A model generated the notes under the pieces. The model was given only the letters and a program-made list of their open reading frames with translations, was not told where the DNA came from and ran no database searches. Below, piece by piece: positions 1-64,000 of a DNA stretch of 64,000 nucleotides (positions are counted from its first letter, which is position 1; each line of letters starts with the position of its first letter). The translations under genes were made by a program, and so were the position numbers. The DNA is from Eledone cirrhosa (lineage: Eukaryota). The DNA is taken from the NCBI GenBank assembly GCA_964016885.1, contig OZ024740.1, positions 53,754,001-53,818,000 of the forward strand, in the 5' to 3' direction.

Positions 1-432
1 AAACCTTTGATAAGGAAAGAGCACTAAGGCTATACATTAAGGGAAATAAGGGTTTGGAAACCGCCCAATTTTGTTTATTTTCTTAAGTAAACACATATTA
101 AAAAGGGGAAATGAAAAACTCGTATAATAAATGCTTGAACGTGATAAAAGAAACAGTATCAAAGTGGAAACGATTTATTGTGCGAGCATTAAAGAAACAC
201 ATGGAAATAGATATAAAACAGACAATGAACGTAGATCTAATGTTATTCCTCTGAGAACCAAGGCAGAAAATGCTGCATTTTAAAGAGACAAACGATGGTG
301 ATAAGACGGCAACTTCAGAAGTTTAATTATTAAAGATTTATATCTCACTCGAAGGGAGTCAAAGTTGAAAGGATTTAATATTCTCATGACCTACTTAAAT
401 TATTGGAACCGTGCATATACACACACACACGT

Positions 433-499
<67 letters not shown>

Positions 500-506
500 C
501 ACACAG

Positions 507-568
<62 letters not shown>

Positions 569-1353
569 CTGTGTATACGTGTGTGTTTGTGCATATATAT
601 GACTTTTCAGATTATTCTTATTCGTATAGAATACGAAGCAGCGGACAAATCATCAGTTCCTCAAACCAATAGCTGAAACAATCACGACGGTTTTCAGAGA
701 AAGGAGACACCCAGATGCCACAGCTAAGAAAATAATGTTTACTAAGATCGCGAGGCTGCTTGTCACACCCTGCAACTGCGTATTCACAGTTGATCTGGAA
801 AGGCGGCTACAAATTCCATCATATATGAATCAGTCCACGCTGAAATACCACATCCGCTTGGTTTCTGAGGTGACAAGTTAGCTCATTCTACTGGAGTTAA
901 CATTTTCTTTGGAGGAGAGGATGACAGACGCACAGAAAAGAGAGAGTGTGTATACCATGTGTTCATGGACGACTGCAGAATTATGAAGGTAGACATCTGG
1001 GATTTCGCAGCTCACGCCCTTAGCAAATCTTATTAACCTCTGAGTAAGTAGGAGGTGAACCATCGAACACAATTTGGAAGCAGCAGAGAGAATATCTAAA
1101 TGTTTCTAGTTCAAAAGAAAAGACAGGTGCGGTTAGTAGTATGTAAGATGCTTGGACACAAGCTGAAGCGTGATCAACCTCTACTGTGTCACCAGAACTG
1201 GGATGTACGTTGTAAGGCACGAAACACTAATCGATTCTAGGAAGAACACTTATGATGTATCCAAGGTTTCCCTGTACCTAGGATTTCTTTTGTTTCTCTC
1301 TCTCTATATATATAGAAATATAACATGATCGTACATTTTTGCTGGGTATCGCA

Positions 1354-1400
<47 letters not shown>

Positions 1401-1404
<4 letters not shown>

Positions 1405-1520
1405 ATAATAATAAATTTCAAGACTAAAATCCTCCGGTTGCAACGTTTTTTGAAATATTCACTTCTGCGTAAGGGTGAAAGCAGCGATTCTTTGCTTAAA
1501 CTTTAATTTGTTATTTTAAT
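1401..1520. mobile_element. Family A pLTR two-arm remnant
   Basis: Antisense tail-end arm TAGTAATAATAATAAATTTCAAGACTAAAATCC joined to a sense arm ending CTTTAATTTGTTATTTTAA-(TA)n; both arms match 58640-58860. Confidence 0.75.
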
Positions 1521-1539
1521 ATATATATATATATATATA

Positions 1540-1656
1540 ACGAAGGAAATGTGGTAAGGAACCAGGTGGACCATAACGGACCAAAGTACTCAATACTTAG
1601 GGTAGTAGAGTGGGTAATAGGAACCAGTAAGACCCTTGGGGTCTTACTGGTTTCTC
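1540..1656 (-). mobile_element. Family B pLTR fold-back remnant
   Basis: Reverse complement of 2838-2933, plus a short inverted arm (GAACCAGTAAGACCC ttg GGGTCTTACTGGTTT); flanked by (TA)n. Confidence 0.8.
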
Positions 1657-1681
1657 TCTATATATATAAATGAAAATATAG

Positions 1682-1722
<41 letters not shown>

Positions 1723-2745
1723 TAACAGATTAAAGTCCTCCTTCTTTGTCGTCGTCCTTTTCATTTTCTCGCCCACCCGAGGCAGCCCCTCGGTCCTTTG
1801 TAGCCTCAGTACCTCCACCCCATCCCCTATTCTATGATAGAATTGGCCGACTCCGCTTTTTATAGCAGTTGTGACAGACCCCAGATACTTGCTTTCTTAT
1901 CCGATGGCTGCTCCATTTCCGTGCTTTCTACATTTCTTAGTGGTTTCTCTGCTTTAATTTCTCGTATATCAGTATTTATTTTTGGGGTGGGGTGGGGTGG
2001 GGTATTCTGAATTAATTTTCCGTATCAAATTTTTCATATACCTAGTACGAGCATTTATGTAGTTTGCACTAGAATTTTTGTATCGTAGCGGCACCCTTAG
2101 AGATAGTATTAGTAGTATTCATTTTCGGGATTCTGAATTATTATTTCGTATTAGTTTATGTTTTGCACTGGGTGGTTGCTGGCCTTGTGCCTAGGGTAGA
2201 AACATTTATTTCGAATTAGTTTCGGGACTCTGAATTATTATTTCGTGATAGTTTCTTTAGTATTTTGGCCCCTACTTGTTGACCTGTCACCGTAAGATAT
2301 ACTCGGTTGATTAGTACTAACTCTTAAAATGGTCTCATTACAATTCCGTCCCACCTAGTAAACTTTTCTATAGTTTAGCAGTACCAATGAGAGACTTGAT
2401 GATTGTCGTTAGGGAATAGTAACCAGAAATTGTTTTTTTTTTTTTTTTGTATTTATAACTTTCTTGGTATTCTTCTATATATTTACTCCATATTGATTTA
2501 CTTATTGTTTCGACCTCCTCCCCCTCCCCCTCCCTAGTATACTTACTTGTCCTCCTGCCCTGCTGTAGTTGGCACTATCAACGCACGACTGCGTTTCCTC
2601 CACTCCCTCTCTCTCTCCCTCTTTCTTCTACTGGCAGGTTCAGCTACCCCTTCCTTCCACAAATTGCCATGATAGAATTATGTGTCTCAACAACAAACTT
2701 TTGACCAATCCTTGTGACAATCACTTTTACCATATATGGAATTAC

Positions 2746-2842
2746 ACCCCTGAGAAGCTCGGCTATTCATATACCAGGATAAAATTTTTTTCATTTAGTT
2801 CAGAATTAGCCGTCGAAACGGCTTGAGCTCAGCCGTCGGGGT
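2746..2842 (+). ncRNA. Type I hammerhead motif (family B), core partly degenerate
   Basis: ACCC-CTGAGAA-..CGGCTA[long loop]TAGCCGTC-GAAA-CGGCT(TGAGCTC)AGCCG-TC-GGGGT; GUC triplet with a 6-bp stem III, but G8 is missing in this copy. Confidence 0.6.
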
Positions 2843-2932
2843 CCTACTCGTTCCTATTACCCACTCTACTACCCTAAGTATTGAGTACTTTGGTGCGTTA
2901 TGGTCCACCTGGTTCCTTACCACATTTCGTTC

Positions 2933-3002
<70 letters not shown>

Positions 3003-3078
3003 TATATACACATATATATCAAAATTAATATAAAAATGGCTTCTACAGGACTAGAACTATTCATTCGAACGAAATCCT

Positions 3079-3111
<33 letters not shown>

Positions 3112-3188
3112 CCAGGGAGTTTAAGGTGAAGTTACCGTAGGTGAGAACTCGATGTTTAGTTTCACGTCAGTGTCATTACTACAACAGA

Positions 3189-3273
3189 GGTCCGATGAGC
3201 TTTTGATTCCAGAGTCGGGCCAGATTGACATGGATCGAACCGTGAGCTGATCAATAGTGAAACGCGCGTCACC
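3189..3273 (+). ncRNA. Type I hammerhead ribozyme, U4C core variant
   Basis: GGT-CCGATGA-GCT.TTGAT[insert]ATCAA.AGT-GAAA-CGCGCG-TC-ACC: stem I GGT/ACC, palindromic stem III ACGCGCGT, GUC triplet. Confidence 0.7.
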
Positions 3274-3307
3274 AACCAATAAACGTCTTTATATATATAT
3301 ATATATA

Positions 3308-4023
3308 AAGAATTAGTATATCTACCAACATATTTATACAGAAGTATACTTACGCTAGCAAGATATACGTTTTGACTTAGTAACTTTGTGGTTCAATACA
3401 AAAATGTAGAACAATTATATGAAAGACGTAAAATAAGAAAATTCTAATAATTAACTTAATTTCTTAAGTTTCACTCCAACTACTTAGTTTCTGAAAAGGG
3501 ATATACATAGTGTTCAAAACTATGGAGAATCCTTTCTTCATCAGGGAGTCAATTCTCGGCTAAGATCCCTGGCGATAGGCGGACACAGGGAGATCATACA
3601 AAAATAATTCAGTGAATGGAAAAAAAGCAAGCGCCGACTAAATTTCAAGACACTGAAAATTTCACTGCATTCCTGGTCAGTGGCAAATTTAAAAGAATCA
3701 ATCACGTGACATCGAGGTTAATCAGTGAGGAGTAGGGTTTTAAAAAGTCAGTAGCCAAAATGTTACTATGAACCATAGTAGTAATTTAGGCAAATTTTTG
3801 CTCAACAAAATAATATGGAGGTAATTATAAAGAATTAGTATATCTACCAACATATTTATACAGAAGTATACTTACGCTAGCAAGATATAGGTTTTGTCTT
3901 AGTAACTTTGTGGTTCAATACAAAAATGTAGAACAATTATATGAAAGACGTCCCCTTTCAGAAACTAATTAGTTGGAGTGAAACTTACGTAAGTTAATTA
4001 TTATAATTTTCTTATTTTACGTC

Positions 4024-4030
<7 letters not shown>
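3308..4030 (-). mobile_element. Family C non-coding element: 522-nt head-to-tail unit plus inverted arm
   Basis: GAATTAGTATATCTACC occurs at 3310 and 3832 (period 522); 3952-4030 is an inverted arm; HHR-like CTGATGA on the minus strand near 3539-3545. Homologous to 14147-14957 and 55891-56316. Confidence 0.8.
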
Positions 4031-4055
<25 letters not shown>

Positions 4056-4146
4056 CGTTTCTGAATTTGTTTAGCAAGATTCTTTATCTGAAATCGTGTG
4101 TTGAAACCGATATTGTTATACATGACCCTCCCAAAGTATAACAATA
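4056..4146. mobile_element. Family D PLE two-arm remnant
   Basis: Antisense tail arm (rc of 55750-55815) joined to sense arm CATGACCCTCCCAAAGTATAACAA-(TA)n. Confidence 0.8.
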
Positions 4147-4171
4147 TATATATATACATATATACATATAG

Positions 4172-4416
4172 TTTGAAAGTGAACAACACAAAATATAACT
4201 ACTCCATTACCAAAGGTTTCTTGATCCCAGACAATAATAATATACGTGTGACGACCGATCCAGACGTATATTATTATTGACGTATATTATTATTGTCAGA
4301 ATCCTTTGGTAATGGAGTAGTTATATTTTGTGTTGTTCACTTTCTAATTAAATAGCTGTGTTCTATACATAGAGCACTCTTTTTTTCCTTTGTTTTTCCT
4401 TCGAAATTTCCTAACA
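4172..4416. mobile_element. Family E fold-back remnant
   Basis: Inverted arms GAAAGTGAACAACACAAAATATAACTACTCCATTACCAAAGG / CCTTTGGTAATGGAGTAGTTATATTTTGTGTTGTTCACTTTC plus a tail; homologous to 42000-42247. Confidence 0.8.
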
Positions 4417-4611
4417 TATATATATATATAGTAATAATAATAAATGTGACGACTGAAATCCAAAGAGGGCTCGATAAGGATAAATATATATCAAATATAT
4501 AAGAACCCTAGTGCAAACATTTATTAAAATAACAGATTAATGTTTAAGCAAAAATCGCTGAGATGGGTGAAAGCAGCGATTCTTTGCTTAAACTTTAATC
4601 TGTTATTTTAA

Positions 4612-4684
<73 letters not shown>

Positions 4685-4878
4685 GGGGCAGACCTATCAA
4701 ACCTTAGAATATAATGACATCTAGATTCGTACAGTTTGACAGTCGCTCTCAAATAAAGTATTGTGCCTTCTCTACTTGATGTGAGTGCCTTACATTTTAG
4801 GAAATATATCGATTTTCTCTTTTTCTATCTTTCTTTTTCTCTCACTCTCTCTTTCGCTGTATATATATATTATATATA

Positions 4879-5184
4879 AGCAAAAGGGATATTCAATTTG
4901 TTGGTAATTCAACAAATGCAATTGTTTATAACTGATTCAGAGCACTCGACAAGTTTTCTGGAGTATAATATTCAATGATATTAAATAAATGGAAACTATA
5001 TTTATGAAACCATATTTATTCTATTATATATATTTCAAGGGTACCAAAACTTTGGTACGCGCTCATCAGATAAAATACAAAGTTACAAATACAGAGCGTA
5101 CCAAAGTTTTGGTACCCTTGAAATATATATAATAGAATAAATATGGTTTTATAAATATAGTTTACATTTATTTAATATCATTGT
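4879..5184. mobile_element. Family F fold-back with hammerhead
   Basis: Arms of ~90 bp inverted about 5085, with a tail on the left; homologous to 7965-8110, 8197-8506, 58390-58533, 59116-59452 and 60312-60500. Confidence 0.85.
5017..5077 (-). ncRNA. Type I hammerhead ribozyme (family F)
   Basis: TATTTTAT-CTGATGA-GCGCGTACCA..TGGTACCCTT-GAAA-TATAT-ATA-ATAGAATA; 8-bp stem I, AUA triplet. Confidence 0.8.
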
Positions 5185-5203
5185 ATATTATATATATATA
5201 TAT

Positions 5204-5318
<115 letters not shown>

Positions 5319-5956
5319 TGTGTATATATGTATATATATATATATATATATATAAACATGTCTGAGTAAATGCTTTGGTGCATTCAATTTTTTTCACGTT
5401 TGGATATTGAAGAAAATGAAGGAATATAAAAGCTATTTTTCAAACGCCATGGGACATACCTCCAAGCGAAAAAACAAAGGAATGCGGCATTTGTCCATTT
5501 TCTCGGCTTTGGGCTGTGTTAATTTTCTTTTATCTTAGCCAAATTCCTTATAGGGTGATGTATATTAGCTTCGGGGTAGTGAGAATTTCCTATGCTTTTT
5601 CCTTACAAGCAAGAATGCCTGTTGGGGATTTGTAATTTCATATTCTCTATTTTGTTGATATAATTATGGATTCTTCTCAAGCTATAAAGAGAACTCGATT
5701 TGCTATTTGCTTTGTGCATTTCTTTGATGAAGAAAACTAGAACGATGTAATATCGGTAATGTGGAAGTGATTTTTCAATCGGATCAACTGCTTTCGCGTT
5801 CATAGATTGTAATAAATAAATATCAAATAATAATAAAACAAAACAAAAAATAAGAGCCACCTTTACATTTTATCATCTAATTATATATTTTGTCAGACAC
5901 ATTTTATAGTTTTCTGTTTACAGAGATATTGAATATCCTGCCCACTTTGAAACTGT

Positions 5957-5979
5957 ATTATTGTTATTATTATCATTAC

Positions 5980-6015
<36 letters not shown>

Positions 6016-6136
6016 CAGCAGCTGCAGCAACAGTAGCAACAGTAGTAGTAATAGTAGTAGTAGTAATAGTAGCAGCAGTAGTAGCAGTAGTAAGTAATAG
6101 TAGCAGCAGCATCAGCAGCAGCAAAAGCAGCAGCAC

Positions 6137-6194
<58 letters not shown>

Positions 6195-6200
6195 CGTAGT
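5957..6200. repeat. (AGT)n/(AGC)n trinucleotide microsatellite
   Basis: Direct inspection. Confidence 0.95.
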
Positions 6201-6520
6201 TCATTTTCGTAAAAAGTGTTCTTAGATTCACCACAAGTAAACTAATCCGGCAGCTAGTAACGGGGCCTTAACATTACTTATTATATGTTACATGAATTGG
6301 AACTTGAAGTGTATATATAAACGCTAAATAATCGATGGGATCTGCCTCTGGAATAATCATTCTCCGAGGGCAAACTTTAGAGTGATAACTAATCTGCTTT
6401 CGGCGGCTGAATTGAATTGATAAATAGTTTTGTATCATCGTCCCACTCTTAAGTAGCAATTGGTGAAATATATTCCCCATTGCCATTTTTTCATAAATTC
6501 CTATTGCATGATTGGAATAA

Positions 6521-6583
<63 letters not shown>

Positions 6584-7078
6584 TGTGTGTATGTATGTAT
6601 TAGGTGTGTTTATGAAATCATATAATCATATACGATACGTATATTTACAAAATGTGAATCTTGAAATCAAAGAAAAATATATTTTTTGTTACGAAAAAAT
6701 TACTGTATCTCTCTTTTCCATTGCGAACATGACTCAGATATATCAATAACAATTGTGAAGGCGACACAGTGCTGTTTCAAGATTTGTTAATGTCTCATCA
6801 GTGGCATTCCCTCTATCGGTACTAACATAGAAATCGACAGGAGTCTATATTGAATTTGCGTGTTGATCAGTTGCTGGAAATGCGCATTTGCATATATGTC
6901 GAACTTGGCAGGTTATACTTAATTGACAGTAGCCCTAAGACAGCATTAAACATAAGGGTGTGTACGAAAACATCTACCATACACTTATATACAATAAAAA
7001 TATGGGAAATTCACTATCAAGCAAACTATTTTATAGTTATGAAATGCAATATAAGCAGTTTCAAATTGAATCCATCCT

Positions 7079-7259
<181 letters not shown>

Positions 7260-7395
7260 ACATATATATATATATATACATATAGATATACTTACGGTAA
7301 ACATTTATGCAATTCAATTGAATCTATGTATTTTTCCACATAGGAATAACGGAGTATATTTATAATGACTATATATATATATATATATATATATA

Positions 7396-7480
7396 GTGAA
7401 GGCGTGTGGCTGAGTTCGATTCCTAGACCAGGCGATGCGTTATATCCTTGAGCAAGACACTTTATTTCACGTTGCTCCTT
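7396..7480 (+). mobile_element. Internally deleted tRNA-derived SINE with CORE-like segment
   Basis: GGCGTGTGGC..GAGTTCGATTCC (B-box-like) followed by TCCTTGAGCAAGACACTTTATTTCACGTTGCTC. Confidence 0.55.
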
Positions 7481-7581
7481 CTACCTGGAGTTGCGACCGA
7501 TAGATAGTATTAGCAATTGGAAAGACCAACGGAAACATTGTTCCCTCGGTCCGATTTGACGAAAGTCGATCGTTCCTATAT

Positions 7582-7806
<225 letters not shown>

Positions 7807-8121
7807 TATATATATATATATAAGGAAAAGAAACCGAAAATGCAACTGGAGTCATTTACCTGTTTCACAGTAGAATTGAGATGAAGGGTTTGTGGCTTTT
7901 CTCGCATATATATATATATATAATACATATACATATATATATATATGTATAATAAAATATATATAATAAAATAAATATGGTTTTATAAATATAGTTTCCA
8001 TTTATTTAATATCAGTGAATATTTACTCCAGTATACTGTTCAGTGTTCTAAATCAGTTATAAATATTTATATTTGTCGGACTTCCAACAAATTAAATACC
8101 CCTTCTACTTATATATATATA

Positions 8122-8198
<77 letters not shown>

Positions 8199-8250
8199 TA
8201 AATATTCAATGATATTAAATAAATGGAAACTATATTTATAAAACCATATT

Positions 8251-8313
8251 TATTTTATTATATATATTTCAAGGGTACCAAGACACATTGGTACGCTTTC
8301 ATCAGATAAAATA
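8251..8313 (-). ncRNA. Type I hammerhead ribozyme (family F), left arm of palindrome 8197-8506
   Basis: TATTTTAT-CTGATGA-AAGCGTACCAA..TTGGTACCCTT-GAAA-TATAT-ATA-ATAAAATA. Confidence 0.85.
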
Positions 8314-8392
8314 CAAAGTTTGTTTTATAAATAGAGACATTCCCATGAAGTATGTCTCTATGGGTATGTCTCTATTTATAAAACAAACTTTG

Positions 8393-8458
8393 TATTTTAT
8401 CTGATGAAAGCGTACCAATGTGTCTTGTTACCCTTGAAATATATATAATTATAAAATA
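8393..8458 (+). ncRNA. Type I hammerhead ribozyme (family F), right arm of palindrome
   Basis: CTGATGA at 8401, GAAA at 8436; a small insertion follows the cleavage triplet and there is one stem II mismatch. Confidence 0.7.
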
Positions 8459-8500
8459 AAATAAATATGGTTTTATAAATATAGTTTCCATTTATTTAAT

Positions 8501-8582
<82 letters not shown>

Positions 8583-9020
8583 TGAATGTTTTGAAGTATA
8601 TTATAGTTTTATAGCCATACGTTAGAATGGGGTAATATATAACAAACATCAAATTCGCTGATCAAAGGCCTTCTTGCCTTTTCAGGATAGGCATATTGTT
8701 TTCGTCGACATGTATAGGAATACTCAATAGAAAATATCTTTACCTGTTTAGGACATTATCTGTTATCGCAATAGTATGCTTGTAACGTCTGCGAGAACAA
8801 AATATTTTGTGAACAATGTATATTAAAATGTTTATTGATTAATTAATTTCTTTTATCTCACACACTCAAAAAATATCTATTGTCAAATTAAGGGTATTTT
8901 TGAAATTGATTGTAAATAAAAATTTGCAATATTTAATAATTTGTTCGTAATATCCCAATCTGTTGCACATTAATTTCCAATTGCACGAATGGAAATTTTG
9001 CTTAGATTTACCAGACATTA

Positions 9021-9180
9021 GAGGATGCCATGCTTTCCAACATAGTTACTCCCTTTACGATCTGAGTTCAAATCCCGCCGAGGTTGACTTTGCCTTTCAT
9101 CCTTACGAGGTCGATAAAATAAAGTACCAGTAATGCACTGGATAATTGTTGGCCTTGTGCCTAAATTAGAAACAATTATA
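9021..9180 (+). mobile_element. tRNA-type SINE (5'-truncated)
   Basis: GAGTTCAAATCCC B-box, then GACTTTGCCTTTCATCCTT..GGTCGATAAAATAAAGTACCAG and a ..AGAAACAATTAT end; matches 10771, 19709, 28497, 47620 and 54234. Confidence 0.85.
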
Positions 9181-10019
9181 TCGTGTAACAATTCTTTCAA
9201 ATTGAAGAATTAAATGACATAAACATGGCACGTATCCGAAAAAAAACATTTCTAAGAATTCTAAACATCCACGGCCGCAGATAATGGTAGATATCATAAT
9301 TACTAAATAACATACATGCTCAACTCACAATAACAGCATTACAATGACTGCATTTCCTCTTCAGAAGTAGAAGATAGTTCAGACTTTAATAACTGCTAAC
9401 ATTGTACAATGTTCAAGTGAAACACAATGTTGTACTACTCAAACATATCGGACGAAGCTGTTACTACACGTACAGATCTAAACAGTAACATAGACTAAAC
9501 AGTATGAGTATTTTTGCTTGATTCCAATATCTGCTACAGTGTCCTATGACCCTCAAAGTTACTTGGCCCTTTTCTAACATTATATACTTACAATAAAGTG
9601 ATTTGAGACTCTGATTCAGCCTGATTCGTCTGACAGTACGGGAAATGGATTCCTATTCAAAGTTACCAAACCCACTCCTTTGACTTCCAAATGCTAAAAC
9701 AGATTTCCGCCTGTGCATAGAAGAGGATAAGGATGGAGCACGAAGCTAGCAACCTTGCTTCCAATAATGAAAGTTGCAACGGAAAGGATTAATCGATACT
9801 AAGCCTAGGAGCAGGCCCGTGATAACACTTGCAATCGTGTGGATTAGAGATCTCTAGTCATTTAATGCTTCTTGAGGGGGTGTGCAAAAGAAACTAAAGA
9901 AGAAGAAATATAAATATAGTTTCACTGTTTCATCATACTTCAAATTCAAAGTAATTTGCAGAAAGTAGAACATACCTTCTGAAATTTTATGATTTATTAT
10001 TGACAAAACATATGTCTCG

Positions 10020-11450
10020 TAGGAAATTTTTCGGAGGTCCCTCTATCTGCTAGAAATAGCATTCAAATCTACTTACAATGGTTTATAACTAAACAAAGAC
10101 AAGTATTTGAAAAATATAATTATAAATGACATATGGCAAAAAGAAAAAAGCATGTCTAAAACTAGAATGCTGATCTGATCGAACGATTGATAAAAATGGC
10201 TTGTTCTTTTTTTTATCCGTCAATTTATTAGATCTATGATCAACGTTCCCTCACATTTTCCCACCCATTGGAACTTACGTTTGATGCTTTGAGAAAATTT
10301 AGCTTAGATTCGAAGCTAATTTGTTGCGAAACGTTTAGTCTACAGCGGCGCAACATTTTGATGTGAATGGCACAATGATAGCTAAATAATATTTGAATAT
10401 AGGCTATGACATATGATATGTTCGCACCGACAGTCACTGTTTATTGTTTCAGGACTGCAATTTAACGTTTAAGTGGTTTTTAGCTTTTATTTCCTGGAAT
10501 TTGAACGTTAATCTAATCTTAGGAAGTTTTAGAGAAAGTTAACAGAAATTTCGATGTTCATAAATTTTCAATGGAAATTGCTAATCGAAAAATGTCAATA
10601 GAAACTCATAATAAATGGGAATCAAGTTTGGGCAGAGAATTCTGCTCATCAAAACTCACTTATATTTTACAATATTCCCCTGTAGTCACACCTGAATTAA
10701 CCCCGCCTAAAAGTTGTGTTCATGTGAATCTCACATATTCTGATTTGGGAAGCATTATTTGTTTTACGAGGGCGGTGGATTGGCAGTATCGGTGGAGGGT
10801 CGGACGCCATGCTTTCCAGCATAGTTACGTCCCTTTACGATCTGAGTTCAAATCCCGCCGAGGTTGACTTTGCATTTCATCCTTACAGGGTCGATAAAAT
10901 AAAGTACCATAATGCACTGGGTAATTGCTGGCCTTGTGCTTAAAGTAGAAACAATTATTTGTTTTACGAGAGCGGGAGTCTGATCTAACAGATAAATCCC
11001 TTTCTAAAGGTAGGAAAATTGAACCCAAGACATTAGATCTCCTTGTAATACCATCCGGCTGTATTGAAAAGTTTTCTTGAACAAGAAATTGGTTAATGCA
11101 GTGTAAGACATCCTGTGTCTGAATAAAAGAAGATATGAATAAGCATACGGCTATAATGTTCTTGATTATCAGCCTGCCTAATCAGAGCTGAACTCGGATC
11201 AGACAACTCAAATATCAGCGACGGGGGAGGCCTTACGGGTTCGACAAGCTAGAAATAAGACGATTTCCCACAAGCCACCTACTGGTAGCTTACAGGCGAA
11301 AAACGTGATATAGAGGGTGTTTTTGAAAACATTTGGCCCGAAAAAGAAGAGTAAGATAGTCACGTCTTGTATATATTTTATTTTAAGTGTGTTCAGATTC
11401 TATCTGCATCTAAACAACTATAACGGCTATAACAACAATTATAAGCTCAA
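10020..11450 (+). repeat. Two decayed copies (~10020-10185, ~11150-11450) of an old dispersed repeat
   Basis: GCTAGAAATA(G/A) core with downstream similarity; related pieces near 24170-24240, 26540-26740, 34380-34560 (minus) and 49010. Confidence 0.4.
10771..10953 (+). mobile_element. Full-length tRNA-type SINE with 17-bp target-site duplication
   Basis: TGGCAGTATCGG A-box-like and GAGTTCAAATCCC B-box; ATTATTTGTTTTACGAG is duplicated at 10754-10770 and 10954-10970. Confidence 0.9.
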
Positions 11451-12464
11451 ATCTCGATGCAAACTATTACGAGATTAAAAACGAATAAATTGGAAGTTGT
11501 GAAGTTCATGGATTTCTCGCATTCCTCGCACTTTTAAGGAAATATTAAATAGTTTAGTGTATAAGGTAATTAATGATAGGAGCGTTGAGTTCAAACTCCT
11601 CAAGGGTATGTTGACGTTTATTTCGGCTATGTACGCAATCTTATAGGCTTCAGTATATTCAACTATCTATATTACATAACAAATCGTCTGGAAACAGAAC
11701 TGGTGGTAATTTAGCATTCTATTCAAAAGACGTTACCTCACATCCGATTAAGGTTATGAATCCAAACCAAAGAACCTAAATTCCTTTGAGTTCTTGGGAC
11801 CTTTGTGGGAAAGTACAGACATGACTAGGCGAATATACTTACCTTTCAAATAACGTAATATTTATAACGATGGCAGTAGCGGCAATGACGATGACAACGG
11901 CTAAGATGATAATAATGCTGATAATGATAATTATGAGGATGACGATAAGATACAGTCGTGAAAAGAAATAAAGAAATACTTCAAAATCTATGTTCATGTA
12001 GGGAAGGTCTCGTTATCCCTTAAGCTAGGGGATTACTTCCCTTACATTGTGTTTTAATGCCCGTAAGGTGGGCGGCACTGCATGCAACATCAGCCAAGTA
12101 AGAGAAACGATAATAGATGAAGCAAGGAACAAAGTGAGGATTCAACAGAACATGCATGCCTGCCTTGTCTGACTAAGCCAACTGCCAGCGGCAAGCTTGT
12201 TTTTGAATCTAGGAGGCAACATAGCAGTGGCAGCAAGCAGCCTTGAAAATTCGGTAGATCTGCGTCTCACTATTGCAATAGATGCATCTGTTGTACAGAA
12301 TACAGAGAGAGAAAGAAAGAGAGGGTAGGAGAAAGAGAGAAGAGGGTGGAAAGAAGTAGCGCGTCAGAGAAAACAGATAGAAAGATGTTTAAGATGAGTG
12401 AGTGTGTATGCGTGTGGTGCGTGCCTCCATAGCATATTCTTTTAGGTGCAAAAATCAAATAACC

Positions 12465-12498
<34 letters not shown>

Positions 12499-12859
12499 TG
12501 CATGTATATTTATTTGGTATTTAGTATTTTTATGTAGCAAAAGGTCTTTGTAAAATGGAATGCATTTGGAATTTGAAATACCTTATATTCCATATAAATA
12601 CACAATAATAATACAATAAGACATCAAAACAGGACGTCGACTATCGCCAGACTGTCATTGACTTATTCAAATGCGATCGTAAATGTTTTTTTATATTTCT
12701 GAGTGAGACGTTTGTTAATGGCATGTTACAGAATCGGAAATGTATACAAGTATAATATATCTTTGAATGTTTTCATATATTACGTATATGTATCTACTAA
12801 ACTACGTATCAGTTCTGCCACAGCCATGTACATACTTACTGAGTTGCATACACGCACGA

Positions 12860-12898
<39 letters not shown>

Positions 12899-12936
12899 AG
12901 TGTGTGTGTGTGATTGTGTGTCTCTCTCTCTCTCTC

Positions 12937-12973
<37 letters not shown>

Positions 12974-13069
12974 CGGGATCTTCAGAAGGTCCGGTTAACA
13001 GTGAATGCAGCGAATCTTTGCTTAAACTTTAATCTGTTATTTTAATATTTATATATATATATACATTAA

Positions 13070-13180
13070 AAAAGGGAAATTAATGTAAGAAGCCAACAGT
13101 ATTTCATAATATATAAGTGACTATAACGCCAAGATGGAAAATATTTAACGTAAGATATGGGAAAATAATTCAAACACAAT
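13070..13180 (-). mobile_element. Family I fragment
   Basis: Reverse complement is similar to 18520-18630 (TCTTACGTTAA..GCTATAGTCACTTATA..AATACTGTTGGCTT). Confidence 0.7.
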
Positions 13181-13232
13181 TAAAATATATATATATATAT
13201 TCAATATATTTGGCCTCCTGTAATTTCTCTAC

Positions 13233-13274
<42 letters not shown>

Positions 13275-13551
13275 CCAGTGATGAATGTTGTGAAGAGATA
13301 TAGAATGAAATGGTTGGGTTTGTGTTGAAGGTTGAATCTAATGGGGTGCAGATAATATGGCAACATAGAAAGGTGTGTTGTGGGGTCCTTAGTGCTAACC
13401 TCTGCTTTAAAAAGGATATTGGTCTTCAAATACTTGAAAGTTAATATATGTATATAGTATAGATACTGTTTCATAATACGAACTAAAATAAGAGTTCTTT
13501 GTATTTTTGACCGAGTGCCTTATGAGTGACCCGGCTGAATGTTCTTCCTCA

Positions 13552-13629
<78 letters not shown>

Positions 13630-13954
13630 AATCCGAAATATATAGGGACTATTAAATCTCTCCCAAGGTAACTCTCTCTTGTGTTGTTATTTTTATTTTT
13701 ATTTTTATTTTTATCCTTTATACTCTTCCCTTCATTCTACACATCTCACACATGTTATACACACCACGCATCTCAACGTACACCCGCTTACATCTCTCTC
13801 TCCACCACCGGACCTTGTTACCCGGAGATTTACCCATTTGCATTGTCGAGGCTTCCAAACGACTTAAAGATATTTACTTATTGTTCCACAATGCTTCAAG
13901 CAAACTTCAATACTCTCTTATATATATATATATAAATATACATATATATATATA

Positions 13955-14063
13955 CGGTACACCTTGATACGTTTAGCTAGATAACTACCGTTCTAAAACT
14001 ACTGGGTTAGTTCAGATCTAGCTGTCGAAACGGCTGGAGCTCAGCTGTCGGGGTCCTGACTCT

Positions 14064-14068
<5 letters not shown>
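13955..14068 (+). mobile_element. Family B-related pLTR piece with decayed hammerhead
   Basis: TAGCTGTC-GAAA-CGGCTGGAGCTCAGCTG-TC-GGGGTCC ending ..TTTTCA-(TA)n. Confidence 0.7.
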
Positions 14069-14142
<74 letters not shown>

Positions 14143-14146
14143 TAAC

Positions 14147-14950
14147 GAATTAGTATATCTACCAACATATATATACAGATGCATACCTATGCTAGCAAAT
14201 ATATAGGTTTTGTCTTAATAACTTAGTGGTTCAATGCAAGGGGATGCAGAAGAATTATATGAAAGACGTAAAATAAGAAAATTATAAAAATTAACTTACA
14301 TACTAAAATTTCACTCCAACTAATTAGTTTCTGAAAGAGAATAAACATGGTTTCCGAATGGAACACATGGAGAAGGCCTTTCGTCATCAGGGAAGTCTAT
14401 TCTCAGCTTATTTTACGTCTTTCATATATTTGTTCTGCATCCCCTTGCATTGAACCGCAAAGTTATTAAGACAAAACCTATATATTTGCTAGCATAGGTA
14501 TGTATCTGTATATATATGTTGGTAGATATACTAATTCTTTATAATTTTCTCCAAATTATTTTGTTGAGCAAAAAGTTGCCAAAACTGCTACTATAGTTCA
14601 TAGTAATAGTTCGGCTACTGTTTTCTTAACACCCCACTTCTCACTGATTAACCTCGATGTCACGTGATTGATTCTTTTGAATTTGCCACCGACCAAGTAG
14701 GCAGTGATTTTTTCAATGACTTGGAACTTAGTCCTCGCTTGCTTTTTTCCATCCACTGAATTATTTTTGTATAAGTTCCCTGTGTCCACGCATTGCCTGG
14801 GAACTTAGCTGAGAATAGACTTCCCTGATGACGAAATGCCTTCACCATGTGTTCCATTCGGAAACCATGTTTATTCCCTTTCAGAAACTAATTAGTTGGA
14901 GTGAAATTTTAGTAAGTAAGTTAATTTTTATAATTTTCCTATTTTACGTC

Positions 14951-14957
<7 letters not shown>
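14147..14957. mobile_element. Family C fold-back containing a 531-nt terminally redundant monomer
   Basis: Minus arm 14147-14408. The plus arm 14409-14957 begins and ends with TATTTTACGTCTTTCATAT (14409 and 14940). CTGATGA-CGAA..TTCG-GAAA-CCATGT occurs on both arms. Confidence 0.85.
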
Positions 14958-15008
<51 letters not shown>

Positions 15009-15042
15009 GCACACACGCACACACACACGCCCCCCCCCCCCC

Positions 15043-15084
<42 letters not shown>

Positions 15085-15131
15085 TGACAGGCTCCTGCAA
15101 TGATTCTCTCCAACAAATTTATGTCATTGTC

Positions 15132-15397
15132 AAAAGGCTTTGGTCATCCCGAACATTCAGTAGAAGATACTGGCGTAAACCGTGGGGCTGAGCGCGAAAC
15201 AAAGCCTTCTTTTTAACCACACAGCTATGTATACACCTACATAAATATGATGTTCATATATATGAATGAATGTATATAAATATGTATGTATATAAAGATA
15301 TATATATATAATTGTAATTATTAAGTATGATGTGCTCAAGCGCATAGATGCTATAAGATAGCTTATAAACCTATGAGATCGGCCGCTATGATAATAT

Positions 15398-15490
<93 letters not shown>

Positions 15491-15519
15491 ATACTTATAT
15501 ATATATATATATACTTATA

Positions 15520-15575
<56 letters not shown>

Positions 15576-15900
15576 AGTAAGTAAGACCCCGACGGCTGAG
15601 CTCAAGCCGTTTCGACGGCTAACTCTGTACTTGAGCTCAGCCGTCGGGGTCTTACTTGCTCCTATTACCCACTCTACTACTCTAAGTATTGAGTACTTTG
15701 GTGCGTTATGGTCCACCTGGTTCCTTACCACTTTTCCCTCGCTATATATATATATATATATATATATCATATATATGAACATCATATTTATGTAGGTGTA
15801 TACATAGCTGTGTGGTTAAAAAGAAGGCTTTGTTTCGCGCTCAGCCCCACGGTTTACGCCAGTATCTTCTACTGAATGTTCGGGATGACCAAAGCCTTTT
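15132..15900. repeat. Perfect 134-bp inverted repeat (15132-15265 / 15767-15900) of a decayed SINE
   Basis: The arms read as exact reverse complements; only the left copy continues into further SINE-like sequence (15081-15131). Confidence 0.9.
15572..15742. mobile_element. Family B fold-back
   Basis: TAGGAGTAAGTAAGACCCCGACGGCTGAGCTCAAG / CTTGAGCTCAGCCGTCGGGGTCTTACTTGCTCCTA plus an ~80-nt tail. Confidence 0.85.
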
Positions 15901-16563
15901 AACCTCATGATTAGTTCTTTCGTTACTTTGTATGGTGGGTTTTGCCTACTGCAATTTTACATTTGTCAATCTAGTTAAACGTATGTTATTACTCTAAGGA
16001 CCTACCCTTATTGAGTGCTTTGCTACTCATTCCTTATTGTAGGTCGACTTTGCTAGGCCACATCCAAAGCTTCAATTTTACTAAGCTTCCACTTGTATAT
16101 ATATATATATATATAATTGTGTGTGTGTGTTTGTGTGTTGGTGTGTGTGTGTGCGAGTTGGCGACACATTATATTCAACACGTGGTAAAAAGGTTTTTAT
16201 GTCCGTTGAAGATGATGTCATTACTTTAAATCCATATGATAGAATGTTGGTTTTACATACTGTTGCTTTGCTTGATCATCACGACTTGGATACTTTATAA
16301 AACGCACTAAGGCCATCAACAATTTTCATCAAATGCAACGCATTTATGAAGTGTTTTCAGCTGTAGTGTGATTTTATCACATTTTAACGAACGGCTTGCA
16401 TGGGAAATCTACGCCAAACTAAACAATTGTAACATCGCTATAGTTATATGATGTTTCATACGAATGAAACAATTCTACTGATGTTGAAGTTACCTCTATA
16501 TGAAATGAATATGCCTATATTTGTATAACTATGATCCCTTCCTGGTTCTCATCGAGAATCCAC

Positions 16564-16651
<88 letters not shown>

Positions 16652-16681
16652 TAAAATAACAGATTATATATATATATATAT

Positions 16682-16935
16682 GGAGGTAGAACACTGGAAG
16701 GTAATATCCGTACTGGTAGAGCTCTCAGTCCATGGGACGATTTTCTTAGAAGTAGTAATACAACAGTGAGTTCACCATACCCAAAACAATTGTTTCACCT
16801 TATGCGGATCTTCAGCGCCGACTGGTAATGGCTATACGGAACAGGAAGAACAACCATATAACATTCCTGTTCCATATAACCATTAGCAGACCGTGCTGAA
16901 GATTCGCGTAACGTGAAATTATTGTTCTCACCATT
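16682..16935. mobile_element. Family H fold-back with two hammerhead-like motifs
   Basis: Minus-strand CTGAAGA-TCCGCATAAGGT-GAAA-CAATTG-TT (16781-16820) and plus-strand CTGAAGA-TTCGCGTAACGT-GAAA (16891-16930); homologous to 40104-40310 and 46168-46250. Confidence 0.8.
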
Positions 16936-17922
16936 CGGTATATATTTATATATAGAATTAGTAACACGGCAGTTAGTTCACCATACCGAATACTGCAGCG
17001 AATTGCATTTGCGCAGAGGCCTTGTCACCAGATAACAAATCTTTATATGGATAAATTGACAATTACGTTAACCACGTATACCCTCATTTCCATGCTCGTA
17101 TATGTTTCTCATATATATATCTCATATCTCATTTTACATATGTATCTCATTTTGCATCTATGTATTTTATGTATTTTTTTGTATTTTTTTGCGTATTTCA
17201 TATTTAGTATTTTGTGTTTTGTTCTATCTGATAGAGATATTAACTATGTATTCGCCTAATTACTACGTTCCATACTGTAATTTACCCTCCGTTCTATTGT
17301 ACGGTACTATCGTTGAATATGTGGGTAATATATCTCTAATATTGATCCCCCCTTCAAAACTTCTTAATATAATTTAAACATCTCCCTATTTATTAGTGAT
17401 TATATGTACATATATTTCTTTACTTACTTCAATCTAGATTCTAACTTGTAATTTTTTTAATTTTTAATTTTTGATTTTTAATTTTTAGTTTTAATTTCCA
17501 ACTCTCATTCATAATCTTCACTGTGAAACCATAATACCTAGAAATAAGTATATTTTCTCTTAGCGGACGATGGTCAATTCTACTGTCCATGCTTAATTTA
17601 GAGGTAGTATTGAGACCTATTGATACTCATACTCCCCCACCCCACTGGTTTCGGCCGGCTAGCAGTAAACTATAACCGTGTCATATTACAGGTTGGATGG
17701 GGTCATTGTTTGGGTGAGGGGGGGGGACCTGCCTAGGCGAGTTTCGTAGAACTCTGCGGTAGTTGATGGTCAACTTCCTGCGTCAACTTCCTGCGCAGAC
17801 CGGTGAGGGTGAATTGGGACTCACAAGGGAACGGACGAAGAACCCAAGAGCACACGCTTTGTCCGTTCCCATGTCGATTCAATTTGGATTGCCTCGGAAA
17901 CATAACCTTATCATGTAATAAA

Positions 17923-17994
17923 CTGTCTGATGATGTCACGACACTGGCGCACCGAACCGTGTTGCCACTGTCGTCATTGAAATATGTATCACAG
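17923..17994 (+). ncRNA. Type I hammerhead ribozyme with extended stem II
   Basis: CTGT-CTGATGA-TGTCACGACACTGGC..GCCACTGTCGTCATT-GAAA-TATGT-ATC-ACAG; AUC triplet, stem I CTGT/ACAG. Confidence 0.8.
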
Positions 17995-18109
17995 CATTAT
18001 CATTAAAGGACTTTAACATCTGAAACTACTTCGCTTTTTCTTATTCGATATATACTCCGTCACTCCTATGCGGAAAAAATATGTTGAGTGCTTGAATTGA
18101 ATTGCATCA

Positions 18110-18153
<44 letters not shown>

Positions 18154-18165
18154 TATATATATATA

Positions 18166-18267
<102 letters not shown>

Positions 18268-18305
18268 GCATATTAATCAGTGAGAAATTTTGGTTATCGA
18301 GTTGA

Positions 18306-18385
18306 GCTCTGCTGAGGATCGAATTCCAACCGTGACCATCTCCAATGAAAGTTTTCGTGAAATAGTCTTTAAGACTATACAGAGC
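18306..18385 (+). ncRNA. Type I hammerhead ribozyme (family I, copy 1)
   Basis: GCTCTG-CTGAGGA-TCGAA..TTCGT-GAAA-TAGTCT(TTA)AGACTA-TA-CAGAGC; all three stems pair; predicted cut after 18379. Confidence 0.9.
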
Positions 18386-18943
18386 ATTTGAAGTTTTTTC
18401 CAAATTGAAGGATGAGTATTTTAAACTTTATTTTATCATGAGTTAAGGCTCTATTAATTTTTCCCTGGATTTCACTAAATTCTGTGGATGAATCTATATC
18501 CTGATTCTCTTTGAGTTGAGTTTGAATTATTTTTCCCACATCTTACGTTAACTATTTTTCCCATTTTGACGCTATAGTCACTTATACATTATGGAATACT
18601 GTTGGCTTTTTGCTACAATGTTTTCTATACCTTTCATTTATATATTTATACTCGGATTTCTGTCCTAGAGTGGTTAAATTATTTGTGACTAATCCCGGTA
18701 ATTTTTTATAAAAAAACCGCGATAATATTGCTTTTTGCTGAACTCCTTATTGTAGAGTCTTTTCGGAATGTTTTTAACTGTTGTTTCTTGTAAACAAACA
18801 TTCGTCTCATTCTGACGTCACCAGCCCTGTCTTTCCACATGTGCGTTTTATTTTTCATAATCACGCATGATGGTGAACTAGCCTGTTTTTAATTCCCTTT
18901 TTGGCATATTTATCAGTGAGAAATTTTGGTTATCGAGTTGAAA

Positions 18944-19019
18944 TCTGCTGAGGATCGAAATCCAACCGTGACCATCTCCACTGAAAGTTTTCGTGAAATA
19001 GTCTTTAAGACTATACGGA
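18944..19019 (+). ncRNA. Type I hammerhead ribozyme (family I, copy 2)
   Basis: TCTG-CTGAGGA-TCGAAA..TTTCGT-GAAA-TAGTCT(TTA)AGACTA-TA-CGGA; predicted cut after 19015. Confidence 0.85.
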
Positions 19020-19248
19020 GCATTTGAAGTTTTTTCCAAATTGAAGGATGAGTATTTTAAACTTTATTTTATCATGAGTTAAGGGTCTATTAATTTTTCC
19101 ACTTAATTCTGTGGATGAATCTATATCCTGATTCTCTTAGTTTTCCCACATCTTACGTTAACTATTTTTCCCATTTTTACGCTATAGTCACTTATATATT
19201 ATGGAATACTGTTGGCTTTTTGCTACACTGTTTTCTATACCTTTCATT

Positions 19249-19280
<32 letters not shown>

Positions 19281-19384
19281 ATATAAATATATATATATGT
19301 ATGTATGTATATATATATAAGTGCACGAGGATCCGAAATGTTAAATCTGTATACATATACTGTGTGTGGCTGTGTGTGTGTGCG

Positions 19385-19680
19385 CGTGCGTTGCTTATAC
19401 AATTCATGAGGTCTCTTGTCAGAAACTAAAGAAAAATATTTTTCTGGCCAGATTTTATGGGCAAATCCAACTGGTAGAAGGCCGCAGAGATAGAACTCCA
19501 GCAAGATGGCTTGACAACAACATGCGAATTCCGATGGTCTCCCTGGTGATACAGCCGGTTCAACTGAAGAAGAAGAAGAAGAAGAAGAAGAAGAAGAAGA
19601 AGAAGAAGAAGAAGAAGAAGAAGAAGAAGAAGAAGAAGAAGAAGAAGAAGAAGAAGAAGAAGAAGAAGAAGAAGAAGAAG
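19385..19680 (+). mobile_element. RTE-type LINE 3' end with (GAA)n tail
   Basis: Translation ..VEGRRDRTPARWLDN.. resembles the RTE C-terminal G.R.RGRP..RW.D motif; followed by a long (AAG)n run. Confidence 0.6.
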
Positions 19681-19708
19681 ATGACGATGACGATGATGGA
19701 TGATGATT

Positions 19709-19895
19709 TGGATTGGCAGTATCGGTAGAAGGTCGGACGCCATGCTTTGAAGCATAGAGTTACGGCCCTTTATGATATGAGTTCATATCCCGCCGATGTT
19801 AACTTTGCCTTTCCTGCTTACGGGATCGATAAAATAAAGTACCAGTAATACACTGGGTAATTGCTGGCCTTGTGCCAAATGTAGAAACAATTATT
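19709..19895 (+). mobile_element. tRNA-type SINE
   Basis: Same family as 10771-10953. Confidence 0.85.
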
Positions 19896-20199
19896 ATGCC
19901 AAGTGAATGGAAAAAGTACTAAATCTTTAATTGAGGAAAAGGTATTCCCTCTCTACTTCTCGCGTTTTCAATACTGTTCTTGTATTTATGAGACTTTTTG
20001 AATAAAAATATAGAGAAATATACATAAACAGTGTTGAGAATATTTTGACTCTTAGCATTACGGAGATGCAGTAAAATAACCAATTCATAAAAAAACTGTA
20101 CCTTTTCATGTATGCATATGCATGTATGTATGTATATGTATATATGTAAATGTATATTTGTATATAAATAAATAAACACACACACACAAACACACACAC

Positions 20200-20230
<31 letters not shown>

Positions 20231-21623
20231 CGTACACAGACACACACATATATATATATATGCATATTCAAAGTTAGTAGTGTTACATATTAATATGAAT
20301 TTCTACATTTCTAAGATATTTTTTATTAAAGTGTATAAATATGATATATAATAAATGTTTTGGATTTGAAAGATACCAAATAGCTCTTGTGATAAATATT
20401 AGGCACTTCAAATTTGTACATTGATAATCATCTCACATAAAGGCATTGTATGAGGATGTAGATAATCATTGTTTACGCATTCTATTAATTTTTATTCGGA
20501 TATAGAAATACGTACGTCCATACACACATTCAAACACGAAAATATTCAAACCCACACACTACACACACCACTCACACACACACACATATATATATTATGT
20601 TTAACACACACACATACACACACATATATATATATGTGTGTGTGTTATTATATTATCAAAGGAAAATGAACATTTGATGAAATTTCGACTATACTTTCAG
20701 CTGTTTTTAGTGAAAACAGGATTATATTGTCGATAACACCAGAAAATTTGAATGAAGCACAACATTACACAAATCTCCGCACTATTTTGAATATAATTTA
20801 CATACAGAGTGGATTACTTACCTCACGAAAGTGCACCTTTCTTAGAAGTATATCTCACACTTACTTTTATACACGCATTATAAGTTTGTACATGTTTAAC
20901 AGTGAGTATTACCTAAATCCTGACACACTTTACAAGCTTAATATTTACTTTACAAGCTTAATATTTTATATTAAAGATGTCATAAAACTTTGGCTTACGT
21001 GATAAATCTATATAAGCATGTTTAAATCCATTAATTTTGATAGTTTGGGGTATATTTCTTTCTTTTAATACGTTTTTTAATATAAAAAAAAAACACAATC
21101 TACCGTCTGTAATACAAGGTAGGGCTTAATGTATAGTTTGAGAAAATTATCCGAAAAAGAAAGTATATCATCTCAACTATAATTCCATTATTCATGTGTA
21201 CTTGCATGGGACTGACTTGGGGCTGGCTAAAGAACAATATCTACGACAACAATAGCAACAACAAAATCAACTGAAATAACTGCAATAATAATAAAAATGG
21301 AATTTTCTGAAGGAAAATAAATGAAATATTTTGAGGCTGGAGTATGCGACAAGGAGATGCATAAAAGCACATATTCATGTTTTTATCTATATTGTGCAAT
21401 GAAGGTTAAAGGTTAAAATAATTCTTTAAATGATATGTTGGTTAGTAGATATTATGCTCTATGAGTCGCTTCTGAATTTTTCATAGTTACTATTGGTGGT
21501 GTATCATTTCATGAAATGCTTTTGTAATGAATAAAAAAAACTTACCATTTCTTTGCTGATAATATTGCGTATTAGCAAACCAAATGCGTATAAATATATA
21601 CATCCATGCGTATCCACACACCC

Positions 21624-21709
<86 letters not shown>

Positions 21710-22384
21710 CTTAGTGGACGTGACAAGTAAACAAATAAACAAGACAGGTGAATGATACAGTACAATGAAGATATATATCAAATTAACGCTCGATATCTAT
21801 ATATTAATTTGAACAACGTCAGTATTCCGTGTGTCATAATTCTCGATTATCATTGGTTCATAGGTTTCAAACGACTCCGCCCACCTCAAAGACGCCAAAC
21901 TTAAATTAATACGCATAATGCCAATGAGGGAGTGAGAGGGGAGAGTAAGAAACAGAGAGGCAAAGTGAACGCTGTAACTATTACCATGTGTGCGTGTGTA
22001 AGTATGTGCGTGTATGTTTATGTGTGTGTGCGTGTGTGCAGCGTTCCACAGAAAGTAAAAACTATCAACCTGTATAAGTGTTTGTAAGTGCACGGGTGCG
22101 TGTGTAAGTTTGCGTGCGTGTGCGCGTTTCCATGCGTGTATGTGTGTGTACGTGGGGCGTTCCACAATCGCCACGCAGTTTATCTGTCTGTGTCCCTGTC
22201 TGTTAGTCTAACATACACAGAGTTATGATGGGAGTAAATAGGGACCTTTTTTTACATTGACGGACATCTTTTATATTTATTATTGTGTCATTTTTTGACA
22301 ATTGCTCGAAATGATTACTGATAAGAAAAGCAATTTATTATCTTTATCAAACAGTCTTAATTAACTTTATCAAACAGTCAACTA

Positions 22385-22573
22385 CAGTGGCGACGGCGTG
22401 CAGCCAGGAATGATGAAATACGGGCCGAACAGCGCCATCGGAACGCCGAACTTCAGAGGCGAAGAGGTGCCGCCATGAATGAAGAGGAGCTGGCTGAACA
22501 ACTCCAACGAAACACTGGAGCCAAGCGGCGACGGCGTGCTGCGATGGTTGAAGACGAACTGGCTGAGCATCAT
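22385..22573 (+). pseudogene. GC-rich 69-bp (23-aa) repeat encoding an R/E-rich helix, possibly a Helitron N-terminal fragment
   Basis: QWRRRAARNDEIRAEQRHRNAELQRRRGAAMNEEELAEQLQRNTGAKRRRRAAMVEDELAEHH; no start codon or catalytic motif seen. Confidence 0.4.
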
Positions 22574-23107
22574 CTTTTATATTAATTATATATATCTATA
22601 TCTATATCTACATATAATATAAAAGATTGGAACTTCCATCATCCTTTTGGGAAACGTGTAACAACCACGTCTATGCAATGATACGCGCTTTACAGTCAGG
22701 CAGAAGATTAACCATCTCCTAGAGGTCACTATTCTAGGTGGGAGCACCTAGAATTGTTCATATACTATGCACAAACGGTACAACGAAGAATCTCGTATAT
22801 CTGGAAGATTTTCTTTTACTGCTTTTTTGTATCACACAGACACCACGAACTCACCTTATACTGTAACCAGACAAACATCCAATACAGTCAATTTCTCTTT
22901 TACCTGTCTTCTCTTATCATCTGTTTAACCGGGCGAAGCTGGGTACGTCAGCTAGTAGTTATAAAGCTTATTAACATTTCGGAAGTTAGTCTTTCAGAAA
23001 ATAGAATGTTAACAGGAGGCATAGATGACTACGAAGCAGAAAAACGGCAAAGAATGCTTTCCAAGAGAAAGCACGTGTCATTCAACCATTTTTTGGAAGT
23101 ATATGCA

Positions 23108-23181
<74 letters not shown>

Positions 23182-23312
23182 AATATATGGACTAGTTACT
23201 ACTGATGGAGCCGTATGGTCATGGCCGTGACGTACGGCGTCTCTCGAGCATTTAAAATCTGATGGAGACCATCTTCTCTCCATGTCTGCACACAATCGAT
23301 TCCTTCCAGAAA

Positions 23313-23353
<41 letters not shown>

Positions 23354-26300
23354 GGGGTGTGTGTGTGTATATGTATACATACACATACATACATGCATTC
23401 ATATATAACAAGAAAAGTTTTCTTGTTATAGACACCACAAAGCAATGGAGATATTTTGGTTCATGCGAACATACATATTTTGTAGTATCTGGAAAGAAAC
23501 CCATTATAGAGAAACAGAGACCATCACTTCTGACAATAACAAGTTATTTGCTAGTTGGTTCAGGGTCATTGGTTTAAACAACTATATAGCGTATATGTTT
23601 TGTCATTCAACTTTATTCCCTTTCAGTTTCAGCTCTCGAATCCAGGCTGGGCAACCTGAACCATTCATCCTTTGGATCATTTTATAATGTGAATCAGTGA
23701 AAGAATTGATCTGTTTCGATCAGCTACATTTTTCCGTTCCCATCTTGATCACTTATATAATCATGCGGTATAAAATAATAACTATCGGGAACTCTGCCTT
23801 CTGGTACCTACTTATGGAAAAGACAGCTACCCTGGTGAGAGAGTACGAAGCTGTGACACTTTTCATATAGTATTGGATGGTTGGGCACAATATAACAGTA
23901 TACTATTTTATTTGATGGATAAAATACAGGTAACCCGACTCCGAAATCCAAGTTTCATTCCAGATTGCTGCATCTTATCATAAAACAGTAGTATTCTTAA
24001 GACAGGCTTGATCTTTTGAATAAAATCCTGTCATTTACGACCTACGAGGCAAATCTATTTTACAGTTGTTTCTGTAAAAAGCAAGCAAATCTACAATCTT
24101 AATTAAAGGAAAACAATTTATATAATGCACCCCTACATAGTTTCAAAAATGACGGCTTGGGGATAATAGGCTCCCTACATATGTTCATAGGTCGTTTCGA
24201 TCAGAGTTGACCTTCAGCTAAACAATAATAACAAAAACAATATTATGCATGTTTATTAAATTCAAAAATGATTTGTGACACTAACATTCTTTATGCATTG
24301 AGGTTTTCTTTTGATTCTACCTATAGTTGTCTCTAGACAGGAGACTGACTAAAACATCCAGCCTCACCCTTCATAAGACTGCCGGTCTGGACTCTGAGTT
24401 ATATTCACCTCTATAGTTCTAATTTAGTCAGAGGAGTCCAAATAATTTTTCATCAATCATATTGATTTCGACATAGTGAAATGCATTGCACTCAGGATTA
24501 TTCTGTCTTGACGGTGGATGATAATTTGAAGAATATTTCGCTAGCATGGGTGATCATGTAGAGCCTAACTTCCAGTTTGTGATGATAATAAATTATATTA
24601 ATATTTTGGGATTGATTCAGTACCTGAAACGCCCACTCGTCAAGTAATATTGTAAATATTCTGTCCTTGCCTTTCATGCTATATGAAATATGAAATAATA
24701 TTTTCATTCGTTTTGTTCTGCCATTTCACTAATGCATCGATATCACAGTCTTTAATAATCAAAAAATACCTCCAAGCTTTTCTTTTTAGATAAGTCCAAT
24801 ATTCACTTACAGCACACCTTTAATATAGTTATGGTGTGTTTGTCTGCCAACAGTGCCAATAGATATTCTCTCAACTGGGGTTGCATCCAAGGGGACTTTT
24901 GGCAATATTAAATAAAGAACTCAGACAAAGAAATATATTTAATCCACAAGATAAAGGAAGTAGGAAGCCAGTGGTTTTGAGACCCAACTGATGGAGTGAG
25001 TTCATGAACTAACTTGGTAAAAAAATGCGATGATATGAAATAAAATATGCCACAGGCCTGTTCTTATTTGAAAAATACTTTCTTTTATCACATTCAATTT
25101 ACTGTATGAAAAAGCCTGTGGCGAAACTATGAACATCTCCGACGTTCACTTGGAATTTAAATGTTAAAATGTCAAATGTCAAAAACTTCTGTTTTAGAAT
25201 GTTTGTTAGCAATGCTGGTTGATTGTTTGGTTTCAAAATATCATATCTTATTGAGCATGATATTTATAAAACTAACTGTTTAAAGCAGTCGAAAAATAGG
25301 AAATCTCGTTTTAAATGAATGTTTAAAATTTACTTCACATTCAGTCTAATAATGTTTAAGTGAGAGTAGAGAAGGTTGTAGTAGTAGTAAAGGGGTTCCA
25401 CATATAGTCTTAATAGTAATAATAAGTTTAAGGCTGGAGGCTCCGTCAAGGATTGCGATTATTGTTATATTAGCTAGAAAAATATTAGTTTATCATATAG
25501 ACAGATAGGATATGTGGTAAAATTACGATAGAGATGAAATATTATGGTTCATACTTCAAGTGATTATATATTGCAGTTCTGTTATATAATATGTTAGGAG
25601 ATGGAATTAACAATTTGGCTTCCGAATGGCTTAACAATATAAATACCTGATGGATAGGTAAACTGTCAACGTATTTATCTGATTTACTGAAACAAATATA
25701 TTCGTACTGAGCTGAACAATAACCAGATTATTTTCATAACTTACTAGGTATATATGATTGCAGGGATAAGAAAACATGTTTGAATAAGCTCTTCATATAG
25801 CTGATTCTTATTTTATAGAAATCGGAGGATTAAGGTGATTCTAGCAGCCATATAAGACCGTAAAATATCGGCAGAAGCTATAGATTGTTGGAAGAGAGAG
25901 CTTCTGTTATTTATTCTGTTACCTTGGGTTCTGTGATCACCGAGGTGAAAATGTCCATACCTCGTTCAGGAGTCGATAAATAAAGAATCAGTCTAACATG
26001 GTGAACCAGCTATGACGTGCAGTATTTGTTCGAGTCGTTTTCTTTCGAGCTCAAAATCTATTGTGGCTCTCTCGTGTAGTGCACTTAATCCGCAACGAAA
26101 CACTGTTGGAAACATTCAGGTTACGTTTGCACATTGAAGATACATTCCACCACTCTTGTAAGTCCCGAAAAAGAGTCAGAGCCATCACACATCTTCTGTC
26201 TGTGCGTTAAAAATTACACATTTAGTCAATAAGTTCGACACAAGCAATTGTGCCAATAATATTGATATTGTCCTATTACAGAGTGTAGTATTTTAAAATA

Positions 26301-26951
26301 AAAGGAATATAAGTGCTATCTACTAGCGTTCCAACTGCGTCATTTCGTGTTTTATCCAACAGAGCTGTCTCTTGGGTATATGTATTTCACTACAGCTTTA
26401 GGTCAAGAACAAACTTGTAAGTAATGTTTGCTTTTAGGAAACTGTATCGAAGCCATAGGGCTCTTTTATTTGGACCTAATCCGTCGCCTGAATTAACAGA
26501 GTAACATAGTCCATCCTTTTTCTAAGTGCATCAAAGCCAGCGAGCCAACATGAGAACTTCTACATGGTCATTTGATTTACTAGAAATAGCAGATAAATAA
26601 ACATAACGTCAAACACCACCACCTTTAAAACAAGTGAATACACTGGATAATGTGCTCTAAGATCGATTATACCACAAAAAAGGGTTTTGTCACAACAGAA
26701 GGCGTTTTATTCATAGGTCTGCATGATCGGAGCCGGCAGGTGATTGACTAGCATGGACATCATTGAGGAGCTACGTAATACTCTCATCTGCAGGGTTGAA
26801 TGTTCTTAATATGTTAGACAATGTCTGTAACGGCAAACGAACTCTAGATTGGCTGAAAAAACTCCCGACTGTGAATAAAAAGAGCGGGACATAACCAAAT
26901 GCGTATCGGTGAAATACATCATATTATTTTTATTAATATAATAAAATATCA

Positions 26952-27040
<89 letters not shown>

Positions 27041-27708
27041 TCTATATCTCTCTCTCTCTCTCCAGCACCACCATCACTGCCATCCTGACCATTATGCCTG
27101 CAGAAACAATACCTGACAAACTCACTCAAATCGCTCTATCTCATCGTTTAATGTATTTAAATGTACACTGTGTTTCAATAAAAAAAAACGTGTATGGTCA
27201 CAGCTGGAACGCCTTTAATGATAGATCTTTTCCTTCCGAGTCACACACACAAACACAAACATACATATATGTGTGATTCGAATGGTTAATACATATTGCA
27301 CATAGCGTTAAGCATAATAAATATTTATAGGGATAATTTATGTCCAAGTCCAGAAATTCTGGGTGATGGGGGGATACCAATTAAGTCACCTCCAGCTCTT
27401 GACTGGGACTTTATATACCTAATCCGAACGATAAAAGCTAAAGGAGGATTTGAACTGAGAATGTAAAAAACCGTCACTAAACGAGACAAGAGATTTAGCC
27501 CGACACCCTAGCACATTCGTTCTCAAAATAGGCGCTAACAACCCCCCATCCTGGTGGTGGTGGTGGTGGTGGTGATGGTGGGGTTTGAGAAGGTCCAGTG
27601 TGGCACAGGGGCATAAGGGGGCGATGGTGGTGGTAGAGATGTTATAATAGTATATTAAATATATATATATATACATATATATATTTGGTTCCTTACCACA
27701 TTTCCTCC

Positions 27709-27770
<62 letters not shown>

Positions 27771-27975
27771 CTAGTAAAATATATAATATTCATTTATACA
27801 TAGTATATATTTTATCTAGTATATATAAAATAACTATTTTATCATAAATTATTTAAAATTTGCGTGTAGGCAGATTACTCTGGGAATAGTGGTTGGAGCA
27901 CTGAGCTTATTACGTGGCCGTAGATGGGTTGGTAGCCCCAAAATTCTGGGAACCTCTGCCTAGCATTAAATAGAA

Positions 27976-28305
27976 CAAAATCAACGATGAGAAGAGTAAT
28001 ATATATATATATATATAACAAAATCAACGATGAGAAGAGTAATATATATATATATATATAACAAAATCAACGATGAGAAGAGTAATATATATATATATAT
28101 AACAAAATCAACGATGAGAAGAGTAATATATATATATATATATATAACAAAATCAACGATGAGAAGAGTAATATATATATATATATATAACAAAATCAAC
28201 GATGAGAAGAGTAGTATATATATATATATATAACAAAATCAACGATGAGAAGAGTAGTATATATATATATAACAAAATCAACGATGAGAAGAGTAATATA
28301 TATAT
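27976..28305. repeat. Minisatellite: 8 x [CAAAATCAACGATGAGAAGAGTA + variable (TA)n]
   Basis: Units start near 27976, 28019, 28062, 28103, 28148, 28191, 28234 and 28273. Confidence 0.95.
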
Positions 28306-28352
28306 ATTATAGATAACGAGGAATCAGTAATACATGAAACCACATTTTATTA

Positions 28353-28444
28353 ACATATTACATATGTTTCTCTGTCGATCAGCTCAAGGCAGGATCTGTA
28401 ACAGATCGAACCCGACTCTACATTCGAAAGTTCCTCAAATATGT
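28353..28444 (-). ncRNA. Type I hammerhead motif (C3U) in fold-back 28305-28778
   Basis: ACATAT-TTGAGGA-[long stem II]-GAAA-CATATG-TA-ATATGT; perfect 6-bp stem I, palindromic stem III, GUA triplet. Confidence 0.65.
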
Positions 28445-28496
28445 CTTGGGGATTCAAAGTAATTTAATGCATTACTTATTCCTCGTCATCTATAAT

Positions 28497-28686
28497 GATT
28501 GTTTCTACTCTCGGCACAAGGACAGCAAATACCCAGTACATTACTGGTACATTATTTTATCGACCCCGTAAGGATGAAAGGCAAAGTTAACCTCGGCAGG
28601 ATTTGAACTCAGATCATAAAGGGACGTAACTCTATGCTTTAAAGCATTGTGTCCGACTCTCTACCGATACTGCCAATCGACCGCCC
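28497..28686 (-). mobile_element. tRNA-type SINE inserted into a fold-back arm
   Basis: Reverse complement of the SINE family; ATCTATAAT on both sides. Confidence 0.85.
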
Positions 28687-29645
28687 TATCTATAATAATA
28701 TACTCTGCTCTGCGCGAGCATCGAGTGCTCAATCGGCATACCGCCTACGGACGCATTTAATTGCAACCTTACAACAACTATATATATATATATAGAGAGA
28801 GAGAAAGAGAGATATAGAGAGAGAGTGAGAGGGAGAAAGAGATAGAGAGATAGAGAGTGGGAGAGAGAGAGAGAGTGTGTGAGGGGAAGAAGAGAGTTCA
28901 CGTTGGGTGATGGAGAGCGTAGTTAATAAATAACGAGGGAAACCTACGTATATAAGCAAGTCTTTCTGTGTAAATATGTACATATAAGTTTTCATGTATG
29001 TGTGTTTGTGCAAGTGTTTGCATGTGTGTTTGGGATTTTATGTATGCAATATGCGAACGAATATTTATTTCCTGTTATCAAACAGATTAGAGAATTGGAA
29101 ATGTGTTTTCCTTCAAATCATACGATATTGACCGGGGTTATATCATCTTCTTCCGGGTCTTTAATTGGTTCAACTAACTACAGTTGACCCTGACACTTCT
29201 ATGTCTATTATTATTATGAATATACCTTTAGGGGTGTTACTTTTATACAGTGTAATAATTGCGCTTATCAACTTCAATCAGAGCAATACCGATTATTCTT
29301 TGATTCAGCAAGTTATGGCAATGCAGTCCATATTGTATGCTGAATATAATAAATTGATAGTAAGTAAGCTGGGAATATAATCTAGATTTAAATTTAGTCT
29401 TCCCATACCTTCTTTGTCTGGCACGGGTGTTGTTTTGCGAAAGTTAATACACAAGTAGTATATCTTTCATTAAATCTGCCCAAAGTTACTTAATGATATG
29501 CATATCTCTACCTATATACGTGACTATCGGTCTATCTATCTATATTCTTCGTTATTTATCTCTCTATCCAAACAGACATAGACAAATATACATACATATA
29601 TATATATTACCCACTCTACTACCCTATATATGTACGTATGTGTAT

Positions 29646-30161
29646 GTGTATTGAACAAGGAAAATGAAACAAATGTCTAAGATATATTAATTAATTCATT
29701 ATTTTACGATCATTTCAGAGGGTTTATTGATCATGGTAGATCGATATATTAACTACCAGGTAGAGTTTGTGCCCTTATCTATTTCTAGTCTCAAAATTCC
29801 TGATCTATCGCATAGTCTTCCTTAGAAACATTCTGAAGAACGGTGGTGTGATAGATTAGGGATTTTAGATTAAAAAAATAGGTAAACATAATCACCACCT
29901 GCTAGTCAATATATCGATCTACCATGATTAATCAACCCTCTGAAATGATCGTAAAACTATGAATTAATTAACAACATATCTGAGACTTTTGTTTTATTTT
30001 CATTGTTCAATACACAAACATACACATATATAAATGACTCTGTAGCTTGAGCAGAATCTCCGAGGAAACCTTATATAATGAGCACCTACCACAAATACTA
30101 TAGAGTAATCCCGCTGAAACCACCTCATTAATGCCACATTGAGATCTAATAAGATTATCGG

Positions 30162-30165
<4 letters not shown>
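29646..30165. mobile_element. Older diverged fold-back (arms ~185 bp) plus tail
   Basis: GTGTATTGAACAA..TACGATCATTTCAGAGGGTT..TCATGGTAGATCGATATATT is inverted at 29905-30015; contains CTGAAGA and GAAA-TGATCG-TA. Confidence 0.7.
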
Positions 30166-30207
<42 letters not shown>

Positions 30208-30367
30208 GCAAACATCAAAATTATTTTTGAAAAGCATTAGAAATGCGCAACCGGTAAAACTTAAAACCAAAACTGAATACTAACCAATACTATTACTAAT
30301 TTTTACTTATTCCTAATTAAGCTATTTTTCACTGGGAACAATTTGTCAGCATTTTCTTTTCCTTTTA

Positions 30368-30471
<104 letters not shown>

Positions 30472-30559
30472 TATATATTTCATATAAACAGAAGTCAGGA
30501 AATATGGAAAAAATAGATATAAAACCCTGCTTTGAGGCATGTTATTCAGGGCCTCCTAT

Positions 30560-31270
30560 GGCTAGTTGAGAATAGTGGTCTTGGTAAGTCAGTGATATCA
30601 GTTTAATATGGAAACGATGGTAAATTGGCTACACGACAGTGAAAGGAATTTTGAAGTATTTCAATGACACCAAATTCACACGTAGTTAATCCAGTCGCGT
30701 CGTTAAGTCTTGTAGGTCTTCTACTTTGTGTATATTTTGTCATTGGAAGACTGAATGTTTAACTAATATATGCAATGACTTAATGATTCTGAATTAGATG
30801 TTAACGTGAAGTGAATATATTTATAGTGTACTTGCTGGTACGAGTGTGGGACTGCCTGCTTCACTCAGTTTCATGAGAGGGTTACTGCTAAAGTAGACTT
30901 TGTACTGTGTCCGGAGCCAATTATTAGAAGTTGGTTATCAGAGAAGTTCTCCGCTGGTAGTAAACGTTACCCTTTCTAGTTGATGAGTATCGCAGGTTAT
31001 TGCATCATATGTCATTTCTGGTTGCAGCACATGGAGCGCTAAGATGGTGTTCTGCCTATGAATATCAATTTATCGCTGGTGGTGTTGAGCCCTTGGCCAG
31101 GTAAACTCCACATAAAAAAGACAGGTGTCGATTTCTTCCTATTCCTGCACTAAAAGGATTGTACATCTTGAGTAATTTTACCTTTGAATTCAATGGCTGT
31201 TAGGTCCGTGTAATTCCTATGGATACCATTTCGTGGTGTGAAGGTGGTTCTGTAGAGAATGGTCTTTGAC
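30560..31270 (-). pseudogene. Possible heavily decayed PLE RT thumb fragment
   Basis: Pieces VKTILYRTT, SHHEMVSIGITR and YFKIPF loosely resemble PLE T.LYRKPT / S.HP / LPY motifs; frames are broken. Confidence 0.3.
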
Positions 31271-31749
31271 AACTAGGATATTTCCAGAAGAGAGTTGGCT
31301 GGTTTTCGGCTATTACAGGGTGGTCTATGTGGGAGCATGTTTCGTTCTCTTACAATGATGGATATTTCAAAAATGAGATGTAAACTGGCGTTCAACCTCG
31401 TTGGGCAAGCCTTCAAGAAGCCAAAAGGGAGCAAAATAGGACATATAGACACACACACACACACATACATACATACATACATATATACATACATACACAT
31501 ATACATACGTACATATATACATACATACATATATACATATATACATACGTACATATATACATACATACATATATACATCCATACATATATACATACATAC
31601 ATATATACCGGTTCAAAAAGAAGAGAGACCCCACGGGTTAAAAAAACATTAGTATAAAAATGTCAAAAAGAAAAAGTTCAAAATCCTGTAAACAGAGAAA
31701 TAACAGAATAACAGATGGCTGTAGCTCTTCCAATATCATTGAACGAGGC

Positions 31750-32530
31750 GGATCCACACACACACTTTTATTTTAACTGAGAGCCACTCCAAGTGAGAAC
31801 GAACGATATCTCGGAGGCGGAAGTACAATAAACACCAGGGAAACTACAGAACAACAAAGATGGTCGATATTATCTAATTTCTTGAAGTATGGTGGAACAG
31901 AAATAGTAGCATCGCTGAAACACCTTAGCAGCCCCTAGAAGCAATGGAAAAACATGGCCGAGGGGGTTATTTTGAGGCTTTCAACAACTGTGGCAAAGAT
32001 AAATGGCTCTTCGTCCTAAGAAATGTTTACTACGTTGCGCTATTGAACAAACAGGATTTAGGTACAGATGTTAGTTACGGACAACGCTATGGATTTTAAA
32101 GAAGCTTTTAGCAGCCTCTATCGGAAATCTATTTGGATAATCAGCTAAGCCTATGGTGTTCCGCAGTGGGGACACATCATATTCTAAAGTCTTTAGAATA
32201 CACACATGCTATGTCAGGAAACATCTGGCCATACTGACGACTTTAATATCATCACTAGCGTCTGTCGTGACTGCATCTTCGTACCCTTCCTCATCCTATT
32301 AACAATTTACTTTGTAATAATGATGATAATAGATAGAGACATTAAGGACTTTGGTAGAGGAAAAGGGGAAAACTGTATATGTATTTTGCCAATGACAAAG
32401 CACTGCTAGCAAAAATAATCACTCGTTATTTGTAAAAGACAACTTGATGCACTGGCCCCTACAGCAACAGAAGTATGTCTGTTAATTAGCATAAACAAAA
32501 TGAAAGCCATGCCTATTAGTCTCAGCGACT
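31750..32530 (+). pseudogene. Decayed RTE-type LINE reverse transcriptase fragment
   Basis: MDFKEAFSSLYR (DF.KAFDS) and TDDFNIITSVCRDCIFVPFLILL (GVRQGCILSP.LF) remnants. Confidence 0.65.
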
Positions 32531-34819
32531 ATGCAAAATGATATATACATTGGTCTAACTAAGCTATGAAACAAATTTCCTCAACTGGCAGAGAGAAAGG
32601 AGAAGAATATGTTCGATTGTGAAGAGACATAATTAACTATGCCATCATAATTTATCTAGCTGGATAACGGTTCCCCATTATTTATAGTTTATAATATGAA
32701 TTATTTATTTAAATCAATAGTAAATTTGAATACTAAAGTTGTTTTTAAAATACGAATAAAATCATTGACTCGATTTACATTTACAGCTCTCTTGCCAGGT
32801 TTCAAAGTTAGATCCAATGAACTACATACTTCTTAAATTAACACGTAACTGAATACACAGACTCGAGTACACTTAACAGAGTACCCCGGTTAGATTGGTT
32901 CAATATGTGCACCTTTCAATTACAGATACAACCTACAGACTTCCCATTTCACACAAAGGGATTGGGTGATTTGCCATGCTTTCATTCCCATATAAATATT
33001 CAGTATAATTTTGTTGTTTGTTCTTAGGTTTGCTTTATCTTAGAAGATCTATCATCAAAATCCTTCTAGCTAAGAGCTTCCATTTACCTTCAAGCTTGAT
33101 GTACAATGTAGTCCTCAGATAATATAGTTTTAGTAGATAATATGTTGATATTTAAGAGCAATTTTGATAACATTTCTAACAGGTCAAACAACCACATAAA
33201 CTTCGTCATTATAAATATTATTTCAGACGATGAATCAAACAACAGAGTATCAGTCTAAATATTAAACAATATTCAAATTTTACCAAAGTCAAATTTTCCT
33301 GTCAAACTGCCCAGCTATAACAATGATTACTCCATGCAATACAAAGTTATAATTTAAAAATATCAGTATTAATAACTATTGTTTATAATTTTAGAATGTC
33401 ATACTGGTTGAAGATATGATTTAATAATATTGACCTAGCACATACATAGGGAAATAAGATATTTCTCAAAATATACAGCAAGTGATTTTCTTATATTTTT
33501 AGATTTAGAAATCTTCTATGAAAATTGAAGGGCGTCCGATTTCTTTTGGGAGTAATGGTAACAGAAATATATGCAATTATGGATGAAATGTGTTAAAATT
33601 ATCTCTAGTGATTCAGTGTATTGAATCTCCGCTGTTAAATAATACTGTTATATCCTTACTATCTCCTTAAAAATAGGCGACAGATGGTTATAATAATTGT
33701 TTCTAGCGACAGATGGTTATAATAATGATAGCAAGAACCTTTAGATGCGAATGCATCTTTATGATGACATCAGTTCCGCTAGAATTATGTCTTTTCCGGA
33801 GTAATTCGGATTTACTTTGAGATTCAGCAGCCTCCTTCTCTACAATGCAGCAATATCTCTATTGTCCACTCTATATGGGAAATCTAGGAAATTATGATGT
33901 ATAAATCAATGAAACAAAAATATCTGATGTCACAAGTAATTTATAAAGTGAGAGGTGAAAAATTGCCGGGAGAAAAATATGAGTATCAGAGTTAGATACG
34001 TAGGGTATGAGAGCACACAATTAAGTAGCTCTTGCACGGTGGACATATCATATCCTATATTGGCACTTATGTTTCTTCTTTGTCTTTATTAACTGCTACA
34101 ATTTAGATGACGTACAATACAATATATTAGAATACCCTGGCTTTGAATGGCCAAATTATAGTTTAGAAACCAATGCATGTTCATAAAAAAACAGACACCA
34201 TTTTGTGTGCATTTTATAGAAACAACATTACTATCTAAATCTGCTTCAACAATTGGTGTTGGACCACAGAACTTATTATGTAATAGCTTATTACAATTTC
34301 CAGGGAAGACATGCAGGTTGAATTATGTGAGTTTATCGTGTATATATGTACTGGGACAGGGATATTATATTTAACCCAGCACTATGTTGAAGCTTTTCCT
34401 TCTTTGAAATATAGGTAGAGCTGTAGTTGCTATTTCTGTTCTTGCTGTAGTTGTTGGTATTGCCTGTCCACTTATAAGCTCTGATGAAGCAGAATTATGA
34501 CCAACGACATGCCCGCCGTACACAATCCCATGTGGGATTAAATTCCTTCTTTTTCAGGACTAAACAATTATAGCTGAATAGTTAATATGAATTGGGGCAG
34601 CTTTTCATAAAAGCAAATAGATCTTCAAATTTTAAGACATGCCCATACCTTGGTAAATGTATAAGTTTGCTTACAATTGTGGCCAGATTTTAAGGCCACT
34701 AATCAGACGCTGAAGAGATGTTCATGTCACTATCTCTAAGGGTTACTGCTCGTAAATTCCAGTGATTCTTTCCTTAAACATTTTAACCACATACTCGTAG
34801 TATCGGAGCTGTGATTTCT

Positions 34820-35480
34820 CAATTCTGAGGAATAGTGGCTGTACCTGGAGTGACTATTTGATCTCCGATCTATGCACTCTATCACGTAACGTTACGCCAA
34901 AGACCCATTTCGGCCGCTTGTATTCGCGATAATATTCTTTCGGTCATTACCCAAGATTCATGAATAGAGGTAGGGGTTGGTATAAATAACGAATTGAAGA
35001 GTTTGGCTTTACACCTACCTCCCTTCTTCTGATTACCGAGCCCTGAATCTGGTGCTTCCCCAATTCTTGCACTTAATTCAGTCTTCCATCACACGTGAAC
35101 ATGGCCCGACATTCCTGAACTGCTCCACCTGCTTCAGTGGAACTTCATTTACATGCAAAGTGCACTGCGTAGGTCTTTATTGGGAGGACGAATGTCTAAG
35201 TTTTCGCAGCACTGATTCCAGCCACGGAGTATTCGGCATCAACCCTATCATATGCAAGTCGGAGTTCACCTTCTGTCGAGTTAAGTAACACCATGTCGTC
35301 TGCAAACTCCAGCCGACTGATTTTTCACCTGTCAATAATGAAACTATTCCAACCCGGCTGCGCATGTCAATCTTGTTCATGAAAATAATGAACAGGTGAG
35401 ATGACAGGGCGCACCCTTGGCGGAGTCCGATTCCTACATAGAATGGTTTCGAATTAACACCATTTATCCGAACACTATAC
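34820..35480 (-). pseudogene. Decayed RTE-type LINE RT fragment
   Basis: SVRINGVNSKPFYVGIGLRQGCALSSHLFIIFMNKID and LEFADDMVLL. Confidence 0.8.
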
Positions 35481-35543
35481 TAAAGTAATGCTACTCAAGC
35501 AAAGGGTTCGGTGTAAGTCAATTGAGCTTGTGCCTAAATTTTA

Positions 35544-35632
<89 letters not shown>

Positions 35633-36301
35633 ATATATATATATAAAGGTTTAGGAAGCTAGCCGAAAACGGCATCAGCGGGCGCCACTTACTTACTCAA
35701 TGATATTACAAGATGTGTACGTTAGAAATACAAACGTATAACACAGCGTGCACACATAAAATAAACGGCTACGTGTGGGTAATGTTCTTTGTATATCATA
35801 AGTACCCAGACTGTCGACTGTTTCCGAGCGACAGTATGTTCATAATTGTTCCAACTGCACTGACATTACGTATGTGCGTGAGTTTTGTTTCTTACACGTA
35901 ATAATCACTCACAATTAAAAACTGTTTTTCTTCAAAATTGAAGGAAGTAAAATCTTTCGTAGACTGTGCGAAGACCCGCCCGAATATTTATGCACATGCA
36001 TATATGCTTCTGTTCGTATCTGTATTTATACTTACACCGGTAAAATAACTGGTGTTATTTGTGTCTTTTCATTTGCAGTAACTTAGTGGCTCAATGAAAT
36101 AAGTACCTGCATGAAATATGTAATGTAGTATATGTGATCAACTAAATATATAAAATCCATGCCTCAGAGTAGGAGCAGTCGAAAGTTGTGTACGTTTGTC
36201 ATTTAGCCTTTATGATAAATATTTATAAGGAAGATAGTTTCGGCATATGTCTTCCTGGATATATTTTTTCATTATAATGTTTTTGAGTGATGACATGCAT
36301 A

Positions 36302-36392
<91 letters not shown>

Positions 36393-36404
36393 TATATATA
36401 TATT

Positions 36405-38400
36405 AATTTATTAAAATAACAGATTAAAGTTTAAGCAAAGAATCGCTGCTTTCACCCTTAACGGGATCTTCTGAAACTAACAAAGTCAATCTGTAAACGC
36501 AGAAGTGGATATTTCAAAAAACGTTGCCACCGGAGGAAGACAGGAAGACGATACTTTGGTTCGTGGTAACATTCGCTAGCAAAGAACGGGAAAAAACGAA
36601 AATAATACGTCATTAATAGGAGCGGAGAAAAACAATTACGCGCAAAGACAGAACCACGTTTATGGTATAAAAGAAGTCGTAGACTAATATTCTATTAGGT
36701 GGTTCATAGAGATGTTCTCTGGCAATGAACGAAAAAAACGAAGATAATGCGTCATATGTGGAGCGTGGAGAACAATAGCACGCAAAGACAAAACCACGTA
36801 AATGGTACAGCAGGAGTCGTAGACTAAAATTCTAACTAGGAGACCGAATGAATCTCCGCTACAGAGTTAAGAACAAAGTAAATAAATACAATACAGAAGT
36901 AATAGAAATAAATAAATACATACACGCAAACAAATACGTACATACACAAGCATACGCAAAACACTTACCATAGGTATACAAAACCACGCACATATAAATA
37001 TGTGTGTGTGTATGCGTATATACAAATAAATAAATAATTATATAAACGTATATAAATAAATAAATACGTATATAACAAGCGCACACACATATCTACAAGT
37101 AAATAGACGAATGTTCGGAGACGTAAGTCAACCAAAACATGAAGTACACATATACACACACCCTACATACGTACGAACATGCATACTCATACAGACGCAA
37201 AACTCCCGTATACACATAGCCAAACCATATGTACCAGAATATATAAAATTATACGCCATAACATAAACAATCAGATATACGTACGAGAAGGTATACTTAC
37301 CTTCACAAAACATACGGGTAATATATACTTACCTATGCAAATAAATAATGGTATAAACAAAACATATACCTAGCTCCCACATCAAGACGTAAAATATCCA
37401 CGTATTGATCGTACTATCCGTTAGGGTATAACGTAGGGCTGTAATACAGGAAAGTTTTGTGCAATTTATGTTTACAAGCCGAAATTGCCTCAGATTTTTT
37501 GTTTAAGATGTGGTCTGTGGCGTACAGTATTTCCAGGGCCTCAGCGGCGCAGAGGTCACATGGTCTTTTATTTCCGTTATACGATCTAGACCTAGCTAGG
37601 ATCTCCCAGTGTAACATATATTGGGTGTGGTTGTCTTTTAAACTCCAGATATAAGCTGAAAGTGACGTTATATTCCTTCTTAGAGGGTAACGAAAAGAAT
37701 GGGTATGCATGTAAAGACGCTGCTTGAATCTATTGGCGGTTAACCCTATGTAGGCCCTACGGGACGTGGGTGTTACAACCTTACATTTGTAGACAATGTT
37801 ACTAGAGAGGCATTTCCCGGATAGGGGGCAATCAACCCGATTCCTACAATTACAGTTAGTACTAACTACAGGGTTGCACGTGTTCCTATGGCTAGGTAGT
37901 TTAGCTAAATTTGAAGCTGTGATGTTATGTGCAAGGTTAGGAGTCGTAGAGTAAGAAATTTTAATAGTATTTCTATTAAATATTTTACTATATTTATGTG
38001 TAGGGGGGAAATGCTTCGTAATAAGAGAAAGAAAGATCTTAGCTAATGGTGTGGCCACCTCCATATTATATGGTGGGTTATACCAACAAATGCGACGGGA
38101 TCTATTTCTTCTAGGTCTATTTTCGTACTCTGTATATGCTACCTTATCGACAAATCCACTTCGAGCAAGAGCTTCATAGTAATAAGTGGAATGGTCGTTG
38201 AAAATACGCTCGTTGGTGGAAAGACGGGAAAGCCTCAACGAAACGTTTCTTACCAGGTTCTTGGTTATGCTGGCAGTATGGTTGGAATGCTTACTTATGT
38301 AATTAAGCGTATCATTCGGCTTTCTATACGGGTAATACAACCCATTCAATAAATTGAGGGTAACGTCGAGGTAATTAACGACCGAGAGATTGGCCTCAAC
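36405..38400 (-). mobile_element. Penelope-like element, family A (ORF 3' part, 3' UTR and pLTR ending in (TA)n)
   Basis: The ORF is followed by a UTR with a ~143 bp tandem duplication (36580-36840) and the pLTR segment CAGAAGATCCCGTTAAGGGTGAAAGCAGCGATTCTTTGCTTAAACTTTAATCTGTTATTTTAAT. The same segment recurs at 1431-1520, 4565-4612, 12980-13046 and 58575-58860. Confidence 0.85.
37414..38400 (-). CDS. 5'-truncated Penelope-like element ORF: RT C-terminus/thumb, Cys-rich linker and GIY-YIG endonuclease
   Basis: Uninterrupted frame VEANLSVVNYLDVTLNL..YRKPND..YISKHSNH (PLE thumb), WYNPPY, CNCRNRVDCPLSGKC linker, NIVY..AYIGLTANRFKQRLYMH (GIY-YIG), CDLCAAE..ILNKKSE. The frame extends 17 codons upstream of the listed ORF to 38400. 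Confidence 0.92.
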   Translation of the reverse strand, partial: VEANLSVVNYLDVTLNLLNGLYYPYRKPNDTLNYISKHSNHTASITKNLVRNVSLRLSRLSTNERIFNDHSTYYYEALARSGFVDKVAYTEYENRPRRNRSRRICWYNPPYNMEVATPLAKIFLSLITKHFPPTHKYSKIFNRNTIKISYSTTPNLAHNITASNLAKLPSHRNTCNPVVSTNCNCRNRVDCPLSGKCLSSNIVYKCKVVTPTSRRAYIGLTANRFKQRLYMHTHSFRYPLRRNITSLSAYIWSLKDNHTQYMLHWEILARSRSYNGNKRPCDLCAAEALEILYATDHILNKKSEAISACKHKLHKTFLYYSPTLYPNG

Positions 38401-38492
38401 CTGTTAATCGCTGACAATTCGCATCAATATATATGTATCTGTATGGTTCTTCAGTTGAATAGGAGGTTAATTATATGTAAAAACATTGATAA

Positions 38493-38539
38493 TGCTCCGA
38501 GGACACCAAGCTTAAGTTTGGAAGAAACAATTGTCAGCG
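38493..38539 (+). ncRNA. Hammerhead motif, family N (U4C)
   Basis: TGCT-CCGAGGA-CACCA..TGGAA-GAAA-CAATTG-TC-AGCG. Confidence 0.65.
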
Positions 38540-38724
38540 ATTAAATGTTTTAAACATAATTTGATACTTGTGTAATCTATATAACTGCTCTGTAAAACAA
38601 CTGATGTTCTTACATTGAGCTATTTCTCTTACTGGTAATAAGGTAGTAATAAATTACTGACCTTCCCTGTTTATAGTTGTTTATATTATAGTTTATACAT
38701 AACTATAAATAGTATCTTTAATAT

Positions 38725-38774
<50 letters not shown>

Positions 38775-38801
38775 TATATATATATAAATATATATATATA
38801 A

Positions 38802-38913
<112 letters not shown>

Positions 38914-39064
38914 TATGTATGCTTATATATGAGTTATATAAATATAAATATTGAGGGTAGTACAATTAGCAGTAAGAGAAAAGGATCAATGTGAATTATC
39001 AAATGTATTACAGAGCCGAGATACAAAACATAAAACAATCAAATTTTAGTTTAATACATTTAAT

Positions 39065-39110
39065 TGCTGACAATTGTTTCTTCCAGACAAATGTCTGGAT
39101 CATCGGAGCA
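39065..39110 (-). ncRNA. Hammerhead ribozyme, family N (U4C)
   Basis: TGCT-CCGATGA-TCCAGAC(ATTT)GTCTGGAA-GAAA-CAATTG-TC-AGCA. Confidence 0.75.
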
Positions 39111-39996
39111 TACACACTGTTTACAATGTTAAACATGGCATGCATTATGGTAAAGAAATATGTAATGGTAAAATGAATAAATGTTGTGTAATATATAATG
39201 CAAAAAACGTAAGTAAATAAGATAGGTAATTGTCATTCAAGAATTTTTATATTAGAGTTCGTGTATAAATGTATATGTTGGGTGTAAAGCAAATATACTG
39301 TGCATGGAATGTTTTTAATATTAGTTGTAATGTGTTTGAAATGTGTACAGTTTGAAAAAAATGTGTGTAGTAAAGATTAATTGCACTGTATTACTAGCCT
39401 TGTTAATATAGGAAATATATTATACAATGCATTCCTATCTTTAAATTTTCTATTAAGAAATAGTTCACTTTGCTTTATGTGCGAGTTTTATTAAGAGTTA
39501 TTAGAGGGAGTCTAATGGTAAACATGTCGTTAAATTGTTTTAACGTTATGATTTTAAAAAACAAGGGGAACGATATTTCTTTACCATAATGCATGATATT
39601 TTAAACATTTAAACATTTTTAACATGCTTTAACATTCTGTATGAAATATGCTTGATTTATACATTTTATAACTCTTACCTCATTTATTAATTTTTGCATT
39701 ATATACCCTTAATATTAGCTTCTTTTCAATGCTATGATATCTGTTATCTATCTTCTCTAACACCTTTTTTTTGCTTGGTATCTTTTACACATGTATTACC
39801 TTAAAGAATATCTTTATATATAATATGCTCAATATTTCACTATTCACCATTGCTCCTTATACTGTGATATCTGTAACATAACATCTTTTCGTAACTCCTG
39901 CTTTTCAATATGATGTCACTGACACTGTCAATATTTATGTATCTTTATCAATGTTCTGAAGACTAGGATAATAATTACCTGTTTAAACATTGTGTA

Positions 39997-40043
39997 AACA
40001 CCGATGATTCCAGACATTCGTCTGGAAGAAACAATTGTCGGCA
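39997..40043 (+). ncRNA. Hammerhead motif, family N (U4C), stem I disrupted
   Basis: CCGATGA-TTCCAGAC(ATTC)GTCTGGAA-GAAA-CAATTG-TC; perfect 8-bp stem II. Confidence 0.6.
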
Positions 40044-40201
40044 ATTAAATGTATTAAACTAAAATGTTATTGTTTTATATTTTGTATATGTATATATATA
40101 GAGAGAGGTAGAACACTGGAAGGTAATATCCGTGGTGGTAGAGTACTCAGTCCATGGGACGACTTTGTTGGAGTAGTAACACAACAGTTAGTTCACCATA
40201 C

Positions 40202-40239
40202 CGAGAACAATTGTTTCACTTTAGCGGATCTTCAGCTCG
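40202..40239 (-). ncRNA. Minimal type I hammerhead (family H) in fold-back 40104-40310
   Basis: CGAG-CTGAAGA-TCCGCTAAAGT-GAAA-CAATTG-TT-CTCG; GUU triplet, weak stem II. Confidence 0.7.
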
Positions 40240-40338
40240 TACTGGTGAAGATCCTCTAAGGTGAAACAGTTGTTCTCGGTATGGTGAACTAGCTGTTGAG
40301 TTACTACTTCTATATATATATACATATATATATATATA

Positions 40339-40396
<58 letters not shown>

Positions 40397-40481
40397 TATA
40401 TATATATTCATTTATATATATATATATATATATATGTGTGTATTCATATATATATATTCATATTTCTTCATATATATATAT

Positions 40482-41035
40482 TCGGCGGAATTTACATTTT
40501 ACATTTAACAAACAAACACCTATTGACTATAAAGGAGTCGTGTCCGAGACATGCGCCATATCTACTGTAGATTCCAATGAATAGATCCGAGCATTTTATA
40601 TCAACTAAAAATTGATTGACATATATATATATATATATTTAAAATAAACACATGAAACAATCACAGGGGATAATTTGTAAAGTGTGTAATCACACACAGC
40701 TAGGTAGGTAATTAATTAAAGTTTAACTAGATCTTCAAATATTACCTTTTAAAAAATTATTAATCCTCCTTGTATATATTTCATTAAAGAAATAGATTTC
40801 ACTAAAAATCCGTAAAGTCACAGTAGTTAAATCTTAGATCATCGAAAAGGAGGAACAAATAACTGTCTGGGTTTACGCATCAAATGCAAACCTGCGAGTG
40901 ACCCGTCGCACGTGCTATAATTAGTTACCTACCTAGCTGTGTGTGATTATACACTTTACAAATTATCCCCTGTGATTGTTTCATGTGTTTATTTTAAATA
41001 TATATATATATGTCAATTAATTTCTAGTTGATATA
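40482..41035. mobile_element. Family K fold-back (arms ~120 bp)
   Basis: 40597-40718 is inverted at 40918-41035, with a tail to the left. Confidence 0.8.
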
Positions 41036-41050
41036 TATATATATATATAT

Positions 41051-41875
41051 AAGAATATGAGAATAAACATGCTGCGTGGTTGCTAATGGGTTACATATGA
41101 ATAAAGTTAGTCCTTCATCAGTGATCTTCCAACCATCATTGGTATTTCATCGCTTTAAAGACCATATACCTCCGGTTGGTGCGAGCAACGGCTAAAAAGG
41201 TCGTTGGGACACGTAAATAAAGGGGACACGAGAGTGTAAACAAACAAAGATGGTGAAGCAACGAAAAGTGAGGAAGAAGGAGTCAAGTCCCAAATTTCCA
41301 TGAATATAAGTTCGGTGAAATCGTGAACGAGAGAGAATAAAGACCATCAAACCTGGTTGGAATGTGAGCAAGGAAGGAGTTCCGTACAGGTCTAACGGGA
41401 GGAAGAAGGGATCTAGTCTGTGAATTCGGTGAACGTAAGTTCTGTGAAATCGTAGACGAGAGAGAGAAAACTACGATTTCACAGAACTTACGTTCACCGA
41501 ATTCACAGACTAGATCCCTTCTTCCCCCCGTTAGACCTGTACGTAACTCCTTCCTTGCTCACATTCCAACCAGGTTTGATGGTCTTTATTCTCTCTCGTT
41601 CACGATTTCACCGAACTTATATTCATGGAAATTTGGGACTTGACTCCTTCTTCCTCACTTTTCGTTGCTTCACCATCTTTGTTTGTTTAAACTCTCGTGT
41701 CCCCTTTATTTACGTGTCCCAACGACCTTTTTAGCCGTTGCTCGCACCAACCGGAGGTATATGGTCTTTAAAGCGATGAAATACCAATGATGGTTGGAAG
41801 ATCACTGATGAAGGACTAACTGTATTCATATGTAACCCATTAGCAACCACGCAGCATGTTTATTCTCATATTCTT
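41051..41875. repeat. Family L palindrome: 405-bp arms, 15-nt spacer
   Basis: 41051-41455 / 41471-41875 with about four mismatches; a diverged single-arm relative lies at 61712-62090. Confidence 0.95.
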
Positions 41876-41886
41876 ATATATATATA

Positions 41887-42247
41887 GGTAAGTTATTCTG
41901 GGTTGAATCGGAGGTAACCACAGTAGGTAAGGTACTCAATACATAGCAGAGTATAAAAGTTTTAATATAGAAGAGCTTCTACAGGACTAGAACTGTTTCA
42001 TTCTGTATCCCAGACAATATTAATATACGTCTGCATCGGTCATCTTTGCCTGATAACCGATCCAGACGTATATTAATATTGTCTGGGATCCAGAAACCTT
42101 TGGTAATGGCAGACAATATTAATATACGTCTGTATCGGTCATCTCTGCCTGATAACCGATCCAGACGTATATTAATATTGCCTGATATCCAGAAACCTTT
42201 GGTAATGGAGTAGTTATATTTTGTGTTGTTCACTTTCTAATTAAATA
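41887..42247. mobile_element. Composite of a family M arm (41887-42003) and family E arms
   Basis: The first part is the reverse complement of 52319-52432; the rest is homologous to 4172-4350 with internal reiteration. Confidence 0.8.
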
Positions 42248-44305
42248 TATATAAATATGTGTGCGTTTGTGGATGAGGCAATGCAGGCTAATATAATCAA
42301 TACTAATATGATATATGTTAACGAATACCATGGTCGAACGATACCACTTAGTGTAAAAGGTCACACAAGTATTTCCAGCGTATAATATTCAAATTCGGTT
42401 TCGAGCAATTTTTATTTCACTGCCACATTTTTTACAATGACTGCCATTCTCTCTTTAAATTGCTTCCTTAACCACTTGCATCTTTGGCAATTAGATATCA
42501 GTCGGACACAATCATAAGGTTTTCCTTATTCACAAAATGTTATTGGCAAGCTATCTGCAAGCTAATATCTCTCTAATGTTGCTATGAATTTATGTATAAA
42601 AAACAACAGCAACAGAAAAGTAACTGTGAAAAGCCTGCTGGGATGATGACAAATGCAGCATATTTTTTGTTTGCATGAACATCAGTAGTTTTCTTACTAA
42701 CCATCTGTTCACGACATCCTTGTCTTTTAAGTAATTTTCAAGTGAATATTGTACATTTTCATATATTCTTGTATGTTTTTTGACACATTATCGTTGTAAA
42801 TAGGGTCAGAGGTCCGCAAACACTGCTAAGTCATAATGTATTTGTGTAGAACAGGAATCTTATCAATAGAAAAGTTCAGTACTAAGCTGTTTCTTTGGAA
42901 CTCGGTGCAAAGTTTTTCTTCAAAACACATACATTTTTCTCTTTTCATGTATTCAATTGTGTATTTAATAAAATACATTTAAACAAAATAACATTTAAAC
43001 GAAATTACAGGAAATATTGTATTAAGAATTCCCTTTGTTTTATTAAAACAAGGAATGCGTTATATTTTTATCGGTTTTAAGTTAGGAATTTATTTCATAC
43101 ATTTGAATTATTATTATTGTTGTTGTTTGTGTTGTTGTTGTGTACTTCTAGTTCTTGTTATTGTTTTGTTGTTGATTTTGTTGTTCTTGTTATTCTTGTT
43201 ATTGTTGTAGCTTTTCATTCGTAAGGTTGTTAATTACTAAAATATCTGGATTGAAATTTGATTAACTGAAAATCTTAAAACAAATAAATTGTTTGAAGGG
43301 ATAGCCAGAAGGAAGAGAAAAGCTTTGTGGTCCGGGCTGTAGAAACTGGAGTCAATGCCTCGGGCAATTGTTGAAGTTCAAAAATAGCTGAAGCAAAAAT
43401 GATTAGGTTGTTTGATAGGGCTAAAATGTTACGAAATTAAGAAATCATTAAAATAAATAACGAACGTTGGTTCTTTATAATTGACTAATGAAATTTTTTC
43501 GGTTGGCTATTTATCTGGAGTTCATATATATTCATGTTGATCACTAAGAAAGCACTACATTATCCTTATGAATTATTGTGTATTCTAAAATGATAATTAT
43601 TGTTTTTAAGCATGATGCACTGTAAGGGAAAATTAGATTTACTATATGTAAAATATGTGCTGTATGTAGAAGCATATGCAAATGTATATAAACAAACACA
43701 CACACTCTCTCTCCGTATGTATGTATGTATGTATGTATGTATGTATGTATGTATGTATGTATGTATGTATGTATGTATGTATGTATGTATGTATGTATGT
43801 AGGTATGTATGTATGTTCTTCTGGTTTTATAATTTCACAAAGCTTTACCAATAGAGAGAGAGTCGGTTTCTAACATAGACACAAGACTCTCTCATTGGAA
43901 TTTACACAACATCAACTAGGTAGATATGTATGTATGCATGTGTAGATATGGATGTTATTGTATGTGTGGATGTGGATGTTTTGAGTTGTATGTGTGCATG
44001 TGTATATGCTTTGTATCTGTACATGTGTATATGCAGTTATTAGATGCAAAATGTATGTATGTATGTATGTGTGCATGTATGTATGTATATGCATATATAT
44101 ATTTATGTATATATATGTATATGTGTATATATATATATATATGTATAAGCATATATATATTTATGTATATGCATATATATATATATATTCATATATATAT
44201 TTATGTATATATATATGTATATATATATATATATATGTATAAGCATATATATATTTATGTATATGCATATATATATATATATTCATATATATATTTATGT
44301 ATATA

Positions 44306-44406
<101 letters not shown>

Positions 44407-44457
44407 GTATATATAATTATGTATATATATATGTGTATATATATGTGTATATATATT

Positions 44458-44492
<35 letters not shown>

Positions 44493-44819
44493 GTACATAT
44501 ATATTTATGTATATATAAATAAATAAATATATATATATATATATGCATGTATGTAAATGCATGTTTATATGTATGTATGAGTGTATGTATGTACGTTTAT
44601 AAATATATTTATTGAAATCATACACACAAAGCAAAATATTTTGTTGCAGATGTAATATGAAATCGACAAAGTGCGCACCATTAAAAAATGATGCTACAAC
44701 ATTCGATAACATTCAAATACACATGAAAGACAAATATATGTAGAGAATATGACATACTAATCATGAGCACTCCTAAAAGTATGTAATGCTCTTCTATAAA
44801 ACTGAAACAGGAATCATAT

Positions 44820-44862
<43 letters not shown>

Positions 44863-44870
<8 letters not shown>

Positions 44871-46150
44871 TTTACATATATATATACGTACACATACATA
44901 TACGTGTTTTGCAACTAGTCACTTTGTGGCTCAATGAAAAATTAATAAATTAAACAATCAGAGCTATATATCATAAAACATGTCTATAGAATCACAAGAT
45001 AAAATATATACTACTTCCTCTCCCAATTAGTATAATTAACTATATAAAAAATCGAATAAACCAGGCTATACGAATGAGGCTTCTATGAAGGAATCTCCGA
45101 TATATTATTACATATAAAAGTTTACATATATATATATACATACACATACATATACGTGTTTTGCAACTAGTCACTTTGTGGCTCAATGAAAAATTAATAA
45201 ATTAAACAATCAGAGCTATATATCATAAAACATGTCTATAGAATCACAAGATAAAATATATACTATTTCCTCTCCCAATTAGCATAATTAACTATATAAA
45301 AAATCGAATAGACCAGGCTATACGAATGAGGCTTCTATGAAGGAATCTCCAACAAATAACCAAAACTAGCGCTTCGCGTCGGCCGTAGTGGAATATTTAT
45401 CGAATATTTCGACAGCGTAATCGCCTAGATACAGTCAACTAAGCAGAATTAGGTTTAAAATAAACTAGGAGAAAACAGAATACATTTAAATACCTCTACC
45501 ATGGTTTCGTCCGTGTTTTGAGTTTTCCAATAATTATGTAATAATTATATAAACTCGAGCGCCTGATTCTTCAGGAAGCTCGCTCAAATTCAGGAAGCTC
45601 GTTCAAATTTTCCAAAACGATCGCGCCAAGAATTCATTTCAAAATGGCTAAAAATCGCGACGTAGTCGCGGTCAAGTTGGAAGGGGTGTGGTAGTTGCTT
45701 ACGACTGGTGGCATTTTTGCTAGAAAGCACAGCACAATACAGCCAAATTTGTATCTCAACCTAGTGGGAGATTATTACATATAAAAGTTTACATATATAT
45801 ATATATACATACACATACATATACGTGTTTTGCAACTAGTCACTTTGTGGCTCAATGAAAAATTAATAAATTAAACAATCAGAGCTATATATCATAAAAC
45901 ATGTCTATAGAATCACAAGATAAAATATATACTATTTCCTCTCCCAATTAGCATAATTAACTATATAAAAATTCGAATAGACCAGGCTATACGAATGAGG
46001 CTTCTATGAAGGAATCTCCAACAAATAACCAAAACTAGCGCTTCGCGTCGGCCGTAGTGGAATATTTATCGAATATTTCGACAGCGTAAACGCCTAGATG
46101 CAGTCAACTAAGCAGAATTAGGATTCTATAGACATGTTTTATGATATATA
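44863..46150 (-). mobile_element. Family O non-coding tandem element (667-nt monomer) with short inverted arm
   Basis: ATTATTACATATAAAAGTTTAC at 45104 and 45771; partial copy 44863-45098; inverted arm GATTCTATAGACATGTTTTATGATA at 46122. Confidence 0.85.
45492..45579 (-). ncRNA. Type I hammerhead (family O), extended stem II
   Basis: GCTTC-CTGAAGA-ATC..GAGTTT..AAACTC..GAC-GAAA-CCATGG-TA-GAGGT; GUA triplet, palindromic stem III. Confidence 0.7.
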
Positions 46151-46274
46151 TATATATATATATATATAGTGGTGGGACACTGGAAGGTAATATCCGTAGT
46201 GGTAGAGCACTCAGTCCAAGGGATGAGTTAGGTAGAAGTGGTTACCACTTATATATATATATACATGTCGTTGG

Positions 46275-46510
46275 CGAATATATAAAACCTCAAGCAATTT
46301 GAACATAAGGAGCCTGACAAAAATCCCTTTATTTATATCACAGACAGATCGATAACCTATCGTTCCCTAGGGATATATAAAACTTCAAGCCACTTAAACA
46401 TAAGGAGCTTGACCAAAATCGCTTTTATACATATCACTGACGGGTCGATAGAATATCGTTTCCTAGGGATATATAAAACCTGAAGCAACTTAAGCATAAT
46501 TAGCCTTGCA
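46275..46510. repeat. Diverged ~96-bp tandem repeat (2.4 copies)
   Basis: TATATAAAAC(C/T)T.AAGC at ~46279, 46374 and 46470. Confidence 0.8.
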
Positions 46511-47062
46511 TAAATAGTAAGAGTCCGATTTCAGAGATCCGTCACTAGCGATGTATGAGATATAAATGAACAAACCGAAACATTTATGCTCCTCTGTTAA
46601 AGCATAGGTCGTAACTTAGTTACAATCAAGTGAATTCTTTAAGTCAGGGCGCTGGAAGTTTTTATTTCTTTTGTGTGAATATACTCAAATCGTTTTCTTT
46701 CAAATTTTCAAAAATTAAAAGAAACACTTTTTCCACTATGGCGACACCAAGCGAATTCCTGGCACTATGTGTAACTGGTATCGCTAAAGTGAAACCTCCA
46801 AAACAAAAACAAAAACAAAAACAAAAACAAAAACAAAAAACATATGAATGGTGACATACGACTAAAAGAAAAAAAAACAATGAATAAAAGCAAAAAGCTG
46901 AATGTGTGTATTTGTGTGCAAATATATACAGAATGGTGTTCAGAATATTGGATGAAGTTGGCTTTTGGGACTTCTTTCTGCGATTGAACTTAGATTGACC
47001 CCTGGCGATTAAAGCCCCAACCACATAGGCGCACGCACGCGCGCGCTCACACACACACACAG

Positions 47063-47184
<122 letters not shown>

Positions 47185-47194
47185 TTTTTTAAAG

Positions 47195-47450
47195 TTTAAA
47201 GCGAAAATGCAGACAGTATAGTGTTGAATATTTGAAGTTTGGATTTATTATTGCCCCTAATAACGAACAGCTATTGTGTCTTCTTTGCAAGAAAGCTTTT
47301 TCGAAACAGGCCATGATGCCATCCAGCCTTTCCGATCATTTAAACAAGATACACCCTGATAAAGCAAACAAAGATGTGTCATACTTTAAAACTCAACGAG
47401 ATAAATTTCTCAACAGAATATCTATTCACTCCCTTATGATAAACGAGTGA
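47195..47450 (+). pseudogene. hAT (Buster/Charlie-like) transposase N-terminal BED zinc-finger fragment
   Basis: VEYLKFGFI..CLLCKKAFSKQAMMPSSLSDHLNKIHPDKANKDVSYF. Confidence 0.8.
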
Positions 47451-47619
47451 CAGAAATGCGTCCAGTTAAAGTTTAACTGGACGCATCGTTGAGTTTGTTA
47501 TTATTGGCTCACAAACTCATTCACCTATAGCAATAGAAAACTGTAAAATAACATTGTTTTATTGGTAGAACAATGTAGGTTCAAATAGAGCTAACAGTGG
47601 TCAAAGAATTACCATTGAT

Positions 47620-47787
47620 AATAATTGTTTCTACTTTTGGCACAAAGCCAGCAATTATTCCAGTGTATTACTGGTACTTTATTTTATCGACCCCGTAAGG
47701 ATGAAAGGCAAAGTTAACTTCGGCGGGATTTGAACTAAAAAAATAAAGGGCCGTAACTCTTTGCTGCAGAGCAAGGCGTCTGATCTT
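47620..47787 (-). mobile_element. tRNA-type SINE
   Basis: CTGGTACTTTATTTTATCGACCCCGTAAGGATGAAAGGCAAAGTTAAC..GGGATTTGAACT. Confidence 0.85.
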
Positions 47788-47877
47788 AAATACGTAAAAT
47801 GTGGAGGTGTATTTCACTGCTCTAAGCAGCAATAACACTGATTTTTATGCCTTATTTCCTTGACCTATTGAATTATG

Positions 47878-48850
47878 AAGGTGGCGAATTGGCAGGGCCG
47901 TTAGAACTTCGGATTCGTTTCGGACCTCTGCTTTCTGTGTTCAAATCCCGCTGAGATAAAATTTGCTTTTTATCCATTTGAGGTCGATGCAAAAAGTTCC
48001 AGTCAAATACTAGGGTCGATTCGTTCTCTATATCCCTTTCTCCCATTTTCTCATTCTCTCTATCCTTCTCTGAAAGAAATCTGCTGTATGCATACTTAGA
48101 GGGGAGTGGACCCCGCCAGGTTTTAAAATGCCCTAGAAGTGCCATATCTCAATACAGCACGCTTATGACTCCCTCGGGAGTTACGGAATCTGGATGCTAC
48201 ATTGAATGACGAACAATTATTCTAGAATTAGAAATAAGAATTGTAATAAGACTAGTCACATGGTGTTGCGTACACGTAGTTAGGTAGGGAAGATCACACA
48301 ATCTGCTTTCTTTGTTCTTTTTTTACAGTTGAGAAGATTTATGATTGAAGGCATTCCGAGCATGAGCATTTATATATTTGGCATATCTACAACTATTGTG
48401 TTCCCTTCTCGTTTTAAGACGCTTTAGGGAAAGGGATGTTGCAGTCTTTTCTAGCTGGCCGAGCGACATTCTAGGTCTCTCGGAGAGATGAACATAGATT
48501 AAATATTACTAATGAAGGTGGTGAATTGTCAGATCTGTTAGTATAGGAGAGAATGCTTTGCGTTATATATTTCGGCTTTCTGAGGCCTGAGGTCAAATCC
48601 CACTGCGTGAAGTTTACATTAATCAATTAAAGATAATGTAATGGCAGTTAAATACTAGAGTTGATTGTTTGTGTGCGCCCTTTTCGTTTTTAGACGCTTT
48701 AGTGAAAGGGGTGTTGCTGTGTTTTAGTACTAGTTCAAGTGGTGAGTTAGAATATAATTCGGCTCTTTGAGCTGTGAGTTTAAATCACACAGCGTTCCTC
48801 CTTAAGCAATAGAGCCAAAAAATGACAGTTAAATACTGGAGTTGATTCTT
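47878..48850 (+). mobile_element. Cluster of three older SINE copies (~47878-48020, 48515-48665, 48738-48850)
   Basis: GAAGGTGG(C/T)GAATTG..TT(C/T)AAATC..CAGT(C/T)AAATACT pattern repeated. Confidence 0.55.
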
Positions 48851-49249
48851 TATCTCTTTCTCTCTTTCGTTCTCATTTTGAGTATCGGTTATGTTGCTCT
48901 GGTAGAAGGTTTGTGGACTATCATGTTGCCATTCATTCAACTACGATATGCATTTAAGTTTACATTAACAAAAATGTTCCTCCTTACTTCAGACGAATAT
49001 GAGAGAAATTTGACTATTTCTAGCAGTCGGCAAAACAACTTGTGTTTTCCCTCAGTGGTACAAATGTTAGAAAGATATGTATATCTTGGATTAATATATG
49101 TATAAAGTATATACATTTGTTGACCTCAGACATTGGTTAAATTATTTCAAAACATAAGATCACTAATGTTGGTGAGACAGCCATTATGTATATATGTATG
49201 TGTATTGACAAAGTAATCAGTAGTTGGAAATGCAATTTCTGTCAGCGTG

Positions 49250-49540
49250 TACGCCTCGCAAAGATTGGTTATGTTAATTGCCTGAAGGAACATGAAAGGA
49301 TAACCACCCGCAACACCACTCAACAAAGACCTGGCGTAACAGCGCACGTGATACGCAACAAATAGTATAGAACTAGTTCCGGACTAAAAAAACACATGGT
49401 TGTACATAAAGATTGTGTCCCACCGGGTGACCCCAACTAGTCCTGCGGAAATCACAACTCTCTCCTGTCACTTGTGTCGTAAACCATGCAGATCTATAGC
49501 TGGCCTAGTAGGTCATCTACGATATTATAGGCGTAGATGT
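49250..49540 (+). pseudogene. RTE LINE 3' fragment with C2H2-like finger
   Basis: LSCHLCRKPCRSIAGLVGHLR resembles the RTE C-terminal C..C...C.SRIGL.SH.R motif. Confidence 0.6.
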
Positions 49541-49702
49541 GATGACAACGATGAATCAATAAAAGATGGCAATTATCTGTGAAGACGCTGCAATCCTCAT
49601 GTATGTATGAATGTTTGTATATATGTATGTATGGATGTATGTATGTAAGTATGTAAGTACGTATGTATGTATGCATGTACGTACGTATGTATAAATGTAT
49701 GT

Positions 49703-50450
49703 ATGTATACATGTACGTATGGATGTTCCCATTTCCAGTAGAAAGATTTAAAGAATTGGACATTGTCAGCTTTATTCAACCTATAACATGTATCCCAGTA
49801 CAACCTGTCTCATGGTCGGGTCGTTGGCGACTAAACTGGCAACCCCACCAAGGTTTCTTGGTGAGGAGGGTGACTTTGGACATCCTGCAGGACTAAAAAC
49901 AAAACCTGTCAAAGGGCAAAGGAGCTCTTAAGAGTCAATGGCCATCCAAAATCACCGGGAGAGATGACCCTTCAGCCTTTGTCAAGGCAGAATTCTAGGA
50001 GAAGGAAAACTCTGATATAACACCTGCAACCCTGATGGTATCCAATGATGTTGACTTGTTCTTCTTTTTGGTAAATATCATCTTGGTTAAGAGAGTGGGA
50101 CTGGCTTTGTGCAGTGCCTTTGCTCACTATAAAAGCTTCACGGCACAGGCATTGCTTTATATCTGGAGATCTCTCTGCACTTGTCGTCACATGGTACCAT
50201 GGGCCCAACACTATGTGTCAATAATTGTCACAAGTGTAGTGTTTGTACCAGAGTTTTCAAGTCGCTGGCTGGACTAAAAAGTCACACTCGTTCAGCGCAT
50301 CAGTAGGGGTTCTCCTACATGGATATAAAGTAGTGGCCGTACTCGAAAACGAGTTGGCAGCCACCATGTATACATGTACGTATGGATGTTCCCATTTCCA
50401 GTAGAAAGATTTAAAGAATTGGACATTGTCAGCTTTATTCAACCTATAAC
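49703..50450. mobile_element. 578-bp LINE-like insert flanked by an identical 85-bp direct duplication
   Basis: 49703-49787 equals 50366-50450. Confidence 0.7.
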
Positions 50451-50823
50451 TCGTAAGAAAGTTTTAAAGATTCTGAAGTTTCAGGATATCACGATCAATT
50501 GTAGCTCACAAATTATGATATCGTCTTTCTCCAGAAATTCAGGTTCGGTCACACTTTTGTCTTGGTGGGGGTGCTATATATGATGGCTGTCAAATAATGG
50601 CACTGATGGCAATGATGGCGCCAAGCAATGATGGCGCCAATCAAATAAATATGAAGCTGAACGTTTATCTTGCGTACTGAATCTGTAAACTCTAATATAT
50701 ATATATATGATTCCAGTTCCTCGGAGGAATAAACAAACGACCAGGAGCTGGAGATATCGATGTATTGACGGAGTAAAACACACTTCAACAACATGTGTAT
50801 CTGTCTTTTCCACACCAATTCGG

Positions 50824-50878
50824 ATTGCCTGAAGAGGTCACAGTCAATGATGGCGGTCACCGAAATATATAAAGCAGT
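50824..50878 (+). ncRNA. Hammerhead-like motif, cleavage triplet apparently mutated
   Basis: ATTGC-CTGAAGA-GGT..ACC-GAAA-TATATA-AA-GCAGT. Confidence 0.5.
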
Positions 50879-50936
50879 ATATCTATAATGTATAATAAAC
50901 GAAGCTAAATTTTACATTAATTTGACTCAATTATTT

Positions 50937-50967
<31 letters not shown>

Positions 50968-51796
50968 GGGTTGACAGACCCAGCATATTTATCAATGCCA
51001 GTACCGGTTGTATCTCAGCGCACTCAATGGGCAATGCAAGATACATCACCAGAGCACACACATAGGTATTTGCCTCAACAAAACACACGCAAAACGGGTG
51101 CCCATAAGGTTCCCGGACCCGAGCCTCTGCCGCACCAATGCATCAGCAAGGTGCACTGCAAATCCATCTGCATATATTATGCACAATCGGCTTATGCGGC
51201 TTCATCAGCGGGTATCGCCCAATCAATAACCAATCGATCGACAGAATCCAAACACCGGCCCATGCCGGTCATGACTGTTTGTGAGAACCGACACGGTAAA
51301 GCGATTAGCAACTGGCACCCGATAGGACGCCATCTCTCAACTAGCCACTGAATTACAAATTTTACGTGGGGACGGGAAGCTAAAAAGAATCAATCTTTTA
51401 GTTCCTGTCAGAAGCCCTCAGCCAACGTGTCCCACACACAAATTATCAAGGGGTGAAATGATGGCTATGAGAAACAGAAGTTCACATTGATATAAAATAG
51501 AATGGTAGCATTCGGTTCATGTCTCCAATCCCCATGACTAGAGGAAAGCGATGGTAACAATGGTAGTGCCAAGAACCTTTAACGGACTTTAAATGCGAAC
51601 ATCCATCATATAACAACATAGTAGGGAGCTGAAATGTGTCAGCCACGTGCGTAGATAACCAGTCTAATTCACGACTTAAAAGAGTGAGAGACAAAATTAG
51701 TTGCAGGAAAAAGAGTGCATATCAAAACAAAAACACAATATAAAAAGTGAAAAATTGTTTAACATACTCTCAATATTCCGCTCGTTGGTTGAACAC

Positions 51797-51950
<154 letters not shown>

Positions 51951-52297
51951 GGCGTTCACCCCAACACTTGAATCTGTTGAAGGAACCCTTTCTGCCTTTG
52001 TCACCCTTATTTCAGCCTTAAAGAATTAGCTCCTAAGGAATTTCCCTTTTCTCTAGACCATTGAACCCCACCCATCCTGTAGACACCTGTCTTACAGGCA
52101 TTGTTAGTCTAAGTGATAAACAAGGATTGATATTAAAATTTTGAATTCGTTTAAAGTACTTTTTCTGCCTTTGTTAATATTATAGCTTTAAAGATTTAGC
52201 TTATAATGAACTTCCTTTTTCTTTAAATCCTTCGCCCCCACCCTCTCCTACCACCAGAAAAAGAAAGATATAAATACTACCACTTATTTGGACAGCC

Positions 52298-52348
52298 AGT
52301 TTCCTGATGATTTCTCCCGAATGAAACAGTTCTAGTCCTGTAGAAGCT
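52298..52348 (+). ncRNA. Type I hammerhead ribozyme (family M)
   Basis: AGTTTC-CTGATGA-TTTC(TCCC)GAAT-GAAA-CAG(TTCTAGTC)CTG-TA-GAAGCT; GUA triplet; relatives at 3037-3080 and 41887-42003 (minus). Confidence 0.85.
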
Positions 52349-52451
52349 CTTCTATATTAAAACTTTTATACTCTGCTATGTATTGAGTACCTTACTTACT
52401 GTGGTTACCTCCGATTCAACCCGGAATAACTTATATATATATATATATTTA

Positions 52452-52523
<72 letters not shown>

Positions 52524-54233
52524 AAAGGTAAACAGAAATAACAACACAATCGGTTCAGTATATGGAAGGTATATATTAGGTTAACGCTTGATATAGCAGA
52601 AAGAGGGTCTTAACGTTATATATATATATGTATGCATGTGTGTATGTGTGTGCGCACGTGTGTGCGTGTGCGTGTGTGCGTGTGTATCTGTGTGTGTCTG
52701 TGTGTGCGTGTGTACCACACAAATAAATTGAATACATTGTTTGATGATCACTCGTGATAATTGAATTACTGTGAGTGTTGTCTATTTATTTTGTGACTGG
52801 GAAACTTCGAGGCTTCTACGAGGCTTCTACGAGAGTTTACGATTTTATCTATACTCTATGGATGCACCATAAAATTAATGACTTTTTGCGGATAAAGGTA
52901 TTTTATGATCTAAAGTATATTTCTGTAGTTTTCTGTGTTTTTCTGTCATTTTCTTTCTGTATATTAACATGTTATTCACTTTATATGACTAATAGGTTTA
53001 AAGCTGAGACTATGCTGTTAGTGGTAAATCTCATTGTAATGATAAAGGTTGCTAACCATCACCTAAGCATAAAAAGACAACTAACAAAATAAAAAAATGT
53101 ACATTGCGTACATTCTAGACATTTCCATAGACCTATTTTCATCTGAATGCTCCGATTCTCACATCATATACACTGGCATACGCGTAGAATATGCATATAA
53201 AATTTCTATCTGTGACCTAATTCGACTTTGTGTATTCTGCGTATGATTCAAGCTGCTTTTAGTCAGGGATAACCTGTGAGCTTTCCATTCTATGACCTTT
53301 ATTCAGCGGCTGTATGGTGGGGGTCATTTGAAAGCCAAGATCAATTTGACCTCTTACACCAGCATATTTCATAGAGTAATTTTTTTTGACATCGAACTAA
53401 TGTAGAGTTAAATAAATCTTGACAGGACTTGAACTTTGAGCCATAAGTTTATAAGTTCAATACCGGAGCAGTGAGTAACGCCTGCTATGAAATCTATATT
53501 TAATTAGCTAACGCCTAACTGATGCTAACTTTCAAGGAGTTGAGATGATGTGCTGGAGGAAACATGGCTAAAAGCCAACTGTTCCATAGAAAGAAAGCTC
53601 ATCAAGAATGTGAAAGGCTATGCAATTATACACGTCTTTTGTATGACAATGCAATGAATGAATTAGGGAAAGGACGTATAACTTGTATAATTAGTCACTC
53701 AGCCACATTAATGAAGTATTATAGAAAGGTTCCAGGACAAGAAAAGCTCTAGTATTCTACTAATCAGCTATTTGATAAAATAGAACACTAAATAGTAAAA
53801 TATTCATTCATCCAGTGAATGTGAATCACATAAAGGCTAACCTTTCTAAAATAATTTCAGAATTCCTTTTCTTTATTTGTACTATACTCTGCACTAGATA
53901 CAATTAATCTGTACAACATTTAGACAGATTTTCATATATTCGTTATTATTGTAACTTGAAGATATTTTAAATAATCAACTAAGTGAAATATCTTATTATC
54001 CGTCTCAAGGAGAAGATGATTCAACAATGACGTTTCAACTACGACTGTCTCGTTTTATTATCAGATATAATGCATTCGAGGATACTAATGCTTCGTCTTT
54101 TTTAAGGAGAATGATATGCTATGTGTGGGTGATTTGGCTGCTATTAATAAAACCAGACGGAGCACTCCATGCCCGTAAAATGTGGAAGCTTCACAGTCCT
54201 GAAGGACCATTATATATATAAGACATATGGATT

Positions 54234-54425
54234 GGCGGTGGATCGGCAGTATCGGTAGAGGGTCGGACGCCAAGCTTTGAAGCATAGAGTTACCTCCCTG
54301 TATGATCTGAGTTCAAATCCCGCCGAGGTTAACTTTGCCTTTCATACTTACGGGGTCGATAAAATAAAGTACCAGTAATGCACTGGGTTATTGCTGACCT
54401 TATGCCAAAAGTAGACACAGTTATT
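54234..54425 (+). mobile_element. Full-length tRNA-type SINE
   Basis: Same family as 10771; TATATAAGACATA lies near both ends. Confidence 0.9.
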
Positions 54426-54546
54426 TATATAAGACATAATCTATGATCCGTAACACATGACGGAGATGTAGAGGAGCCGTCGTGATATACGGCATGTCAT
54501 AAAGCACTTTAAACCTGGCAGAGCCCCCCACTCCGCCAGGCCTGAA

Positions 54547-54591
<45 letters not shown>

Positions 54592-54949
54592 TAATGAAAC
54601 AGACAGAGAGAGTGGGAGAGAGAGACAGGCTGGTATTGCTTTACCGACCTCTAAAGGCTGAAAAGCAAAAATTGACCTCGGCAAGGTGTGAACACAGACA
54701 GCGCGAAAAGCCGAAATGTATATTCCAAAACATTATGATGTTCTAACGACTGTGTCAATTCGCCATCTATATGGATTATTATATTTAGTACTTCCAGTAA
54801 AGTAGACTTTTTATCAAACTACGAACAATAGCAAGCATATAAAAAGTATGTGAGAGTTATTATTGAGAAGTAATGCAGGGGTAAGGGTATTTATATGACT
54901 CACATATGACAATATGAACTATCTCACTTATATATATATATATATATAT

Positions 54950-55815
54950 ATTGTTATACTTTGGGAGGGTCATGTTGCCAATAAGAAACACACGCACCAG
55001 TCGTTTCACTTCAATTTATTATAATAAATTTATAAATTTAGGAATTTATAAATTTCTGGTTGGTTGGTTGGTTCCACAACCAGATAGTTGTTTATATATT
55101 GTCAAAGTTCTTTCGTCACACATTCTGTGACCTCTTCAGTGACTGGGGATTCTTTTCTTTGTTTTTGTGCCTCTCCTTTGTTCTGTCCTACGTCATTTTG
55201 TTTCTGTGTGTGTGTTGTGTGCTCAGTCTGCGCATGTGCCACATCCGGGTGTCTGTGTGTGTTTATATTCGTTTATTTATTTGTTTATTTACATGTTACC
55301 GGTTGGTTGTTTGTTCTATGTGCGTGTGTGTTTTCATTTTGTCCGTAATTGTAAGTTGTGATGTTGCTGTTCCACTTATATTTTCTATTTAATTTTGGTT
55401 ATAATTCTTTTATGTTTATTGCCTCTGTGATTTGTCTAAACATTGCGTCTTTTCTGTGTGTAGATTCTATTTTTATTTCTATGTTCTCTAATTTACCCTT
55501 ATGTTCTATTTTAGCATGTTGGTAGAGTACAGATGATTCTTTACTATCTTGAAGTTCTCGCCAGTGTTCATTTATCCATTTCCCTACACTACGAGCTGTC
55601 TCACCTATGTACACTATAATTTTGTCTCTTGTGGAACCAACCAACCAACCAGAAATTTATAAATTCCTAAATTTATAAATTTATTATAATAAATTGAAGT
55701 GAAAGCAACTGGTGCGTGTGTTTCTTATTGGCAGCATGACCCTCCCAAAGTATAACAATATCGTTTTCAACACACGTTTTCAGATAAAGAATCTTGCTAA
55801 ACAAATTCAGAAACG

Positions 55816-55817
<2 letters not shown>
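54950..55817. mobile_element. Penelope-like element family D: GIY-YIG 3' fragment, UTR and HHR, closed by an inverted pLTR arm
   Basis: Inverted arms 54950-55077 / 55632-55760 plus a 57-nt tail; minus-strand IVYIGETARSVGKWINEH..LYQHAKIEH..FRQITEAINI at 55399-55620. Confidence 0.88.
55101..55143 (-). ncRNA. Minimal type I hammerhead ribozyme (family D)
   Basis: GTCA-CTGAAGA-GGTCAC(AGAATGT)GTGAC-GAAA-GAAC-TT-TGAC, on the same sense as the GIY-YIG ORF. Confidence 0.8.
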
Positions 55818-55890
<73 letters not shown>

Positions 55891-55893
<3 letters not shown>

Positions 55894-56316
55894 AATTAAT
55901 ATATCTACCGACATATGTATACAGATGCATACGTACGCTAGCAGATATATATGTATTGTCTTAGTAACTTTGTAGTTCAATGCAGGGGAATGCAGAACAA
56001 TTATATGAAAGACGTAAATAAGAAAGTTATGAAAATTGACTTACTTACTAAAATTTCACTCCAACTAATTAGTTTCTGTAAGGGGATAAATACAGTTACG
56101 CAATACCTGTAGAGAAGCCTTACGTCATCAGGGAGTCTATTCTCAGCTAAGCCACCAGGCAATGCCGGGACACTGGAAGCTTATATAACAATAATTCAGT
56201 GGATGGAAAAAAGCGAAAAAATCGAGCGGGGCTAGATTCTAAGCACTGAAAATTTCGCTGCCTCCTTGGTCAAGTGGCAAATTCAAAAGAATTAATCACG
56301 TGACACTGAGGTTAAC
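55891..56316 (-). mobile_element. Family C copy
   Basis: Colinear with 3308-3720. Confidence 0.85.
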
Positions 56317-56608
56317 CATATATATATATATACATATATATATATTCATATATATACATACATATATATTTATATATATACATATATATATCTATATTCA
56401 TATATATACATATATATATCTATATTCATATATATACATATATATATCTATATTCATATATATATACATATATATATATATATTCATATATATACATACA
56501 TTACATACATATTCATATATATATATATATATACGTACATACTTATACATACATATATACATACATATATATATATATATATACGTACATACTTATACAT
56601 ACATATAT

Positions 56609-56965
<357 letters not shown>

Positions 56966-57079
56966 TTATATTTCTATATTTATATATATACCCCAGCAAC
57001 AAACAAGGAAGTAAAATATCATCACCCCTGGATGGACATTACAACTTCCCTCCCATAAGGAGATACCAAGGAAATTTCT

Positions 57080-57530
57080 TCACCTAATGACCTCAAATTA
57101 AGACCTACAATAGCAGGTTCCACTTGCAAAACCCACCGCCTCAGCAACTTCCTGGATACTCTATTGAAACCATTCCTTGAAAGCCACATAAGGGGTTTAT
57201 GCTAACCTAGTCATGGGGTACCACCCTCTACCGTAATATACTAGAAAATGCAGAAACTATTACCTGCTTATAGAAAATAACCGGAAGAAATATCTAGATG
57301 ATTGTTTCATCCTTTAGCATGACAGTAGAGAGAGACTTAAAGAATGTAATGCACTTCTAAATGGATTTAACACAAACATTCAATTTACGATGGAATACAG
57401 CCATCAACAACTTCCTTTCCTCGAAATCCTTATTAATATAACTAACAAGAAAATAGAAACAGACATACACTATAAGTCCACGGACTCCAAGCAATATCTT
57501 CCGTTCAACTCATGCCATCCGAGACACACT
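57080..57530 (+). pseudogene. Internally deleted Penelope-like reverse transcriptase
   Basis: LKLRPTIAGSTCKTHRLSNFLDTLLKPFL, YANLVMGY, KYLDDCFIL*, IQFTME..LPFLEI..TDIHYKSTDSKQYLPFNSCHPRHT. Confidence 0.88.
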
Positions 57531-58428
57531 AATATGTATATATATATGTATATACATGTATATACATGTATATATATGTATATGTGAGAATTGTGTATAT
57601 ACATATGCGTGTATATCCATACAATTTGATTGCACTTATGTATAGTGATTATCCCAATGATTCCTGACAGATAGACATATAATTAACAGCCATAAATACA
57701 TAACAGGTAATCTTATAAAACTTATATAAAAAATGTTGTTTAATAACATAAAATGTGTATAACATAAAATTTCCTTTAATATCTTAACAATTATAACATT
57801 TTTAAGATTGCTATATCTTAAATTAAATTAAAGAATCCTTTATGCTTTGTGTGTATATATTATATACGTAGTTAGCTATGTTATGTATTTTATAAGTGTG
57901 TATATATATTTATATGTATTTTTACGTGTGTATACGTGTTATATGATATGTAGTTCTCTAGCAATATATGGATTTCTTAATGTATAGATCCCAATTTTTA
58001 ATATATTGATCTCAATTTTTAAATGATTAACTAAACATCTAATCATATTTAAACAATGATTAATTTCCCATATTATATATGTATATTCCATTCATGATTA
58101 TTAACATTTCTAATTTTATTTATTCATTTCATATCAATTGTTAAGTTAACTCAACAAGATATGACTTAGAGTTTTCGTTCTCTCCCCTTCTCTTTGTCTC
58201 CTCTCTCTCTATATCATTCTCTCTCTGTTGTTTTGGTCTCTCTCTCTCTCTCTTTTTTCTCTCTCTCTTTTTCTCTCTCTCCTTCTTTTTCTTTCTCTGT
58301 AACTCAACGAAAATATCCAATACTAATAATAATATAAGTAAACAACTCCACTATCCGGGAGCTTCCAACAGTAATGGTTGCATGTTTAAGGGTATGTCAA
58401 TATTTATTTATAAAACTGATCTATATTA

Positions 58429-58493
58429 TATTTTGTCTGATGAAAGCACACCATAATTTAACTTGGTGTCCTTGAAATATGTATAATGAAATA
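58429..58493 (+). ncRNA. Type I hammerhead ribozyme (family F)
   Basis: TATTTTGT-CTGATGA-AAGCACACCA..TGGTGTCCTT-GAAA-TATGT-ATA-ATGAAATA. Confidence 0.8.
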
Positions 58494-58552
58494 AATATGG
58501 TTTTATAAATATAGTTTCCATTTGTTAATATCGTATATATATATATATATAT

Positions 58553-58860
58553 ATTTATTAAAATAGCAGATTATCATCGTTTTTTCCCGTTCTTTGCCAG
58601 GGAACGTTTCCACGAACCAAAGTATCGTCTTCCTGTCTTCCTCCGGTTGCAACGTTTTTTGAAATATTCGCTTCTGAGTTCACAGATTGACTTTTTTAGT
58701 TTCAGAAGATCCCGTTAAGGGTGAAAGCAGCGATTCTTTGCTTAAACTTTAATCTGTTATTTTAATAAATATTTGCCCTACAGTTCTTATATATTTGATA
58801 TATATTTATCCTTATCCAGTCCTCTTTGGATTTTAGTCTTCAAATTTATTATTATTACTA
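58553..58860 (+). mobile_element. Family A pLTR with short inverted arm and full tail
   Basis: ATTTATTAAAATAGCAGATTA is an inverted arm; the body is the reverse complement of 36405-36600. Confidence 0.85.
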
Positions 58861-59026
58861 TATATATATATTCCGATGATTTGATCAGAGAGGCACGCAG
58901 TAATTAAGGTCGAGTGACACAATTTCGAGTGATCAGCAGCCTTTAGACTCACTTGATCAATCAACAATTGTTAATACTATAAATAAAACCCTTTTTGTAC
59001 AGCCGACCATGTTATTCTTCACACTT

Positions 59027-59115
<89 letters not shown>

Positions 59116-59247
59116 TAGAGGTTATATTTAATCTGTTGGGATACAACGAGCAAAATATTTTTATAACTGATATAAACCACTCAACAAATTATTGGAGTAA
59201 GTATACAATATATTAACAAATGGAAACTATATTTATAAAACCATATT

Positions 59248-59410
59248 TATTTCATTATATATATTTCAAGGGCCACCAGAGAAAACAATGGTGCGCTCTC
59301 ATCAGATAAAATATAATATTTATTTATAAAACTAACCTATATTATATTTTATCTGATGAAAGAGCACCATAGTTTGCTCTGGTGGCCCTTGAAATATGTA
59401 TAATGAAATA
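59248..59410. ncRNA. Back-to-back family F hammerheads (59248-59313 minus, 59345-59410 plus) in fold-back 59116-59452
   Basis: Both show TATTTTAT-CTGATGA-..GCACCA..TGGTGGCCCTT-GAAA-TAT(A/G)T-ATA-ATGAAATA. Confidence 0.8.
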
Positions 59411-59465
59411 AATATGGTTTTATAAATATAGTTTCCATTTGTTAATATATTGTATATATATATAA

Positions 59466-59585
<120 letters not shown>

Positions 59586-59600
59586 ATATATATATTTATA

Positions 59601-59669
<69 letters not shown>

Positions 59670-60342
59670 TGAGAGAGAGAGATTGGTATATTGGTATATG
59701 TGTGTGTGTATATGTCTGAAACTATCTGTGTGTTTTGTATATATATATATATATACCGTTCCTGATAATCTCATTTGAAGAAACCGTTCTTGTTTTGTAG
59801 ATGTCCCTTCCATATATAATAAAATACCTATACTCTACCAACGTATTGAGAATATTTTAAAACTATAATTACCCCAGATACCACTTGGGAACATATATAT
59901 GCACAATTATTAATCTATATAAATATTTATACACTTATAACCTATTGTAATATAATAAGATAAAATAAACTTACAACAATAATTCTTCATATAATCTAAT
60001 TGATTCTATATACAATATTATAACTCATATTATAGCTAAATAAATTTAAATTCTGGAATCATATTCCACCATTTCACCAAATTGTTAATTCCTTTTAAAT
60101 TAAATACAAGCTCGTCTTTCTTTTTTCTTCTTCCTACATACATATATCCTAATTATTTAAATTCTGCATAGCGTCAAAAATAAGTTTTTTTTTAGCCCTA
60201 TACCTCAACCTCATTTGCATACTCAACTTAATAATTTGAAATATCTTACTTTTCTTCTCTTACCCCTTCACTATCCAGGGAAAAACTTTAACAGTTAAGG
60301 TATCTTTCCTTGGTTATGTCAAAATTTATAAAACAAACTTTG

Positions 60343-60403
60343 TATTTTATCTGATGAAAGCGTACCAAGGTTTTGGTACCCTTGAAATATATATAATAGA
60401 ATA
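60343..60403 (+). ncRNA. Type I hammerhead ribozyme (family F)
   Basis: TATTTTAT-CTGATGA-AAGCGTACCAA(GGTT)TTGGTACCCTT-GAAA-TATAT-ATA-ATAGAATA. Confidence 0.85.
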
Positions 60404-61618
60404 AATATGGTTTTATAAATATAGTTTCAATTTATTTAATATCATTGAATATTATACTCCAGGTCGAGTGCTCTGAATCAGTTATAATCCCTTTTGCTTG
60501 TATATATATATATATATACAGAGGTATTCACAGTAAGTTGTGGGGTCTATTTTGCATGAAGAACTCGATGTAATCCATATGTTGAAAATGTTGTAGGTTA
60601 AGATAAATCTCGGAAAACAATAAAACATTAAAAGGAAAGCAGAGTCATGATATAAGTTAAAACAATTAAATAAAAAATCAAGTCATTAGATATATACTTC
60701 ACTGCTTTACGATCGTTTCTAGATGAAGATAATACATTGTAGCTAGACTCAGTATTTGATCTATGTAAGGTTAGTTACAAACTATCAGATAAAGAGAATA
60801 TTTACTTACATGCATATCACCAGCTGATTTCAAAAGCAATAATAATTTTTATTGAATAATGATTTTATTCAGAATTAGTAGTATGTTAGTATAATGTCCT
60901 TATTTGGAGGTGGTTGAAGAACTAGCGAATCAAATTGTTTTTTTCATATGGTGTTAAGATGAAAAGTAATATACTTTAGTTGAGGTCATGACCTTTGAAA
61001 GGAATGGTTGAGGCGTGTTAATAGTAGATTTGGCATAAAAATCTATTAGGAGGAAAGGGATTGTCAAACTGATAGTTGAATGTATCTGGTATAGTGAAGT
61101 TAAAAAGAATGTCAAAATAAATGGTGATTAGTGTTGTATTGAGTTTCAAGGTGAATATAAATTAAGGTTATGGCCAGGAAAGTTAGTATATTAAGAGATG
61201 AAAATTATAATAAGATAATTAAATACAGTAATGCGATAATATACAACTTAACCAACACAATATAGTACTGTGTGGTAAATTGAATTTAGTATAATATAGC
61301 ATATGATACGCTCTAAAATACTATCAAGTATGTTTATGCATAAATAATCAAACTCAGATAAATACAGGTTGGCATATTTAAAACACATAAATTTCATAGA
61401 TTACAAAGTGCATATACCCACACTATATATATAGAGAGGTACAGTTAAATTGATATCCAACCAAAAATATACATATGCACAAATAGACGCAAATCTAAAT
61501 ACACATTTACACGCATGCATATAATCATATACATACATATCCATACATATCTATATCCACATACACATCTATACCCACATATATACATATATATACACAC
61601 GCACACACTCATACATAC

Positions 61619-61651
<33 letters not shown>

Positions 61652-61672
61652 TATATATATATATACATATAC

Positions 61673-61707
<35 letters not shown>

Positions 61708-61711
61708 TATG

Positions 61712-62090
61712 AAAAACAAGGGGAGAAGAATACTGCATGGTTGCACATGGATTACATATTATAAAATTAGTCCATCATCAGTGATTTGCCAACCATTATT
61801 GGTATTTCATCGTATTAAAAATCAGATACTTCAGGTTGGTGCGAGCAATAACTAAAATAAGCTATTGGGACAAGTGAAACGCGTAAAGCGAGTGAGACAA
61901 GTAAACAACAGAAGGAAAAGCAAACCGAAGGTTGGGAAAACAGCAAGCCACATGATAGTTATCCGATCAGCGTAAGCTGGGTGAATTTCATGAGCAGTCA
62001 GAGAAGGATACCGTACGCCGTGAATGCGGTGTGAGAAAGAAGGAACCCCACTACTAGCGAACGGGAAGAAGTGAGAAGGGGAGAAACAGA
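61712..62090 (-). mobile_element. Family L diverged copy
   Basis: TTAGTCC.TCATCAGTGAT..CCAACCAT.ATTGGTATTTCATCG..GGTTGGTGCGAGCAA is shared with 41051-41410. Confidence 0.75.
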
Positions 62091-62269
62091 TACATACATA
62101 TACATATATATATATATACATACACACACACACACACATATATATATACATGTGTGAGCATATGTACACTCCTCATACATGTGCACATACTCATATATAA
62201 ACACACATACACCCATACTCACACATACTCTCACACATACACCCACCCACACCCCGACACACACATATA

Positions 62270-64000
62270 TATATCTATCTATCTAAGGCGGGTAAAATTC
62301 CCGAGATCCATGGACGAGTTCTCTCCAGCGGTCTCTGTCCCTCATTATCGCTGCCATATCCTGCATCTCCAACAGACCAGTGTCTGTCCTTAGGGCATCA
62401 ACATATGTTAACCTTGGTCTTCCTCTTCTAGTGTGTCCATGTAGGGGCTCCCAAAGGAGCACTGAGTGCAATGTCAACTCTGGATGTCGGTGAGCATGTC
62501 CAGCCAATCTCAGTCTTCTCTGTGTCACTTTTGAGCTGACTTTTGGGATGCTCCCATACAGCTCTGAGTTTTTCATCCTCAGTGTATACTGATTAATGTT
62601 CAGAGCCATCCTCAGCATTCTCGTGTAGCACCCATCCACCATCTGAGTGAGTCTCTTGGTCAGTGTCCAAGTCTCAGACCCATACAGCAGCACAGACTCC
62701 ACTACAGCAATGAAGAGGCGGATTTTCAGTCTCTACGAAGGTCCGACTTCCACACCGACCTCAAGCTGTGACACGCCGCCCAGGCCTTGCTCTTCCTCTC
62801 AACCACATCATCCTCCGTATTACCAATCTTTGCTCCCAAATACAGGAAGTCCTCAACCAATTCCAGCGGCTTCCCGCCTACATTAGTGATCCCCTCTGGC
62901 TTCTCAACATTCTCTACCAGATATTTTGTTTTAGTCTCATTCATTCTCAGCCCCACACTCATCGACACAGTCTCAACCTCCCGCATCAAATCCTCTGCCT
63001 CCTTCACTGTATTTGTCACCAAAACTATGTCGTCGGCAAATTCAGCATCCGATACCTTTTTCGCCCCAACTCTCCTGCTCTGAGCCGGTGCTACAGTAAA
63101 GCCAGAGTCCTGGTGTTTCTCCAGTGCAAGGCGCATACAATAGTCCACTACGATGATAAAAAGGTAGGGAGCCAATGTATCTCCCTGGAGCACTCCAGCC
63201 AGTATCTAAAAGAACTCTGTCATCCCATCAGGTGTAATGACTTGGGCTTTGGTGTTGGTGTAGAGCAGTGATATCAGGTCCACTATCCTCTTGGGGATTC
63301 CATAAGCCTGTAAGATCTTCTTCAGGCAGTAACGGTCCACAGAAACAAAGGCCTTCCTAAAGTCAATGAAAACCATGACCGCAGGAAGGCACTTTGCTCT
63401 AGCTCCCTCTAATATCCTCCTCAGCATCAGGATGTGACTGGTGGTTGATCTACCCTCTCTGAAGCCGTTCTGGTTGTCCCTGAGCTTCTTCTCCATCTCA
63501 GGCTGGGTCCTGTTAAGAATCATCCTGTTGAGGGTCTTTGCCACAAGTGACGTCAGTGAGATCCCCCGGTAGTTGTTGGTGTTAGAGAGATCTCCCTTCT
63601 TTGGCACTGGGACGATGTTACTGATCCTCCACTGATTCGGGGCAACTCCTTTCTCCAGTGCCCCGTTACAGAACCCCAGGAAGATTTCATCAAAATCACA
63701 CCTCTTCATCACCTCTGATGCCACTCCATCCTCTCCATGAGCCTTGCCCTCCTTGATCTTCTTTTTGGCTCTCTGAAGCTCCTCTCTGGTGAAGGGCTCT
63801 GTGTCAACATCCAGTTCCTCAAACAGCCGCCTGATCTCCCCAGTGCTCTGGGCTGTGGAGGGTGGCTCTCCTAGTAGGGTCCTAAAATGGTCTAGCCATT
63901 TCCACTTCCTATCCTCGGGCACCGTTCCCTGGATCTGACTCGAACACCTTTTCTTCCTCCCTGTGATCTCGTTGATGATCATCCAGCTCTCCTTACATCC
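62270..64000 (-). mobile_element. Young RTE-type non-LTR retrotransposon (RT domain and C-terminus), running off the window end
   Basis: VPVPKKGD..NYRGISL, QNGFREGRST, FIDFRKAF, GVLQGDTLAPYLF, FADD, FLYLG, LLYGSETW, RRLRLAGH, RRGRP, DRDRWR. One in-frame TAG at 63206 and one frameshift near 62730 split the ORF; (TAGA)n tail. Confidence 0.93.

Follow-up and report, generated by a model that had tools for sequence, protein, structure and literature searches.

A dispersed, protein-less hammerhead repeat of Eledone cirrhosa, probably copied from both cut target strands by a borrowed Penelope-like enzyme

Animal non-LTR retrozymes, as described in the cited parts of two reports (PMC7229834; bioRxiv 10.64898/2026.07.22.740005), are non-coding, GC-poor, dispersed tandem repeats of 51–972 bp with a type I hammerhead ribozyme, arranged in arrays in which each of two units has a ribozyme, and are proposed to move through circular RNA with the help of Penelope-like elements (PLEs). 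PLE insertions comprise partial tandems, an inverted 5′-truncated copy and a 30–40 bp tail that is often present at one end only (Craig et al., PMC8557442, sections cited here). For the Neptune and Nematis PLEs, the corresponding sections of PMC8557442, PMC3846280 and PMC4209133 add a microsatellite target and a hammerhead with a palindromic helix III, a form that is predicted to act as a dimer (Cervera and de la Pena, PMC4209133). In the anole Poseidon element PAc, the tail is the stretch between two internal reverse transcriptase (RT) start sites, both target strands are cut and extended, and a dimer is predicted; its starts have no target homology, and no strand difference in start site is reported in vitro in the cited portion of the study (Frangieh et al., PMC11167929). 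Chlamys MRC1 represents ORF-less PLE derivatives with multicopy head-to-tail insertions; according to the same sections of PMC8557442, Chlamys and Naiad have no hammerheads of the canonical kind and usually show 3′-end similarity to their helper. Both the tandem, inverted and tailed insertion of PLEs and the mobilisation of retrozymes are named as open questions in these sources (PMC8557442; bioRxiv 10.64898/2026.07.22.740005, in the parts cited).

The window analysed here, a stretch of 64,000 nucleotides of the Eledone cirrhosa genome, contains one copy of a dispersed ORF-less family that combines traits of these systems. Unit positions are numbered so that window position 45104 is unit position 1. 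The features of the locus are as follows.

44822–44862: (TA)n target microsatellite, left flank
44863–45098, minus strand: partial unit 1, 236 nt, unit positions ~9–247, starting at site A (distal RT start, tail-bearing end)
45099–45103: five extra bases at a private jump from position 247 to ~1
45104–45770, minus strand: full unit, 667 nt, without an ORF, 35% GC
45112–45217, minus strand: tail of ~105 nt, bounded by start sites A (~45112) and B (45217)
45213–45216 with 45181–45184: 4-bp stem in the tail, adjoining site B on its 3′ side in the RNA
45492–45579, minus strand: type I hammerhead motif
45575–45579 with 45492–45496, minus strand: helix I
45568–45574 and 45505–45508, minus strand: hammerhead core, with helix II extended
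45498–45505, minus strand: palindromic helix/loop III
between 45497 and 45496, minus strand: predicted cut (unit position 393/394)
45567/45509, minus strand: A-C at pair 10.1–11.1
45564, minus strand: private mismatch that breaks a helix II pair (1/30 aligned rows)
45570–45607: private 19-nt tandem duplication adjoining the ribozyme core
45608–45770, minus strand: CpG-richer segment, conserved in the sister subfamily and a possible internal promoter
45768–45772 with 45753–45757: 5-bp stem ending the CpG-richer segment, just 3′ of the next unit's site A
45771–46122, minus strand: partial unit 3, positions 1–350, stopping short of the ribozyme
46122–46150, plus strand: inverted arm, 29 nt, positions 142 to 114, with its outer end at start site B
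46144–46168: (TA)n target microsatellite, right flank

The layout proposed in an earlier note on this DNA, with a partial unit, a full 667-nt unit, a second partial unit and an inverted arm running into (TA)n, is borne out; the inverted arm measures 29 nt, is a 100% reverse complement of positions 114–142 and has one base in common with the direct arm. Any target-site duplication would be masked here, the flanks on either side being (TA)n. The copies are as alike as that note had it (the units are 96–98% identical to one another), and the reported absence of an ORF also holds: on both strands around the unit, the longest stop-free frame has 56 codons and the longest from a Met has 26, and an RT plus GIY-YIG ORF is absent from the element. 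The 667-nt unit with a hammerhead is correct for this locus, where the motif lies on the minus strand at 45492–45579, and does not extend to the family, in which the typical unit is 659 nt (L027/L275); the greater length at this locus results from the private 19-nt duplication and a longer TA run. Just to the right of the locus, at 46278–46506, a 96-nt unit is repeated in tandem 2.4 times at 82%; it is unrelated in sequence.

The family is alike retrozymes in being non-coding, GC-poor (35%), tandem and dispersed, with a type I hammerhead, and its 659-nt unit falls within their size range. It differs from them in that most insertions span 0.1–2 units and carry a single ribozyme, in its extended helix II and in the prevailing A-C at 10.1–11.1; for this family, which is known here from DNA, we also document ends at two fixed sites, inverted arms and insertion into (TA)n. 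With the Neptune and Nematis PLEs it shares the partial tandems, the adjacent inverted 5′-truncated copy, the one-end tail, the microsatellite target and the palindromic-helix-III hammerhead predicted to work as a dimer, whereas it has no RT/GIY-YIG ORF and its tail is ~105 nt instead of 30–40. It is like PAc in that two internal RT start sites delimit the tail, both target strands are extended and cleavage is maybe dispensable; unlike in PAc, both starts are TA-like and match the target, and opposite sites are used at the two ends. It is alike Chlamys MRC1 as an ORF-less PLE derivative with multicopy head-to-tail insertions. The family is best filed as an animal non-LTR retrozyme, that is, a non-autonomous PLE-mobilised element for which cleavage and circles are predicted, and we are confident of its being a non-autonomous, PLE-mobilised element.

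A search of the 3.0-Gb genome with a 451-nt query returned 2,484 candidates, the best 40 at 95–96% identity, and two short exact patterns gave 1,069 (a 20-mer) and 1,205 matches genome-wide with none for the reversed controls; the second pattern also picks up a few copies of other families. A position-ordered sample was formed from all loci behind the first 100 exact matches of one pattern. These comprise 71 loci, with the window's own locus counted in, and 70 distinct ones, L268 and L269 being one duplicated insertion (at 211.83 Mb and 212.30 Mb, with identical flanks and 475 kb apart, a segmental duplication); scaling from 100 matches to 71 loci suggests at least ~750 insertions. A sister subfamily, 73% identical and built alike, has a 657-nt unit, and a third relative is present in L056. 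Assembled contigs from four of five sequencing runs (the kind of library is not stated) contain the family, and none of them crosses the locus or the jump; three contigs under a second organism label (run X4) match parts of the unit at 90–100%. Literature on this family, or a counted opposite-site rule of the kind given below, was not found in a search that lay outside subscription journals, Repbase/Dfam and supplements.

Other hammerhead families are present in the window. One, also ORF-less, occupies 3290–4030 (minus strand, core at 3544); it has more-than-unit length, an inverted cap, opposite start sites and a short tail motif in common with this family, with further copies near 14230 and 56131. 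A segment with the same tail motif, at 35680–36300, adjoins a Neptune-type element. Hammerhead-like motifs in which C replaces U4, with a palindromic loop III, are found in inverted arrangement at 39060–39110 (minus), 40000–40060 (plus), 38480–38540 and 40200–40300, the last being a fold-back, and further hammerhead-like cores lie at 14390 (minus) and 14825 (plus), as an inverted pair, and at 55139 (minus). A frameshifted LINE reverse-transcriptase fragment spans 62283–63271 on the minus strand (Pfam RVT_1, E 1e-10).

Insertions of the family begin at two fixed sites ~105 nt apart, site A at position ~6–9 and site B at position 114, both of which are TA-like stretches that merge into the (TA)n flank. 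As the ribozyme strand is minus, left ends represent RNA 3′ ends; a hand count over the 71 position-ordered loci assigned 51 left ends to site B and 17 to site A, with three interrupted. Outer ends are fixed and inner ends are scattered across the family. Two-armed insertions have site A at one end and site B at the other in 20/20 scorable cases of the position-ordered sample, seven of which have short caps read by eye, with approximately eight more two-armed or ambiguous loci unscorable; under equal and free use of the sites this outcome has a chance of 1e-6. The sister subfamily uses opposite sites in 11/11 scorable insertions. The tail is found at one end only in the same 20/20 and 11/11, and the exception to both patterns is L052, a near-perfect B/B palindrome from the similarity-ranked set. 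Partial tandems with fixed 3′ ends and variable 5′ truncation, plus an adjacent inverted 5′-truncated copy, are likewise present in the family, and the ~105-nt stretch between sites A and B is the Penelope-like 'tail' footprint. The pattern drawn in the earlier note is the known Penelope-like combination of tandem, inverted and tailed insertion, a name absent from that reading, and the ribozyme of this copy is predicted to misfold.

In all families examined, each start site is followed within a few bases, on its 3′ side, by a short stem. It is part of the predicted fold in the sister subfamily, the third relative, another family of the window and the second of two Neptune-type families described below, and lies outside the predicted fold at site B of this family and in the first Neptune-type family. 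Judged without a chance control, the stem is a lead for a putative RT-binding module.

The minus-strand type I hammerhead has a helix I of 5 bp; at the gathering score, Rfam gave 0 matches in the window. In seven aligned copies, 94% of cells are paired and both-sided changes occur in helix I and at 10.1–11.1, in an alignment whose shuffle test is inflated by kinship and in which the L056 row is misaligned in helices II–III; the helices covary between the subfamilies. A typical copy co-folds into a double hammerhead (a predicted dimer), and the copy at this locus folds otherwise. The 10.1–11.1 pair, reported as a highly conserved G-C (PMC4209133, section cited), is predominantly A-C here (60 of ~120 listed contexts), with A-U and G-C as the rarer forms, while the sister subfamily has G-C; cutting may therefore be weak. 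Several hammerhead families of the genome also have mismatches here; in the third relative's ribozyme, on the minus strand of L056, it is U-U and loop III is replaced by a run of ~18 G. The two-ribozyme criterion for animal non-LTR retrozymes excludes the present locus, which has a single damaged ribozyme, and includes other loci of the family, such as L027, L039, L230, L262 and L263. With one ribozyme and an extra helix II mismatch, the copy at this locus is likely a dead end.

A member of a candidate helper family lies in the same window. At 36403–38720 on the minus strand is a 5′-truncated Neptune-type PLE between (TA)n runs, with a 329-codon frame at 37414–38403; it belongs to a young family with intact 713-codon frames at 96–98% identity and 52,308 first-look candidates. 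A reduced hammerhead-like motif is found near 36470 in this element. A second Neptune-type family has intact 714-codon frames at 93–100% identity. Both frames comprise an RT, a Cys finger and, at the C terminus, a GIY-YIG-like end, assigned from motifs read by eye and from the architecture given in the cited part of PMC8557442; Pfam did not recognise them. The assignment of the window frame to Naiad was dropped, its endonuclease being C-terminal. Both families have two end sites against (TA)n, spaced by ~90 and ~65 nt, with comparable short stems just 3′ of all start sites; most of the inverted copies seen use opposite sites, with L126 as a B/B case that has a duplicated flank. BLAST found no DNA similarity of the unit to either of the two families, so there is no helper match of the Chlamys kind among the two examined, and at least two further PLE families are seen as fragments in the genome. 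In L022, L066, L258, L265 and L013, this family or its sister is nested, by way of the target they have in common, in the (TA)n that terminates Neptune-type elements. A helper of the Neptune type is likely.

Whether the arms of an insertion have a common origin was addressed by a haplotype comparison of 227 segments from 112 loci at 25 polymorphic sites, in which the pairs are not independent. Discordance was 2.9% between tandem units of one locus (87 pairs), 3.9% between inverted arms (48 pairs) and 36.8% between loci (21,694 pairs), and shared rare variants per kb numbered 5.6, 3.7 and 0.19, respectively. As an internal control, separate insertions that lie next to each other in L204 and L054 proved discordant. 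The low discordance within loci indicates that both arms very probably derive from a single RNA or source locus. In long arrays, some internal units are near-identical (0/538, 0/488 and 1/539 differences), pointing to later duplication, conversion or assembly collapse on such arrays.

These data are probably best explained by a dispersed protein-less hammerhead repeat for which a borrowed Neptune-type PLE copied one RNA, presumably a circle, from both cut strands. A source locus with at least two units would be transcribed from the minus strand; two hammerheads would pair through the palindromic helix III and cut weakly, and the 659-nt piece would then be ligated. The PLE protein would nick both (TA)n strands, after which the two target ends would anneal by a few TA bases, one to site B and the other to site A. 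Two cDNAs would grow towards each other, stop at random and be joined, yielding a direct arm joined to an inverted one and a tail confined to one end. At this locus, the arm begun at site A would have been extended by 236 nt, begun again close to site A of the same RNA and made 1.5 turns before meeting the 29-nt arm from site B.

The nature of the template was examined through the ends of 82 arms, which were taken by hand (short caps, L259 and L269 were excluded, and two interrupted arms have assumed starts). The mean stopping rate is ~1 per 540 nt. Among the arms that reach position 350, 51/62 pass the cut site at 393/394 and 12/16 pass it a second time, and positions 389–398 contain 0 indel columns in 1,262 and no excess of mismatches across the cut site. 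As most arms pass the cut site free of indels, cut linear monomers are not the main template, which leaves a circle or an uncut multimer. A circle would account both for the lack of a fixed 5′ end and for the stable unit length, and on balance we slightly favour it as the main template. A viroid-like, rod-like circle was rejected, the circular fold having z = -0.3 against 30 shuffles.

The main competitor retains the PLE-mobilised element and replaces the circle, which would be unneeded, with an uncut linear multimeric read-through RNA, the hammerhead being weak or acting later; we give it a substantial minority share of belief. It draws on the dominance of A-C at 10.1–11.1 in the most amplified form, on the existence of multi-unit loci as possible sources, on the anole PLE, for which uncut RNA was the dominant template in vitro and ribozyme mutants still inserted (PMC11167929, in the part cited), and on frog retrozyme dimers, 8/9 of which did not cleave when tested (bioRxiv 10.64898/2026.07.22.740005, in the part cited). 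A linear template should however show a hard stop at a fixed 5′ end, and none was found in the 82 arms or the genome-wide end counts. A pile-up at a candidate transcription start near 553 was not confirmed, as four loci end there, compared with none at one control, six at the cut site (391–396) and, by a rough estimate, ~3 expected. Daughters of a linear multimer would also shrink with no means of regaining length, yet the unit has kept 657–659 nt across 27% divergence, and no consistent recurrent unit-specific variants were found, in a comparison of weak power.

Fold-back self-priming or an antisense template, a model put forward for Penelope elements of rotifers (PMC3846280, in the section cited), is an improbable source of the inverted arm. 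Such a model explains the near-perfect B/B palindrome of L052, and a shared arm haplotype also fits copying of the first cDNA; it does not explain the opposite-site rule. In its simple version both ends would fall at the same site, whereas 9/20 insertions have a long arm from B and an inverted arm that ends at A, with the tail beyond the outer end of the long arm, and the arms join at differing unit positions.

Copying of cut linear monomers with repeated RT jumps, from 5′ end to 3′ end at the cut site, is more improbable still. Arm ends are in excess at 350–395 (16 against 6.4 expected, in an interval picked afterwards), so some templates could be linear; ends are absent at 406–450, and six loci end at 391–396 genome-wide. 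Many of the ends at 350–375 may however reflect a pause at a hairpin, and most arms continue through the cut site with neither indels nor excess mismatches. Arm ends are also in excess at 136–225, a TA-microhomology-rich stretch.

The head-to-tail junction itself is general. The 667-to-1 junction is crossed in 30/30 loci from a query spanning it, in 28/30 loci from a query that does not span it and by 40/82 arms of the position-ordered sample; the refuting condition set in the earlier note, a junction confined to this locus, is thereby not borne out. It is an arbitrary point on a permuted unit and no special joint. The 247-to-1 joint has one exact match genome-wide, at this locus, in an exact search that would miss variant joints, and a jump as a family trait was rejected on that basis. 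The jump lands ≤8 nt from start site A (~1–2% by chance) and its joint lies between short inverted complements; unit 1 differs from units 2 and 3 at 0/5 polymorphic sites and has one rare variant in common with them. We lean towards copying begun anew close to site A of the same RNA, with a skip, or a repair deletion, between the short inverted complements and a second insertion as possible alternatives. The earlier note's idea that a circular or multimeric ribozyme RNA was reverse-transcribed fits the data, while the special joint gives way to an arbitrary junction and the template jump, seen once genome-wide, is no pattern. It is scarcely credible that the local structure arose by tandem duplication or deletion of a dispersed repeat at the DNA level, without an RNA template for the tandem: the unique joint between short inverted complements could be a repair deletion and some internal units elsewhere are homogenised, but the exact, genome-wide 667-to-1 junction, the fixed outer and scattered inner ends, caps that obey the opposite-site rule and the landing of the jump so close to site A speak against it, and as the origin of the family it is largely refuted.

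Returning to the circle, a more specific version can be put forward tentatively, at somewhat less than even confidence: a PLE RT dimer may bind one small circular RNA at a pair of matching modules, each a TA-like start site with a short stem after it, prime one strand at each and roll from both sides. Each stem lies 3′ of a copying start, so under this arrangement only a more-than-unit copy would transmit the stem.

The kind of element and its qualitative footprint were already known, and the locus itself is a damaged copy. What the family adds are genome-scale constraints on such insertions, namely one start site per end, arms of one haplotype and no stop at the cut site. For an in vitro test it also supplies a 659-nt template, natural core-pair variants (G-C, A-U and A-C) and two enzyme candidates that are intact. 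If the two-module circle is true, pseudo-LTRs, inverted arms and the one-sided PLE tail would follow from one mechanism, and retrozymes would be circles that mimic the modules.
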